DNA from: an uncultured Methanosarcinaceae archaeon
GTDB lineage: Archaea; Halobacteriota; Methanosarcinia; Methanosarcinales; Methanosarcinaceae
Reading direction: 5' to 3'
Assembly: GCA_963847185.1 (NCBI GenBank)
Contig: CAWJYV010000010.1
Span: 128,001 to 192,000, forward strand
Length of the DNA: 64,000 nt
Part shown: piece after piece, positions 1 through 64,000 of the stretch
Position numbering within the stretch: position 1 is the stretch's first letter
How the letters are laid out: every line of letters starts with the position of its first letter
Program-made: the position numbers and the translations under genes
The notes under the pieces: generated by a model
Told to the model about the DNA's origin: nothing
The model's input: the letters and a program-made list of their open reading frames with translations, nothing else
Database searches by the model: none

Positions 1-2223
1 GACAGGGTCGTGATAGCTGCCTGCTCCCCAAGGCTGCACGAAAAGACCTTCAGGCACGTTATGGAGAAAGCCGGCCTGAATCCTTATCTTATGGAAATGG
101 TAAATATCAGGGAGCAGTGTTCCTGGGTACACGCACATGATCCCCAGATGGCAACCCAGAAGGCTTTCGATCTTATCAGGATGGGAGTTGCAAAGGCCAG
201 ATTCCTGAAAGAGCTGAATGCAACAAGTTCGAAAGCCAGCAAAAATGTTCTCATTATAGGAGGAGGAGTTGCAGGAATCGAGGCAGCTCTTAACCTTGCA
301 GAATCCGGTTTTCCTGTAACCCTGGTGGAAAGAGAATCTACAATAGGAGGCAAAATGGCCCTGATGAATGAGGTCTTTCCAACAAATGACTGTTCTATCT
401 GCGTGCTTGCTCCTAAAATGACGGAAGTCCAGAACCACCCTAATATCAAGCTTTACACATACTCCGAGGTCACCGATATCTCAGGCTCCGTAGGGAAATT
501 CCACGTAAGAGTCAAACGCAAACCCAGATTCGTGCTTGAAGACAAATGCAAGGGCTGCATTGACCTCTGCTCGGCTGTCTGTCCTGTGGAAATTGAAAAT
601 CCCATGAATTACGGGATTGGAAAGACGAGAGCCATATACATGCCAATTCCCCAGTCCGTTCCGCAGGTAGTGCTCATTGACCCTGATCATTGCGTTGGCT
701 GCGGGCTCTGTATGCAGGCCTGTCCCGCAGATGCTGTTGATTACGAACAGAAGCCCGAAGAAATTGAGTTTGAAGCAGGTGCGGTAATCGTTTCAACAGG
801 TTATCAGCTCTTTGATGCGTCAAGGAAAAAGGAATACGGATTTGGGAAGTATCCGGACGTAATTACGAACATGCAACTTGAACGCATGCTTAACTCCGCA
901 GGGCCTACAGGAGGAAGAGTCCTTGTGCCTTCTACAGGCAAGCCTCCAAAAAGTGTAGCATTTATCCAGTGTGTAGGTTCAAGGGACAAAACTGTTGGAA
1001 ACGAGCACTGTTCAAGAGTCTGTTGCATGGCAGCCCTCAAGAACTCCCAGATGATCATGGAGCGCTACCCTGATACTGATATCACTATCCACTATATTGA
1101 TATCAGGGCTGCAGGCGAGATGTATGAAGAATATTACGTAAGGACTCAGGGAATGGGAGTGGACTTTATCCGCGGCAAGGTTGCAGAAATTTATGCTGCT
1201 GACGACGGGAGACCGGTAGTCCGTTATGAAAATACCCTTGAGTGCCGGGTCGAAGAAGAGGTTCACGACCTTGTTGTACTTTCAACAGGCTACGAGCCCA
1301 GCAAAGCCGCAGAGGGCATAGCCAGGATGTTAAACCTTGCACGGAGGCCGGACAGGTTCTTTGCAAGTGCCCACCCGAAAATGCGTCCTGTCGAAGCCCC
1401 TGTAAGCGGGGTTTTCCTGGCAGGCTGTGCTTCAGGACCTAAAGAAATTCAGGTTTCGATTGCCCAGGGCAGCGCATGTGCCGCCAAAGCTATGCAGCTG
1501 CTCGGCACAGGAGAGCTTGAAGCGGATCCAATGGGCGCGCATGTTGATTCTGAAAAGTGCATTGGGTGCAGAACATGTGTTGAAGTCTGCAAATTCGGAA
1601 AGATCAGTATTCAGGATAAAAAGGCTGTTGTGGATGAGGTCTCATGTCATGGCTGCGGAGACTGCAGTGCCGCATGCCCTGTAGGGGCAATCCAGATGCG
1701 AAACTTCGAAAACGAACAGATCCTTGCCCAGGTTCGAGCTGCAACTGCTCAGAAGTCCCAGTGTCCATTTATTGTAGCATTTCTCTGCAACTGGTGCAGC
1801 TATGCCTGCGCAGACCTGACAGGGATGTCCAGGCTCCATTACCCTACAAATATCCGGGTAATCCGTACGATGTGTTCTGCAAGGGTAAACCCAGAATTCG
1901 TGCTTGAAGCCCTTAAAGGAGGAGCTGACGGAGTACTTGTTGCAGGCTGCAGGATGGACGAGTGTCACTATATCCATGGGAATTTTGACGCGAAAAAACG
2001 GATGGACGTTTTAAAGGAAGTTGTAAAGGAAATAGGGCTTGATCCAAAAAGGCTCCGAACCCTCTGGATCTCTGCTGCCGAAGGAGAACGGTTCTCGAAC
2101 ACGATAACTGAATTTGTGCATGAACTTGAAGAAATAGGGCCAATAGGAACCGAGCTGATGCAGAAAGAAACCGGGGATGAAGTTGAACAAGAAACCACCG
2201 AATTTGAGGAGGTGGCACAGTGA
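1..2223 (+). CDS. hdrA: Heterodisulfide reductase subunit A fused to a C-terminal MvhD domain (HdrA2-type); 5' end lies outside the window
   Basis: Frame open from base 1; VNIREQCSWVH, FAD motif IIGGGVAG, FPTNDCSIC, CSRVCC, ferredoxin CxxCxxC motifs; C-terminal MvhD signature FLCNWCSYACAD...CHYIHGN. Confidence 0.95.
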   Translation, partial: DRVVIAACSPRLHEKTFRHVMEKAGLNPYLMEMVNIREQCSWVHAHDPQMATQKAFDLIRMGVAKARFLKELNATSSKASKNVLIIGGGVAGIEAALNLAESGFPVTLVERESTIGGKMALMNEVFPTNDCSICVLAPKMTEVQNHPNIKLYTYSEVTDISGSVGKFHVRVKRKPRFVLEDKCKGCIDLCSAVCPVEIENPMNYGIGKTRAIYMPIPQSVPQVVLIDPDHCVGCGLCMQACPADAVDYEQKPEEIEFEAGAVIVSTGYQLFDASRKKEYGFGKYPDVITNMQLERMLNSAGPTGGRVLVPSTGKPPKSVAFIQCVGSRDKTVGNEHCSRVCCMAALKNSQMIMERYPDTDITIHYIDIRAAGEMYEEYYVRTQGMGVDFIRGKVAEIYAADDGRPVVRYENTLECRVEEEVHDLVVLSTGYEPSKAAEGIARMLNLARRPDRFFASAHPKMRPVEAPVSGVFLAGCASGPKEIQVSIAQGSACAAKAMQLLGTGELEADPMGAHVDSEKCIGCRTCVEVCKFGKISIQDKKAVVDEVSCHGCGDCSAACPVGAIQMRNFENEQILAQVRAATAQKSQCPFIVAFLCNWCSYACADLTGMSRLHYPTNIRVIRTMCSARVNPEFVLEALKGGADGVLVAGCRMDECHYIHGNFDAKKRMDVLKEVVKEIGLDPKRLRTLWISAAEGERFSNTITEFVHELEEIGPIGTELMQKETGDEVEQETTEFEEVAQ

Positions 2224-3710
2224 GCGAGGAGCATCCTGAACAGGAAACTCACGTATGCAAAGGGTGCTGCGAAGCCTGTGAAGCTGAATCGGAAAATCCT
2301 GAGACCGGAGAAACCTTAACCGAAGATTTGGAACTTGAGAAATTTAAACTGGAGGGGTTTGAATCCGAAAAACCCGAAACTGCAGTGTCTGAAAACAGTG
2401 AAAACGAAAATCAGGAAAAAATCACAGTTACCAACAGTATGGATCTGCAGGGTTCCCATTTTCTCTATACTCAGGCAACCGAGAAGTCCATCAAGACTCT
2501 GGACTACGACTATAAACGCTGTAACGGCTGCGGAATCTGTGTGGAAATCTGTCCCACAAAAGCTCTTGAACTCGGGCCTGTACACGAAATCGCAACCGGA
2601 CTCGATGCACCTGCTGTGATGATGGACCTTGAGAAATGCACCTTCTGCAGGATGTGCTCAAACCTTTGCCCTGTCCATGCCATTACCTTTGAGGCTGTGG
2701 GAGAGGTTCCTGATGAGAAAAAGTATCCAAAATATGACACTTATGTGAATATCAATGAGAAATGCCTTCCCTGTGCTCTCTGTGAAGGGGCCTGCCCGCA
2801 GGACGCAATCGAAGTTGAGTTTACTTTCCCGAAAAAAGAAGAAATAGCACCTTTCAAAGAAGGGGTGGAAGGAGAGATAGAAATTGATACTGAGAAGTGC
2901 AATTTCTGCGGGATCTGTGCCCGCTTCTGTGACGCTTTTCTCCTGCTTGAGCGCGAGCCAACACCTGAAAATCCTGTGCCATTTGAGCAGCTCTTCGTTG
3001 ATGAGGATAAATGTGACTACTGCGTGCTCTGCCAGGACATCTGCCCTGAGGAAGCAATAAAAGTCAAAGGGGAACGCCCCTGTGAAGCCCCTAAAGTTGA
3101 AGGAAAAGTCAAGGTAGACGAGCTTAAGTGTACGCAGTGCGCCCGCTGCAAAGCTGTCTGTCCCTACGAAGCTGTAGAGCTTCAAAAACCCATGGAAGGA
3201 GAACTGAGCCTTATTGAAGTTAACCTTAAAGAGTGCGACCCCCAGGGCTGTCGCGGCTGCTTTAACGTATGTCCCTCGAATCTCTGGTATGTGCCAACTG
3301 ACCCCAATGACCCGCGCAAGATTGCTTTTGCTGAGGATTTCTGCACATACTGCGGAGCCTGCGTAAAGGCCTGCCATCTGGCAGCTATCAATGTGGAAAG
3401 AACCGATATCCATCACACCGAAATTCCCGACACTCCCTGGGCTGCCCAGTGGAAGGACGCAATCGAGTCCCTGAAAACAGGAGTCAGAAAAGGAGTTGAT
3501 AGGGCTGTATTCAGGGAAACCGAGACTTTTAAAGCTCAGAAGTTTATGGGCGTGGAGTTTCCGTGTGTTAACGAAGAAATGCTTTCAGCCGTGCAGGCAA
3601 AGATAGATGCCTTGATGCCAGCTCTCAGGAGTGCAAAGGTCAGGAAACTCTGGGAAACTGACTCCCCGGAAAATGCCGCAGCAGCCGTGAAAAAGAAAAT
3701 TGAAGGCTGA
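2220..3710 (+). CDS. Polyferredoxin (multiple 4Fe-4S clusters), translationally coupled to hdrA
   Basis: About eight CxxCxxCxxxC motifs; GTG start overlaps the hdrA stop. Confidence 0.92.
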   Translation: MSEEHPEQETHVCKGCCEACEAESENPETGETLTEDLELEKFKLEGFESEKPETAVSENSENENQEKITVTNSMDLQGSHFLYTQATEKSIKTLDYDYKRCNGCGICVEICPTKALELGPVHEIATGLDAPAVMMDLEKCTFCRMCSNLCPVHAITFEAVGEVPDEKKYPKYDTYVNINEKCLPCALCEGACPQDAIEVEFTFPKKEEIAPFKEGVEGEIEIDTEKCNFCGICARFCDAFLLLEREPTPENPVPFEQLFVDEDKCDYCVLCQDICPEEAIKVKGERPCEAPKVEGKVKVDELKCTQCARCKAVCPYEAVELQKPMEGELSLIEVNLKECDPQGCRGCFNVCPSNLWYVPTDPNDPRKIAFAEDFCTYCGACVKACHLAAINVERTDIHHTEIPDTPWAAQWKDAIESLKTGVRKGVDRAVFRETETFKAQKFMGVEFPCVNEEMLSAVQAKIDALMPALRSAKVRKLWETDSPENAAAAVKKKIEG

Positions 3711-3908
3711 AAGGCAAAATAATAACGAAAAAACTAAATAAAAGAAATCTAAGAAAGGAAAATGAACAAATTTGAACTCTAGAGGCTGGAGTCATATTTT
3801 TTCCCTGAAATCGGCCTCAGAGCTCATATTTCTCCTTAATCTCATATTTCTCCTTAATATTTACACATTTACTTAAAATTTGTACTTTCCTCAAGACTCG
3901 CACTTTCT

Positions 3909-4361
3909 TTAAGGCTTACGCTTTTCTCTTACAACTATAACCGGCACTTTTGAGTGACGTGTAACGTTTCCTGCAACACTGCCCAAAAGCAGCCGGTCAA
4001 GCCCTGTTTTTCCAAGAGTACCCATAACAATTATGTCCATTCCATTTTCTTCTGCGTACCTGATAAGCTCATCTGCAGGATGTCCTTCGAGCAGGACGGA
4101 TTCTACAGTGACCCCTTCCATCTTTCCTATGCCTTTTATATAATTCAGAGCCTCGTATCCTTCTGTTCTCAACGATTCATACACTCTTTTCCAATCAAAA
4201 TCCACAGCTTTGGAAGAAAAGTAATCTTTTGGTATCACATATACAGCATAAATCGTTCCTCTGCTCAATTTGGCAAGCTCGATCCCGTAATTTGCAGCAA
4301 GCCTTGAGCAGACCGATCCATCAGTTGCAACCATTATTTTCTTAAAACTAATGTTTCCCAT
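3909..4361 (-). CDS. Universal stress protein (UspA family)
   Basis: KKIMVATDGS ... DIIVMGTLGKTGLDRLLLGSVAGNV. Confidence 0.93.
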   Translation of the reverse strand: MGNISFKKIMVATDGSVCSRLAANYGIELAKLSRGTIYAVYVIPKDYFSSKAVDFDWKRVYESLRTEGYEALNYIKGIGKMEGVTVESVLLEGHPADELIRYAEENGMDIIVMGTLGKTGLDRLLLGSVAGNVTRHSKVPVIVVREKRKP

Positions 4362-4696
4362 ATAGAATCCCTGATTACTTTATCTGCCTGCATTAATATA
4401 ATATCATCGAGATTCAGGAAGTGAACTTTTCTTATTGAATGGAGGTTGCAGGTCATGCCTTAATGTAACCTGGCACTATGATGGGTAAAGCCTTTAAGAA
4501 TATCTGGATCGCTTTCAGAGAGAAGTTTCCACGCACGATAAATTTCCGCCCCTTTATATCTCGATGTTGCTTGATGAAGAAAAGGGTAGTGATGTGAAAG
4601 GAGGCCAAATTATTGCTTCCGGAGAAGCTGCAACTGATTCAAAACTATAATCCAAAAACTATACTTCTATATATGGGAGGAAATTATTGTATAATC

Positions 4697-4861
4697 ATGG
4701 CAGGCTTTCTTGGGAATTTCCTCTCCGGTTTGAGACAAAATATTCCATATTTAAAAGACCACGATGTAAGTTCAGAAGTAGTTATCGGAATATTTATGCA
4801 TTTGTTCATTTTCCTTTGCTTTATCATCTTATTTTACTTGCTGGTAAGAAAATTCATGTGA
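4697..4861 (+). CDS. Possible small membrane protein (54 aa)
   Basis: ATG at 4697 downstream of a TATA-like CTATATAT; hydrophobic C-terminal helix followed by RK. Confidence 0.3.
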   Translation: MAGFLGNFLSGLRQNIPYLKDHDVSSEVVIGIFMHLFIFLCFIILFYLLVRKFM

Positions 4862-4879
4862 CTTTGAAAGGCGGCGATT

Positions 4880-5240
4880 TAGAGCCTGCCTGAAACTTCA
4901 TATTTTCCCGTCAATTTTCGCTATGAAAACAGTGTCTATGGCTGACCAGGTTACGCTGCCAGCTGCTCATACGGAAATCCATTTTTATTCGAAAGCAGGC
5001 TCTTCGATTTGGACTCAATTACACCAGTGTCGCGTCAGCGATAAAATATCGTATAAATCCAATTACGACCATTCAGAATTTTTCAATCCTGATGATTGAC
5101 GCGACACTTGAACTGGGCCTTATTATTCTTTTGGCTCTATGCGCTTTTCTTCTGCATTTGTATTGTGATATAGTGACATTGACATTTGGTACGGTAAAAA
5201 ATAATATGTTTTCAGGCGCTTGCACAATTGTCCTGAACTT
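4880..5240 (-). pseudogene. Degenerate third copy of the SnoaL/NTF2-like gene, interrupted by a MITE
   Basis: Colinear DNA similarity to 6005-6290 on both sides of the 5026-5108 insertion, e.g. ccgtcaattttcgctatgaaaacagtgtctatggct vs ccgtcaatcttcgctctaaaaacagcatctatggct. Confidence 0.75.
5026..5108. mobile_element. MITE-like element (83 bp)
   Basis: Perfect 12-bp terminal inverted repeats AGTGTCGCGTCA / TGACGCGACACT; absent from the intact paralog. Confidence 0.75.
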
Positions 5241-5241
5241 T

Positions 5242-5664
5242 TTAAAATGTCAATAATTGCTGTTTTATATCTGGCAAAGAAAAATGGCCATGTACCAGGA
5301 GCCATTTGTTTTCTCGTTTCTCAAGAATCTTTGTAACTCTAGCTGGGAAAAATAGATTATATCCTTTTATTTTTGCTTTGAACATAGAGTCAATGGCCAC
5401 CCAGGCCACCGTACCAGCGGCTGAAACAGAAATTTTATTGTACTCAAGAGACAAAGTCTCGGTTTGAGCCCAATCACGTTCAAGCTGGGTTTGAATCTCC
5501 TTCAAGCCTACCCTCTTCTCATCTGCTTCGGTACCATATATAATAACATCAGCATCTGGCGCAATAAGGGACATTACACCTCTCATGTCGCGTTTCGTAT
5601 AACTCTCGGCAAATTTTTCCAGAAAAGCCATAACCGCTTTTTCGGTCAGATTATCTGCTTTCAT
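5242..5664 (-). CDS. SnoaL-like / NTF2-fold protein
   Basis: MKAD start matches the paralog; ARVTKILEKRENKWLLVHGHFS C-terminal motif. Confidence 0.85.
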   Translation of the reverse strand: MKADNLTEKAVMAFLEKFAESYTKRDMRGVMSLIAPDADVIIYGTEADEKRVGLKEIQTQLERDWAQTETLSLEYNKISVSAAGTVAWVAIDSMFKAKIKGYNLFFPARVTKILEKRENKWLLVHGHFSLPDIKQQLLTF

Positions 5665-5914
5665 TCTGTTTTTTCTCCGCAAAGATAAACTAATATATAA
5701 TTGACAGTTTAAGAGTTGAAATACTACTTCTTACTAAAGATATTAAGTATATTATAATGTTTGTATGTAAATTATTTTATTATGTCATATCGGAAAACCT
5801 GAATAAGTTACTGGGATAGAAAATACAGAAAATAAGGGTAATAAGTAAAAAGTAAAAAAGTAGTAAGTAAAAAATATAAGAGTCGAATCTATTTTTGATT
5901 CACAAAAGGATTAT

Positions 5915-6331
5915 TTAATCAAAGAATTGACTCTGATCAGGGAAAGAAAAGTGGCCCTGTACTATTAGCCATTTGTCCCCACGCTTTTCAAAGACCTTTG
6001 TGACCCTGGCCTGAAATTTCGTCTTTTTTCCGTCAATCTTCGCTCTAAAAACAGCATCTATGGCTACCCAGGCTACATCGCCGGCGGCAGAAATGGAAGT
6101 CCAGTTGTACTCAAGAGCAGGTTCTTCAATTTGAGACCAATCACGCTCGAACTGAGCCTTTATTTTCTCCGGCCCTACACATTTCTCATCCGCACCGGTG
6201 CCGTACATAACTACATCTGCATCAGGTGCAATAAGAGACATTGCACTTTTCAAATCGCGTTTAGCATAACTCTCGGCAAACTTTTCCAGAACATCCCTTA
6301 CTGCTTTTTCGGTTTCACTATCTGCTTTCAT
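5915..6331 (-). CDS. SnoaL-like / NTF2-fold protein, tandem paralog
   Basis: ARVTKVFEKRGDKWLIVQGHFS; highly similar to the preceding gene. Confidence 0.88.
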   Translation of the reverse strand: MKADSETEKAVRDVLEKFAESYAKRDLKSAMSLIAPDADVVMYGTGADEKCVGPEKIKAQFERDWSQIEEPALEYNWTSISAAGDVAWVAIDAVFRAKIDGKKTKFQARVTKVFEKRGDKWLIVQGHFSFPDQSQFFD

Positions 6332-6890
6332 TATATCTTCCTCAAAATAATAACCTATTCATAATGACAGTCTAAGAATTTAAAGATATTTCTTTTTTTA
6401 ATTTTGGTATATGTAATTTCACAAGATAAGATTTAGAGTCATTTCATGGCTAGTTATCACAAAAATAACTTTTTTAGCCAGAAATTGATTTGAAATATTG
6501 CATTTTTTTCTGTTTATGTTCTATTTGTGTTCTGTTTGTATTCTGTTTGTGTTCTGTTAATAGATACCTTTATACATCCTACCGCACCTTTTACATTAAG
6601 TTTCTTACTGATTATTACCGATAACTGTTAATGAAGCACCTAAAAGAGCTAAGAGAGGAATCAAGCGCAGAAGAAAGTTTGAAGGAAAAATACAAAATAA
6701 CGAGCCGATGGACTTAAAACTGAAGGAAGAACAAAAAGAAGCGGATTCTAAAGAATTGGGAAGAATTTAAAAAGAATTAACGGTAATTAAGGAAAATTCA
6801 AGAGAATTAAGGATAATTAATGAAATAAAGATTATAATAAAAAATTAAAGAGGATTTTAACGCGCTTCCTGCTTAGATTCGGGTGAAAAT

Positions 6891-8792
6891 ATGGAAAAAT
6901 ACGATTATAGTGAACTAGGGCTGAAAGCCGGGCTTGAAATTCACCAGCAGCTGGATTCGAAGAAGAAACTTTTCTGCAGGTGTCCGACTCTGATCAGGGA
7001 TATCGGGGATTCTAATTTTGAGTTTTTCAGGTATCTCAGGGCTACGGAAAGTGAGATGGGAGAAAAGGACAGGGCTGCGGTAGAGCAGACAAAGGTCAGG
7101 AGGAAGTATATCTATAAGGCTTATGACACGACCTGTCTTATAGAAAACGATGAAGAGCCTCCGAGAGAACTCAACGTGGAAGCTTTGGATATTTCCCTTG
7201 GGGTTGCAAAACTTTTCCATATGAAACCTGTAGACCAGATGCATGTCATGAGGAAAATAGTAGTCGACGGGTCTAACACAAGCGGTTTTCAAAGGACAGC
7301 TTTTCTTGCAAGCGATGGATATATAGAAACATCTGAAGGTCGTTGCGGGATTGACAGCCTGTGTGTGGAAGAGGAAGCTGCTCAGAAAATTGAGGAAATA
7401 GGGGATTCAATCATTTATTCCCTGGACAGGCTTGGAATTCCGCTTGTGGAAATTGCGACTGCCCCGGATATTAAAACTCCTCGTCACGCAAGAGAGGTTG
7501 CTGAACATATAGGGATGATCCTCAGGTCGACAGGGAAAGTAAAGAGAGGACTTGGCACAATCAGGCAGGACGTGAATATCTCGATTGCCAGAGGTGCAAG
7601 GGTGGAAATAAAGGGAGTACAGGCCCTTGACCTAATAGAAGATATTGTCCGCAGGGAAGTTGAAAGGCAGCTGAATCTTCTTTTTATCAGGCAGGATCTT
7701 ATGGAAAGAAAGGCCTTTGTCTGTGAAGAGATCTATGATGTAACAGGCCTGTTCATTGATACAAAGTCCAAAGTTCTTCAGAAAGGTGTAAAGAAAGGAG
7801 CAATTCTTGCTGCTCTCCTCAGAAAGTTCAATGGACTTGTTGGCAAAGAAGTCCAGCCCGGAAGAAGGCTCGGGACCGAATTTTCGGACAGGGCGAAGAC
7901 TGCAGGAGTAGGAGGAGTTTTTCATACGGATGAACTTCCTAATTATGGAATCACGGAAAAGGAAGTTAAGGCCCTGAGAGACGCCATTGGTGCAGGTCCC
8001 GATGACGCCATAATAATGGTTTCGGACGAACCTGAGAAATCCAGGCTCGCAATTGAAGCGGTTATTGCGAGGGCTAAAGAAGCTCTCGAAGGAATCCCTG
8101 AAGAAACCCGAAAAGCCCTTCCTGATGGAAATACAGCTTATATGCGCCCCCTACCAGGCGCTGCAAGGATGTACCCTGAAACCGATGTTCCTCAGGTAGA
8201 GATTTCTCAGGAATATTTTGATTCGATTGAAACTCCCGAGCTCCTGACGGACAGAGCAAAGCGTTTTACCACGGAAAACGGGCTGAATAAAGAGCTCGCA
8301 GAAAAAATAGCTTACTCAAAGTATCTTCCCCTTTTTGAAAACCTTATCGAGATCTACAGGAAAGACGAAAACGTAAATTCAACTTTGATTGCCAGGACTC
8401 TTGTAGGGCTCGTTCCTGAACTCCGAAGAAACGGAGTTGAAACCGATGAACTTTCAGATGAACATTTCAAAGGGCTTTTTGCGGCTATTTCAAATCAGGA
8501 AATTGCAAAAGAAGCTATTCAGGACCTTTTGACTGCTCTTGCAAAAGAGCCTGAATTGAGTACGCAGGAAGCGGTATCAAAACTCGGGCTCAGTGCCTTT
8601 GACCCTGAGGAAGTCGAGAATTTCATCAAAAAAATGGTTCGTGAAAAAGGAGATTTTATTAAGGAGAAAGGTCCTGCAGCCCTGGGTCCTTTGATGGGAA
8701 TTGTCATGAAGGAGTATAGAGGTACTGTAGACGGGAAAATTCTCAGCCATATGTTGAAAAAAGAGATAGATAATTTTATTAATCAGGGATAA
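6891..8792 (+). CDS. gatE: Glu-tRNA(Gln) amidotransferase subunit E
   Basis: [55 protein letters not shown]. Confidence 0.97.
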
Positions 8793-9417
8793 ACTCCTGC
8801 TTTTTTCTTCTTTTTTACTTTTTTCTCTATTTCATTTCTTATTCTCTATTTCATTTTTCCTTTTCTCTATTCATTTCTTTTTCTCTATTCATTTCTCCTT
8901 TTTTCTCTCTCTTCTTATCTATCCTTTCCAAGGAGATAAAAAGAATATAATTTAAAGATCAGGTGGTTTATAGAAATATATATCACTACGTTTCATTTTT
9001 TCTTTTCAAAAATAATTAATAGTTAAAAGTGAGGATTTAAGGCTTTGGTATTGTGCGTAAAAAGAAATATTTTTATACATGCCAATTCTATTGAATTCAT
9101 TATTATAAAACGGTCTATATAACGGTCATCTGCAAAACATTCTGTCTTATCTTCCAGCTATGAAATAAATCTGCATAGTCTGTATCTGGAAGATAGCAAT
9201 TTGAATAAGTGATACAAACTGTCTGAATTTCAAAAATTAAATATACTTCATCAAATGTAAATATTAAATATATTATGTAATTCCAGGCCTGACTGTAGCA
9301 CTTTCTGGTTCTGGCTCGGTGCTGCCAAAAATAGTTTAAAACCCCCAATTCTCTAATCACAAAAGAGATGTGGAAGTTCCAGAGCAAAAATACAAAATAA
9401 TACTAAGGAGATTCCTT

Positions 9418-9804
9418 ATGAAAGTACTGCTTGTAGACGACGACCCCTTGTTTTTGGAGTTATCTCAAACCTTTCTGGAAGTTTTCCACCATATAGCCTC
9501 TGATACTGTGGACTCTGCCAGGGAAGCGCTCCAGAAGCTGGAGAAGGACTCCTATGATGTCGTAATTTCGGATTATGATATGCCTTTCATGGATGGGATC
9601 ACCTTCCTGAGGACAATCCGTAATAAAAGTATCAATATTCCTTTTATCCTGTTTACGGGAGTAAGCAAAGATGAAGTTATACATCAGGCAATAGAAAACG
9701 GTGTAAATTCTTTTATTCAAAAAATAGGAGATCCAAAAGCCCAGTATTCCGAATTATCAAAGAGTATCTGGCAGGTTGTAAGTGGTAGCAGTTCAATTTG
9801 CTAA
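9418..9804 (+). CDS. Stand-alone response regulator receiver protein
   Basis: AGGAG RBS before ATG 9418; VLLVDDD, DVVISDYDMPFMDG, FILFTG. Confidence 0.9.
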   Translation: MKVLLVDDDPLFLELSQTFLEVFHHIASDTVDSAREALQKLEKDSYDVVISDYDMPFMDGITFLRTIRNKSINIPFILFTGVSKDEVIHQAIENGVNSFIQKIGDPKAQYSELSKSIWQVVSGSSSIC

Positions 9805-10083
9805 AAAGCGAAAACTGTTTTAATATTATAATAGCTGGTAAGTTAGGTAAACTATAGTGTGTCATTTATTTCTCTAATTTTTTGACTTTTCCTTTGAAAT
9901 CCATTTTTAATCTGATTTTTGATGTACTATAATTTTTTATTATATTATGCGGGGCTGATTATTCAACTGCTTTTAAAACACAATATTTAAACTGGATGAC
10001 AGTTTTATTCATGAAATTACTGTGTCATAACTTTATACTATAGTTAACTCAAAAGGGTTATAAAAAATTACAAACTGATCCCT

Positions 10084-11604
10084 ATGCACGTGAAAACTCA
10101 GCAAATCCTTAAGGTCTTCGAAGAAATCAATAAAATTCCGCGCTGTTCGAAGCACGAAGAAAAGCTTTCATTCTGGCTGCAGGAATGGGGCAGATCCAGA
10201 GGCTTTGAAGTGAAAGCCGATGCTTTAAATAATGTCCTCATCAAAGTCCCTGCAACTCAGGGATATGAAGACTCTCCAATACTGGTTCTGCAGGGGCATA
10301 TGGACATGGTCTGCGCAAAGAGTAAGGATTCAGAGCATGATTTTTCAAGAGATCCTATAAAATGTGCCTATGATGGGGACTGGCTGAGAGGAGACGGGAC
10401 TTCTCTTGGTGCAGATAATGGGATTGCACTGGCAATCGGGCTTGTACTTTCAGAAGCCGGAAAAAATGGGGAAATAGAGCATCCTCCACTTGAACTTCTC
10501 TTTACTGTAGATGAAGAGACAGGTTTAACAGGAGCATCCGGGTTTGAAGCCGGGTTTATTGAAGGTAAGCTGCTTCTTAACCTGGACTCTGAAGAAGAAG
10601 GGGTCTTCATAGCAGGATGTGCTGGCGGGCAGAATTCACTTATTATCCTGCCTGTTGAGTGGGAACTGTTCGATTATGAAAAAGAAGGTGGGTTTGATCT
10701 TTTCAGGCTCCTGGTTGAGGGGCTGGAAGGAGGCCATTCGGGAGTTGAAATCCACAGGCAGAGAGCAAATGCAATCCAGTTGCTTATCCGGACTCTGGCT
10801 GAATTAAAAATGAAAATTGGGGCAGAAAGCATCAGGCTTGTTCTGTTAAGCGGGGGAAGTGTCCATAACGCAATCCCTGATTCCTCAGAAGCATTTGTTG
10901 TACTTCATAAGAGCAAAATAGAAAAAGCTGAAGAAATAGTGTCTGAGCTCTGGAAGACCTTTATAGCTGAATATGCAAAAACTGACTCAGAACTCATTTT
11001 GAACTTCAAAGAGATTGATGTAAAAGCAGTTTTTGAAACTTCAGGAGGTAAAATTCTCAGGAAAGAGGTGCCCGATGACAGGGTTTTTTCTTTAAAAACT
11101 GAAGAAAAATTTATAGGGCTTCTCCTTGGAATGCCTCATGGGGTTTACAGATTATCGGATGTTATTTCCGGCTTTGTTGAAACTTCAAATAACCTGGCAA
11201 CTGTAAGGACAACGGAAAAGGAAGTGAAAATAGTATCAAGCCAGCGCAGTTCGCATATGTCCCGATTGGCTGAAATTACTGGAAAAATTGAAGCTGTGGC
11301 AAAGCTGGCAGGCGCAAAGGTTGAGCATGAGCCAGGATATTCTTCCTGGGAACCTGATCTTGAATCAGGGCTGCTTTCGAGATGCAAACACGTCTATACG
11401 GAAACCTTTGGGAAAGAGCCGAAAGTAGATGTAGTGCACGCAGGGCTCGAGTGTGGAGTAATCGGCTCAAAATGCATGGGTATGGAAATGGTTTCTTTCG
11501 GGCCGACAATCGAAGATCCCCACTCGCCTGCAGAAAAGATTTTTATCCCTTCCATTGAAAAGATCTGGATTTTCTTGGTAAACTTGCTGAAAAGCTATAA
11601 ATGA
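10084..11604 (+). CDS. pepD: Aminoacyl-histidine dipeptidase (M20C)
   Basis: LQGHMDMV, LGADNGI, FTVDEETG, GGHSG, HAGLECG. Confidence 0.93.
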   Translation: MHVKTQQILKVFEEINKIPRCSKHEEKLSFWLQEWGRSRGFEVKADALNNVLIKVPATQGYEDSPILVLQGHMDMVCAKSKDSEHDFSRDPIKCAYDGDWLRGDGTSLGADNGIALAIGLVLSEAGKNGEIEHPPLELLFTVDEETGLTGASGFEAGFIEGKLLLNLDSEEEGVFIAGCAGGQNSLIILPVEWELFDYEKEGGFDLFRLLVEGLEGGHSGVEIHRQRANAIQLLIRTLAELKMKIGAESIRLVLLSGGSVHNAIPDSSEAFVVLHKSKIEKAEEIVSELWKTFIAEYAKTDSELILNFKEIDVKAVFETSGGKILRKEVPDDRVFSLKTEEKFIGLLLGMPHGVYRLSDVISGFVETSNNLATVRTTEKEVKIVSSQRSSHMSRLAEITGKIEAVAKLAGAKVEHEPGYSSWEPDLESGLLSRCKHVYTETFGKEPKVDVVHAGLECGVIGSKCMGMEMVSFGPTIEDPHSPAEKIFIPSIEKIWIFLVNLLKSYK

Positions 11605-11711
11605 TTAAAAGTTACTGTTACAGAAGAATTTAAAAAGTCGTAGAATAATTTAGAAAGTGGTCTAAAAAGTATGGTGAACTGCAAAGAGGAGGGTAATTGA
11701 TAATTCTGAGT

Positions 11712-12275
11712 TCAGTCTCCTTTTTTGCTTGGTAACCAGCTCGATTTACTGTCCGTGGGAACCACCTCTCCTATGGCTGTCAGGCATTCCCCCTCCTCAT
11801 TACTATTCTTAGCTATGTGAGAACGCACCTTCATGAAGTAAGCCAGAGCTGCAATTGGTAAGGCATACCCTACTCCATAAACAGCCAGGTTTACCTCTTG
11901 CGGTTCGAAGATCACGCTCAAGAAATTAACTCCCAGCACAACAACCGTGAGCCCGACAAGGTTTAACTCCAGTTCCTCAATGTCATTTATTTTCAGCCAT
12001 CCCGGTAAAGGGAGCGGCTGGATAAATAACTGGTAGAGCCCGAAAGAGGTGAGGAAAAGTACTGTGCCGACTAAGAAAAGATGGACAGTTTCCACAATTT
12101 CAACAATGATATTAGCCTCTGTCTCTGTCTCTGACACTCCTATAATCAGTTTTCCCATGAAGTGAACAATGTCAATGCCGCCTTTAATAAACAGAGCACA
12201 AGCAGCAATCGCCAGCCCTATTACCGGAATCAGTACGAAGAACCGAATTCCCGCAATAAATCTTACAACTTTCAT
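11712..12275 (-). CDS. YqhA/UPF0114 family membrane protein
   Basis: Four hydrophobic segments; FLVGTVLFLTSFGLYQLFI, WLKINDIEELE. Confidence 0.8.
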   Translation of the reverse strand: MKVVRFIAGIRFFVLIPVIGLAIAACALFIKGGIDIVHFMGKLIIGVSETETEANIIVEIVETVHLFLVGTVLFLTSFGLYQLFIQPLPLPGWLKINDIEELELNLVGLTVVVLGVNFLSVIFEPQEVNLAVYGVGYALPIAALAYFMKVRSHIAKNSNEEGECLTAIGEVVPTDSKSSWLPSKKGD

Positions 12276-12440
12276 TGGCAGACTCCTTTTTGCTTTGTCT
12301 TTCTGTTTCTACTCATTGCAAGCCTGTGTTGCACAAGGACATCTTGTAAGCCGATAAAATCCCTGTGATTAACGTCTTCTACGTCGATGTTAGAAGACAA
12401 GGGTATCCGAATAATATTGTGCTTACGGTAACTCCCACGC

Positions 12441-13931
12441 TCATGTGCTTCCAATTCCCTGCAAAAGCTTGTCCATTACCTGATCGACAGTAAAGCTAGC
12501 CGCTTTTTGACGTGGAGGATACTCTTTAAATGTTTCCAAAAAATCTCCCACAACACTCTGGGCAGGTACTAATAAGAAGGCGTGATTAAGCAACCAGTCG
12601 TAGTAAGTATTTGAGGTCTGATCCGCCCTCTCATAAGGATCTGTACGCAGATTGAATATTTTTGGTACTCGCAGCGGGACAAAAGGTTCAGCCCAGACCT
12701 GTAGTGTACCGATAGCACGCTGTTCCATAAAGACCATTTTCCAGTTGTCGTACCTGAGAGCTACCAGGTCTCCATCGTCGGAGAAGTAAAAGAACTCGAT
12801 ACGCGGGGATTTCTTCTCCTTTCCGATAAGATAGGGAAGCAAGTTATAGCCGTCAAGGTGCACCTTAAAATTTTTGTCTCCTGCTTCGTAGCCTTTTTTG
12901 GCTTTTTCCTTGATATCCGGCTCTCCGGCTGCTGCAAGTAAAGTTGGCAGCCAATCAAGGTGGCTTACTATCTCATTAGAAACCATGCCTGACGGAATCT
13001 TGCCAGGCCAGCGTACTACCTCAGGAACACGGAAAGCACCTTCCCAGCAAGAGTTTTTCTCATTGCGGAACGGGGTCATGGCTGCATCTGGCCAGGTATT
13101 CATATGGGGTCCGTTGTCAGTGCTGTAGAGAACGATAGTGTCTTCTGCAATGCCAAGTTCGTCCAGCAAATTCAAAAGTACCCCCACCTGCCGATCATGT
13201 TCGATCATGCCGTCATGGTATTCTGACTGCCAGCGCCCAGACTGTCCCCTTATCCTCTCCGGAATATGGACTCTAAAGTGCATCCAGGTAGTATTGAACC
13301 AGACAAAGAACGGCTTTCCAGCTTCATGCTGCCGCTTGATGAAATCTATGGTTGATCCCAAAAACTCCAGATCTACGGTTTCCATGCGTTTTCTGGTCAG
13401 CGGGCCGGTGTCTTCGATGCGGCCGTCGGCGTAGCTGTGGATTACTCCCCTGGGGCCATAGTTCTTTCGGAAATCTGGAAAATCCTTCTCAGGTGGATAG
13501 TCGGGATTTTCCGGTTCTTCTTCGGCATTGAGGTGATAGAGATTGCCGTAGAATTCGTCAAATCCGTGATTTGTGGGCAGGTATTCGTCCCTGTCTCCGA
13601 AATGATTCTTCCCAAACTGGCCTGTGGCATAGCCCAGTGATTTAAGCAGTTCGGCGATTGTCGGGTCCTCTGGCTGAATTCCTATTTTGGCCCCCGGCAT
13701 TCCTACCTTGCTTAATCCTGTACGGAAAACACTCTGTCCTGTAATGAACGCTGCCCTGCCGGCAGTACAGCTCTGCTCCCCATAAGAGTCCGTAAATCTG
13801 ATACCTTCGTTAGCTATCCGGTCAATGTTGGGAGTTCTGTATCCCATCAACCCGTCGCTGTAGCAACTGAGGTTGCTAATGCCAATGTCATCTCCCCAGA
13901 TAACCAGTATATTTGGTTTCTTTTCTATCAC
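12441..13931 (-). CDS. Arylsulfatase (Cys-type, formylglycine-dependent)
   Basis: KPNILVIWGDD, sulfatase motif SCTAGRAAFITG, GKNH, STDNG. Confidence 0.93.
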   Translation of the reverse strand: MIEKKPNILVIWGDDIGISNLSCYSDGLMGYRTPNIDRIANEGIRFTDSYGEQSCTAGRAAFITGQSVFRTGLSKVGMPGAKIGIQPEDPTIAELLKSLGYATGQFGKNHFGDRDEYLPTNHGFDEFYGNLYHLNAEEEPENPDYPPEKDFPDFRKNYGPRGVIHSYADGRIEDTGPLTRKRMETVDLEFLGSTIDFIKRQHEAGKPFFVWFNTTWMHFRVHIPERIRGQSGRWQSEYHDGMIEHDRQVGVLLNLLDELGIAEDTIVLYSTDNGPHMNTWPDAAMTPFRNEKNSCWEGAFRVPEVVRWPGKIPSGMVSNEIVSHLDWLPTLLAAAGEPDIKEKAKKGYEAGDKNFKVHLDGYNLLPYLIGKEKKSPRIEFFYFSDDGDLVALRYDNWKMVFMEQRAIGTLQVWAEPFVPLRVPKIFNLRTDPYERADQTSNTYYDWLLNHAFLLVPAQSVVGDFLETFKEYPPRQKAASFTVDQVMDKLLQGIGST

Positions 13932-14062
13932 TTTTAGCCCCCTTTGATATTGGTTGATATCTCGAATATTGTCAGGATATCAGTCAGTAATTCTAAGCAT
14001 CTTTGCGATGCTGATAGAGCAAAATATGGATTCTTTCTCCTCTGCTCCCCTCTTTATTTCTT

Positions 14063-15421
14063 TCAAAATCGCACAACAGTTCCGGACTGCAACTGAGCTC
14101 TATTATTTATCTGCTTCTGGCCCTTCTTTTCAGGTTCTTTTTTACTGCCGTGACAGCGTTTGAACTTGAGTCCGCTACCACAGGGACATGGATTATTGTG
14201 TCCGGCCCTGCCAAATGTGTCTTCAAGGGCCAGGACTCGCATTACCTCTGATGCCGGGTAGCCCCTGTGTATCAGGCCTGCCATAATCTCCATAGGAAAG
14301 TTAATATGTCGGAAGAAAGCTTTCCAGCCCTTACAGAGGTAGTTCAGACCGGGTTCCCCTGCAGAAGTTGTCATAAAGCGGTTTTTTGGACATTCTCCCC
14401 TACAGGCAAAAAGAACATCGCATTCGCGGCATACCTGGGGCAGGGCATCTCTTTTATCCTGCCCGAACCTGTACTGCTTTTTCAAAGCGGCAAGTTCCCC
14501 TATCCCTTTCTCCATGATATTGCCCAGCAGGTAGTCCGGCTCTACAAAATGGTCGCATGAATAGAGATCCCCGTTGTGCTCCAGAGCAAGCCCCATACCG
14601 CATGTTTCCTCGAAAACACACATGCCTGAGGGCATCCCAAGCCATCTGCGTGCAGAAGCTTCAAAGGTCTGTACGAAGACCCTGCCTACATCATTTCTCA
14701 CCCACTCGTCGAAAACCTGGTTCAGGAAATTTCCAAGCTGTTCAGGCAGTACTGAACGATCTGAAACCCTGTCCCCTTTCTGGTAAAGGGTATATCCTTC
14801 CTCATCTATTCGCTCTACAACCGGAATAAACTGAATCCAGTCTGTTCCTGTTTCATCCCGCAGGAAGCGATAGACTTCCAGCGGATAGTCAGCATTGACC
14901 CGGTTGACTGTAGTCAGGACATTATACTCCACGCCGTGTTTTTGCAGCAGGCGAAGTCCTCGCATTACCCGCTCGAAAGTCCCCTCCCCTTTTTTGTCCA
15001 CCCGGTAGGCATCGTGCAGTTCACGTGGGCCGTCGATGCTTATCCCGACGAGAAAGTTGTTTTTCTTAAGGAACCGGCACCATTTTTCGTCCAGCAGCGT
15101 GCCATTGGTTTGCATTGTGTTCTCAAATGTCATGCCCGGTTTTCTGTACTTTTCCTGCAGTTCTATAGCACGCCTGTAAAAGTCAATGCCCATAAGAGTG
15201 GGCTCACCCCCCTGCCAGGCAACTGTTACCTGCAGGCTGCGGTGGGCTGCAATAAGTTGACAGATGAAGTTTTCCAGTACTTCGTCTGACATACGGAACC
15301 TGCTTCCGGAATAGAGCAGTTCTTTGTTGAGAAAAAAACAGTAGGAACAGGCCAGGTTGCATATCGCTCCGGTAGGTTTTGCCAGCACGTGGATTCTGGC
15401 TGGCAGATGGTTTTGTGTCAT
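14063..15421 (-). CDS. Anaerobic sulfatase maturase (radical SAM/SPASM) with C-terminal SEC-C motif
   Basis: KPTGAICNLACSYC, WQGGEP, GDLYSCDHFV, CRGECPK, NNPCPCGSGLKFKRCHG. Confidence 0.93.
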   Translation of the reverse strand: MTQNHLPARIHVLAKPTGAICNLACSYCFFLNKELLYSGSRFRMSDEVLENFICQLIAAHRSLQVTVAWQGGEPTLMGIDFYRRAIELQEKYRKPGMTFENTMQTNGTLLDEKWCRFLKKNNFLVGISIDGPRELHDAYRVDKKGEGTFERVMRGLRLLQKHGVEYNVLTTVNRVNADYPLEVYRFLRDETGTDWIQFIPVVERIDEEGYTLYQKGDRVSDRSVLPEQLGNFLNQVFDEWVRNDVGRVFVQTFEASARRWLGMPSGMCVFEETCGMGLALEHNGDLYSCDHFVEPDYLLGNIMEKGIGELAALKKQYRFGQDKRDALPQVCRECDVLFACRGECPKNRFMTTSAGEPGLNYLCKGWKAFFRHINFPMEIMAGLIHRGYPASEVMRVLALEDTFGRAGHNNPCPCGSGLKFKRCHGSKKEPEKKGQKQINNRAQLQSGTVVRF

Positions 15422-15528
15422 TCAGTATTTTCTCCCTGCATTGGAATGACCTGATTCCTTGATCAGTTTGCCTCTCACATTCACGGTCACACTATAGATT
15501 TTCCTGTGAACCAAAAGGAGGCTGGTAG

Positions 15529-15855
15529 TCAGGTGTTAACGGTGCTCCATAAGCTGAGTCGCATGTGCTTCCACTGGTTAGCCCGAGCAGGAGTGAAATA
15601 CAGCGCGGTAGTATGCATGTTGTTGTAAGCGAGCCTCCCGCGCCAGACTATCAGGTTAAATGTCTGCATAGGGCTGCCATAGCATCCAAGTTGTCCAAAT
15701 CCCATATCGTCCGGCACAATGAACAGTATATTGGGAGCACCCTTCTTAACACATAGCGTCCCCGGCCAGGCTAGTTCAGACTGATCCACCGTATGCCCGA
15801 TTAAGCCAGGAAAGTGGCTCTTGGTTTGTATTCTTTCGATGACATTTATGTCCAT
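15529..15855 (-). pseudogene. 5' remnant of a second arylsulfatase
   Basis: FPGLIGHTVDQSELAWP...GAPNILFIVPDDMGFGQLGCYGS...NNMHTTAL, then decays before the catalytic CxPxR. Confidence 0.8.
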
Positions 15856-16014
15856 TTTGAAATTTCATGATGAATGTATCAAAGTAAAAATGGGTAAAGG
15901 AACTGATTCTTCGCTCCTTTCCCTGCATTTATTTATATTCAGAAACAGTCGTTCTTATCTTACAGCCGATTTCCGGAAAATTTGTTTCCTTAAAGGTGGT
16001 TTTTCGGTCAAGGG

Positions 16015-16521
16015 TCAGTATGCAGGCGCTGTTTCTTCTTCGGCAAATGCAGCACGTAGTTTGTCTTCTTCTTCCTTGGACAGGTTGGAGGCAATGAGTT
16101 CAAACTTCATTCCCCTTGCAGCTTCTGCAACCTTATCCTTTACGGCAGCACTGGTCATCAAGAAGAGGGCTGATGTGCCTTCTGTCACTTTGCTGCGGAC
16201 AGATCTTATGAAATCGTCACTAATCCCCACATCTGCCATAGAACCACTCATTGCTCCCAATGATGCTCCAACGACCAGCCCAAATATTGGAATAAAGAAT
16301 ATCAGGCCAAATAGCATACCCCAAAAGGCCCCACTAAGTGCACCTACTCCGGTCATACTGGATAATTGTTTAGTTTTTGGCTTCTTTTTTCCTTCGGGCC
16401 AGCTGACTATGGCTGCATCATGCAGGGTAATCAGTTGTCTCTTATTCAGATCTTCAATCACATGAAGTGCCTTTTCAGCACCATCAGCAGTTTCGAACTT
16501 CAGGACTGTTAAAGTTGCCAT
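16015..16521 (-). CDS. DUF1269-family membrane protein
   Basis: LITLHDAAIV, GALSGAFWGMLFGLIFFIP, DVGISDDF, GTSALF, SNLSKEEEDKL. Confidence 0.85.
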   Translation of the reverse strand: MATLTVLKFETADGAEKALHVIEDLNKRQLITLHDAAIVSWPEGKKKPKTKQLSSMTGVGALSGAFWGMLFGLIFFIPIFGLVVGASLGAMSGSMADVGISDDFIRSVRSKVTEGTSALFLMTSAAVKDKVAEAARGMKFELIASNLSKEEEDKLRAAFAEEETAPAY

Positions 16522-17645
16522 TACTCGAATCTCCTTTTCTGTTTTCAGATTTGTTTCTCGTTTATCATGACAGCTCTCAGATCAAGAAGGAATGTCGTAA
16601 CTATCGTTTTTAATCTTTAACCGGAAAGCGTGTGAATCAGGAAGAGTCGAAATAAGTCATCTCATTAGCTTCTGAAATGTGTCTTTTGTCCACCAGAATT
16701 CTGTAGCTATTTTGCAACTGGAAATTCTGGGGAAGCAGATCTCAGGTCCGCATATTTTTTTCAACGGGTAGCCGAAGATAATTTTTTTGTGACCGAAAAT
16801 CAGGCATATTTAATTTTTCGCCCCTCAGAGCACAATTCACTATACTCGGAAATTCGGGCATAGTCAGTATAATCCGGGAAGGAAAGTGATACTTTATAAT
16901 CTTCTTCTCCCATCACTCACTCAAGCTGCTAATGAAAATCTGTCAGGTGTCAGGATGAAATGGCGAAAATCAACATCTCAGGCCTTTACCCGACCAGTTT
17001 TGATATTATTGACCCCCCATCTTTTAATGAACCGCGCATTTTATCTAGAGTTAGCAGTCCAATAATTACTATTGTATATTTAGATTTTTATGTATATTAT
17101 ACTATACTTATCTCACAGTTTCATCAGGTTCACTATTCTATGAGCTTCAGGGCCTTTGGAGTGCAGTAATCTATCCTTAAACAGATATCTAAAAACCCAA
17201 ATTATTTTCTCAGTAGAATACTTGGCAATGTTAACTTTAAATTAAAATGGATATTTTCCCTAAATCCGGGCACAAATCGGTTTTAGAGTGAAATATTTTA
17301 TTCCACTTGCCCGACTAAAATTTCAGGCCTTCACAATTTTTACTGCTATCTATTTTCAATTTAACGTAATTTATTGGACTTTTATGCAGGAGGTGAAAGC
17401 AACTATATGGTGTATTTAAAGGGAAAATAATTATAGAATTAATAAGAAAAAGAAGTCAGAAATACAGATAAAAGAATAGTTATGTACAGTCTATCTCAGC
17501 ATACTTTACCTTACAGCAGAGTTTTTTACAGAGTAAAATTAGCTATTTGAGTAAACTAATGATTTATATAACTTAAGATTATGCCCGAATTCTGAAACTG
17601 AATGTTTAAATGGCTAATTTTCGAAAACGATTTGTTTTGCAGTTT

Positions 17646-17840
17646 TTAATAGATTTCCTTAACCCTTCCAACCTGCCCATCCGTTAATTGAACCTTTATC
17701 CCATGCGGATGGGTTGAGGAATTGGTTAATATTCTCTTCACAACGCCTTGAGTGATTTTTCCGGTTCTCTGATCTTGTTTTAAGACAATTCCTACGTTTA
17801 ACCCTTCTTTGATGTTTGATCTTACATTGCCGTTATTCAT
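17646..17840 (-). CDS. YwbE family protein (DUF2196)
   Basis: VLKQDQRTGKITQGVVKRILTNSSTHPHGIKVQLTDGQVGRV. Confidence 0.88.
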   Translation of the reverse strand: MNNGNVRSNIKEGLNVGIVLKQDQRTGKITQGVVKRILTNSSTHPHGIKVQLTDGQVGRVKEIY

Positions 17841-18069
17841 GGCAGAAGGTAAATTTTGGATTATATAAACATGTGCTTTTGAAAAAAATTAAATTTTGAA
17901 TTTGATGAATATACAGCCGTACTCGGTATCTGGGACCTTCTTGTCCCGCTTGCGAAGCTGACCGGCTTTTCCTATTAGCAGAATATGGAGAGAAAAAGCA
18001 GGTATAAAAAATATATGAGGAGTATTCGATTCTTTCTTCCCAATCAGAGAAATGATTAGACAAAAAAAT

Positions 18070-18811
18070 GGCATTGGTATCTAAATACTGATATATATAT
18101 TATGAGAACTTATATCTCTTGATGAACTGCCCAAGATGTAAGAGTCTCGATCACATAAAGAATGGTAAAGTTAATGGCCGTCAACGCTACAAATGCTCTG
18201 ATTGTGGATATAATTATTCAGTAGAGCTAAAATCAACTGCTAGCTCCCCCTCTGTTAAGAGACAGGCTTTACAACTCTATCTTGAAGGATTAGGATTTCG
18301 GTCAATAGGGCGTTTTTTGGGAGTAAGTCATGTTTCTATCCAAAAATGGATAAAGAAATTTGGTCAGGAGTTAGAAGAACTAAAAAGCGAAAATGAGATC
18401 TCTATTGTTGAAATGGATGAGATGTACACTTACATCGGTAACAAAAAAAATATTGCTGGATCTGGATTGCTGTTGATAGAGTTGGGAAAAAGTTCATCAA
18501 CTGCTCTTTTGGCAGCAGAGGGACAGAAACTGGACAAAATCTCTGGGAAAAGTTAAAGGAAAAAGAGATTGAAAAAGTGATGACTGATCACTGGAGGGCA
18601 TATGCAGAGTTCGTTCCAGATAAAATTCATACTCAATCAAAAGCAGAAACGTATACTGTTGAAGGATATAACAGCATATTTAGACACTTTCTGGCAAGAT
18701 TGAGAAGAAAGACAAAGTGTTATACTAAGAGTCTTGAAATGCTAAAGTACTCAGTTCTTCTCTTAATGAAATACAGAAATAATGAGTTAACTATATTTAG
18801 TTAACAATACC
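18070..18811 (+). mobile_element. IS1-family insertion sequence, complete (742 bp)
   Basis: Imperfect 18-bp IRs GGCATTGGTATCTAAATA / rc GGTATTGTTAACTAAATA; 8-bp target duplication AAAAAAAT at 18062-18069 and 18812-18819. Confidence 0.92.
18122..18804 (+). CDS. IS1 transposase (InsA-InsB joined by a -1 frameshift)
   Basis: Zn ribbon CPRC...CSDC and HTH; A8 run at 18443-18450 shifts into KKYCWIWIAVDR...TDHW...VEGYNS. Confidence 0.88.
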
Positions 18812-19214
18812 AAAAAAATTACTCTACAGATATCAATTTTAATATTTTCGACGGGTACCTTTCCCTGTATTTTATATTGAACCTCTTTTTGTTATCATTA
18901 CAGGAAAAAACTGGCCTCTATGTAGTCGGTGAGAGTTTTGGTACCCAAATCAAAGCCAAAATATCTTTGAAGTCTGAAAATCTAGTTCAAAAACGCCAAA
19001 AAGAACAAAAACAAGCTTGAAAACAAGTTAGAATGAGATAAATGAACTATAGAAATATAAACTCGATAATGAAACACGAAAAAATTAAAAGCAGAAAGAA
19101 TCAAATTTAACACTTCAAAACTGATTTTTAGAGTTACAATTTTAAATTTAATTCCTAGAAAATGTCAATAACCATTTTCCTCCTGCCTGCGAGCTCTTAA
19201 ATCTAGTTTTTTCC

Positions 19215-19553
19215 TCACGAACCTTTGCATTCATCTATGAATTTTGTTATTTCCCGATCTGCGGTTTGACAGGTGATGAAAAAAGGTTTTCCCGTAATTG
19301 TGAGAGTAAGACTGGACTTCCCATCCCAATCGAAATTCCCGGTAATACCTTTTCCCGAAAGTTCTCCTTTGTTTCCAGGCGGAACATCGATGCCGTAGTC
19401 CTGAAGCTTTGTCTTCATGCATTCAAAAGTATCTGATGTGATACCGGAAACCGTTACAGGTTCACAGGCATTCCTAGAAATCTGTGCCTGAGCAAATCCA
19501 GGAGAAAAAACTAAGCAGGTCAATAGCAGAGAAAAAATCACTTTTATATTCAT
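19215..19553 (-). CDS. Secreted small protein with 4 conserved Cys in the mature part
   Basis: Signal peptide ending AQA; RBS GGGGAG; paralog of 19643-19981. Confidence 0.8.
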   Translation of the reverse strand: MNIKVIFSLLLTCLVFSPGFAQAQISRNACEPVTVSGITSDTFECMKTKLQDYGIDVPPGNKGELSGKGITGNFDWDGKSSLTLTITGKPFFITCQTADREITKFIDECKGS

Positions 19554-19642
19554 TTTTTACTCCCCATACAAATTTAGCCTTCTTCATGAAAAAAACTTAA
19601 TATTTACCTTTTCTAAACTCTTCAAATTTTTTCTCAATTTTT

Positions 19643-19981
19643 TTACGAACCTTTGCATTCGTCTACGAATAGTATTAGTTTCTCGTCTGCGGTTTCACAG
19701 CTGACCAGAGGTGGTCTTTCCTTGACTTCGATAGTAAGCTCGGATTTACCGTCCCACGCGAATTTTGCAACAATCCCTTTTCCCGAAAGTTTTCCTTCGT
19801 TTCCTTGCGGAACTTCAATGCCATAATTTTGAAGTTTTGTCTTCATGCACTCAAAAGCCTGAGGTGTAACATTAATAAACTTTATAGGTTTACAAATGTC
19901 CTCTCCATTCTGTGCTTGAGCGAGTCCAAGAGAGAGAATCAAGCAGACAGACAGCAGAGAAATTACCAATTTTGTATTCAT
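19643..19981 (-). CDS. Secreted small protein with 4 conserved Cys, tandem paralog
   Basis: Same length (112 aa); shares FECMKTKLQxYG and DECKGS. Confidence 0.8.
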   Translation of the reverse strand: MNTKLVISLLSVCLILSLGLAQAQNGEDICKPIKFINVTPQAFECMKTKLQNYGIEVPQGNEGKLSGKGIVAKFAWDGKSELTIEVKERPPLVSCETADEKLILFVDECKGS

Positions 19982-20267
19982 TCTTCACTTCCCCCCATGT
20001 GCAAATTCGGCCATAGGCAGGCCAAGTTAAACACGCAATTAAATAAAGACAAATTAAAGTAAAAAATTAAATACGTGTTAATTATAATGTAGATTATATA
20101 AATTGCTGGTTATATATAATTAATCTTTGTTAACTATGGGGTTTAGTGTGATTTACTAAATTAATACGAGTTTTAAGAATACAAGCCTGCCTTTACATTA
20201 ATATTCAAATTGTTTACCCTCAATTTTCAATCCCTTATCTGGAATTCCCTGATGAGAGTCAATCAAG

Positions 20268-21689
20268 TTATTTTGTAACAGCTTCCGCATCAGGGATTTT
20301 TTCCATAATTTCTTCTTTTTTTGACCCATCAATATATGGAACAAGTGAAGAAAAAGCCTGAACCTGTCTATATCTGGATTCAATCCCCACCGCCAGCTCA
20401 AGAGCTTTCTCAAGAACTTCTTTTTGCCTGGATCCGTCAAGATGCTGGATTATAAATGAAAGAGCTTCAGGTCTCATATCTTTATCTTTAAGGTTGAAAG
20501 CCAGTTGAAGAGCTTCTTCTATGGCTTCTTCTTTTCTTTGCCCGCTCAGATACGGGATAATTAAAGAAAAAGACTCTATCTTTAAATAATCGGATTGAAT
20601 TCCTGAGATAATCTCAAGAGCTTTGTCCAGAATTTTTTCATTTTTTGAACCGTACACATGAGGGACAAGAGAGGATAGAATCTGAAACTTTGCATCATCA
20701 TATTTAATAAAGAATGTACAGGCAAAGATATTTTCAAGAAGCCTTTCCTTTCCCTTTCCTCTGAGGTGCGGCAAGAGTGAAGAAAGAACTGCAGCTCTTT
20801 CATCTTCATCCTGAATATTGGCGGCAGAATAGAGGGCTTTTTCTATGAGCTCTGTTCTTCCAGGACCATCCAGGTAAGGAATAAGCAGAGAAAGGGCATG
20901 GGACCTTAAATCACCGTATTCAATTCTGGAAGCAAATTCAAGGGCTTTTTCCAGATATTCTTCTTTTTCCGGTCCCTCAAGCTGAGAGATAAGCGAGAGA
21001 GTTGTCTGGAGTTTTTGAGCCTCACCTTGCCCTTTAAATTTCATTTCTGCAATTTTTGCCATTCGAATGCTGCTGGGACTGCCATCAGTTACAATTCCTT
21101 GATTAAGTTGAACGTGCGTGTATTGACTCCGAAGATTTCTAATATTTATACCGTTTTCACTTGCAACTCCCAGATCAGAATTTATCTTATTAGCATTCGG
21201 AATTTCGAACTGCTCTAAATCCTTAGCAACACTTTTTGCCAGAAATCCTTCAAGCAGCTTATTAAATTCCTCAAATATTTTATTTTTATCAGTTGAGTTT
21301 TGTGCTACAAGCCTGACAGAACTCTCTTGTGATAGAATTTTCTGTGTTACCTCATCTTCCATAAAAGACGAAACTCCTATAGCTAAATCAGGATCCTGTT
21401 CAAGCAGTTTCAAAATTTCCTGAACCATAACCTGTTTTACCTCAGGATCATAGGGTGCAACAACCATATTACCTGCGGCTTCTCGTAATTCAGGCGTTTT
21501 TCTTGAATATAACTTTTCCCATAATTTTCTCTTGCGTTTCCATATATCATGCCCTATTTTTTTGACAGCTTCCTCAGCCGCCTTTTTAGATCCGATTACA
21601 AGATAAGGGATTACAGGTTCGATGAAATCTGTCACTTGTTGTGCAAGTTGCTTCATTATTATGTCCTGTTGCTGCATTGTTTCACCCAT
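20268..21689 (-). CDS. Hypothetical protein with C-terminal helical (HEAT-like) repeats of about 38 aa
   Basis: Recurring units like KALEFASRIEYGDLRSHALSLLIPYL / EALQLAFNLKDKDMRPEALSFIIQHL. Confidence 0.8.
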   Translation of the reverse strand: MGETMQQQDIIMKQLAQQVTDFIEPVIPYLVIGSKKAAEEAVKKIGHDIWKRKRKLWEKLYSRKTPELREAAGNMVVAPYDPEVKQVMVQEILKLLEQDPDLAIGVSSFMEDEVTQKILSQESSVRLVAQNSTDKNKIFEEFNKLLEGFLAKSVAKDLEQFEIPNANKINSDLGVASENGINIRNLRSQYTHVQLNQGIVTDGSPSSIRMAKIAEMKFKGQGEAQKLQTTLSLISQLEGPEKEEYLEKALEFASRIEYGDLRSHALSLLIPYLDGPGRTELIEKALYSAANIQDEDERAAVLSSLLPHLRGKGKERLLENIFACTFFIKYDDAKFQILSSLVPHVYGSKNEKILDKALEIISGIQSDYLKIESFSLIIPYLSGQRKEEAIEEALQLAFNLKDKDMRPEALSFIIQHLDGSRQKEVLEKALELAVGIESRYRQVQAFSSLVPYIDGSKKEEIMEKIPDAEAVTK

Positions 21690-22039
21690 CTCCTAACGAG
21701 ATACTTCATATTATACGTCCTTTTTTATTTAGTCCCAGAATACATTGATGAAAGGAATACACACTATCATATCCGAATAGAAAATATATACATCAAAGCA
21801 TATATAAAATTCAGCAGACAATCCTGAATATGGCAGAATCAAAAATTCTGAAAATAATAAAATTTAAATTTGAAACAATATAGTAAAATAATATAGAAAG
21901 AATAACCACAAGAGATGAAATTCATAATTTAAAAGGTAGTCTCGAAAATAAATTTTTCGAAATTATTATCATCTGGACTTACCAATATGCTGTAACACTA
22001 ATAAATATTTTACACATTCGTCAATGTTTTGTACATTCA

Positions 22040-23740
22040 TTAATATTTTCTACATTTTCCTTTTATGAAAATTACAGAAACCCCGGGGAAGGTAAGTTTT
22101 TTCCGAATGATTTCCGAAAGCTCGGGATTGAAGATCTCTTTTTCTTCGTTAAATCTTATTTCCTTTTCACTTCCAGCCCTGTCCTGTATATTTTCTTCAC
22201 TGGCACCAACATCGAAAACTAAGACGTCAGAGGTTATTGCTTCTACCACTTTCCTGAGATCAGGAACCTCCTGCCCTCCTGTCATAGCTGCAACCTCATT
22301 CTGGAGTATTAATACAAGCACATCGAACCCTGCAGTCGAAGCGCTGATGAGCCCCAGGATTCCCGAATGCGCCAGGGCAAAGTCCCCGATCACAGCTATA
22401 CCCTTTTTCTCAAAACCACAGGCAACAGAGATTGCAGAGCCAAGGGCAAAGCTTACATCAACTGCTGCTAGGGGCTCAGGAGCACTTCGGACTGAACAGC
22501 CCATATCGCCTGCAATTCTCACGTCAAGTGTGCTGAGGAAGTGATAAAGTGAAAGATAAGGACAATCGTCGCAGATGGTAGTTCGTTCGGCTTTGAGGAC
22601 AGCAGTGCCCGCAGGTTTCAAAATCTCCTCTTCCTCAATGTGCTCAAGGGCAAACTCGAGATCCTCAGGCCTGATCTGCCCGTAGGGGAGGTGACCTGTT
22701 TTTTTCCCATAGACATTCCCTGCGATTCTGATCTGTTCTTCTATAAAAGGTTCGGATTCCTCAACCACGAGAATTTTTTGATTAAATTCCAGAAAAGCCT
22801 TTATTTTTTCAAGGGGAAGCGGGTTTACAAGAGAAAGGGAAAGATGAGAGACTACAGAATAGAGCTCCTGACTTTTTCTGGCTTCTTGATTACTAAGACT
22901 CTCCTGATTTTTAAGATTCCATTGGCTTTCAAAATTTCCTTCGCTTTCAATGTCCTGCTTTCTCAACATATTTTCTACGATTGAGGACATAAAGCCCGAG
23001 GAAATGATTCCTACCCGTCCGTGGTTTGAACCGGATTCTTTCTCTTTATTGGTATGTTTTCTTCCATTTCCCGGTCTATTCAGGTCAGTATTTTCAGCTT
23101 CTGCCTCAAGTAAAGGATAGGCTCTGGAATGGAAAAGCTGGTGCTTTTCAAACATCCGATTTTTCCAGATTGATCGGTCAAATTCAGGATGAGGAGCAGA
23201 GGCTTCCGGAAGGCGCTTTATTTTTCCTTTACTTTTTTCCAGATCTGCTGTGACCCTGAGGAGAACTGGAGTCCTCGTCTCTTCCGAAAGCTCGTAAGCC
23301 CTTCTTAAAGCCCTGTATGCAGTATCCTGATCAGTCGGATCAAACACAGCTATTTCTGCAATCTTTCCATACCAGCGAGAGTCCTGTTCATTCTGAGAAC
23401 CTTTTGCGCCAGGATCGTCGCCTGCAATTATAACAAGACCAGCTCCTATTGTATGTGTAACCGAGGTTATAAGGGGGTCCGAAAGCAGGTTCATTCCAAC
23501 GTGCTTTACAAGAACAAGGGCTCTTTTTCCTGAAATCGATGCTCCGAGAGCTATTTCCAGGGCAACTTTTTCATTTGTGAACCATTTGGCTCTGTAGGCA
23601 TGATAGTTTTTTTCCAAAAATAGTTCCATCAGGGAGGTAATAGGATACCCGGGAACGCCTGTAACCAAACTGACGTCACTGTCAAGTGCTGCAAGGTAGA
23701 GGGCCTGGAATCCGGTATATTCCTCTGTTTCTTCTTTCAA
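22040..23740 (-). CDS. Indolepyruvate:ferredoxin oxidoreductase alpha-like TPP enzyme
   Basis: GVPGYP, NEKVALE, KHVG, SQNEQDSR, GDMGC, TPP motif IGDFALAHSG...NEVAAMTGGQ. Confidence 0.85.
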   Translation of the reverse strand: MKEETEEYTGFQALYLAALDSDVSLVTGVPGYPITSLMELFLEKNYHAYRAKWFTNEKVALEIALGASISGKRALVLVKHVGMNLLSDPLITSVTHTIGAGLVIIAGDDPGAKGSQNEQDSRWYGKIAEIAVFDPTDQDTAYRALRRAYELSEETRTPVLLRVTADLEKSKGKIKRLPEASAPHPEFDRSIWKNRMFEKHQLFHSRAYPLLEAEAENTDLNRPGNGRKHTNKEKESGSNHGRVGIISSGFMSSIVENMLRKQDIESEGNFESQWNLKNQESLSNQEARKSQELYSVVSHLSLSLVNPLPLEKIKAFLEFNQKILVVEESEPFIEEQIRIAGNVYGKKTGHLPYGQIRPEDLEFALEHIEEEEILKPAGTAVLKAERTTICDDCPYLSLYHFLSTLDVRIAGDMGCSVRSAPEPLAAVDVSFALGSAISVACGFEKKGIAVIGDFALAHSGILGLISASTAGFDVLVLILQNEVAAMTGGQEVPDLRKVVEAITSDVLVFDVGASEENIQDRAGSEKEIRFNEEKEIFNPELSEIIRKKLTFPGVSVIFIKGKCRKY

Positions 23741-23794
23741 GCTTATCCCCGATTTTTAACTTGTATAAAGCCTTTATTAAGAACTAAGTCTTTT

Positions 23795-24781
23795 TTAAGA
23801 GCTGCTTTCAGTTTTTTCCATGCTAAATGGTTTTATTTCAGTACCTGGAACGATAGATTCTTCAGGCCTTCCGAACCAGGGAAGGGAAGCAAGTGCACCA
23901 ATTACCCCGTTGCCGTCCAGCAGAACTTCCACGCCGTTTTCTTCTGCACATTTCAGAGCATCGGCTTTCGAGACCCTTTCAGTCCTGCAGCGGTTACTGT
24001 ATCCATACATCCCTTTTGCGTAAAAATCAGACAGAACAACCATTCCTGTCTGGCCTGAAGCACTATATTTTTGAAGTGCCCTTTTGAACGCTTTTGTGAG
24101 CCTGGATTTAGCATTCTGATCCACACAGCCAAACTCAAGCACTGTAGACATGCAATTCTGGGTTTTTTCCGGGACCGGGAAGAGCTGGACAAGAGAATGA
24201 GAAAGATAAACGGCTTCAGGACAGTCAATTTCCTTTGCGATATTATGTGTCAGGGTCCATGTAGCTCCCGTATCTTTAGAATCCGTATCATCTATACCTA
24301 TCAGGACACGGTCTCTTCGAGGAACTACAATTGTTCCTCTGGCGCATTTTTCTCCTCCTGATTCGGAAATATTATAGCTAAGAACTCCATCAGCAAAAGC
24401 TCTACAACGAGTTGCGCCCACGCCTCCGCCCCCTAAACCAGCATATGTAATTTCAACTTCATCTCCTTGAACGATAACAGATTCAATACCTGCAGCTGCC
24501 ACCGAGGCCTTTAATTCAAGTTTTGAGGTTCCGGTTTTCATGAAATAACGGATCATATTTCCGTTTGAATGGGCCTTCAGCACAAGGGGAGCTTTCGAAT
24601 AATGGTAGAGGGACCAGGCAGCTCCGCTGTAGCAGTTGGAATGCTCAATAACCTCAGCATACTCATTTTTCGCGTCACAGACTGCATAAATACCCCTGTA
24701 AGGTACGGTATAAGGGTCATCCAGAGTTATTTCTTCAATATCTCTGTTGTCCAGAGCACAGGCGTTTATATGTTTTGTAAT
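23795..24781 (-). CDS. Methanogenesis marker protein 11 (TiaS-like IGIDDTD domain); probable ATT start
   Basis: YAGLGGGGVGA and IGIDDTD motifs; frame stays open 66 codons above GTG 24583 (DDPYTVPYRGIYAVCD...) up to a GGAGGT RBS and an in-frame TAA. Confidence 0.85.
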   Translation of the reverse strand: MTKHINACALDNRDIEEITLDDPYTVPYRGIYAVCDAKNEYAEVIEHSNCYSGAAWSLYHYSKAPLVLKAHSNGNMIRYFMKTGTSKLELKASVAAAGIESVIVQGDEVEITYAGLGGGGVGATRCRAFADGVLSYNISESGGEKCARGTIVVPRRDRVLIGIDDTDSKDTGATWTLTHNIAKEIDCPEAVYLSHSLVQLFPVPEKTQNCMSTVLEFGCVDQNAKSRLTKAFKRALQKYSASGQTGMVVLSDFYAKGMYGYSNRCRTERVSKADALKCAEENGVEVLLDGNGVIGALASLPWFGRPEESIVPGTEIKPFSMEKTESSS

Positions 24782-24936
24782 TAGAAGACCTCCTTCTTAA
24801 GAGGAATAGGAAGTGAGAAGGATATTCATTTGATTGAAAAGCCCATCTCTTATACATTATATACAGATATGTTATAGTAAATTAAGATCTCAAGTCGTTT
24901 TACTCAATTTACATATTGAGTTAATTTTAAAAGTTC

Positions 24937-24988
24937 AAGAGTTAGAATCTGACGCTACGATTTAAGAGTTAGAATCTGACGCTACGAT
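24937..24988. repeat. 25-bp direct tandem duplication
   Basis: AAGAGTTAGAATCTGACGCTACGAT at 24937 and 24964. Confidence 0.9.
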
Positions 24989-26505
24989 ATTAGATTGGCT
25001 TATAAATATAAATCCTTCGCAAAATAAGAGATATGCATATCTAGTATCCATGCAGAAGTACACAGAGTGGGTTGGAAAAATGGGTCGTGGGTATAAGTTA
25101 TCGATCAAGTCCGAAAAAGTGAGTACATTTCCTTTATATTGGGAAAATGTAGAGAGATTTTTATGCTTACAATTTTCAATGACTAATTCCCACCACCAAG
25201 AAGTAAGCTTATAGTGAAAACAGATGCCCTGCTAGCAAACGAAATTTAATACAAAATTTCACTTGACTATACTATTCCTGACTGAATAAAAGAGATTAGA
25301 ATTATCCGGAATGGGTAAACCGGATATTTGAAAAACATTCAAGCTCCCTCATGCGTTTGAAGTTGTTCTATACTAGCAGCTTAAACCCTGAGACTGGAGT
25401 TACTCCCGAGCTTCGGGAGGAAACATATTAAATCAATTTTCTTCTTGATATCCAGCTTGCCTCATAATGATAATGCCAGAATTTGTCCAAAACGTTTTTA
25501 TATTTAGTCACTGAGGTACTTCACCGAAAATTTGGGGGAAGGCTCAAAGATATTGAATAAGTGAGTTTCTTTCAAGTTTTAAGAAAAACGCTAATTCAAT
25601 GTGCTCAGCTGTCATTGGGATAGCTAAATTGCTTACAATGCTTTGAGTTAGTAGAGCTCAAGTAGGTTTTGTGAGCAGCACATAAAAACAGATTACCAGC
25701 TTCGAGAAAAGGACTCACCCAAAGTCTGTCGAATGCTATATTACAGTTACAAAGGTGGATAAACCCTGAATCCGCCTTTTATAATTCAACGCAGAATCTT
25801 ACCCAAGATTCACCCTAATCCCTGAGATTCCAGGGTTAAACCTAAAGTCCAACCTGCGATCCACAGGGGTCCTCCCAGATTCAACCCAGGGTCCCACTTC
25901 GATTACTATACTCGACAAACCCAGTTCAGATTCGAAGTCAGGACTCAATCCAGGATTCACCCAAAATCCTACCTCGAATTATTCTAGATTTGACCCAATA
26001 TCTAGGTTCGAATTCAGGATTTATTCAGGATCCAACACCGAATCCCAATCTGGAAATTGACCCTGGATCCAATCGAAGATCTACCTCCGATCCAATCCAA
26101 AAGGCCGTTAAATTATGCAGATTGTTAGAGAGAAACCCCCGATAGACCTTGTCTTCAAAGTTAGCTCATGGGCACTCAGACAAGAAGTTGAGCAAAAAGA
26201 CAGAAACACTGATTCATTTGAAATTTACAGCTGTTTAAAGGAATTCGAAACAGCAAACTTTGAAACCCGAAACCCTAAAATGAGATTTTTAGTTCCACTC
26301 AGTCCCAGTACCCTATCTGGGGATATATGTAAGGTTGAAGAGTCAGGTTTAGATTTTCTGCATGTTGCAGAGAACAACTCTTTAGATTCTAATCTTAAAT
26401 TGACCGAAGATAGCTTGCAAATTTTTACTGGCTTGGAGACAAAATCCTGCTCCTGCTGGTTAGCCCTGGAAAACAGGAATTAAGGGCGTAAAAACGGGTG
26501 TTAAC

Positions 26506-28050
26506 ATGCCAGTTAACCAATCGGTCAATAGGATAGTTTCAGGTTCCACTGTAATACTTGCAGGAACCTTTATCGGAATGCTTTTAGACATCCTTATTAA
26601 AAAAGTACTTACATCCCATCTCTCCCCATCAGACTTTGGTGTATATTCCCTTGCACTTACAGTTATTTCAATTACAGGTGCAGTTGCAACTCTTGGACTC
26701 AATGAAGGAGTGCCAAGATATATTGCGTTTTTCAGGGGCAGAAATGAGGATCAAAAAATACATGAGCTTATAATATCAGCCATAATTATGGGCTTGCTTA
26801 CAGGCTTGCTTGCTATCCTTGTCTCACCATCATTGTTTCACAGTCTAGCAGGAGAGGGATTTGATACACAGGGGAAAATTTTTTCCGTAGTCAAAATCCT
26901 AGTGTTTGCAGTTCCTTTCACCATACTCCTGAATCTGACAGTAGCCATCTACAGGGGATTCGACCATACAAATGTAAATATGTACTTCTACAATATTATA
27001 AGGCCAGTCTCTCTGCTCGGATTTGCTTCAGCTGCCGTATTCGTCGGAGTTTCATTAAAAGGAGTCGTACTTGCAGATTTACTTTCAATGGTCTTTACCT
27101 TTGGTATAATGGCTCTATACTTTATAAAGAGACCACCAATTAAAACGGAATGGAAGCTTAAATTCAGCGAGCCCACAAAGCAGCTAATAAGATATTCATT
27201 CCCGCTCTTGATAACTGCAACTCTGCTGAATCTCATGAGCTGGATAGATACCATAATGCTTGGCTACTTCAAATCAGCTGAAGTAGTTGGAGTTTACAAT
27301 GCAGTATACCCTATTGTTGGGTTTCTGTCCCTGGTAATAGCTTCCATGGGTTTTGTGTACGTTCCTGTGGCTTCAAAGCTCTGGGGTCTTAATAACACTG
27401 AACCAATTGGCTCTATTTACGCAGTAATGACCAAGTGGTGCTTCCTGCTTACATTCCCAATCTTTGCACTGGTGTTCGTGTATCCTGAGTTTCTTATCAC
27501 GAAACTCTACGGAGCTCAATATGTAGGTGGTGCTACTGCCCTGCGCATCCTTGCTATGGGATTCATAGCAAATTCATACTTCGGATTTAACTACCATACT
27601 TTATTAGCGTCTGGAGATTCGGATTTCCTGATGAGATGTTCGGTAGCAAGTGCAGGACTTAACGTCATTATTAACTTCATGCTGATACCTGAGTATGGCA
27701 TGGTAGGTGCAGCTATAGGGACTGCCGTATCATATGCATCTATCGAAGTCTTAATGACTTTAAGAGCCTGGAGAAAGCAGAAAATGCATCCCTTTACTTC
27801 AATGTACAGGAAATTAACTGCTGTTTGTATTTTCATGGTTGTATCCATGCTTGCAGCGAAAAACGTGCTTATGCTTACAGGGGCAATCTGGGAGTACGTA
27901 ACTTTCATAGTTGTGTATTTCCTAATTGTTCAGCGTACCAATATACTGGACAAAGTTGAAATGGATATGATAGGAGATCTCCGAAAGCTCATTAGGCAAA
28001 ATGTAAGTACTTCCATCCCAAAGACACTTAAACACTTGAATCATGACTAA
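26506..28050 (+). CDS. Flippase (Wzx/MATE-like polysaccharide exporter)
   Basis: Multi-TM protein; FGVYSLA, LGLNEGVPRYI, WIDTIMLG, VGVYNA, LIPEYGMVGAAI. Confidence 0.9.
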   Translation: MPVNQSVNRIVSGSTVILAGTFIGMLLDILIKKVLTSHLSPSDFGVYSLALTVISITGAVATLGLNEGVPRYIAFFRGRNEDQKIHELIISAIIMGLLTGLLAILVSPSLFHSLAGEGFDTQGKIFSVVKILVFAVPFTILLNLTVAIYRGFDHTNVNMYFYNIIRPVSLLGFASAAVFVGVSLKGVVLADLLSMVFTFGIMALYFIKRPPIKTEWKLKFSEPTKQLIRYSFPLLITATLLNLMSWIDTIMLGYFKSAEVVGVYNAVYPIVGFLSLVIASMGFVYVPVASKLWGLNNTEPIGSIYAVMTKWCFLLTFPIFALVFVYPEFLITKLYGAQYVGGATALRILAMGFIANSYFGFNYHTLLASGDSDFLMRCSVASAGLNVIINFMLIPEYGMVGAAIGTAVSYASIEVLMTLRAWRKQKMHPFTSMYRKLTAVCIFMVVSMLAAKNVLMLTGAIWEYVTFIVVYFLIVQRTNILDKVEMDMIGDLRKLIRQNVSTSIPKTLKHLNHD

Positions 28051-28066
28051 CTGCCGTAATTAACAA

Positions 28067-28110
28067 CGGCATATCTCTTTTAGAGATGCCGACATTTGAT
28101 TTTTTTACTT
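28067..28110 (+). terminator. Hairpin plus T-tract after the flippase
   Basis: CGGCATATCTCT-TT-TAGAGATGCCG stem followed by a T-rich run. Confidence 0.45.
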
Positions 28111-28132
28111 ATTCTAACTGAAGAGACTTAAG

Positions 28133-28256
28133 GCCTATCCTAAAAGTGGTTACTTGCTGTAACTTTCACAATTTTCAATATGTAAAACCAAAGGACTACT
28201 CTGAGATTATGTGCTGATTGTGACTTTTCAACATGCCACTGACTTTTCGGATAGGC
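28133..28256. mobile_element. MITE-like element
   Basis: 15-bp IR GCCTATCCTAAAAGT / ACTTTTCGGATAGGC (1 mismatch). Confidence 0.7.
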
Positions 28257-28626
28257 TTTTATATGTAAATGCAATTTTGAGAACAGAACTTGCTTCCTAA
28301 ATTTCGGATAGATTCATTGAGTTTAATATTCCTCTCTTATATAAAAAACTCAAAACTTATTTTCTTATACTAAAATGACTTGATGCAAATAGTATCAACC
28401 TCATAGTTTTCTTCTTTTTTACCTACTCATAATCGTCGAAGTTTATACTATATTTAGTTCTGTTTTGCCCCAGCTTTACAATTTTTATCCTGTGGAGTTA
28501 AATGCCAGCAGTTTACTGAATTTTTATTTTCATTTATACTCCATTCTTTGCGGAAAAAACAATTTTTGAAAAAATTTAATAAGAGATGATTAATAAAAGT
28601 TCAATACATTATAAGCTAGGGGAAAC

Positions 28627-29457
28627 ATGAGCCGGGAGTACATAGCAAATTTGGTTATCAAAACAGTAAAGGAATGGCTGGAAGACGATGCAATGACTTA
28701 TAGCGCCGCGCTGGCATTTTATTTTGTATTAAGTATTCCTGCTCTATTGTTATTCTCGGTATCTATAGGAAGCATTTTTTTGAAATCGGAAAATATCCAG
28801 AGCACAATACTCGATAACCTGCATGGAGTTGTTGATGAGAGAGTAATAAATATGGTGGTCTTGCTTTTCGAAAGTATTCCGGAAATTAACTCTCTTTCGA
28901 TAAGTGCATTAATAGGTCTTATACTTCTTCTCTGGAGTGCAAGCAACATCTTCAGGCAACTGAGAAATTTTCTTGAGAGAGCCTGGGATATTAAGCCTGC
29001 TGAATCCAGAGGTGTCAGAGATTTCATAAAAAACACGATCATATCTTTCATTTTTGTCATCACTTTTGGCGGGCTACTGATAATAAGTATAATTGTCGAG
29101 GGAGTTATATACATGAGCTCAAGCCTTTTTCATGAAATTTTGCCATTCTCACCTTTAATAGCTAATTATGCAGGTTCCATAGCCAGTTTCCTGATTCTTG
29201 TTTTCTTTTTCATGCTTGTATACAGAGTTCTTCCTAATACAAAACTTGATTTCAAAGCTGTTTTTGTAGGATCGCTTGTAACAGTAATACTTATAACAAT
29301 AGGAAAATATGCCGTTGGACTTTTTTTCACATACAGTAACCCTACAAGCGTTTATGGTGCAGTAGGATCGATAATAGGATTATTTCTTTTAATTTTTTAT
29401 TCTTCAATCATGATGACAATTGGTGCAGAGTTCACAAAAGTTTATTCAGAATCTTAG
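28627..29457 (+). CDS. YihY/BrkB family membrane protein
   Basis: SAALAFYFVLSIP, LLWSAS, YRVLP, YGAVGSII, IGAE. Confidence 0.9.
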   Translation: MSREYIANLVIKTVKEWLEDDAMTYSAALAFYFVLSIPALLLFSVSIGSIFLKSENIQSTILDNLHGVVDERVINMVVLLFESIPEINSLSISALIGLILLLWSASNIFRQLRNFLERAWDIKPAESRGVRDFIKNTIISFIFVITFGGLLIISIIVEGVIYMSSSLFHEILPFSPLIANYAGSIASFLILVFFFMLVYRVLPNTKLDFKAVFVGSLVTVILITIGKYAVGLFFTYSNPTSVYGAVGSIIGLFLLIFYSSIMMTIGAEFTKVYSES

Positions 29458-29582
29458 AGGCCGTCTTAAGATTCAAACCATTTCTACACCTGGATTGGAC
29501 ATTGTTGCTTTTAAATTCAGACTGCAAATTCATTATACAGGACTTGCTTTCTCGATGTATAAAATCAAATACATTAAATAAT

Positions 29583-29717
29583 GGCAGTGTGTAGATTTTT
29601 CTGTAAAATCACAATTTCAAAAAGTTGCTGAGTAGAAAATTACATATCGGAAGATCAATTGTTCTCATCTTACACAAAAAATTGACTTCAAATTTACAGC
29701 AAATTCACTACACTGCC
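29583..29717. mobile_element. MITE-like element
   Basis: Imperfect IR GGCAGTGTGTAGATTTTTCTGTAAA vs rc GGCAGTGTAGTGAATTTGCTGTAAA. Confidence 0.65.
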
Positions 29718-29847
29718 GAATAACTATTGTAAGAACTTTTATATCTTTTGAAAATAATATATAATGTGTACGCGAAAATTATATGTTAATAATGAGTTTC
29801 TGAAAGGCTTTCTGTCTGATTGTCTTTTATATAGAGGGGGAAAATAT

Positions 29848-30318
29848 ACGGATTTCAAAAAATTGTTTAAGAATAAAAGTGGAGTATCACCTGTTCTTGG
29901 TGTCATTATGATGCTTGCAATAACTGCAATCCTCGTTGCAATAGGTGTATCAAGCGTTGCCAACATGGAGCCTACCTCTTCTTTATCGGGGGTAAGTATT
30001 GGAATTGCAGCAAATTCTACTGCTACTGACACTGCCCCCGCATCTGTAAAACTCGAACACCTTGATGGGGCTCCGATTGAATTTGGAGACTCAACATTAA
30101 CGAAAGTTACAGCGTCTCTTAATGGAGGCGAGACTGTTATAATTAACGCTACCTGTATTAACACTTTGAGTATAGGTGATGTCAGGATACTTCCTTTAAC
30201 ATCGGATGGCACTACAAACGCTTTTGGAAAAGGCCCGGTGTCTGGTGATACTGCCACTATTAAAATTATCGATCTGAAGGCAAATCAAATCATAAGCGAC
30301 AGCGATGTTATGTTCTGA
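29848..30318 (+). CDS. Archaeal type IV pilin-like protein; start uncertain (ACG 29848 or TTG 29863)
   Basis: Class III signal KNKSG/VSPVLGVIMMLAITAIL; VKLEHLDGAP. Confidence 0.85.
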   Translation, partial: TDFKKLFKNKSGVSPVLGVIMMLAITAILVAIGVSSVANMEPTSSLSGVSIGIAANSTATDTAPASVKLEHLDGAPIEFGDSTLTKVTASLNGGETVIINATCINTLSIGDVRILPLTSDGTTNAFGKGPVSGDTATIKIIDLKANQIISDSDVMF

Positions 30319-30850
30319 ACATAATTTATCCGTAAACAGGTGCCGAAAAAGGTGCCATGACATTTCAGACGGAACTCGAATCAAGCCAGTAAACTGTATA
30401 TAATCTGCATCTCTCTTACATGCACAAAAGCCACATGGCAAAGCCGAAGATGAGGGTATATGTGTACCTGCTCAGTTTGTCTTGAAGAAGGAGAAGAAGA
30501 GGTATGCAATGTTTTTGACACAGTAGACAGAGGGATTGTGTTTGTGGACGATTTGAACTGGAAAGGTGTAGAAAATTGGAATTCTCTTTTATATTCAATA
30601 TTGGGGGAGAGTATATCCCAAGAAACATGCTTCATGGAAGCGTGATGTATAATCCTGTGGAAATAGTTAAAAATTATGGGATATACTGGAATTAAGTTTT
30701 CTTTCGTCAGTGACCTATTTGATTGGATAATAGGCTCACTGATTCAGAAGAGCAGGGTAGCAATCACTAAAAAACGGGCTCTAAGGCAGTAACCCATGTA
30801 AGAGTAACAAGGAATGTTACTAATGATTGAACTGTATAATCCGCAAACTC

Positions 30851-31213
30851 TTAAACAGTTTCAACGCCTATCCTCTGCACCTGTGTTGCTGTCTGCAATG
30901 CTGCGTGACGAGCCTGGATGATTGTTTTTGCAGTGCAGATTGACTTAACTGCATCAATGCAAATGTTCAGGTTGCTACCTAATTCATTTACAGCGTCCTG
31001 TTGTTCAGGATCGTGAATTCCATCATCAATTTCAATCACGATTTTTTCCATCTCTGTCACAAGTGTATTGATTATCGAATCGCAGGCTTCTAATGTGTGA
31101 TATTGCTGGTCTCTGCACGACAATATATCCTCAGAAAACTGCAGTTTTTTCATGTTTTTGCCAGCGACAGCAACTATAAAGTGGACTTCCTCAAGACTGC
31201 ACATCATTACCAC
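30851..31213 (-). CDS. Hypothetical helical protein
   Basis: 120-aa ORF with GAGG upstream and a TATA-like AAGTATGTTTATATT at 31339-31325. Confidence 0.5.
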   Translation of the reverse strand: MVMMCSLEEVHFIVAVAGKNMKKLQFSEDILSCRDQQYHTLEACDSIINTLVTEMEKIVIEIDDGIHDPEQQDAVNELGSNLNICIDAVKSICTAKTIIQARHAALQTATQVQRIGVETV

Positions 31214-31651
31214 TCCTCAATTTTTATATTTAAAGTGCTATCTGAAAATTTTGTTTACAAATGCACTTCTTCATATGACCGATTTATAAGAATTATCAAC
31301 TAAGCCTAAATATAGTCGTTCATGAATATAAACATACTTATATAATATTTTTGAACTATGATGATGAAAAATAGAAACACCGATGGGTAAGGGGATAAGC
31401 AAACATTAGCCCACTAGCCAAACTGATGCAGGTGTGATGCTATTGTCCAGTTGTGGTATCTCACTATACATACTGATCAGTTCACTGGATTATATGTCTA
31501 TATTCTTTTCTTAACGGGCTCATTTCTTTGATTTCCCCCTGCATTAACCCTCATAATTTTTTTCTCTCAAAATTTTAAGTGGAAATTGTTAAAACAGTCT
31601 TGAGTGTTTTATTAGTTTCCAGTAAATGTTCATTACTCATCTGAAGAATAA

Positions 31652-34600
31652 TCAGGGGGAGATTTTCAGTAGAAAACCTGTCAATATGAGGGCTAAAACT
31701 ACCATAGCAATAATACTTCCGGCAGATTTTATTGAAATCCCTGTTTGCAGGCTCTGTCTCCAGCCTGATATTTTGGAATATATATTTGACTCAGATTTAG
31801 ATCCCTCTTCGAGGTCAGTTATTGGTTTGATTGCAGGATTGGATACAGGGTTTCCATTTTTGTCTTTTGAATTTGCAGAAGTTCTGGACTTATTTCTTGC
31901 ATAAGGTATTGTCTTGATACGGCAGTTGTTCATTTGTTTTGAAGAGTCATCAATGATATTCTGAAGAGGCCCTTCAATATTTTTTGCAATTTCATTCAGT
32001 TCCCTAAAGAATTCAGTAAAAGCTGTCTTGTCAATCTCTATGGCAGATTCAGTTCCATTTTTTGGAAGAGATTCTTTGAAACTAGGATTAGTAAGTTCTT
32101 TCTTATTGTTAATTTCTTCTATTTCCTCTATATGTGCCATCAACTTATACAGAGATTTTATAAAGCGTTCTGCTTTTAAGTCCAGGTTATATATTTTTCC
32201 AGATTTTTGAAGATCTTCCTTCCACTTCTTAATCCGGTCTTCACTTTTCTGAATATTTTGCTGTGCAATTCCAGCAAATAGATAGTCAAGCATGTCAGAT
32301 AGACACGACATCGACATTGAGCAGGCGTTACTGGTTTGCTTATCTTTCAGACCTGTCTCTGCAACCATTTTATAGCATAGAGATGCATCAGCTATACTGT
32401 TTACAGTTTTCTTAAACATCTCAACAGTATAAGATGGTTGAAAATCGAGGTTTTTGATCTTAGATCTACCTTTAAGCGTATATCCTTTGGTCAAAAAGGT
32501 ACTCTTGAATTTCTCCCCTGCATGTTTGCCTGCTTCAATATATCTGTCCCCTGAGAGCTCAGCATATTTACTACATTTGTTATATTCTTTTGAATTACAA
32601 TATTTATTGGCTAAGTCTTCATAAATCCATGCAAGAGCAAGATTTTCTTTGATATTATCTCCTTTTTCTCTAAAGAGACTGGATGTAAGCTTCATTTCTT
32701 CAATTGCTTCAATCTCCAGATTCCTGGAGAGCAGCAGCAAACTGTAAGCACCGTGAATTTCTGGTTTTGAAGGATCTGATTCGATTGCTGCTTTAATTTG
32801 TTTTTCGGCTTCTTCCAGCCTTCCAGTTTCTAAAAGGAGTTTTCCGTAATTCGAGTGTACACGGATATTTTTCGGGTCTATTTCGAGAGCAAGTTTATAA
32901 TGTTTTTCGGCCTCTTCCTGCCTTCCCATATGTTTAAGAAAATTTCCGTAACTGTAGTGAGTTGCCAGATGTTCAGGATTAGCTTTCAGAGCGAAAATAT
33001 ACTGTTTTTCAGCTTTTTCCGCCTGTCCAGTTTCTGAGAGGAAGAGGCCGTAATTACAGTAAATATCTGCATTCTTTGGGTCGATTTTCAGAGCAAGTTT
33101 GTAGTGTTTTTCGGCCTCTTCCTGCCTTCCCATATGTTTTAGAAGATTCCCGTAGTTCCCGTGTGTATTGACATCCCTCGGCTCAATTTTGAGAGCAAGC
33201 TTATACTGTTTTTCAGCTTCTTGCAGCCGGCCCATTTGTTTTAGGAGGATACCATAATTGTAAAGGGTGGCTACATGTTTAGAATCTGATTCGAGAGCAA
33301 GCTTATACTGTTTTTCAGCTTCTTTCAGCCTGCCCATTTTTTTAAGAAGAAGGCCATAGTTATAATGAGCGTCTGTGTGCCTGGGGTCGAGTTCCAGAGC
33401 AAGCCTATACTGCCTTTCGGCTTTTTCCGGCAGCCCCATTTCTGAAAGAAGAAGACCGTAATTATATCGGGTGGCTACATGTTTCGGGTCGTTTTCAAGA
33501 GCAAGCTCATACTGTTTTTCTGCCTGGTATTGTTTTCCTATTTCCGAAAGAAGGATCCCGTAGTTTGATAGAGTAGCTACATGTTTTGGATCTATCAGTA
33601 AAGCAAAATTATACTGTTCTTCAGCTTCTTGCAGGTGTCCCATTTCCGCAAGGAGAAGCCCATAATTGTAACGAATCTCTACATTTTTAGGATCAGTTTC
33701 GAGAGCGAGCTTATATTGTTTTCCTGCCTCCTTCTGCCTTCCCATCTGTTTAAGGAGATTTCCGTAATTATGATGGGTGGCTACGTGTTTAGGGTCAGTT
33801 TCTAGAGCAAGTTCATATTGTTTTTCTGCCTTTCCCAGCTGCCCCATTTTTGAAAGAAGAAGGCCATAGTTTGAGTGAGCAGCTGCATGTTTAGGATTAG
33901 CTAACAAGGCAAGCTTATATTGTTTTTCAGCTTCTTCAAGGCGCTTCATTTCCATGAGGAGAAGCCCGTAATTGTAACGAATGTCTGGATTCTTTGGAGC
34001 AATTTCCAGAGCCAGCCTGTAGTGCTCCTCGGCTTCTTCCAGCTTTCCCATTTTTAAAAGAAGAATTCCGAAGTTTAAATGAATTTCTGCGTTCTTTGAG
34101 GCAATTTCCAGAGCCAGCCTGTACTGTTCCTCTGCCTCTTTCAGCCCCCCTGTTTCCGAGAAAAGAAGACCATAACTGAAATGAGTTGCTACATGTTTCG
34201 GATCGCATTCCAGAGCAAGTTTATACTGTACTGCAGCTTCTTCTTTCTTTCCCATTTCCGAGAGAAGATTTCCATAACTGTAACGGGCTGCTATGTGTTT
34301 CGAATTGGATTTCAAAGCAAGTTGATACTGTTCTTTAGCTTTTTCCTGTCTCTTTAATTCTATAAGGAGAAGCCCGTAATTGTAATGAGTTTCTGCATCG
34401 CTGGGATTAGATTCCAGAGCAAGCTTGTAATGCTTTTCAGCCTCATAAGGCCTATCCATCTTTATAAGCAGATTCCCGTAATTTGCGTGGAGGTGAGCAT
34501 CATTGGGGTCAGCTTCCAGCCCAAGCTTATACTGCTCTTCAGCTTTTTCAGGTTTCCCTTTTTCAGAAAGAAGAAATCCGTAATTTGAACGAGCAGCTGT

Positions 34601-35245
34601 ATGTCTTGGATTTGCTTCCAGAGCCAGTTTATACTGTTTTTCTGCCTTTTCCGGCTGTCCTGTCTCCAGAAGGAAAAGTCCGTAATAATAATTAGCATCT
34701 GCATTATCCGGATCAAGTTCAAGAGCTGCTTTAAACTGCTCTTCTGCCGCTTCCGGGCGTCCCATTTCCATAAGGAGATTCCCGTAATTTAAGTAAATAC
34801 CTATATTAGTAGGATCGATTTTCGAAGCAAACTTGTACTGTTCTTCGGCCTCTTTCGTTCTACCCACCTTTTTAAGGAGAATTCCGTAGTTATAATGAGT
34901 TGATACGTTAAACGGGTCAATTTCCAGAGCCATCCTGTACTGCTTTTCAGCTTCTTCCAGCCACTCCATGAAAAAAGCAGCCACTCCCACATTATAGTGA
35001 GCAGTTGCCTTAACATCTCCTACAGCCAGAAGTGAGGCTGCTTTTGCATATATGTAAGCTAAACTGTACTTTTCTTTTGATCCGTAAATGTTGCACATAT
35101 GAAGCAAGAAGCTGGCAGGAACCGAATTCTTTTTAGAATAGTAAGCCAAAACGTCAGCTGCTCCTTCGAAATCCCCATTATTGGATCTCATATGTTTAGC
35201 TACAACCTGTACGAGTTTACTTGCCTGCTCTTCCTCCATAACCAA
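31652..35245 (-). CDS. Large TPR protein (about 22 tandem 34-aa repeats) with a C-terminal hydrophobic tail
   Basis: Repeat consensus HYNYGLLLxxMGRxxEAEKQYKLALExDPKH. Confidence 0.93.
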   Translation of the reverse strand: MVMEEEQASKLVQVVAKHMRSNNGDFEGAADVLAYYSKKNSVPASFLLHMCNIYGSKEKYSLAYIYAKAASLLAVGDVKATAHYNVGVAAFFMEWLEEAEKQYRMALEIDPFNVSTHYNYGILLKKVGRTKEAEEQYKFASKIDPTNIGIYLNYGNLLMEMGRPEAAEEQFKAALELDPDNADANYYYGLFLLETGQPEKAEKQYKLALEANPRHTAARSNYGFLLSEKGKPEKAEEQYKLGLEADPNDAHLHANYGNLLIKMDRPYEAEKHYKLALESNPSDAETHYNYGLLLIELKRQEKAKEQYQLALKSNSKHIAARYSYGNLLSEMGKKEEAAVQYKLALECDPKHVATHFSYGLLFSETGGLKEAEEQYRLALEIASKNAEIHLNFGILLLKMGKLEEAEEHYRLALEIAPKNPDIRYNYGLLLMEMKRLEEAEKQYKLALLANPKHAAAHSNYGLLLSKMGQLGKAEKQYELALETDPKHVATHHNYGNLLKQMGRQKEAGKQYKLALETDPKNVEIRYNYGLLLAEMGHLQEAEEQYNFALLIDPKHVATLSNYGILLSEIGKQYQAEKQYELALENDPKHVATRYNYGLLLSEMGLPEKAERQYRLALELDPRHTDAHYNYGLLLKKMGRLKEAEKQYKLALESDSKHVATLYNYGILLKQMGRLQEAEKQYKLALKIEPRDVNTHGNYGNLLKHMGRQEEAEKHYKLALKIDPKNADIYCNYGLFLSETGQAEKAEKQYIFALKANPEHLATHYSYGNFLKHMGRQEEAEKHYKLALEIDPKNIRVHSNYGKLLLETGRLEEAEKQIKAAIESDPSKPEIHGAYSLLLLSRNLEIEAIEEMKLTSSLFREKGDNIKENLALAWIYEDLANKYCNSKEYNKCSKYAELSGDRYIEAGKHAGEKFKSTFLTKGYTLKGRSKIKNLDFQPSYTVEMFKKTVNSIADASLCYKMVAETGLKDKQTSNACSMSMSCLSDMLDYLFAGIAQQNIQKSEDRIKKWKEDLQKSGKIYNLDLKAERFIKSLYKLMAHIEEIEEINNKKELTNPSFKESLPKNGTESAIEIDKTAFTEFFRELNEIAKNIEGPLQNIIDDSSKQMNNCRIKTIPYARNKSRTSANSKDKNGNPVSNPAIKPITDLEEGSKSESNIYSKISGWRQSLQTGISIKSAGSIIAMVVLALILTGFLLKISP

Positions 35246-35535
35246 AAACCACCCAGCAAATTATTTCGATAATTCCGAAAAGCCTCCAATATTTGTCGGC
35301 TGTTTATTTCCATATATAAACAATTACTTGAAATTAGATATCCATCGAAAATTTTTCTTATGTTAGATTACTACATACAGTAATAAATATTTTATTATAT
35401 TAAAGAAAATTATTGTTTGATTTTAATAAATTAATGGATTATATAATCAGGAGCTTACTGAAGTTATATGTTAAAATAAAGTAGTAATGAGTTTATTTCG
35501 TAGCTGGAAATAATCCCTAATTATGGAGATCAAGT

Positions 35536-35898
35536 ATGAAAGTCCTGAAAATCCTCTCCCGCCTCTATGTAAACGACCTGAAATCTTCCATCGAATTTTA
35601 CGAGAAACTCTTAGGTACTCCCGTAGCCAGACGAATAGAAATTCCTCAAATTGGTCTGGAACTGGCTCAGATAGGGGATGTTTTGCTAATCGCTGGCTCG
35701 GATGAAGCTCTGAAACCTTTCAGAAGCACGCAGGCCACATTTCTTGTTGATTCTCTTGGTGAATTCAAGGCTTATCTGGAGAAAAAAGGAGCAGAAATTA
35801 CCCGGGGGCCAACTAAGGTTCCAACCGGCTGGAACATGACTTTAAGGCACCCTGATGGGTCGGTAATAGAATATGTGGAACACACGAAGAACGTATAA
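35536..35898 (+). CDS. VOC/glyoxalase family protein
   Basis: YVNDLKSSIEFYEKLLG ... HPDGSVIEYV. Confidence 0.88.
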   Translation: MKVLKILSRLYVNDLKSSIEFYEKLLGTPVARRIEIPQIGLELAQIGDVLLIAGSDEALKPFRSTQATFLVDSLGEFKAYLEKKGAEITRGPTKVPTGWNMTLRHPDGSVIEYVEHTKNV

Positions 35899-35964
35899 GG
35901 GAGTTTTGGTTTTTCAAGAATCTATCTGCTCTTTTTAATCATCGAAATATTTTTTGTTTTTTGG

Positions 35965-36010
35965 AAAAGGCCGGCCACTTCGCGGCCGGTGAGAGCACAG
36001 GGACTTGAAA
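35965..36010 (+). repeat. Dispersed GC hairpin repeat (TTCG loop), copy 1
   Basis: CCGGCCACTTCGCGGCCGGTGAGAGCA; inverted copy at 62524-62555. Confidence 0.7.
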
Positions 36011-36105
36011 ACAAATCCTAAAAAAGTTTTTAGGGGTAATTTCTGAAAAATAAAAGCTACAGACCAGTTAAAAGTGGTTAAAAGCTGTTAAAAGACTTTT
36101 CCTGG

Positions 36106-37122
36106 TTATTTCATATGCCTGTCCAGATATTCAAACACTTTGTCTATATTTTCTACCGATTCGAATTGTCCTCCGCCGTGGCCTGCCCCTTCAAACAGGG
36201 TAAGAGTTACTTTGTCCTTGCCTGCGTTTTTTGCTATTGCAGTTGCAAAATCGATAGACTGCTGAGCTGGAATAACCGGATCTAGTGTGCCATGCTGGAT
36301 CAGAAATGGCGGGCAATCTGAGGTTATATAAGTAGTGGGATCTGCCTGCTTGCATAGATCTGGGACATCTGAAATATTTTGCCCAAAATATTTTGATCCA
36401 AATGAATTGTTTGTGTTATGGATTAAAACACCCTTTACTTTCTCCCCGATTCTGCTTGCTTTGTTTTGTTCGTCTATTACAGCGAAATTTATGGGTCCGA
36501 ACCAGTCAACTACTGCTGTAACATTATCCGAAACGTCTGTGTTTCCTAGAGATCTGTCATAACAGTTATTTGTACCGCCTGTCGTGCCTGCAATGGAAGC
36601 AAGATTTCCACCTGCCGAATCCCCCCAGAGAGCTATCTTATCCGGGTTTAAGTTGTATTGGGCAGCATTGGCTTTAACAAAGCGAATAGCTGCTTTTACA
36701 TCGTTTATAGCTGCCGGGAAAGTAGATTCGTCACTTAAACGATAGTTAATAGTTACTACTGCATAGCCGCGGTTTACACCTTGAAGCATGGGTGCGAGAT
36801 CTCTGCCGTTTTTACTGCCCGTAGCAAGCCCACCTCCGTGGATTGCTATAATTACGGGGAAGGGGCCGTTTCCTTTGTCTGGCAAATAGGTGTCAAGTTT
36901 TTGTGTTTCCGATTTTGAGGCATAAGCAATGTCAGTAAACTTGCTTTTGACACCTGGTACACCTGTACTCTCCAGGTTATTGCCGCCGGACTTATTTAAT
37001 TGCGCTTCTGAACAGCCGGCAAATGTAGATCCTCCAAATCCTACCAGCAAAGTCACTGCCAGTAATTTGACTAATATTTTATTCAATCTCTTACCCCCAC
37101 TGGTAACTCTATACACAGACAT
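36106..37122 (-). CDS. Alpha/beta hydrolase (esterase), probable lipoprotein
   Basis: IHGGG, GDSAG, HGTLD, GAGH; N-terminal hydrophobic segment ending in lipobox-like FAGC. Confidence 0.88.
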   Translation of the reverse strand: MSVYRVTSGGKRLNKILVKLLAVTLLVGFGGSTFAGCSEAQLNKSGGNNLESTGVPGVKSKFTDIAYASKSETQKLDTYLPDKGNGPFPVIIAIHGGGLATGSKNGRDLAPMLQGVNRGYAVVTINYRLSDESTFPAAINDVKAAIRFVKANAAQYNLNPDKIALWGDSAGGNLASIAGTTGGTNNCYDRSLGNTDVSDNVTAVVDWFGPINFAVIDEQNKASRIGEKVKGVLIHNTNNSFGSKYFGQNISDVPDLCKQADPTTYITSDCPPFLIQHGTLDPVIPAQQSIDFATAIAKNAGKDKVTLTLFEGAGHGGGQFESVENIDKVFEYLDRHMK

Positions 37123-37388
37123 TATCTTTGTACTATCTTTGTACTATCTTTTCGTCATCTCCGTAATTCTATTTTTTGTTTTATACCTTATTTATCAGAC
37201 ATGTTGGAACAAGCCGAAAAAATAAGTCAAGTCAAAAGTGAGTCAAATCAAATTAATTTCTTTTATCCTGGTAAGAAGTGTTTTAAACTTATAAACTAAC
37301 CAGTTTTATAAGAGATGCCATATAATTCTAATTGAGTTATCAGTGAACTTACTATAATTGAAGTGGAAGGTTTTTGAGGGGGGTAATT

Positions 37389-38408
37389 ATGGTAAATACG
37401 AGTTTTACGCGGGATATCCAGTATCCACCTTTGCCAATTGAAGAATGGGAAGATACGAAAAATACGCTGCATCTGTTTTTGCAGATCGTAGGAAAGATCA
37501 GGCTTGCATTGTTTCCGAAAATGAACCACTGGTGGCATGTGCCTTTTTATGTGTCTGTACGCGGGCTTACTACAGGGCCGATTCCTTACGAGGATATGAC
37601 TTTTGAGATGGAATTTAATTTTAGAGATAGTGGGCATGTTCTAAGGATCGAAACTAGTGAGGGAGGCTTGAAAACCGTGCCATTAAAGGGACTCTCGGTT
37701 GCGGGTTTTTATGATAAGGTATTTTCAAACCTCGACGAACTTGGGATCGTGATAGGCATTAAGCCTGTGCCCTATGATATTCCTAATGTGACAGAGCCGT
37801 TTGTAGCTGATTATCAGCATGCCTCCTATGATGAAGAATATGTGAACAGGTTCTGGAGAATCCTTGTACAGGTTTATTCGATCTTTCAGGCTTTCAGGGG
37901 CTGGTTTATAGGTAAAAGTTCGCCTGTGCACTTTTTCTGGCACCATGCTGACCTTGCTCTGACACGGTTTTCAGGCAGGCCCGTTCCTGTCAGAGAGGGG
38001 GCAAGTTCTGTTGAGAACGAGGCTTCTTCACATGAAATAATCAGTTTCGGATTCTGGGCAGGAGATAAGAATATCAGAGAACCGGCATTTTACGCTTACA
38101 TGTATCCGCAACCGGCAGGTTTAATGAACGAGCTTCTAAGCCCTAAGGAAGCCTTCTGGGATCCGGAAGCAGGGCTTGCTCTTCTCATGTACAACGATGT
38201 CAGGAATGCAGATTCGCCGGAAAAAGCGGTACTCGATTTTCTTGAAAGCGTATATCAGGCAGGGGCAAAAATGGCCAACTGGGATATCGAGGCCTTCAGA
38301 CTTTCTCCAGCCGAAAAACAATCTGAGGAGAAAATAGGAGAGAAAATTGAAAAGCAGGTTAAAGAGCAGCCAGATCTACTGGAAAAGCTGGAAAGGCCTG
38401 AAGCTTAA
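37389..38408 (+). CDS. DUF5996-like protein
   Basis: TLHLFLQIVGKIRL, NHWWHV, SPVHFFW, DLALTRFSGR, GFWAG, EPAFYAY. Confidence 0.8.
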   Translation: MVNTSFTRDIQYPPLPIEEWEDTKNTLHLFLQIVGKIRLALFPKMNHWWHVPFYVSVRGLTTGPIPYEDMTFEMEFNFRDSGHVLRIETSEGGLKTVPLKGLSVAGFYDKVFSNLDELGIVIGIKPVPYDIPNVTEPFVADYQHASYDEEYVNRFWRILVQVYSIFQAFRGWFIGKSSPVHFFWHHADLALTRFSGRPVPVREGASSVENEASSHEIISFGFWAGDKNIREPAFYAYMYPQPAGLMNELLSPKEAFWDPEAGLALLMYNDVRNADSPEKAVLDFLESVYQAGAKMANWDIEAFRLSPAEKQSEEKIGEKIEKQVKEQPDLLEKLERPEA

Positions 38409-38770
38409 AATATGCTGAAACAGGAAAGAAAGCTAACAGGAAGAAGAGAGAGCTTAGGTTTGCGAAGTTATTCTCTTCCAATGTCTTTTTCTACACCTTT
38501 TTTATCAGATTTTTTTCCATTTCCATAGATATCGATCAACACATTACTTTATGTTTATATTTATTTCTACAAAAGACTTGAAAAACTAATTAAGATCAAT
38601 GTTTATCCGTTTTTTGGAGTCACTTTCAACTGAAAATCGTTTCAATTAACACAAGAATGAGAAAAAAGCCAATTGGCTGCAATTAATGAGAATAGGGATT
38701 TTGAATAGCTTTACCTTTATTAAACGTGTAATTTTTAACTTAATTTTAAATTAAAGGTTTAGAAATATTT

Positions 38771-38828
38771 ATTTTATTAATTAAATGGTTTTAGGCCCTC
38801 TTTTATTATAAGTATATTTATATTTAAT
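38771..38828 (+). promoter_or_regulatory. Conserved bipartite promoter (upstream AT box plus BRE/TATA) of secreted-peptide gene 1
   Basis: ATTTTATTAATTAAA-N24-AAGTATATTTATATTTAAT; same elements and spacing at 42522-42465 on the - strand. Confidence 0.7.
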
Positions 38829-39083
38829 CTCGTTAATATTAGTTTATCTAGTGAAAAAAGCCTGCAAAACAATGAAAAATTTTCTCCAGAGCTTAAACAC
38901 CGAATAGAAACTGCAGGTACGTGAAGATATTAATCAAGTCCGTTTTAATATTTAATTCTTGACTGTAAGTCCAAAAATCACAGATTGGAGATCAATCGCA
39001 TTAGAGATTAGAGTCTCTTTCCAATGAGTCTCTTTCCAATGTGTGAACCCTTTCATTCAATTGAACAAATCAGGAGTATATTT

Positions 39084-39413
39084 ATGAAAAATAAAAGATC
39101 TGATCGAATCAAAAAGACTCTTATTATTTTGCTGGTGCTTTGTTTTGTATTGTCAGTAACAGTTGCATCAGCAAGCGCGGCTGACAATAACAAAGATGGA
39201 TACGATAATGGCTACAACAAAGGCATCAAAGATGGCAAAAAGCAGGGTCAAAAAGACTGCGAGCAACATGGAAGCAGTGATACCCTCTCGAAGATTCCTT
39301 CTCCTTCCAACAAAAAAAACTGGACCAAATCCTACAAAGATGGCTACGATAACGGGTACAACAAAGGATATATAGAGGGCTACAATCGAAACCGATACAA
39401 TTGTTTGAAATAA
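39084..39413 (+). CDS. Secreted small protein with GxxxG (DGYDNGYNKG) repeats
   Basis: AGGAG RBS; signal IKKTLIILLVLCFVLSVTVASASA; duplicated KDGYDNGYNKG. Confidence 0.82.
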   Translation: MKNKRSDRIKKTLIILLVLCFVLSVTVASASAADNNKDGYDNGYNKGIKDGKKQGQKDCEQHGSSDTLSKIPSPSNKKNWTKSYKDGYDNGYNKGYIEGYNRNRYNCLK

Positions 39414-40274
39414 TAAATCAAAAATAAAAAACAGGAAATAAGAAACAGGAAATTTTAAAAATCAAAATAAGGAAATTTGGTTCCCAGAGATGTATTAAAG
39501 TCATTAAATCAGGGATTTCACTAAAATAAAGGATTTTCTGTAATAATTTCTTTTTTAGGCACCCGGTTTATAATTTTTCAGGAGGTTATATAAATCGCAA
39601 TTTTTTCACAAGTACAATTTGTCTCATTATAATTATAATCATGATTCCATATCAGTTAAAATCATGATTTCATACCAGTTGAATTTATTTATCTAGATTA
39701 TTTAAATGCAAATAAATAATAAACGAAATATTTATTTATTACATATACTTACTTAATTGTAGTAAGTAGCCATATTCGACCTGATTTTGTTTAAGGTAGA
39801 AGGGTTAATGAGTATATATGATCAATGAAATCAATTCTTGATACTAAGCTTTCTGGTCCATGTTTTTAGTAATCACATAGGTTTATATTTATAAAAAGCA
39901 TTATATATTTATAATCAATCAAGGGTATAGTAGGTTTTGAATGAACCAATAGTAAACATGTTCAACAAACTGGGTTTATTTATAGACTCAATAATGAACA
40001 GTAAACATCAATGGGGATTGGGAGAAGCTGTAAATCATGAATGAGTCTGCAGGCATGAAGAATATTTCAATGAGTGGCTTCGCGATTATTTATTGTTAAT
40101 TTTTCCAGGGGCAGTTTTTAACATGCTCGTTAATAACAAAATCGAGATTGGATCATGGGGGAGCATTGATGATTCCTATAAAAGATATAACCCCTTTGCT
40201 TGGAAAAATACAGAGATTTTTTGCTACGATTTTAGCAGTTAATCTCCACAACCTCAACTTATAAAATTCATTCA

Positions 40275-41204
40275 ATGATAGAGATGAATCTGAGGTTCTA
40301 CATTATTTGCACTGCTTCTTTACTTGCTTTGGGGGTAACTATTATACCCACTTTAGGGGTACCTTTCTTAGCAGGCAGCAACATCACTGCAACAGTACAC
40401 GGGGCTACATATTCATGGGATACTTTTGAACCTCTAAATGATACCTTAATCAGTATTAATTCCAATCCCCTTCAATCAATAGTAGCAAAAGACGGTACTT
40501 ATTCTTTTGAATTGGCGCCCGGAAACTATATTATTACGGCTAGATACTACCAGAATAATACCCTGGTTTATTCCAAAGAAGCGTCTCTGAATATTGAAAG
40601 TGAAGGAAGTTATGTGTTCGATCTCCTGCTTTATCCCGTTTCTGTAAATCCAGTAACTGAAATAATTCCAGATGAAATAAATGACCTCAACAGTGCAAAT
40701 CCGACCGAGCAAACCAGGCCTGAATTTTCAGCTGTCAGGTACTTACCAGTAGCTTTTACGCTCTTTATTTTGCTCGGCGGAGGTTATAAACTTTCCAGAA
40801 AGTACGAAAAGATGAATAAAAACAGGTTTCAGGAAGGAAAGTTCAATACATCCGGAATTCTGAAAAAAGTTGTCGGTGAAGGAGTTATTTCCGAAGTGGG
40901 ATCTGAGTTCGGAAACATTGAAAAAGTAACCTCCGTAACAGAGTCAATAATAGAATCTGCAGATAATTCCGAAATTGAAATTGCCGCTTCTAGGAAACTA
41001 CCTCTTTCTGCAGATCTGCGCGAAGTTCTCGATATAATTCGAGGTCATAAGGGCAAGATTACTCAAAAAGATCTGCGCAGCAAACTTGAATACTCCGAAG
41101 TAAAAGTCAGCCTCTTGCTCTCAGAACTGGAAAAAAGAGGACTGATCAGGAAGTTAAAAAATGGGCGCGAAAACATTTTGGTCTTAATAGATGAAAACCG
41201 TTAA
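40275..41204 (+). CDS. Membrane-anchored protein with an extracellular beta domain and a cytoplasmic winged-HTH
   Basis: N-terminal hydrophobic segment, GTYSFELAPGNYIITA, TM YLPVAFTLFILLGGG, C-terminal ITQKDLRSKLEYSEVKVSLLLSELEKRGLIRK. Confidence 0.85.
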   Translation: MIEMNLRFYIICTASLLALGVTIIPTLGVPFLAGSNITATVHGATYSWDTFEPLNDTLISINSNPLQSIVAKDGTYSFELAPGNYIITARYYQNNTLVYSKEASLNIESEGSYVFDLLLYPVSVNPVTEIIPDEINDLNSANPTEQTRPEFSAVRYLPVAFTLFILLGGGYKLSRKYEKMNKNRFQEGKFNTSGILKKVVGEGVISEVGSEFGNIEKVTSVTESIIESADNSEIEIAASRKLPLSADLREVLDIIRGHKGKITQKDLRSKLEYSEVKVSLLLSELEKRGLIRKLKNGRENILVLIDENR

Positions 41205-41271
41205 ATTACATAACTTAAAATTTTAGTTATTTCAACTATCCGAAATCAAATTGAGTACAGCCTGTGTAAGA

Positions 41272-41752
41272 TTACCACTCTTAAAGGGGAGAGTATTCTT
41301 CGAGTCCACTCTCATTTTCTCGAAACTCAAAAACCACCAATTTTTGTATGACAATATTCTTTATTTATAGAATTGAAACTATACTTGTGGCTTTCCATGA
41401 GATGCTTTGTGGCTTTCTATGAGATACCAGGTTTCCTCTCGATACCAGGCTTCCTCCACAATACAAAGCTTCTTCTGTGATATAGTATGATGTTAATTAA
41501 ACACTGTCTAGTGAGTTCCGGTCAAAGCCAAGGGTTCGCTTCCAGCTTTATCATATCCTTGCGATAGAAGAAAGATATCTCTGTGGACATATGGCACTAA
41601 AAACAAACTCATTTTACAAAAAACAATTTAGAAATTAAATGAAAAACAGAAAAGACGAGGGTTCACTTTATTCCCGACCTCCAGAATCGGGGTACTCATG
41701 TCCCTCCACACCCCTTGCGCAGTAAAATTCCTTACCACCTCTTAAGGAAGTG
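41272..41752 (-). mobile_element. Probable non-autonomous IS200/IS605-derived relic
   Basis: Hairpin CCCGA...TCGGG at 41673-41691, related TTACCAC(C)TCTTAA motifs at both ends, short LGFDRN fragment recalling the TnpA N-terminus. Confidence 0.5.
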
Positions 41753-41816
41753 TACTACAAAATAACTGCTAGTTTAATTTAAGACAGGTTGCTTATAGCC
41801 AGTTTTACCAGCTATT

Positions 41817-42221
41817 TTAATGGTACCTGTTATAATCGTTATTCCAATTCCGATAGTTATTCTGCCACTTATTGTGGTTGGAGGACCATTTGTTATATTT
41901 ATGGAACCATTTCATATAAAGTGAGTTCCACTTATTATAACCGCCTTGCCACCTCTTATAATCATTGCCATGTCTCTTATCTCTCCCCCACTTTTTCTTA
42001 TCGTTGTCCCATTTTCTTTTATCATTATCCCACTTTTTCTTCTCATTTCCCCATTTGTTTTGTTCATTGTCCCATTTTCTCTTATCGTTGTCCCATCTAT
42101 TTTTCTCGTTGCCCCATTGATTCTCATTCTTCTGAGGTGCTGCGCTTACTGATGCAACTGTCACTGACAGCACAAAGCAAATTGCAATCAAAATGCCTAA
42201 TGTCTTTTTTATATTCAACAT
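41817..42221 (-). CDS. Secreted Trp-heptad repeat protein
   Basis: Signal IKKTLGILIAICFVLSVTVASVSA; 13 Trp spaced at 7 residues (WDNDKRK-type). Confidence 0.82.
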   Translation of the reverse strand: MLNIKKTLGILIAICFVLSVTVASVSAAPQKNENQWGNEKNRWDNDKRKWDNEQNKWGNEKKKWDNDKRKWDNDKKKWGRDKRHGNDYKRWQGGYNKWNSLYMKWFHKYNKWSSNHNKWQNNYRNWNNDYNRYH

Positions 42222-42464
42222 ACACCCTACCCCTAATTAGTTCAATCCCATCTTTGATACCAATAAATCAATATTGTCAATAAATCCAGATTTAATGCCA
42301 ATAAGTCAATGCCAATAAATCCGGATTTGTTAACCAGATTGTTTCTAAATGCGTTTATTTTGTTTTTTAAATTGTCTCTCCAACTATCTGCCAGCTGGCA
42401 GAAATTGACTTATTCTATTTGCCTTACCGATTATTCGCGGCTTGACAATTATAAAATTGGTTAA

Positions 42465-42522
42465 ATTAAATATAAACATACTTGCAGGGAAAAGGAGATT
42501 AAAAAGGTTTAATTAATAAAAT
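42465..42522 (-). promoter_or_regulatory. Conserved bipartite promoter of secreted-peptide gene 2
   Basis: rc ATTTTATTAATTAAA-N24-AAGTATGTTTATATTTAAT. Confidence 0.7.
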
Positions 42523-43110
42523 AAGTAATAATAAGGATTATATTTTTAAAATAAAAATTTATAAGCTTTTAAATCTATTTATATCCCTATACAATGCGTT
42601 TAATACTTATAAGATACCTTAAACTTCAAGTTTCGAGGATAATTTACTTAAAATCTCATGCATAAAAATTTTCTACATTTTTTCCAGAATGTAAAGGATA
42701 TATTTGTTTTCTCAAATTTAATTAATAACTCATCCATACCCTATTTTCCAAGTATTGCTCACAGTATTTCAATAATAAAATTTCTCACCTGAAGCATAAT
42801 TTCACTGCCGAGCAAAAAGAGATTGAAAGGAGATATTTTAGCAAATAAGTTTTTCTAAACCTTTGATCGTCTTTACAGTCGAAAGTAAATTCTGAATCAG
42901 TATAAAGCTCTTCAAAATTACCTTTTTCAAATAAACATAATATATTGTTTATTCAAATTTCCAGCAGAAACACAAAAGATTGCTATTACAGTTGTTAAAG
43001 CGCTGCTGGGGGGTAAGGTTCCTGGTTCTCAGTCCTTTTACTTTTCAGCTATCAACTGGCCACAATTCTTTTCTCCACACCCTGCAGCACTATTTTTTGT
43101 TTTTCCTGGC

Positions 43111-44739
43111 TTATGCCCTGTTCAGAAGCACCTTCATGTCCTCTTCAACTGTTGTATTCGGTCTGATATTGAAATTCTCTACCAGCACTTTGAGGACGTT
43201 GGGGGAAACAAAGGCCGGAAGCGTAGGGCCGAGAGTAATATTCTTTATTCCAAGGCTCAGGAGGGCAAGCAGGACGAGAACAGCTTTTTGCTCGTACCAG
43301 GCGATGTTGTAGGAGACAGGCAGCTCATTTATATCACTGAGGCCGAAAGCCTCTGCAAGCTTCTGGGCTATTACCACAAGCGAGTAAGAGTCATTGCACT
43401 GACCTGCATCTATTACCCTCGGGATTCCCCCTATATCGCCAAGATCCAGTTTGTTGTAGCGATATTTGGCACAGCCGGCTGTCAGGATTACCGTGTCTTT
43501 TGGAAGGGCTTTAGCAAAATCGGTATAGTAAGTTCTTTCTTTGTGCCTTCCGTCACAGCCTGCCATGACAATAAACCTGCTTATTGCTCCGCTTTTTACT
43601 GCATCAATGATCTTATCAGCAACTGAAAGGGCGGCTTCATGTGCAAAGCCTCCGATTATTGTTCCGCTTTCCAGCTGTTCAGGGGGCTTGCTCGTTTTTG
43701 CCTGTTTTATGAGGGAGGCAAAGTCCTTTGTTCCGTCTTCTTTTTCGTATATATGGGTAAGTCCTTCAAAGCCCACGACACCCGTAGTGTAGAGCCTGTT
43801 CCTGTATGATTCCCTTGGAGGGATTATACAGTTTGTTGTCATAAGGATTGGACCATTGAACTTTTCGAACTCTTCGTTCTGTTTCCACCAGGAATTCCCG
43901 TAATTGCCTGCGAAATTGTTGTACTTTTTAAAGGCAGGATATGAATTTGCAGGCAGCATTTCTCCATGGGTATAGACATCAATTCCTGTGCCTTTTGCCT
44001 GCTCAAGGAGCTGTTCAAGGTCTCGAAGGTCGTGCCCACTGATAAGGATTCCAGGTCTGTCTCTAACTCCTATATTAACTGCTGTCGGTTCAGGATTTCC
44101 ATAAGTTTCCGTGTTTGCTTTGTCAAGCAGAGCAAGGGCAGCTACACCTTTTTGCCCGCACTCAAGGACAAGACCGGTTAGAGCTTCTGCGCCCAGACGG
44201 TCGTCTGTAGTTGAAACAAGTCCTTTTTCTATAAACTCAAAGATTGACTCTTCTTTATAGCCGAGAATATAGGCATGATGAGCATAAGCAGCCAGCCCTT
44301 TCATTCCATAAGTCAAAAGTTCCCTGAGAGATCTTATATCCTCATTTGCGGTAGAATGGACAGCAACATCAATCTCTTCTATATTTTCAGGAGTGATTGT
44401 AGCCACTGAAGGCAGGCTTTTTTCGGCAGCTATCATTTCCGGAGGTACTCTTGCCTTAATTGAGTCCCGGATTACAAATCCTTTCTTTAAATATGATTCA
44501 ATTGCCTGTTTGTCAAAATTGGTATTTGTAAGCGTTGCAAAGAAGCTGTCAAGCACAAACCTGTCGGTTGCTTCCTCATTAGTTCCAGCTTCTCTTGCTT
44601 TCAGGTTATAGAACGAAATGCTTTTAAGGACATAGAGCAGCCTGTCCTGAAGATCTGCAACCTCTCCCTTCTTCCCGCATACTCCATTTTTCGTACAGCC
44701 TTTTACGTTGAGTGCTTCCTGACATTGATTACAGAACAT
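43111..44739 (-). CDS. hcp: Hybrid cluster protein (hydroxylamine reductase)
   Basis: MFCNQCQE...GCT...[38 protein letters not shown]. Confidence 0.96.
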
Positions 44740-45162
44740 ATTTCCACCTCAAATCTATTTACGTAATTAGTTTCCAATTCTCCCTTGGCTTTTAGTGTTT
44801 TCTGCGTTTTTATATTTCCGAAGGCTCTTAATGTCGATATCTTTTAAATACCACTATCTTTATGATACTATTTCATATGATATCAAATGATATATAATAG
44901 CCAGTTTCGAAGTAGGTATTGGTATCAACCTTGATATCAATGGGGGAAATTATTAAAGGAGAGAAATAGAAAAGCACTAACTGAAGCTAGATGAAGCAAA
45001 ACTCGAAAAGGATTCAGACATCAACCACTAATACCTTTCAACTGGAAAAGAGAGTTTGACTTATTGACTTATCTTCTTTGCATTGTATTTCAGTTTTTGA
45101 AAATTCGTCTCTCTATTTGTAGGGTCTGTTTTTGTTGTAGCTTTTTTGATATCAATATATTT

Positions 45163-45236
45163 GATACGGGTGTTTATGATACTGGTGTTTATGATACTGG
45201 TGTTTATGTACTGGTGTTTATGATACTGGTGTTTAT
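45163..45236. repeat. 15-bp tandem repeat, 5 copies
   Basis: GATACTGGTGTTTAT x5 (one substitution, one 1-bp deletion). Confidence 0.92.
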
Positions 45237-45452
45237 ACTATTTTCATTTGCTTACGAAGATAAATTGACAATTTTTAAATTCATGCCTTTTGTCAACCCA
45301 TTGTAAACGGAAACATTTATTATCAAGTAAACATTCTTTCCCGATACTACTTTGCGATTATTATCAGGTTAACAATAAAGTAATTTGCCGCCAAAATACA
45401 AAAAAATAATAATTTGAAAAGTTGTTCCGTAAATAGGTGAGGATTCAATTTC

Positions 45453-47033
45453 ATGAGCAAGAAAACCGTTTTTCCAAAAGTAATGTGCACCCAGCACCCT
45501 GACTCTGCATCAAGGTATATTTCAACCCAGGAAGAACCCGGAGAAGCCGTTGAGGCTGCAGTGGTATTCGGCTGTGATGAATACATGCCGGATTATGAGG
45601 GAAAGGCAACACCCTACCACCAGAATGTCCAGATAGTATCAAAATTCATAGAAGAAACGGACCTCATACCGGGAAAAGATGTTTTTATCACTCCGAGAGC
45701 CCCAAGTGCAGTCCAGGAAAACCGATTCAGACAACTTATGGTCATGATGTCCATTGCTGAAGCTAATCATGGAGCTCTTGAATATTCGGATGTCCAGGCA
45801 ATCAATGAATTCGTACATCCAATGACAGGTACTGTCAGAGAAATCATTGAAGCACAACAGCACATGGTAGATGTAAGCGAGCTTGCAAAAAAGGAATTCG
45901 GGTTTTCAATGGAAGTTCCGCGGATTATTCCCTTGATAGAGGACGCTCCTTCCCTGTTGTACACAAAGGAACTTGCCAAAAATACTATCCTTGCCTGGGG
46001 GGAACACTTTGGGACAACACCTGAGAAATTCAGGGTATTTCTGGGGAAATCCGATTCAGCCCTCTCTTTTGGGCATGTTGCAAGTACACTTTCATGCAAA
46101 TATGCGATAAACGGAATTACGGAATTGAACGCTGAACTTGATACAGTGACAGGTATTATCTTCGGGGCAGGAACCCTGCCTTTCAGAGGTCACCTGAATC
46201 TGAAAAATGCAGACAATTTTCTCAAGGAGTACAGGGGAATAGGAACTATCACTCTTCAATCAGCTCTAAGGTACAGCCATGAAAAAGGAGATGCTGAAGC
46301 CCTTGTAAACCTTGCAAAAGCCAGGCTTCCGGAAACTCCTGACATTTATTCAAGCGAGGAAAAAGAAGAACTAATTAACCTTATCGGAATTTTTGGAGCA
46401 AAATACAGCAGGATTCTGAGGGAGCTGGCACCCATGATAAACAGGATAGCTGAGCTTCTTCCCCAGCAGCGGGACCGCCTTATGCACAAAGGAAGCGGGG
46501 GCTATTCGAGAACTGCTCCTGATATCTCCGGACTGACAGATCTCTGTCGCAACGACATTGGAAAAGAACTTGAAAGCAGCATGCCTGTTGAAGGCCTGCA
46601 CCTGCCAAGAGCAATTAAATTTACCGGTGCTTTATACTCCATAGGCCTTCCACCGGAGTTCATAGGTACAGGCCTTGCCCTTGAAGAAGCCAGGAAAAAA
46701 CTTGGGGAGGCTGCCTGTGAAAACCTGCTTTCAAAATACTTCCCTTCCCTTGCAGATGACCTCAGTTTCGCATCAGGATATATGGACCTTAATGTCGCAT
46801 CTCGCTTCCTTCCAGGAGCCTGCTTAAAAGAAATCAATAAAGACATCAATATCCTGCATGATAATCTGAACCTTGAAACAAGGCCCGAGCCTTCATACCG
46901 CATCCTGCTGGAAATGATGCAGCCTGAACTCCTGCAGGCAGGTAAGGCAGGGAATTGCATGGATGAGGAAGTATCTCAGCTCGTTTGCTCAACCATTACC
47001 AAAATGGGGAAAATAAGAAAGGCGCTTGGTTAA
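45453..47033 (+). CDS. ppcA: Archaeal-type phosphoenolpyruvate carboxylase
   Basis: PKVMCTQHPD, DYEGK, IIPLIED, RVFLGKSD, GTLPFRGH, LPRAIKFT. Confidence 0.95.
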   Translation: MSKKTVFPKVMCTQHPDSASRYISTQEEPGEAVEAAVVFGCDEYMPDYEGKATPYHQNVQIVSKFIEETDLIPGKDVFITPRAPSAVQENRFRQLMVMMSIAEANHGALEYSDVQAINEFVHPMTGTVREIIEAQQHMVDVSELAKKEFGFSMEVPRIIPLIEDAPSLLYTKELAKNTILAWGEHFGTTPEKFRVFLGKSDSALSFGHVASTLSCKYAINGITELNAELDTVTGIIFGAGTLPFRGHLNLKNADNFLKEYRGIGTITLQSALRYSHEKGDAEALVNLAKARLPETPDIYSSEEKEELINLIGIFGAKYSRILRELAPMINRIAELLPQQRDRLMHKGSGGYSRTAPDISGLTDLCRNDIGKELESSMPVEGLHLPRAIKFTGALYSIGLPPEFIGTGLALEEARKKLGEAACENLLSKYFPSLADDLSFASGYMDLNVASRFLPGACLKEINKDINILHDNLNLETRPEPSYRILLEMMQPELLQAGKAGNCMDEEVSQLVCSTITKMGKIRKALG

Positions 47034-47290
47034 GCTTAGAAATGAGATTTCATCTTCTGGAGCTTCATTAACAAAAAGAGGATTCCTTCTGAAAAATTAC
47101 AGGACAGCAGTGTCGGTAGGGATCTGGGACAGGATGCCGAAAGACAAACAAAGGAGATCCCTGGAAATAGCTGAGAACTTCATGGAAAAAATTAGCTAAT
47201 AAGGGCTGCTGCTTCTAAGCTATTTTTTGTATTATTTTCTTCTAGCTGTGGTTTCTAGAATTTTTGTGCCGTTTATTCAGCTACAGTTTC

Positions 47291-48184
47291 TCAGAGTTTT
47301 CTCTCACTTTTGGTGATATCTTCTATGATCCCCTGAAAGTGAGTCACTTCTCCTTCCTCATTGCGCTGGATAAAGGTTTTTTCTTCAACCCAGCGGACCT
47401 CACCTGCGGGCGTTAAAATCCGGTATCTACGGTTGAACTGCTTTCCTCCTTCTTCACAGTTCTCCTCAAGTTCGAGTTCAACAAGGAGAAGATCTTCAGG
47501 ATGGATAATCTTCCCGTAAAGTACCCTTCCGGAAATGAAATCTTCAGGAGAATACCCAAGCTGCTTGACATTCTCAGAAACGTAGAGAGTAGGCCAGTAC
47601 TTTTCGGCTTTCCAGAGAAAAACTATCATCGGACTGTTGTTAATTACAGTCTCGAGAGCTTTCTGGCGCTCGAGCAGGGATTTTTGCTTTTCCATAAGGG
47701 CTTTCTGGCTTTCGAGCGCATTTCTGAGTGCATTTTCATTTTTTATTTCGGATGTGATATCTCTGACTATACCCTGAAAGTTGGTCACATTTCCCCTCTC
47801 ATCCCGCTGGATAAAGGTTTTTTCTTCAACCCAGCGAATTTCTCCTTTTCCTGTAAGGATTCTGTAACGCTGCACAAAGCTATCTTTCCCAGCCTGACAG
47901 CAGTTTGTGAGTTTTTTTCTTACTCTATCTATGTCTTCCGAATGGACAATGTTTGCGTACATTATTCTGCCTGTAAGAAAATCTTCTGCGCTGTATTCAA
48001 GCTGGGTAACATTCTCGGAAACATATCTGGCAGGCCAGTTATCTTCAGGAGTCCAGAGGAAAACCATAACAGGGCTGTTGTTAATTATGGTCTCCAGAAT
48101 ACGCTGTCTTTCTAGCGCCTCACCGAGAATAAATTCGTCACTTCCAGCTAATTGATTGAATCCCATATCTCTGCACCTCTCCAC
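47291..48184 (-). CDS. Tandem PAS-domain protein without an output domain
   Basis: Two near-duplicate PAS/PAC modules (YVSENV...YRILT..GE.RWVEEKTFIQR..FQGI). Confidence 0.88.
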   Translation of the reverse strand: MERCRDMGFNQLAGSDEFILGEALERQRILETIINNSPVMVFLWTPEDNWPARYVSENVTQLEYSAEDFLTGRIMYANIVHSEDIDRVRKKLTNCCQAGKDSFVQRYRILTGKGEIRWVEEKTFIQRDERGNVTNFQGIVRDITSEIKNENALRNALESQKALMEKQKSLLERQKALETVINNSPMIVFLWKAEKYWPTLYVSENVKQLGYSPEDFISGRVLYGKIIHPEDLLLVELELEENCEEGGKQFNRRYRILTPAGEVRWVEEKTFIQRNEEGEVTHFQGIIEDITKSERKL

Positions 48185-48380
48185 AAACCCTTATTGGTCC
48201 TAAGATTCTTTAATGCGTCAGGTGAAAAACACTTTAAAACCCTTAAGCAATATATAATATATTTCGACATCTTATAAATCATGCCTTTTTGTAAATAGGG
48301 GGAATCTTCTGGACTCTGAAATCGTACTCAAAAATAAGAATATTGTCGAAAAGGGAGATGCAGGTAAGTTCAGCGAAAAG

Positions 48381-48749
48381 ATGCCCGATCTCATAATAAA
48401 AACCCGAAAAGAATATGGGCGGTATTTTGGGATCTGTGGATCGTACCATCATCTTAAAGCCTGTGTTTGCAGAAATTGCCCTTCTTATTCCGGAGGCACG
48501 GGGATGTTCTGTTCCAGGAATGACGCCCGAGAGCAGGGAAAAAAGGAAGATTGTCTCTGTGAATTTTGTGAAATTTTCAAAAAATTCCAGTTAGAAGGAG
48601 ATTATTTCTGTCGGAAAGATGAAAAGGAGGAACTCTCAGAAAAGCCCGGTATTTCTTTGAACAACTACAAAGATAATTCTTTAAGTAATGGAGAAACCAG
48701 ATTTTGTGTACTGGAAAACTGGAATAGAAGGATAAATGAAGAGGAATAA
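48381..48749 (+). CDS. DUF2769-like Cys-rich protein
   Basis: CVCRNCPSY, MFCSR, CLCEFC, DYFC. Confidence 0.75.
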   Translation: MPDLIIKTRKEYGRYFGICGSYHHLKACVCRNCPSYSGGTGMFCSRNDAREQGKKEDCLCEFCEIFKKFQLEGDYFCRKDEKEELSEKPGISLNNYKDNSLSNGETRFCVLENWNRRINEEE

Positions 48750-48990
48750 ATGAAGAAGGATTGCAGCAGGTATGTTCGCGCCAGCGAAACTTCGATTAAG
48801 GAGGCCTGGAAAACCAATCATTCAGGCATATCGTAAAACCGTTTTATGAGGGAGATCTTCAAAAAAGTATTGTGTAGCCCTTGCGTGTGTAGGGTGAAAA
48901 ATGGGGGCCGAAGAATATTCTGAAAAAATTCGGAACCTTCCAGCTACCGCATTTATCCAAATGTCTTAGTGGGCCTTTAAGCTTTTTAAG

Positions 48991-50574
48991 TCAGCTTTTC
49001 AGTTTCTTTTCCAGATTTTCCGAAATCACTTTAAGGACTTTTGTTCTGGAAAAAAGTTTGTCATTTGATTCCACGATAATCCAGGGGGCAGTTATGGTAC
49101 TTGTTTTCTGGAACATTTCATCTGCTGCAGTTTTGTACAGATCCCATTTGCCTCGGTTCCGCCAGTCTTCATCTGTTATTTTCCAGCTTTTCTGAGGGTC
49201 ATTTTGTCGACTTTCGAAACGCTCAAGCTGCGTATCTTTATCGATATGAAGCCAAAATTTGAGAATGATTGCTCCGGTCCCTGCAAGAATATTTTCAAAT
49301 TCGTTTATTTCTCTGTAAGCGCGTTCCCATACTTCCTCGTTGGTGAGTTTCTCCACCCTTTCAACCAGAACTCGACCGTACCAGCTTCTGTCAAAAATAG
49401 TTATATGCCCCGTGCCAGGGAGATCTTCACAGAAGCGCCACAGGTAATGATGAGCTTTTTCAATATCATTTGGAGGGCCCACTGGCACTACTCTATATAT
49501 CCTGGGGTTCAGTTCTTCAACAAGGCGGTGGATAGCACCTCCTTTGCCAGCGGCATCCCATCCTTCAAAGACTATGATTAGAGAGCGTTTTTTTCTGAAT
49601 AGTTCGTACTGGAGGGTCTCGAGTTTTTCCTGGTAAAATTTTTTTGCTTCTCCATAATCTTCAGAGGACATTTTCTTAGACATGTCAATCGTTTCCAGGA
49701 TAGAATTGTTAACCTGAGGAAGCTTTGATGTTTCAAGGTCCAGATATTTAATAGTCTGACGTCCTAGAATCACGGTCATCTGTTCAATATGGTTTTCCAT
49801 GATCCGAATTGCTGTCCTGATAATTTTGAGGGTTGCAAAATTTCTATCATTTGCTCCAACTATGATCCAGGGAGCATAAGGAGTATCCGTTTCTTCAAGT
49901 ATTTTTTCTACGGTTGGCAGATATTCATCATATTCATGAACAAAATCAAGATCTTTTCCATTCTCTTTCCAGCCATTCTTTTTCTTTTCATTCTCCTTTC
50001 CGTTTTTCTTTTCTTTTCCATTCTCTTTATCGCTTCTTCTTTCGTATTCACTAAGGACAAGAGGGATATTCTTCTTTTTGATTTCCTTGAAACGATTCTC
50101 CTGCTCTTTCTGGCTTAAATGGAGGAAGAATTTGAGTATCAGGTATCCGTCATCTGAAAGCTGGCGTTCAAAGCAGTTTATTTCTTCCAGACATTTTTCA
50201 AGCTTTTCTTCAGATTTTTCCTGCCCGAAATGCTTTAAAAGTGCTCTGCTGTACCAGCTTCGGTCAAAAATTGCAATTTTTCCTTTTGGCGGGGTATTGG
50301 TCCAGAAGTGTAGGAGAAAAGGTTTGAGAAAATCTTCATAACAAGACACGGTCATAGTGTGGAAATCGTACCCTCTGGGATCCAGAGGAAGAATAAATCG
50401 ATTAATATCTTCCCCCATTCCTGAAGCATGCCAGCCTTCAAAGACAAAAATTACCGGGATTTTGAGTTCCCACATTTTTCGTTGAAGCTCTCCGAGCTTG
50501 GATTCAAGTAATTTCATACTTTCTTTATATTCATCGTTTTTTACTGTCATTGACAGATTAATATTCTCAAGCAT
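48991..50574 (-). CDS. Polyphosphate:AMP phosphotransferase (two-domain PPK2)
   Basis: Two PPK2 domains: FEGWHASG / FEGWDAAGKGG, each with FDRSWY. Confidence 0.92.
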   Translation of the reverse strand: MLENINLSMTVKNDEYKESMKLLESKLGELQRKMWELKIPVIFVFEGWHASGMGEDINRFILPLDPRGYDFHTMTVSCYEDFLKPFLLHFWTNTPPKGKIAIFDRSWYSRALLKHFGQEKSEEKLEKCLEEINCFERQLSDDGYLILKFFLHLSQKEQENRFKEIKKKNIPLVLSEYERRSDKENGKEKKNGKENEKKKNGWKENGKDLDFVHEYDEYLPTVEKILEETDTPYAPWIIVGANDRNFATLKIIRTAIRIMENHIEQMTVILGRQTIKYLDLETSKLPQVNNSILETIDMSKKMSSEDYGEAKKFYQEKLETLQYELFRKKRSLIIVFEGWDAAGKGGAIHRLVEELNPRIYRVVPVGPPNDIEKAHHYLWRFCEDLPGTGHITIFDRSWYGRVLVERVEKLTNEEVWERAYREINEFENILAGTGAIILKFWLHIDKDTQLERFESRQNDPQKSWKITDEDWRNRGKWDLYKTAADEMFQKTSTITAPWIIVESNDKLFSRTKVLKVISENLEKKLKS

Positions 50575-53144
50575 ATCAGGACCCTGCTTTACTTTTGGAA
50601 TCTATTTTAGTATGTATTGTTATCTATCTAAATAATTATTATGATATTTCTCTGGGGCAATATTAAAAATAAAATAATATTAAAAAGTATATATAAATTA
50701 AAGATTTTGTGGTTTAATCTATGCTAATAAACTTGGAAATAATTGATTACACATAGAAAAAGCTGAATATATATAGCAAAAACATTAGCTATTGGTTTTA
50801 TCTACTTTTTGATTTGAATAGTGTACACTTAGGAGAGAGAGAATATTTATATAAATATACCTCGATATATCTCACTTTAAGAATAACTTTTGGTATTACT
50901 TATTGCTGATTAGCCATATATTCTATTTTTCCCCTTCATATCTATATGAAATATATATTTTATGTCAATGTGTTAGTAATTGCACTACTGATTAATTAAT
51001 ATGGAACTATTCTTTATTATGTTATATATCCAAAAATATATATTAAAAATCAGTACTATGTTTGGTGTTATTAGATGAATATATTTAATAACATATTAGG
51101 ATATTGTGATTTTTAAAATATAACTAATTCGTAATTGTATTAGATTTCCTCATATATTCGCTAAAACAGATATATTTTAACAACTAATTTTATCGAATTA
51201 ATTTACGTACACAGATATTTAACTGATGTTAAACTATCTGTGTTAATTGTTATCTATTTAATTATATGTTTTCATTGACTATTATTTTGTATTTATGTAT
51301 TAGTGCTTATTGAGTTACATATAATTTGTAGATTGTTTTAGAATATATTCATTTTTGTAGTAATATCAAAATATTATAAATATAGCATATTGTTTTTATT
51401 ATTCATTAGAAAACATATTATGAATATGTGGTATAAAAGAAAGGCTTTTAAAACTCATTATTATAATGCATATCAAATGATATGCATTCAATATTTGTCA
51501 TTTTTAATAACCCCATTAAATAAATACCAATACTATGTAGTATATGTAAAATGTGTAACATACGTTTACAATTCAAATAAATAGCATATTCATAACATAT
51601 ATAACAGTATATAATTCATCATGATTTTTTATATTCAAATGTCGCTTTATAGTGTAAACATTGCCTATTATTTATACATTTTATTAAAATAAGCATATGT
51701 GTATAATTAGTTTTTTTGTATGTAACTGATAGACTATTTGATATGAACTTTTAAAGAAACACATAGCTAAAAAAGAGCTACAATTTAAAAAAAAATTGAG
51801 AGTTAAACTATGATAATTTTAGAAGTTTGATTTGCCAGTTATAATTTGTTCATTTTCGTAAAAAATAATATATTTTAGAATCTTCACATTCATTCCCATA
51901 GTTAGTATGTATAGATTTTTGTATTTCATACATAAATTTTTCTCCATATATTTTTGCATTTAATAGTACGTCTGTCGACGAAAACCCGTTAATTCTTATA
52001 GTATGTGTAATGGCTGACTTGACAAAAATGGAGGTAAAACATGATATTATAACACAAGCAAAAATCATGCTCATAGTATATAGGAATAAATTTGAAGGAT
52101 GTGTTTAAAGAGACAAATTCGATCTCAAGGTTACTTAATTAAGCTCGAAAATCTCTATATTATTATAAATTATATCTAACGTTTTTAATTATTATAGTCT
52201 TGCTAATTAGTTCACTTATATCTTGAGTTCGAACTAATAAGGCAGAATTTTGCATAGGAAATATATTTCCAGATGAATTCCCATAGTAATTTTTTTTCTT
52301 AAGCATAAATTGGTAATGGGCACGAGTTATCGAAAAACATATGCATGAGAGTCTTTATTCATTTCTTTCAAATATAGGGGGCGTATTTGCTTTTTTATAT
52401 TGATCAATAACTCACGGATACGATCCCAAAATTTCCGATTAAGGAATAATTATGGACTCTCAGTGATTGTATATTACTATATTTATATAATCTTTTCTGG
52501 ATTGAATAGTGTAGCCTTCATGTCTCAAAAATACCATAAAACGCATATCCCTAAGTTATAAAAAAATAAACTAAAGTTTACTAAATATAAAATAAAGAGC
52601 TAATAATTATTAAAAATGAATACTATATGATATTGCCATTCTCGGTAGAGATATTTTAAGATTGAATCTGTATCTATACTACACACTATTAAAAGTAGCC
52701 TAATATGCCTTTAATATAGTCATATATTTATATAATCTATCTTGAGTTAAATAGTGTAGCCTACTCAAACAGAAAACACTATAAAACACATAGTTAAAAA
52801 TTATGTAAAAAATAAATCCAATTTTGCTGAATATAAATAAAGTATCTGATTTATTTTAATATTGGATTTTTAACATGGGGTATTCGATATACAAATACTT
52901 CTTTTGGAATATGGAATTATTTTTCTGAAATATATATTTTTAATTTAAATTTAACAAATAAATATATATATTTCTATAGTAATTATTATATATAATTGAA
53001 TTAATTTATGTTTATTATATTTATTTTCTTTAATTTTATATACTTTTTAAGTGGTAACTTTATATTATTACTTTAAATTAATTATCTTTTCTTAGATCTC
53101 TTAGTCCAGCCAGTACAAGAGAATACAAAATTTAAGTAACGAAA

Positions 53145-53609
53145 TTATAACTCCAACTTAATATCAAATATCTCTTCAAAAAGTTCATACTTTTTACGGG
53201 CTCTATATAGATACTGCCTGACCGGAGTTTCATCTTTTGCCCTGGCAAAGAGAGCTTCGATTTCTCCTCTGGAAAATATTACTTCAAGTTTTTTCAGGGG
53301 AATTTTCTCAAGTCCTGCCCAGTTGTCAATTGTCTGACTGCTTATCGAGATTGGGATTGGAAGCAGAAAAGCAGGAGCCTCGTCCACCCAGTTCCATCCG
53401 GAATCATAGATATTTACATAAAAAGAGCCGCATGAAATGCATTTTGTTACGACTGCAATTGTTTCCCCCGCAGAGTGATAACTAAGGCTCATAAGAATAG
53501 AGTCACAGTTACTGCAGTTTCCAATCTCATTTTCTTCCAGGCTGTACGCAGGCAATTGATTATCTTCAATATAAAGATTGTTTCCTTTGAGATCATAGCT
53601 ATATTTCAT
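53145..53609 (-). CDS. Hypothetical protein with a Zn-ribbon
   Basis: CSNC...CISC; GGAG RBS upstream. Confidence 0.75.
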   Translation of the reverse strand: MKYSYDLKGNNLYIEDNQLPAYSLEENEIGNCSNCDSILMSLSYHSAGETIAVVTKCISCGSFYVNIYDSGWNWVDEAPAFLLPIPISISSQTIDNWAGLEKIPLKKLEVIFSRGEIEALFARAKDETPVRQYLYRARKKYELFEEIFDIKLEL

Positions 53610-54442
53610 ATCATTCGCTCCTGGATAAAATTGAGAAAAAACTGAAAATATTAGCCTCCAATGCTTTTATTACTTCATTTCTTCTGTCTAAATGTTATAA
53701 ACCTATTAATATTGATCCCTTTTTAATAAAGTATATGGCTTCAGAGTTCCTTTGGCCTGGTCAAGTACACTCTTTTTTCGAGACAGGATGCGGAATCATG
53801 CCGCAAGCTTCATCAGGAGATAATAGATTAAGGACTAAATTCACATAATACCGGGTTGGTCCAATTTATTTACAAATCTCGCTAGTAAAAAATTAAAAAT
53901 AAACAAAATCTCTAAAAAATTCATTTTTAAATTTTACATATAGAAGTATCAATTTATGTATTGAATCAACGTAAAAATCTAGATTCTAACCTGAATATGA
54001 ACAAAAATTGAATAGTTTAATTATCCTGAACAAAAACTTAATATATTTGGCATAAGAAAATAATAAAGTAGTTAAGTAAATATATTATCAAAGTCTTTAA
54101 AATTATGGTCTTGAAAGTAAGAGTTTTCAGATTAAAATATGTATAGGATATCTAGGCTACTAAAGCAAACAAAAAAAATAGAATAAAAACCATGAAATGT
54201 AATAAAGCTTCAAAAAAGCCTCTCTGAAAAACTCTGAAATTATCAAAAGGTATGAATATGTTTACTGGTATAAGAGGGATATAACTAGGAGAAAGTATAT
54301 CAGATATAAAAATGAGTTTATAGTAATATAACATTATTATATGTAATGTCTTATACTTGTTTCATCATAGCGAATAAATTTACAAACCTATATATAGGGT
54401 TATAACTGACATAGTTTACTACATCAGTAGAGGTGGTAATTA

Positions 54443-54775
54443 ATGGCATCCATCCGAACTAAAATTAAATCCAGATTAGAGAAGTTTCTTGAAGTAGATA
54501 CCAGTGGATATCGAAGAGCTATACTGTGTATTTTCATCAGAGTAAAGAAAGCAACTATTGATGAACTGCATGAGATGCTTTCAAATAAATACAGCGTATC
54601 AAGAAATACAGTTGCATCCATGGTAGGGTATATTCATTCAAAACTTGGGATTCTAAGAGCGCATAAAGAGTCGTATAAAACTCCCATGGTTTACTTCCTG
54701 AGGGAGGAATACATTGATCTGCTGATGAAAATCGTAAATTCCTCAACAAAGTCATCTGCTGAGTTTACAGCCTAA
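54443..54775 (+). CDS. DUF2551-like protein (winged-HTH-like)
   Basis: GAGGTG RBS; RRAIL...VASMVGYIHSKLGIL. Confidence 0.78.
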   Translation: MASIRTKIKSRLEKFLEVDTSGYRRAILCIFIRVKKATIDELHEMLSNKYSVSRNTVASMVGYIHSKLGILRAHKESYKTPMVYFLREEYIDLLMKIVNSSTKSSAEFTA

Positions 54776-54810
54776 GCACATATAATACCAACCTTTATTC
54801 CTGATAGACA

Positions 54811-55212
54811 ATGTCACTTGTGAAAAACGCACCAAGAACAGCAACAACTATCGTTGTACGATCGGATGCCAACGCCCGTATAAGTCACTCACGGGATCCA
54901 TATTATGGACTTATGCGGCGCATTTTTCAGGAAGATGCCACTGCTGTTAGGGGTCAGAAATTTCTGACAATTATTGAAGAACGTCAGGCTGCAGGAAATG
55001 CGGTTCGGACGGATGAATGGCAGACCCTACTTGGTGAACTTCAGATAGGACGTGCCTCATTTTACGCGATGCGTAATAAGTTGCTTGGAGCCGGACTAAT
55101 TTCAATAAAAAATAAAGAATATAGGTTATCCGGTCAATTTTCAAAAGATCTTATCGATATGGCCCGCTGGTGGTGGACCGCTGTTCTTAACCAGCCTGAA
55201 GAAAGCTTGTAA
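54811..55212 (+). CDS. Conserved hypothetical protein (possible wHTH)
   Basis: 133-aa ORF just downstream of DUF2551; SFYAMRNKLLGAGLISIK. Confidence 0.7.
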   Translation: MSLVKNAPRTATTIVVRSDANARISHSRDPYYGLMRRIFQEDATAVRGQKFLTIIEERQAAGNAVRTDEWQTLLGELQIGRASFYAMRNKLLGAGLISIKNKEYRLSGQFSKDLIDMARWWWTAVLNQPEESL

Positions 55213-55264
55213 TAAAATTTATTTTCCTTTTCTATAAGCTAATAAAGAAATTAAGTTCTCTCCA

Positions 55265-55629
55265 GTAGTCCCGAATGTCTTAGTTCCGAAACCTGTTTTT
55301 TTACAAATGAAGGTATAAAAAAATATTGAAAATCATGGAGTCGTTTGTTATGACACAAAAACGACTCTATATTTACTAAAACTTACACACTTGAGATTCA
55401 AAATCAAGATCATTGTACCTCACTACTAAATCTATGCTTTAGATAGTTGAAGGTTTAACGCCGTTGATTATTCAGCTCAACCGCGTAAGTCCTATTTACT
55501 TCAGGACTTTACAACACTGAAATTTTTAGAACATATTACGATAAATGAAATCAGAATAGATAAAATGAAGGCTTTCCTCGTGGACTATTAAGGAAAAATT
55601 ATAAACTAATGAGAATCATTCGGAACTAC
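55265..55629. mobile_element. Outer MITE containing two further elements
   Basis: IR GTAGTCCCGAATG / CATTCGGAACTAC (12/13). Confidence 0.6.
55378..55493. mobile_element. MITE with IS701-like ends
   Basis: IR ACTTACACACTTGAG / CTCAACCGCGTAAGT; flanking direct repeat ATTTACT at 55371 and 55494. Confidence 0.72.
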
Positions 55630-55675
55630 AATAAATTGGAACTACTGTGTTAAGAGTAAAATATTTATACTCTCG

Positions 55676-55707
55676 TCACAATTGTGATTTACCTTCACAA
55701 TTGTGAA
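55676..55707. promoter_or_regulatory. Tandem palindromic operator candidate upstream of metY'/metX
   Basis: TCACAATTGTGA (55676) and TTCACAATTGTGAA (55694) just downstream of TTTATA at 55664. Confidence 0.6.
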
Positions 55708-55909
55708 ACATATGGGTTTAGCATAGAATACCGAGTGCAACATACGGCAGAGTGGCTGTGCTTCCGGCTGCAACATGGAATTATGTAAGCCCGATCTCAC
55801 TTCTGACTTGAAAATGGAAATTTCCCGTGACAAAGTAAAATACTCTGGAAATTCTCTGATTTAGATATACAAGAGAAGAAAAGAGAATAGAGTTTGGAGG
55901 TAAGAGGAG

Positions 55910-56098
55910 ATGACAGACGAAAACAGAAACTCGAGCGAAAGGGAAAGTAAGGAAAACAGGGAAATCACCCATGAACAGTTGTCAAAGAAAGAACATCATA
56001 CTTGTGGGGTGGAAGAGGATTTCTCCAGGATATTTATAGGAGTTGAGGCTGCAAAAGACCTGATTTTTGATATTGGTCAGGTACTTTCTGAGGTTTGA
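55910..56098 (+). pseudogene. Internally deleted O-acetylhomoserine sulfhydrylase (MetY) remnant
   Basis: C-terminus THEQLSKKEHHTCGVEEDFSRIFIGVEAAKDLIFDIGQVL matches the MetY C-terminal pattern THxQL...G...RLSxGxE..DL..D..QAL; strong RBS; overlaps metX. Confidence 0.78.
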
Positions 56099-57615
56099 GC
56101 ATGAAAGTTTCGGTCAATACTCCTTCCTTCAAAAACTTTTTTTCGGAGAAAAAAGGCCAGAATATAGGGATAGTTCACACAATGCATTATAACATCCCGG
56201 AGATCTTTACCCTCGAAAGTGGGAAAACTCTTTTCCATGTAAGGATAGAATATGAGATGTACGGGAAAATGAATGCAGATAAGAGCAACGTTATCCTGAT
56301 CTGCCATGCTCTTACAGGCGATGCCCACGCTGCAGGGTTTCATGCAGGAGATAAAAAACCCGGATGGTGGGATATTGTAATCGGACCAAATAAGGCCTTT
56401 GATACGGAAAAATACTGTGTTATCTGTTCAAATATAATCGGTGGCTGTAAAGGTTCAACAGGCCCCTCTTCTATAAATCCAGAAACAGGAAAACAATATG
56501 GAGTCTCATTCCCCGTAATTACTATTGCAGACATGGTAAATGCCCAGAAAAAATTGGTTGAACACCTTGGAATAAAACAGCTATTTGCAGTTGCAGGTGG
56601 CTCAATGGGCGGAATGCAGGTTATTCAATGGACAGTCAGCTACCCTGATATGGTAAAGAAGGCAATTGCAATAGCCACCACTGCATCCACAACCCCGCAG
56701 CAGATAGCATTCGGGGCAATTGGAAGGAAAGCAATAACAGATGATCCCAATTGGAATAAAGGAAACTATTACGGAAAAGCAATTCCTGCACAGGGCCTGG
56801 CTCTTGCCCGAATGATCGGCCATATTACATACCTTAGTGACGCTTCAATGCAAAAGAAATTTGGAAGAGTTCTGAAGGATGAAGCAGATCCGGATCTTTC
56901 TCCGAATTTTCAGGTCGAAAGTTACCTGAATTACCAGGGAGATACCTTTACAAAGCGTTTTGATGCCAATTCATACCTCTATATTACAAAAGCCGTAGAT
57001 TTCTTTGACCTTTCAAAGAACGGATCTCTGATAGAGGGTTTTTCAGAGGTTACTGCAAAATATTTAGTGATTTCCGTAAGCTCAGACTGGCTTTATCCTC
57101 CCTATCAATCTCAGGAAATCGTATCCGCTCTTATCGCAAACGGAGTTGATGCCAAATATGAGGAAATAAGGTCTCAATACGGGCATGATGCCTTTTTACT
57201 TGAAGAAGGGCAACTCAACTATCTCATTAGAGGCTTTCTCTCGCAGATTCTTGTAAGTGACGTAATGAATCAGAGTTTCTATTCTGTCTCGAGAGATGAA
57301 ACAATAGAGAATGCCTCGATACTCATGGTGAAAAAGAAAGTAAACCATCTGCCTGTCGTATCAGAGGACGGAAAACTTGAAGGCATTGTCACATCCTGGG
57401 ATATTACAAAAGCAGTCGCCTGTAAAATCACCGGCCTTGATGAGATAATCACCCGCGATGTAAAATATGTATATGCAGGTGAAAGAATAGAAACCGCGTC
57501 CTCAATAATGGAAGATTACTCAATTTCAGCACTTCCGGTCATTGACTCAGAAAACTGCATTATAGGTATGGTTACAAGCGAGAGCATAAGTGCTCTAATC
57601 GGGAGATTCAGTTAA
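56095..57615 (+). CDS. metX: Homoserine O-acetyltransferase with a C-terminal CBS pair
   Basis: [43 protein letters not shown]; CBS NHLPVV, SALPV. Confidence 0.95.
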
Positions 57616-57879
57616 TTTAAGAGAAGGATCAAATATTAGAATAGTTTTTGTCCACGTAGATTATATACGATACTCTACTAAGAAGAAAACAAAAGCATCA
57701 GAGCCAATTAAAATAGAAAATAGATCTTATCGGAGATTTATCGGATATTTCATTTAAAAAAATCCAAAACCTCATATCTAAACTGAAAATTAGATTTTAG
57801 TCTTTTTAAATCCAAAGTACATAAAATAAATTAAAAATATATAAACTGAGTACGAGATGAGTTAAAGAATAAAATGAGT

Positions 57880-58010
57880 ATGAAGCTTGAGAAGAAGAGC
57901 CTGAAGGCATTGAATACGATCTCATCCCATGCAATCTCTCCAAATTTATACTCCATCAAGCATATCTCGAAGGAGAACCAATGCCTTCAGGCAAATTTGT
58001 GTGTCTGATC
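57880..58010 (-). ncRNA. Candidate hairpin sRNA
   Basis: Perfect 14-bp IR GCCTGAAGGCATTG (57899) / CAATGCCTTCAGGC (57979); TATA-like TTATATAT at 58037-58030 on the - strand; pyrimidine-rich 3' tail. Confidence 0.4.
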
Positions 58011-58181
58011 TCTGTTTATCCACGGCTCAATATATAATAGCACAAAATTATATTTTAAATTAATTATATAAATAATTTGTTTTAAGCAAAAATTTTCTTG
58101 GTTTAAAAAAAATCAAATCAACGATATTTTTTAATCAAAGGTTTCAATTCAATTTTACAGGTTTTTATTCATCCTGTGTTT

Positions 58182-58544
58182 TTACAAACATTGCCTTGGG
58201 TTTTCTGCTCCTCTCTTAAGAATTTGCATCCAATCAGGAGATTGCATACCAGCATACTCATATCCTAATAGAAGTATCTCGCTAACTTCTTTGCCTTCAA
58301 CTGGCATCGATCCGGTTACCTCATATGTTGGAAATGGGACAGGAAGAACTCCTTTTACAGTCTCATCACTTTCTAATTTAGTAAGTCTACTTAGGTTATC
58401 TGTAAAAAGATCTTTTTCTGAATTACTAGCAGTCACGATAGGTATTGTACGAATTGAGTGATATATACACGATTCAATTACAGCAAATCCGAGTACGAGC
58501 TCTTTCCATATCATAGGTTTGTTCTGATCAATCATTTCTGTCAT
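58182..58544 (-). CDS. Hypothetical protein
   Basis: 120-aa ORF with GGGGGA RBS; no recognisable motif. Confidence 0.5.
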   Translation of the reverse strand: MTEMIDQNKPMIWKELVLGFAVIESCIYHSIRTIPIVTASNSEKDLFTDNLSRLTKLESDETVKGVLPVPFPTYEVTGSMPVEGKEVSEILLLGYEYAGMQSPDWMQILKRGAENPRQCL

Positions 58545-58629
58545 TAGTTATCCCCCAAAAGTTGAACACTTAATTAAAGGAATAAAGATCCCATAATGCG
58601 ATAAATCTTATTTATTTTCAAGTAAAATT

Positions 58630-59478
58630 TCATTCTACATATTCTATACTCTTTTTTACAGGCCTGAAGAGTTTCATGAAATCGTGCACGTCTTCAGGAA
58701 AATCAGTGTTTACCGGAAGACCTATATTTTTTGCTTCACTTGCAGAAAGGGGAGTGCTGTGGATCATTTCACCACTGACCAGTTTTTCGACAACTTTATC
58801 AAGCCTGTCTTCTCCATCAACCCCTGGCTGTATTTTACCTTCAAGAAGCTCTTTTGCAACCTGTCGGGTGAGTTTGAGGGCTTTTCTGGAGACGTCGCTC
58901 ATGACAAGGGTGGCGTCATCTGCTTTTTCTTTCTTTGTTTCTGCGGCATAGATCCAGGAAGGAGCAGGAAAAGTCCCGCGCAGAAAATCCCCGATCTGAG
59001 GATCGATAGGCCCGATGACAGCATCTTTATCCATTACGATTTCGCTTGCAGCAAGAGCAATAACCGTGCCTCCTGACATTGAATAATGAGGGATAATGAC
59101 CCTTGTATTTTTAGGGTGCTTCCTGAGGGCGCGGGCAATCTGGATGCTGGCATGAAGCTGCCCACCTGGGGTGTGCAGAATAAGTTCAAGCGGATAATCT
59201 CTGTACTGCCTTATCCAGCGCAAAATCTGTTCGGCATCCTCTTCGTCTATGAACTGGTAAACAGGCATCCCGAAAAGAGAAACTGCTTCTCGTCTGTGGA
59301 TCATAGTTAGCACTTTGCATCCATGGTTTTTTTCCATAATTTTCAGTTTTGCTATACGCTGAATCCTGATTCTTTTGAGCTGCGACTGCGGATAGACTAT
59401 TGCATACAGGAAGAAAAATAAGAATAAGAGCGACATCAAATCCCAGAGACTGATTGTTGAAGTGTCAACGTTAACCAA
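58630..59478 (-). CDS. SDH-family ClpP-fold serine protease
   Basis: LILHTPGG, PHYSMSGGT.IALAA, GPIDPQ, HSTPL. Confidence 0.9.
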   Translation of the reverse strand: MVNVDTSTISLWDLMSLLFLFFFLYAIVYPQSQLKRIRIQRIAKLKIMEKNHGCKVLTMIHRREAVSLFGMPVYQFIDEEDAEQILRWIRQYRDYPLELILHTPGGQLHASIQIARALRKHPKNTRVIIPHYSMSGGTVIALAASEIVMDKDAVIGPIDPQIGDFLRGTFPAPSWIYAAETKKEKADDATLVMSDVSRKALKLTRQVAKELLEGKIQPGVDGEDRLDKVVEKLVSGEMIHSTPLSASEAKNIGLPVNTDFPEDVHDFMKLFRPVKKSIEYVE

Positions 59479-59623
59479 AAAATTCCCCCGAAAACTTCCC
59501 TCAGGTACTGCCGGAGATTATCATAAGATGCAATAAAACCCCAGACTTAACCCCATGCCAAATTTACTCCCATGATATAATAGTCCTCAGGTTTAAATAA
59601 AGATATAGAAATCCTGTATAGTT

Positions 59624-59941
59624 TCATGGAGAAATAAGCTTGAGTCCGATTACCCCTGAGAGAATGAGAGTTATGCAAATAAGTCTACCTAAATCCGCGG
59701 ACTCACTAAAGAGCAGGATGCCCAGGATCGTGGTACCTACAATCCCGATTCCGGTCCAGACTGCATAGCCGGTTCCTATTGGCAGAGTTTTCACGGCCTG
59801 AGACAGGAAATAGAAACTCAGGAGCATGCAAATTATCGTAAAAATACTGGGATAAAGCCTCGTGAAACCTTCCGTATATTTCAGTCCGATTGCCCAAGCT
59901 ACTTCAAAAATGCCAGCAATAAAAAGAAAGGTCCATTCCAT
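59624..59941 (-). CDS. sugE: SMR family exporter (Gdx/SugE type)
   Basis: [34 protein letters not shown]. Confidence 0.88.
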
Positions 59942-60191
59942 GATGTTCTACAACCTGCGTATTGTTTTACAACCTTGCCTATGTGCATATTATAGGGTTA
60001 CAGTGAAGATAACAATTGAGAGGTATTAGAAGCCTTTCTCCTTATACCTTGCCTGAAGAGCGTCTTGAAGAATCTGTCAAATTCTCACATGTAAATTCTC
60101 GAGTTTAAGATCATGCTCAAATATTGTGAGAAGTAAATAATAAGACCTTTAACCTATGTAGGAGAATATTCTATAAGGAGAATGTTCCAAT

Positions 60192-61280
60192 ATGGCAGCC
60201 CCGAAGTACCTGAAACGATATATCAAGGTGCAGAGAGATGAAATGCCTGCCCTCTTTAAGATAACAGAGAGAATTCCGGTCAGCTTCGATCCAAGTATGA
60301 CGCTTGAAGAACTCAGGAAAATTCACGAAAAGGGCATGGATGAATACAGAATACTCCATGAAAAACTTGAACTCGAAGCTATGGAAGCTCTTGCCTATAA
60401 AGATGCAGATGACAGACTGGTATTGTTTACTGAAACCTTCCTGAAAATTCCGAAATCCAGTCCATCCCTTATGGATCTTAAAGTTGCAATCACAGACAGG
60501 ATGATTGAGGAGTGTAACTGCTGCGGGTGGCGCTGCGGTGTCAACAGAAAGGCGGGTGAGAAGGGTTTTTGCAGGCTCACTGATTCTTCAAATTACGCTT
60601 CCGAGTTTCTGCACATGGGAGAGGAACCAGAACTTGTGCCTTCCCACACCATCTTTTTTACAGGCTGTACCTTTGCCTGCGTTTACTGCCAGAACTGGGA
60701 GCTCTCAACCGCACCCGAGACAGGAACCAGAATAGAGCCGAGAAAACTTGCAAAGCTGATTGACCTCAGAAGAATGCATGGAGCCAAAAACGTAAATTTC
60801 GTAACCCCTACCCCTCATGCGCATACTGTCCTGAAAATAGTCAGGGAAATTCATGTAAACACGCCTGTGATCTGGAACTCAAATATGTACTACTCCCCTG
60901 AGATTGGCGAGATTCTGGAGGGTGTAGTGGACGTCTACCTTGGAGACTTCAAATACGGAAACGATGAATGCGCCCGGAAATTTGCAAAAATTAAAAATTA
61001 TCTTGAAGTCGTGCAGCCCAACTTCGAATTCGCCTACAAAACCGCAGAAGTTGTCCTTCGCCACCTTGTCCTCCCTGGCCACATCGAGTGCTGCACAAGA
61101 CCGATCGCTGAATGGACTGCAAAACATATCCCGCAAATCAGGTTCAATCTCATGTTCCAGTACAGTCCGCGCTACAGGGCAGCAGAGTATCCGGAAATTG
61201 ACCGCTATCTGACAACAGAAGAAGAAGCTGCAGCAATATATATTGTAACAGAGGCAGGAATTGAAGATTTACTGACCTGA
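60192..61280 (+). CDS. Radical SAM protein, PflX-like
   Basis: GEEPEL, FFTGCTFACVYCQN, DFKYGN, RHLVLPGH. Confidence 0.88.
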   Translation: MAAPKYLKRYIKVQRDEMPALFKITERIPVSFDPSMTLEELRKIHEKGMDEYRILHEKLELEAMEALAYKDADDRLVLFTETFLKIPKSSPSLMDLKVAITDRMIEECNCCGWRCGVNRKAGEKGFCRLTDSSNYASEFLHMGEEPELVPSHTIFFTGCTFACVYCQNWELSTAPETGTRIEPRKLAKLIDLRRMHGAKNVNFVTPTPHAHTVLKIVREIHVNTPVIWNSNMYYSPEIGEILEGVVDVYLGDFKYGNDECARKFAKIKNYLEVVQPNFEFAYKTAEVVLRHLVLPGHIECCTRPIAEWTAKHIPQIRFNLMFQYSPRYRAAEYPEIDRYLTTEEEAAAIYIVTEAGIEDLLT

Positions 61281-61359
61281 TAATGCTAGAACCCGACAGC
61301 ATTTTTAATTTAATCTAACCATTTAGACTTGGTTCCGCAAGCGTATTTTTCAATCTTCG

Positions 61360-62493
61360 AGCTTACGCATTTGCCTGCCTTGCAGGCAACTTTTTAATTT
61401 TCTCAAGTTTTAATCCAAAGTATATATTGGGTTTCTTATAAATTGATTAACAGCATTTCTTGTAATGTTCCACTTTGTTTCAAACCATGTAATCCCTGTT
61501 TTTATTCTTTGGATCTCAAATCTTAGAAATGCTCTTATCGCCATCATAATGTGTGCTCTTTGCACATTGTTTCTTCTTGCCTGACAGCGTTCTACTCCAC
61601 AAAACTGTTTTATTCCTCTATGATACTCTTCTATTTTCCAGGCTTTTTTCCCCAACTCTTTCCTTTTTTCTTCCTTCATATCCAGTACATCTGTAGCCCA
61701 GTATTGCGTGTCTTCTTCTTTGGAAACTATCCGAAATACCTTAATAAAGCCGTATTCTTTCAGATGAACCGTCATTCCTTCTGATGGAATAGTTAACAAT
61801 TCAATTGCTACATTACCAGTCTTATTAGGGTTAACTAACCTGTTTTTCTTCAACCTTGTTAACCAGTGCCATCCTTTTTTCCTGATTTCTTTGAGATTCT
61901 TTATGCTTGAATACCATGTATCAAACAGAACAAATTCGGGTATAAAACAGCGTTCTTCTGCCTTATTTAGCATATCAAGGAAGTGATCATTTTTTGTTTT
62001 TCCATCAGTGTCTATATCGTAAATTCTAAAGTCAACAGGGATTATAGCATCATTATATGTCCAGACAACGGTTTCAAGATTAATCCCATTTACAATCTGA
62101 TGATGTTTACCACTCCATTGCCTGTAGACAAGATCAATGTGTTTGGAATAAGGTTTATCAAGAACGGTATCATCGATAATAAGAAATCCAGTGTCAGGAA
62201 TGACAAAATCATTGACTTCTTCCCATAAAGCCTCCGTGTCCGGAGGCTGCCTTAGAAGAAGACGAGAAAAAGAGTCATGGGCTGGACTAGTAGAGTCTAT
62301 AAAACTGCACTTAGAAGCTTCAGTACAGCTGAAGACTCGAGAAGAAGCAATGAGAAAGTTGATGTAATCAAGTTCAGTGCATTTAGCCGGATTTATTCAT
62401 TCAACTCAAAGATTTCTTTTGATTATACTACATATATTATATTGAAAGAAGTATTTTAATATGATTTACAAAAGTGCTTCAACCGCGTAAGCT
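61360..62493 (-). mobile_element. IS701-family insertion sequence
   Basis: IR AGCTTACGC / GCGTAAGCT; short flanking direct repeat (T)TCG; contains a DDE transposase. Confidence 0.85.
61410..62396 (-). CDS. IS701-family transposase (328 aa), ATA at the expected start
   Basis: Uninterrupted frame INPAKC...HDSFSR...IIDDTVLDKPY...FDTWY...WKIEEYHRGIKQ; in-frame TGA directly upstream. Confidence 0.82.
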   Translation of the reverse strand: MNPAKCTELDYINFLIASSRVFSCTEASKCSFIDSTSPAHDSFSRLLLRQPPDTEALWEEVNDFVIPDTGFLIIDDTVLDKPYSKHIDLVYRQWSGKHHQIVNGINLETVVWTYNDAIIPVDFRIYDIDTDGKTKNDHFLDMLNKAEERCFIPEFVLFDTWYSSIKNLKEIRKKGWHWLTRLKKNRLVNPNKTGNVAIELLTIPSEGMTVHLKEYGFIKVFRIVSKEEDTQYWATDVLDMKEEKRKELGKKAWKIEEYHRGIKQFCGVERCQARRNNVQRAHIMMAIRAFLRFEIQRIKTGITWFETKWNITRNAVNQFIRNPIYTLD

Positions 62494-62523
62494 TCGTATT
62501 AATTTTCACTTTTCTTAACCCCA

Positions 62524-62555
62524 TGCTCTCACCGGGTGCGAAGCAGCCGGCTTTT
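62524..62555 (-). repeat. Dispersed GC hairpin repeat, copy 2
   Basis: rc CCGGCTGCTTCGCACCCGGTGAGAGCA, similar to 35971. Confidence 0.7.
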
Positions 62556-62976
62556 ATATGAAATCATAGAGGAAATGTAAAGAAAAGAGACGTGTGATTT
62601 TTGATTTTAAATGATTTCTTCAGTGCATTTCCTGCTTTCCCATACTTACCACACTCTACACCGGATTGAAGGTTCTTTTATCAACGAAACGCTTTGCTTC
62701 CTTCCCTTCAATCCGGCAGCAGAACAGCAACATAGAATCACTTCACGAAAGGAAAGTTTTTATTTGCTTGGTTATTTCTCTCTTTTTTCTCTTTTTAGGA
62801 ATGACCGCTCTCCTTCGTCGAGCGTGACGAAAACGACGCAGTATGGCGAATATGGGTGTAAGGGTCAAAATTCAGGAGTGTGAATCAGACTTGTTTTTTT
62901 CAAAAATATCAACCATGTAAAGGTGATGACCAATCTGTCAGAAAATAAATAAATGAGAATGATATAACTAAACTCA

Positions 62977-63513
62977 ATGACTCTTACAATCCGCCCCGAA
63001 ACTCCTTCTGACTATCCTGCAATAACCGAAGTAAACGACCTTGCCTTCGGACAGCCTGCTGAAGGAAAACTTGTAGAAGACCTCCGGAAAAATCCTAAAT
63101 TTGTCACGGAGCTTTCTTTTGTGGCTGAAACCAATGAAGAAATTGTTGGCCATATTCTCTTTTTCCCTATAGTAATCAGATCAGTGGCAGGAAAGGAAAA
63201 GGAGACTATTTCTCTTGCCCCACTTGCAGTTCGGCCTGAGTTCCAAAAACAGGGCATTGGAGGTAAACTCATAAGAAAAGGGCTTAAAGCTTGCCGGCAA
63301 TTGGGATATGATTCCGTGATAGTCTTTGGGCATCCTGAGTATTATCCAAAATTCGGGTTTAGACCAGCTGGCACATGGAACATAAAAGATACCTTTGGAG
63401 CGCCTGCCGAAGCATTCATGGCACTGGAATTAAAGGAAGGCGGACTTGAAGGTGCCAGTGGAATAGTGGAATTACCTGAAGAATTCAAGGTACCTGAAGA
63501 GCACAATTATTAA
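62977..63513 (+). CDS. GNAT N-acetyltransferase (YhbS-like)
   Basis: IRPETP, VGHILF, LAPLAVRPEFQKQGIG, GHPEYYPKFGF. Confidence 0.92.
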   Translation: MTLTIRPETPSDYPAITEVNDLAFGQPAEGKLVEDLRKNPKFVTELSFVAETNEEIVGHILFFPIVIRSVAGKEKETISLAPLAVRPEFQKQGIGGKLIRKGLKACRQLGYDSVIVFGHPEYYPKFGFRPAGTWNIKDTFGAPAEAFMALELKEGGLEGASGIVELPEEFKVPEEHNY

Positions 63514-63697
63514 GATGAGATGGCTTGAGAGATAGGCTATAATAATTTTTGAAAGGCTATAATAATTTTTGAATATTTGCGATATAAACAGCTGTTTATT
63601 TCTAAGAAACTCTTTAAATTATATTTATCTCATTTGGTTAAAGATTTGATACTACTCAATCTTTTAATCATTATTTTGATTTTTGAACAAAGTTTAC

Positions 63698-63824
63698 GGA
63701 GTCGCTTGTGGAAATGTTTGAGTATAGTGTAAAAATGTGCCGAAGTTATTGAGCTGTGGGTACTAAGATGACTGATTAATTACTTATGGCTTGTCTGTTT
63801 CAAAATAAGCTTCAAAACGACTCC
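63698..63824. mobile_element. MITE-like element
   Basis: IR GGAGTCGCTTGTG / TCAAAACGACTCC; same end motif as the collapsed element at 55337-55368. Confidence 0.55.
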
Positions 63825-63827
63825 ATT

Positions 63828-64000
63828 TTATGGCTTGCCCAATTCCCTATATTTTTTTGCGGCCACTGCTATTTTCTTATATTTTTCTTTTTCAAGCCGT
63901 TTCAGTCCGATTTCTGATTTTTTTGATTGGAATCTAAGTTCGTCAGTTAACCTGTGATAACTGGCCAGTCGCTCCTCTAAAATACGCCCGTCTCTTACTG
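63828..64000 (-). CDS. rsgA: 3' end of a probable ribosome small subunit-dependent GTPase A (partial)
   Basis: Open frame [23 protein letters not shown]...GKP*, resembling the RsgA C-terminal AV..G...ERL.SY..L motif. Confidence 0.65.

Follow-up and report, generated by a model that had tools for sequence, protein, structure and literature searches.

A conserved three-gene locus in Methanosarcina

In a window of 64,000 nucleotides from the genome of an uncultured Methanosarcinaceae archaeon, two genes coding for small, predicted exported proteins (A and B) flank the gene of a predicted membrane-bound transcription regulator (C). On balance, the evidence tips slightly towards this locus being a conserved, Methanosarcina-specific three-gene signalling unit and not a set of loose cassettes, with C predicted to control the genes that carry a common promoter/leader module and A predicted to bind C. 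The gene order A> C> <B is conserved and the module lies upstream of both the A and the B orthologues. The initial annotation had seen here swappable payload cassettes, a view that is not supported in that form: A and B are old orthologues fixed in place genus-wide, and the payload at the B position has been replaced in just 2 of 29 loci (L066 and L078).

Two small basic proteins with a common leader

Gene A (39084..39413, + strand) encodes 109 amino acids, with a signal peptide up to about 39179, and gene B (41817..42221, - strand) encodes 134, with the signal peptide at 42141-42221. Examined by eye, both N-termini have the characteristics of Sec-type signal peptides: a basic KNKRSDRIKK, the hydrophobic TLIILLVLCFVLSVTV and the cleavage motif ASA|A in A; NIKK, the hydrophobic TLGILIAICFVLSVTV and VSA|A in B. 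Judging from their sequences, both are small basic proteins predicted to be Sec-exported. Their leaders, IKKTLIILLVLCFVLSVTVASASAA and IKKTLGILIAICFVLSVTVASVSAA, are identical at 20 of 25 positions (80% over 25 residues), as expected from the near-identical signal peptide proposed at the outset.

The mature parts of the two proteins are unrelated, also as proposed, but they are not mere low-complexity sequence. Mature A (~76 aa, pI 9.2) contains two GxxxG-repeat blocks, within which every fourth residue is Gly, a central LSKIPSP motif and two invariant Cys, which belong to the 29 invariant columns found among 24 A orthologues; the A orthologues at the C loci examined are 50-69% identical. Mature B (107 aa, pI 9.96, net charge about +14) has 13 Trp in heptad register, with an exact 7-residue spacing save for one step of 13, and is confidently predicted in silico to fold as a helical hairpin (helices 33-80 and 86-133; AlphaFold2, mean pLDDT 83.2, pTM 0.64). 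The B family occurs in 20 of 24 genomes of the same genus and in none of 16 genomes outside it.

Homologues of A in public databases are annotated as hypothetical or, by mis-calling, as FliH. The NCBIfam FliH models, whose cut-offs are 180-293 bits, give A a score of just 21-24 and have the Gly-every-fourth-residue motif alone in common with it; a Yae1_N assignment was likewise rejected (Pfam, 18.7 bits against a cut-off of 27.5). The leader of A gave a sub-threshold match to the Pfam Conotoxin family (E 0.13).

A promoter/leader module under selection

The region common to A and B proved to be a promoter-plus-leader module of ~135 nt, larger than the three features first noted. The module of A lies at 38742..38876 (+ strand; profile match and aligned row, nhmmer E 1.1e-18, R1 E 1.2e-19) and that of B at 42417..42551 (- strand; nhmmer E 4.2e-24). 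Its components are a pair of AATTAAA-type boxes at a distance of 30 bp, a BRE/TATA element that hardly varies, an initiator region with ATTGT and a short 5' inverted repeat. The bipartite promoter initially described is exact in both genes: box 1, ATTTTATTAATTAAA, is found at 38771-38785 (+) for A and 42508-42522 (-) for B, box 2, AAGTAT[A/G]TTTATATTTAAT, the putative BRE/TATA element, at 38810-38828 (+) and 42465-42483 (-), and 24 nt separate the two boxes in each case. In gene A, the BRE/TATA element is AAGTATATTTATATTTAAT (38810-38828) and a further upstream box, AAATTAAA, occupies 38748-38755, the AATTAAA starts of the two upstream boxes being 30 nt apart; from the TATA distance alone, transcription is predicted to start near 38843-38848. 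The mRNA 5'UTRs of A and B are put at about 210-240 nt and contain the pre-RBS motif, ATTGAACAAATCAGGAGTA at 39060-39078 (+) in A and ATTGAACTAATTAGGGGTA at 42228-42246 (-) in B, whose reported likeness (16 of 19 positions identical) was recovered. Upstream of the module of B there is, on the same strand, a weak, degenerate extra copy (42686..42856; nhmmer E 0.0049, second search E 2.3e-4), also present in the closest relative (L025:6079-6249), which is probably a relic.

The module upstream of B probably works as a promoter. Gene B is transcribed from the predicted promoter region, as seen in two metatranscriptome RNA contigs of 735 nt (run X1) and 740 nt (run X2), both from one study and from a strain that differs by 6 letters and 2 gaps in ~735 nt; this RNA support for the module as a promoter concerns gene B. 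The transcript (41694..42430, - strand) includes the coding region, preceded by at least 209 nt of 5'UTR and followed by about 106-123 nt of 3'UTR. Both contigs end at 42430, 35 nt downstream of the BRE/TATA element and 39 nt beyond the final base of the TATA sequence (TTTATATT, 42469-42476), a position that cannot fix the start. In archaea, about 25-30 nt usually separate a TATA element from the RNA 5' end downstream of it; the contig end is about 16 nt downstream of the predicted start, and the true start may be up to that much further upstream. Beyond 42430, the X2 contig shows some loose letters that, in our reading, resemble Illumina adapter.

Across the genome (4,039,532 bases), the only two exact copies of either box are those of A and B. 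Box 1 has 6 sites with at most one mismatch and box 2 has 10 with at most two, and 3 of the 8 box 2 sites besides those of A and B lie upstream of B-type paralogues. Profile searches retrieved 9 strong module copies (nhmmer E <= 1.1e-9), all of them preceding genes whose product has a signal-like segment at its N-terminus: A, B, four B-type paralogues, two genes of another family and one coding for a PKD-domain protein. Within the genus, 55 of 59 Methanosarcina genomes contain the module, each of these 55 with 2-19 copies. In the alignment of 40 copies, which extends over 135 nt, the upstream boxes are AT-rich and, in paralogous copies, less conserved than the TATA element. Among 13 B orthologues, identity reaches 77% in the module, falls to 30% in the middle of the 5'UTR and is 48% in the 40 nt of the pre-RBS region; the signal-peptide coding part is 82% identical and the mature coding part 51%. 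The promoter/leader module is under selection, and the fixed expression/export module that had been postulated does exist, export being a prediction.

The signal-peptide family comprises 20 genes in this genome, with widely divergent mature parts. The expected enrichment of the promoter upstream of leader genes holds for a subset, since 6 of the 20 carry the module; it does not extend to the remainder, and 3 module genes have other signal peptides. The similarity of A and B is explained by paralogy, their 5' regions being alike because promoter, leader and signal peptide share one ancestor and have been kept by selection.

A predicted single-pass membrane regulator

The middle gene had been described as coding for an extracellular domain, a transmembrane (TM) helix and a wHTH domain, and this layout is borne out. 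Gene C (40275..41204, + strand; 309 aa, with the start Met at 40284 in most orthologues) encodes an N-terminal hydrophobic segment, a transthyretin-like beta-sandwich ectodomain (residues 38-121, nt 40386-40637; AlphaFold2 pLDDT >90) and a TM helix (about residues 153-171, nt 40731-40787). A variable linker then leads to the wHTH domain, a match to DUF7343 (residues 243-306, nt 41001-41192; Pfam E 3.1e-15, with 56.2 bits where the cut-off is 27.6). The wHTH topology was also recovered in silico by AlphaFold2 over residues 231-304 (pLDDT about 87-91, a range that also holds for residues 240-305), and Foldseek matches (6hif_Y, TMt 0.76; 5aq0_B, TMt 0.68) are consistent with the layout. The hydrophobic stretch at ~153-171 is followed by KLSRKYEKMNKNR and contains an AlphaFold2 helix at 157-166; in 30 orthologues, the TM region has an invariant GG.Y and near-invariant L and A. 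Ectodomain and wHTH are conserved among orthologues and the linker varies. C is accordingly a predicted single-pass transmembrane transcription regulator, with its ectodomain outside and its wHTH in the cytoplasm.

Some sources name C orthologues as MarR family, an assignment that we rejected (MarR 20.6 bits against 24.6, MarR_2 23.5 against 27): C has an extra ectodomain and a TM segment, unlike the soluble, dimeric MarR of ~140 aa.

The genome profile search and the spacer consensus showed that the promoter of C itself does not carry the module. The consensus of 24 orthologous A-C spacers revealed another conserved block (39700..39770, + strand), unlike the module, with a TATA-like ATATTTATTTAT followed by AATTGTA, which is probably the own promoter of C; two RNA contigs (39813-39961 and 39930-40192) lie downstream of it.

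The regulator family and its secreted neighbours

An orthologue of C is present in 49 of 59 genomes of the genus, and examination of the 29 best C loci established the synteny of the wHTH gene with its neighbours. Gene A is upstream of C on the same strand at all 25 loci where the contig reaches far enough, and a convergent B-type gene is found at 24 of the 29. The module match is absent from four of the 59 genomes (G049, G008, G010 and G071, the last two incomplete, at 79-80%), which also lack the C orthologue; this joint absence may reflect the history of one clade, because relatives are not independent.

The association extends beyond these orthologues. A paralogous regulator type, about 50% identical to C, has a divergent module 2.3-3.3 kb upstream in 7 of 7 genes, and in all 6 genomes that have exactly two module matches and for which their places were listed (G045, G011, G054, G073, G057 and G069) both copies flank a C-family gene. 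Distant homologues of C, found at 13 loci of DPANN archaea and one Methanosarcinales MAG, have as divergent upstream gene a secreted protein of one homologous family at 10 of the 13, and a third C paralogue in our genome (contig C2) shows the same arrangement with a divergent secreted-protein gene. The link between the C regulator family and secreted neighbours is old.

All this has to be weighed against the possibility that paralogy is the whole story, A and B belonging to a genus-specific multigene family whose 5' parts are kept for high expression and export, under another soluble factor or none, with C as a mere syntenic neighbour. Homology of the whole 5' region would account for the three likenesses between A and B without any regulator. 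Moreover, of the 9 copies of the module in this genome, three lie near a C-family gene (those of A and of B, and one 2.6 kb from a frameshifted paralogue at C10:514669) and the other 6 are distant from all such genes. The flanking genes (coding for a 344-aa protein and hcp) are partly syntenic as well, so that part of the conservation of the triad is ordinary local synteny. Nevertheless, the recurrence of the module near paralogous regulators and around C-family genes in two-copy genomes, and the secreted neighbours of the distant homologues, speak against a mere bystander. Conservation in the module alignment also reaches about 60 nt upstream of the BRE/TATA, more than a basal archaeal promoter needs, and the model of an A-C complex presented below passes its controls. 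We regard paralogy without a role for C as a credible but rather doubtful account.

A predicted complex between A and the ectodomain of C

Structure prediction placed mature A on the ectodomain of C with an ipSAE of 0.73 (runs 0.72, 0.73 and 0.76), whereas the best of three docking controls reached 0.01. Of 157 solved complexes, 116 attained this ipSAE mark, as did 2 of 215 mismatched pairs; this calibration is only rough here, since the A-C model was built from our own alignments, and one partner is Gly/Tyr-rich. Contacts agreed between runs at 94% or more, with partner pLDDT of at least 88, and the tightest ones join C residues 112-116 to A residues 67-71, inside the conserved LSKIP motif. 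A sequence search retrieved no relative with a solved structure for either side and, in a hand count, the interface was not clearly enriched in invariant residues compared with the remaining folded domains. On the basis of this in silico model, A is predicted to dock on the C ectodomain.

Such a complex might form at the cell surface without any regulation of the module, either with A as an accessory or stabilising partner comparable to ToxS or TcpH or with C anchoring A, and with the DNA targets of C elsewhere. The docking model, the strict co-occurrence of A and C at the 25 loci and the pairing of distant C homologues with a secreted neighbour would fit this arrangement. However, the module is common to A and the convergent B and also lies near the paralogous regulator type, a distribution that is simplest if the neighbouring promoters are the targets. 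We find a complex devoid of module regulation unlikely.

The leader as a possible RNA element

The leader of gene B has the form TTGTCAAGCCG-loop-CGGTAAGGCAA, with an inverted repeat. In the module copies, 70.7% of the cells of this repeat are paired, against 28-49% when it is slid, and 1 of 500 shuffles matched the observed pairing; the stem shows G-U and compensatory changes, and the RNA contigs of B end within the loop. An A[AT]TTG word related to the pre-RBS motif is found at -45..-15 in 10 of the 20 genes of the leader family; among long ORFs, 249 of 2022 (12%) have it. Support for a leader hairpin is modest. That the inverted repeat and the pre-RBS motif are bound by a protein or small RNA controlling stability or translation, the DNA boxes being secondary, seems very improbable: RNAalifold found no consensus structure across all 40 module copies, no Rfam 15 family matched the 5' leader (the region 38000-43200 gave 2 chance-level matches elsewhere, E 0.088 and 0.2, far under gathering scores), synonymous sites of the signal-peptide coding part are only a little more conserved (0.78 against 0.67), and the inverted repeat could equally be a DNA operator. 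This reading is compatible with the three-gene signalling unit and does not exclude it.

Relation to known systems

Transmembrane transcription regulators (TTRs) are defined by a DNA-binding domain together with one or more TM regions (Demey et al. 2023, PMC10269533). In the portions of that survey considered here, archaea are rich in them, with 1,384 TTRs spread over 367 of 404 archaeal species, and the only roles given for these are the regulation of motility and of pilin gene expression (PMC10269533). Like them, C joins in a single protein one predicted DNA-binding domain and a TM segment, the latter located between sensor and DNA-binding domain, and the supplementary gene lists of the survey may include it. 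We found no paper on DUF7343 in the literature searched.

Gram-negative bacteria have well-known one-component regulators that are anchored in the membrane and act on DNA from there (ToxR-ToxS, TcpP-TcpH, CadC); in ToxR-type systems, the sensor domain has a small extracytoplasmic protein as its binding partner. The ToxR-like sensor envisaged in the initial annotation is correct in this principle but not as to family. The domain order of C is reversed, with an N-terminal ectodomain and a C-terminal DNA-binding domain; the latter is of the DUF7343/MarR-like type instead of OmpR/PhoB-type, and the ectodomain has a transthyretin-like fold. Membership of the ToxR family was rejected on the same grounds: C has no N-terminal OmpR/PhoB-type wHTH, Trans_reg_C is absent among its Pfam hits up to E 1, and its sensor domain (38-121) precedes the TM segment instead of following it in the periplasm. 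Unlike ToxS and TcpH, the candidate partner A is predicted to be fully secreted, bears a signal peptide and is driven by a putative target promoter. Membrane-bound one-component transcription factors, as C is predicted to be, are also reported from another archaeon, Sulfolobus acidocaldarius, whose ArnR and ArnR1 act on promoters of surface-structure genes (PMC6396743). They belong to another phylum, are said to have an N-terminal DNA-binding domain and target archaellum and pilus genes; we know of no secreted partner for them.

In the Agr and ComCDE systems of Gram-positive bacteria, the gene of an exported peptide adjoins that of a membrane sensor and is in turn one of the outputs of the circuit. 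The A-C locus resembles them in placing an exported-protein gene beside a membrane-sensor gene, feedback being here a proposal. Those systems use histidine kinase sensors with a separate response regulator and short processed peptides as signals, whereas C is itself the predicted transcription factor and the candidate ligand A is a folded protein of ~76 residues. The signal-peptide family, in turn, recalls the conotoxin superfamilies, in which a conserved signal sequence precedes a hypervariable mature part, in that a constant signal peptide is found on very different mature regions in 20 genes of this genome. However, the archaeal payloads are repeat-rich and basic, not Cys-knot toxins, and A and B are stable genus-wide orthologues.

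A proposed signalling circuit

That C binds DNA, in which direction the regulation runs and what the locus does physiologically are all inferred. In the proposed mechanism, C would bind the upstream boxes not only of the A and B modules but also of the dispersed copies before other secreted-protein genes, and would thereby govern all of them as a small regulon, the putative control of A and B being its local part. Secreted A would bind the C ectodomain, in an autocrine or density-type loop or in a ToxS-like accessory role, and the output would therefore feed back on the sensor. B and the other module-driven proteins would be the envelope or matrix output.

The docking model and the conserved triad point to a protein-based signalling loop, of a kind for which we found no description in archaea in the literature searched. 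A more specific version, which we advance tentatively, is that A is the cognate extracellular ligand and that ligand-bound C works through the AATTAAA boxes upon A and B as well as the dispersed module genes, forming an autocrine or density circuit that switches exported envelope or matrix proteins. If this is true, the locus would be a case of self-contained, protein-based cell-to-cell or cell-surface signalling, for which the literature searched likewise holds no archaeal description, and the DPANN archaea, in which distant C homologues have a secreted neighbour, would show ancient forms of this principle.

Two genes for small, putatively exported proteins share a 5′ unit

Genes A (39084-39413, plus strand, 109 aa) and B (41817-42221, minus strand, 134 aa) are convergent around gene C (40275-41204, plus strand, 309 aa) in the region sequence and the ORF listing. 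The features that the initial annotation had ascribed to both A and B were recovered, namely two promoter boxes separated by the same 24-nt gap at each gene, a pre-RBS motif identical at 16 of 19 positions, and near-identical signal peptides (20 of 25 residues). Exact copies of either box occur only at A and B in the 4,039,532-base genome and, past the signal peptide, pairwise DNA alignment of the two genes gave no convincing similarity. The likeness of their 5′ features is thus confirmed and far beyond chance.

A leader HMM, seeded with the A and B signal peptides and then iterated over all ORFs of the genome, retrieved 24 matches at E ≤ 1, 20 of them strong (E ≤ 4.4e-7). The strong type reads M-G/R-K-Q-x-F-D-R-I-K-K, followed by a hydrophobic core ending in FFVxS(L/V)TAA and then by xSA, and the mature parts of these 20 proteins, 104 to 552 aa long, differ greatly, with Gly-rich, Cys-rich, GY-rich, W/K-rich or acidic repeats. 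Ten of the 20 genes, which are paralogues and therefore non-independent counts, have the word A[AT]TTG 15-45 nt upstream of the start codon, versus 249 of 2022 long ORFs, so that homology reaches into the 5′UTR. Two regions of contig C8 of the same genome (1011720-1029906 and 75765-77213) contain clusters of several leader-family genes. Among their products are Gly/Ser-rich proteins of 354-414 aa, one protein with CGGC repeats and one with DDLGIG repeats; every one has an MGKQxFDRIKK-type leader, and the genes lack the promoter module described below.

Among 13 B orthologues, mean pairwise identity was 77% in the promoter module, 30% in the middle of the 5′UTR, 48% in the last 40 nt before the start codon, 82% in the signal-peptide coding part and 51% in the mature coding part; module and leader are therefore islands of constraint. 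The A/B likeness reflects homology across an entire 5′ unit (promoter, leader and signal peptide) in a genus-specific family, with its promoter and signal-peptide ends both under purifying selection. Concerted evolution of the A and B leaders as a general effect was rejected: across 14 genomes, their identity was equal within (0.731) and between genomes (0.728), making gene conversion unnecessary to explain the likeness. In the window and four fetched loci (L071, L073, L061, L079), the c-regions of both leaders carry the same substitutions (e.g., TAAAASA or TVASVSA in both), a hint of sporadic local gene conversion, of which the average identity gives no sign. In the signal-peptide coding part, synonymous codon identity was 0.78 vs 0.67 for B and 0.74 vs 0.63 for A, with a similar spread for C (0.67-0.77), a weak indication of RNA-level constraint.

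Anatomy and copies of the promoter module

Alignment of 360-nt upstream regions extended the promoter likeness to six genes, A, B and the B-type paralogues at C10:589264, C7:799622, C8:222996 and C8:224524, and revealed no promoter similarity in two GY-type paralogues of A. With a profile of orthologous module copies, 9 copies were detected in the genome at E ≤ 1.1e-9; the three added ones precede genes with other signal peptides, encoding a 308-aa protein, its 140-aa paralogue and a 112-aa PKD-domain protein. An alignment of 40 copies, drawn from 19 genomes, spans 135 nt. From its 5′ end, the module comprises a AAATTAAA box; ~30 nt further, CTTATTTTATTAATTAAAC with the palindromic core TTAATTAA; TTTTAAGC; the near-invariant (T)ATAAGTATATTTATATTTAAT, interpreted as BRE/TATA; CnGGCnAAT(T/A)TTAGAATTGTCA; an inverted repeat, typically AAGCCG-loop-CGGCAAG; and ACAA at the 3′ end.

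Standard pairs filled 70.7% of the cells of the inverted repeat, compared with 28-49% when the partner was slid by 1-3 columns, and one of 500 shuffles equalled this pairing; the support is modest, the structure having been pre-specified by us. RNAalifold returned no consensus structure for all 40 leader copies and Rfam contained no family for the leader region. The inverted repeat could act either in RNA as a hairpin or in DNA as an operator. A reading of the module as a MITE-like mobile element was set aside, since all strong copies in this genome have one orientation and precede genes for secreted proteins.

A second reason against the mobile-element reading is that genomes rich in module copies are also rich in B-family matches (19 vs 11 in G001, 18 vs 13 in G005); a higher copy number of the module accompanies B-family expansion. 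In the window genome, the B-type genes at C10:588890-589264 and C7:799248-799622 are near-identical in coding region, 5′UTR and module, which points to recent segmental duplication. A degenerate module-like stretch upstream of the B module (42686-42856, minus strand), weakly matched by the profile and also present in the closest relative, suggests the remnant of a lost second B copy, since species with two tandem B genes exist.

Association of the module with the regulator gene

Of 24 other genomes in the genus, 20 gave B-family matches; none of 16 genomes from other genera of the order did. Of 18 loci picked from the B matches, a biased selection, 15 contained C and 14 contained A. In an unbiased test anchored on C, an orthologue (E ≤ 1e-40) was present in 49 of 59 genomes of the genus (35 of the 39 of good quality). 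Among the 29 best-scoring C loci, the window excluded, 25 have A upstream in the same orientation as C, the contigs of the other four stopping short, and 24 have a convergent B-type gene downstream. Of the remaining five, one (L052) is a short contig, two (L062 and L070) show no B-type gene within the 1.5 kb fetched, and two have another payload: at L066:3524-3619 (G007) and L078:2958-3092 (G047), the gene in the B position has the same leader and a different K/W/C-rich mature protein. Genome G047 has two nearby copies of the regulator gene, with module copies near each. The genes flanking the locus, for a 344-aa protein (37374-38408, plus strand) and a 542-aa protein (43111-44739, minus strand) that we take, from its N-terminal Cys motif, to be the hybrid-cluster protein (hcp), are conserved in some C loci and not in others; both are 82-96% identical in several relatives, making the wider region partly syntenic.

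A sequence-only covariance model of the module matched 55 of the 59 genomes of the genus, with 2-19 copies each and about 360 matches in all, and gave no match in G049, G008, G010 and G071. The C-family paralogues of G049 and G008, both 99% complete, are only distant (36-38% identical). The window genome encodes two further C paralogues. In the closest one (C10:514669-515858, L089), residues 1-189 and 225-309 match in different frames, whereas its relatives have one open frame of 409-436 aa, so either a pseudogene with a frameshift or an error in sequencing is probable; a divergent module lies 2.6 kb upstream. All seven genes of this type that were seen (in G000, the window genome, G009, G024 on two contigs, G057, G017 and G069) have a divergent upstream module. 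Both module copies flank a C-family gene in all six genomes that have just two module matches, both with known positions (G045, G011, G054, G073, G057 and G069). The minimal, ancestral state was therefore probably a regulator gene between two module-driven genes.

The other paralogue (C2:58866-59972) connects C to an older association. We fetched 13 distant C homologues with their flanks; they come from DPANN archaea, with one from a Methanosarcinales MAG, and have 26-55% identity over the best segment. In 10 of these 13 loci, the directly upstream divergent gene encodes a signal-bearing protein of 300-640 aa; the ten proteins are mutually homologous (BLASTP E 6e-7 to 1e-164) and belong to no Pfam family. 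A small acidic lipoprotein-like gene follows in five loci. The C2 paralogue has the same arrangement, with a neighbour of the same secreted family (E 2e-17 to 7e-7), indicating that this regulator family was paired with a secreted neighbour before Methanosarcina arose. A conserved three-gene arrangement, consisting of a small acidic lipoprotein-like gene, a gene for a secreted helical protein of 300-640 aa and a divergent gene for a C-family membrane wHTH (winged-helix) regulator, was observed at C2:57151-59972 of the window genome (L088) and, in distant archaea, in loci L038, L040-L044, L046-L048 and L050; it appears uncharacterised.

Gene C encodes a predicted transmembrane regulator

Residues 247-304 of C match the Pfam domain DUF7343 (E 3.1e-15); MarR-type models scored under the cut-off, which discards C as a bona fide MarR protein. 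In 30 orthologues, conservation is high in residues 36-123 and 243-306, a hydrophobic stretch (~153-171) is kept and the linker (176-240) is variable. AlphaFold2, run with this 30-orthologue alignment, modelled residues 38-121 as a beta-sandwich (pLDDT >90), 157-166 as a helix and 231-304 as a wHTH (pLDDT about 87-91), the rest scoring below 50. Foldseek related the sandwich to transthyretin-like and carboxypeptidase-regulatory domains (6hif_Y, E 1.3e-5, TMt 0.76; 5aq0_B, TMt 0.68). A positive cluster follows the hydrophobic helix and, by the positive-inside rule, places the wHTH in the cytoplasm. A PDB sequence search with the wHTH yielded nothing (best E 0.82).

The initial annotation had proposed a ToxR-like sensor. 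As a family assignment this does not hold: both the domain order and the type of DNA-binding domain fail, placing C outside the ToxR family. With a predicted wHTH, ectodomain and hydrophobic helix in one protein, C is instead a predicted transmembrane transcription regulator (TTR) as defined by Demey et al. 2023 (PMC10269533), where 1,384 TTRs are counted in 367 of 404 archaeal species; it fits this broad class. The names given to public copies of C go no further than MarR family, HTH regulator, DUF7343 protein or uncharacterised membrane protein, and a search of the openly accessible literature found no paper on DUF7343.

Transcription of the locus

Two metatranscriptome runs of one study provided contigs of 735 and 740 nt over B, each with 6 differing letters and 2 gaps relative to the window. 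They span 41694/41711 to 42430, covering the whole B coding region, ~106-123 nt of 3′UTR and 209 nt of 5′UTR. Both end at 42430, a position 35 nt downstream of box 2 that falls within the inverted-repeat loop; in one run, the letters past this position were interpreted as sequencing adapter. The usual TATA-to-start distance puts the expected start near G42446, in the ATTGT word. The B promoter thus appears to work: the contigs show that B mRNA begins at or slightly upstream of 42430, with a long leader, although they cannot fix the exact start.

RNA over A consisted only of a 42-nt piece on the signal peptide, probably a paralogue from another organism given its loose ends on both sides. Short contigs covered parts of C and of its long upstream region, and runs X3 and X5 provided short pieces only; window parts devoid of RNA cover are no sign of silence. 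The 860-nt spacer between A and C (39420-40274) has several blocks conserved in 24 orthologous loci, one of which includes a small ORF (40093-40242; an inner ATG gives a 39-aa version), and RNA contigs cover 39813-40192. The conserved spacer could be a long structured 5′UTR of C or contain an upstream small ORF.

Mature A and B and a predicted A-C complex

In mature A (~76 aa, pI 9.2), every fourth residue is Gly, in a run of five followed by one of four; a conserved LSKIPSP motif occupies the centre, and two Cys are invariant. Its assignment to Yae1_N or FliH was rejected, as scores fell under the cut-off and only the GxxxG motif is common. Mature B (107 aa, pI 9.96, charge about +14) contains 13 Trp exactly 7 residues apart in two blocks, and the number of heptads differs between species. 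AlphaFold2 predicted two long helices (33-80 and 86-133; mean pLDDT 83.2, pTM 0.64), a model that we read as a hairpin; ESM Atlas offered no usable look-alike (best score 0.75). From composition, we can only speculate about roles of A and B in the envelope, such as binding the acidic methanochondroitin matrix, aggregation or antagonism against other microbes.

A complex was predicted between the C ectodomain (residues 29-150, from 30 aligned sequences) and mature A (residues 34-109, from 24). The pair reached an ipSAE of 0.73 (runs 0.72, 0.73 and 0.76), whereas the best of three controls scored 0.01. Of solved complexes, 116 of 157 reach that mark, as do 2 of 215 mismatched pairs, a calibration that is only rough for our own alignments. 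The runs agree in at least 94% of contacts, with partner pLDDT of at least 88. The tightest contacts, between C 112-116 and A 67-71, resemble an added edge strand, and the C-terminal GY helix of A (93-109) lies on C 41-51. PDB sequence searches with A and with the C ectodomain detected no solved relative, so the score is unlikely to derive from a complex already known to the predictor. The prediction favours binding of A to the C ectodomain.

Discussion

What is new at this locus is the context, a predicted membrane regulator flanked by module-driven genes, with the product of one of these genes predicted to bind the sensor domain of the regulator. We lean slightly towards control of the module genes by C, and consider the chances of A binding C in vivo to be even. 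That both hold and form a feedback circuit is rather improbable. A membrane one-component regulator with an extracytoplasmic partner would recall ToxR-ToxS and TcpP-TcpH, the partner role of A being a prediction here, and a signal gene beside its sensor recalls peptide autoinduction loops, with A as a candidate signal only. Searching the openly accessible literature, we found no description of the module, the leader family, A, B or a protein ligand of an archaeal TTR, nor of such a system in work on Methanosarcina small secreted proteins, TSS/UTR motifs, quorum sensing or archaeal membrane-bound regulators.

Our analysis defines a Methanosarcina-specific signal-peptide family and two unusual small proteins with predicted export, a GxxxG-repeat protein with two Cys and a putative Trp-heptad helical hairpin. 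Transmembrane signalling in archaea is poorly understood, and predicted archaeal TTRs have, as far as we found, almost no known ligands or targets. This locus unites three candidates: for the regulator, for an extracellular protein partner with a specific predicted interface, and for a sharply delimited 135-nt target element. Because these candidates occur together in Methanosarcina, a genus with good genetics, the question of regulation is directly testable.
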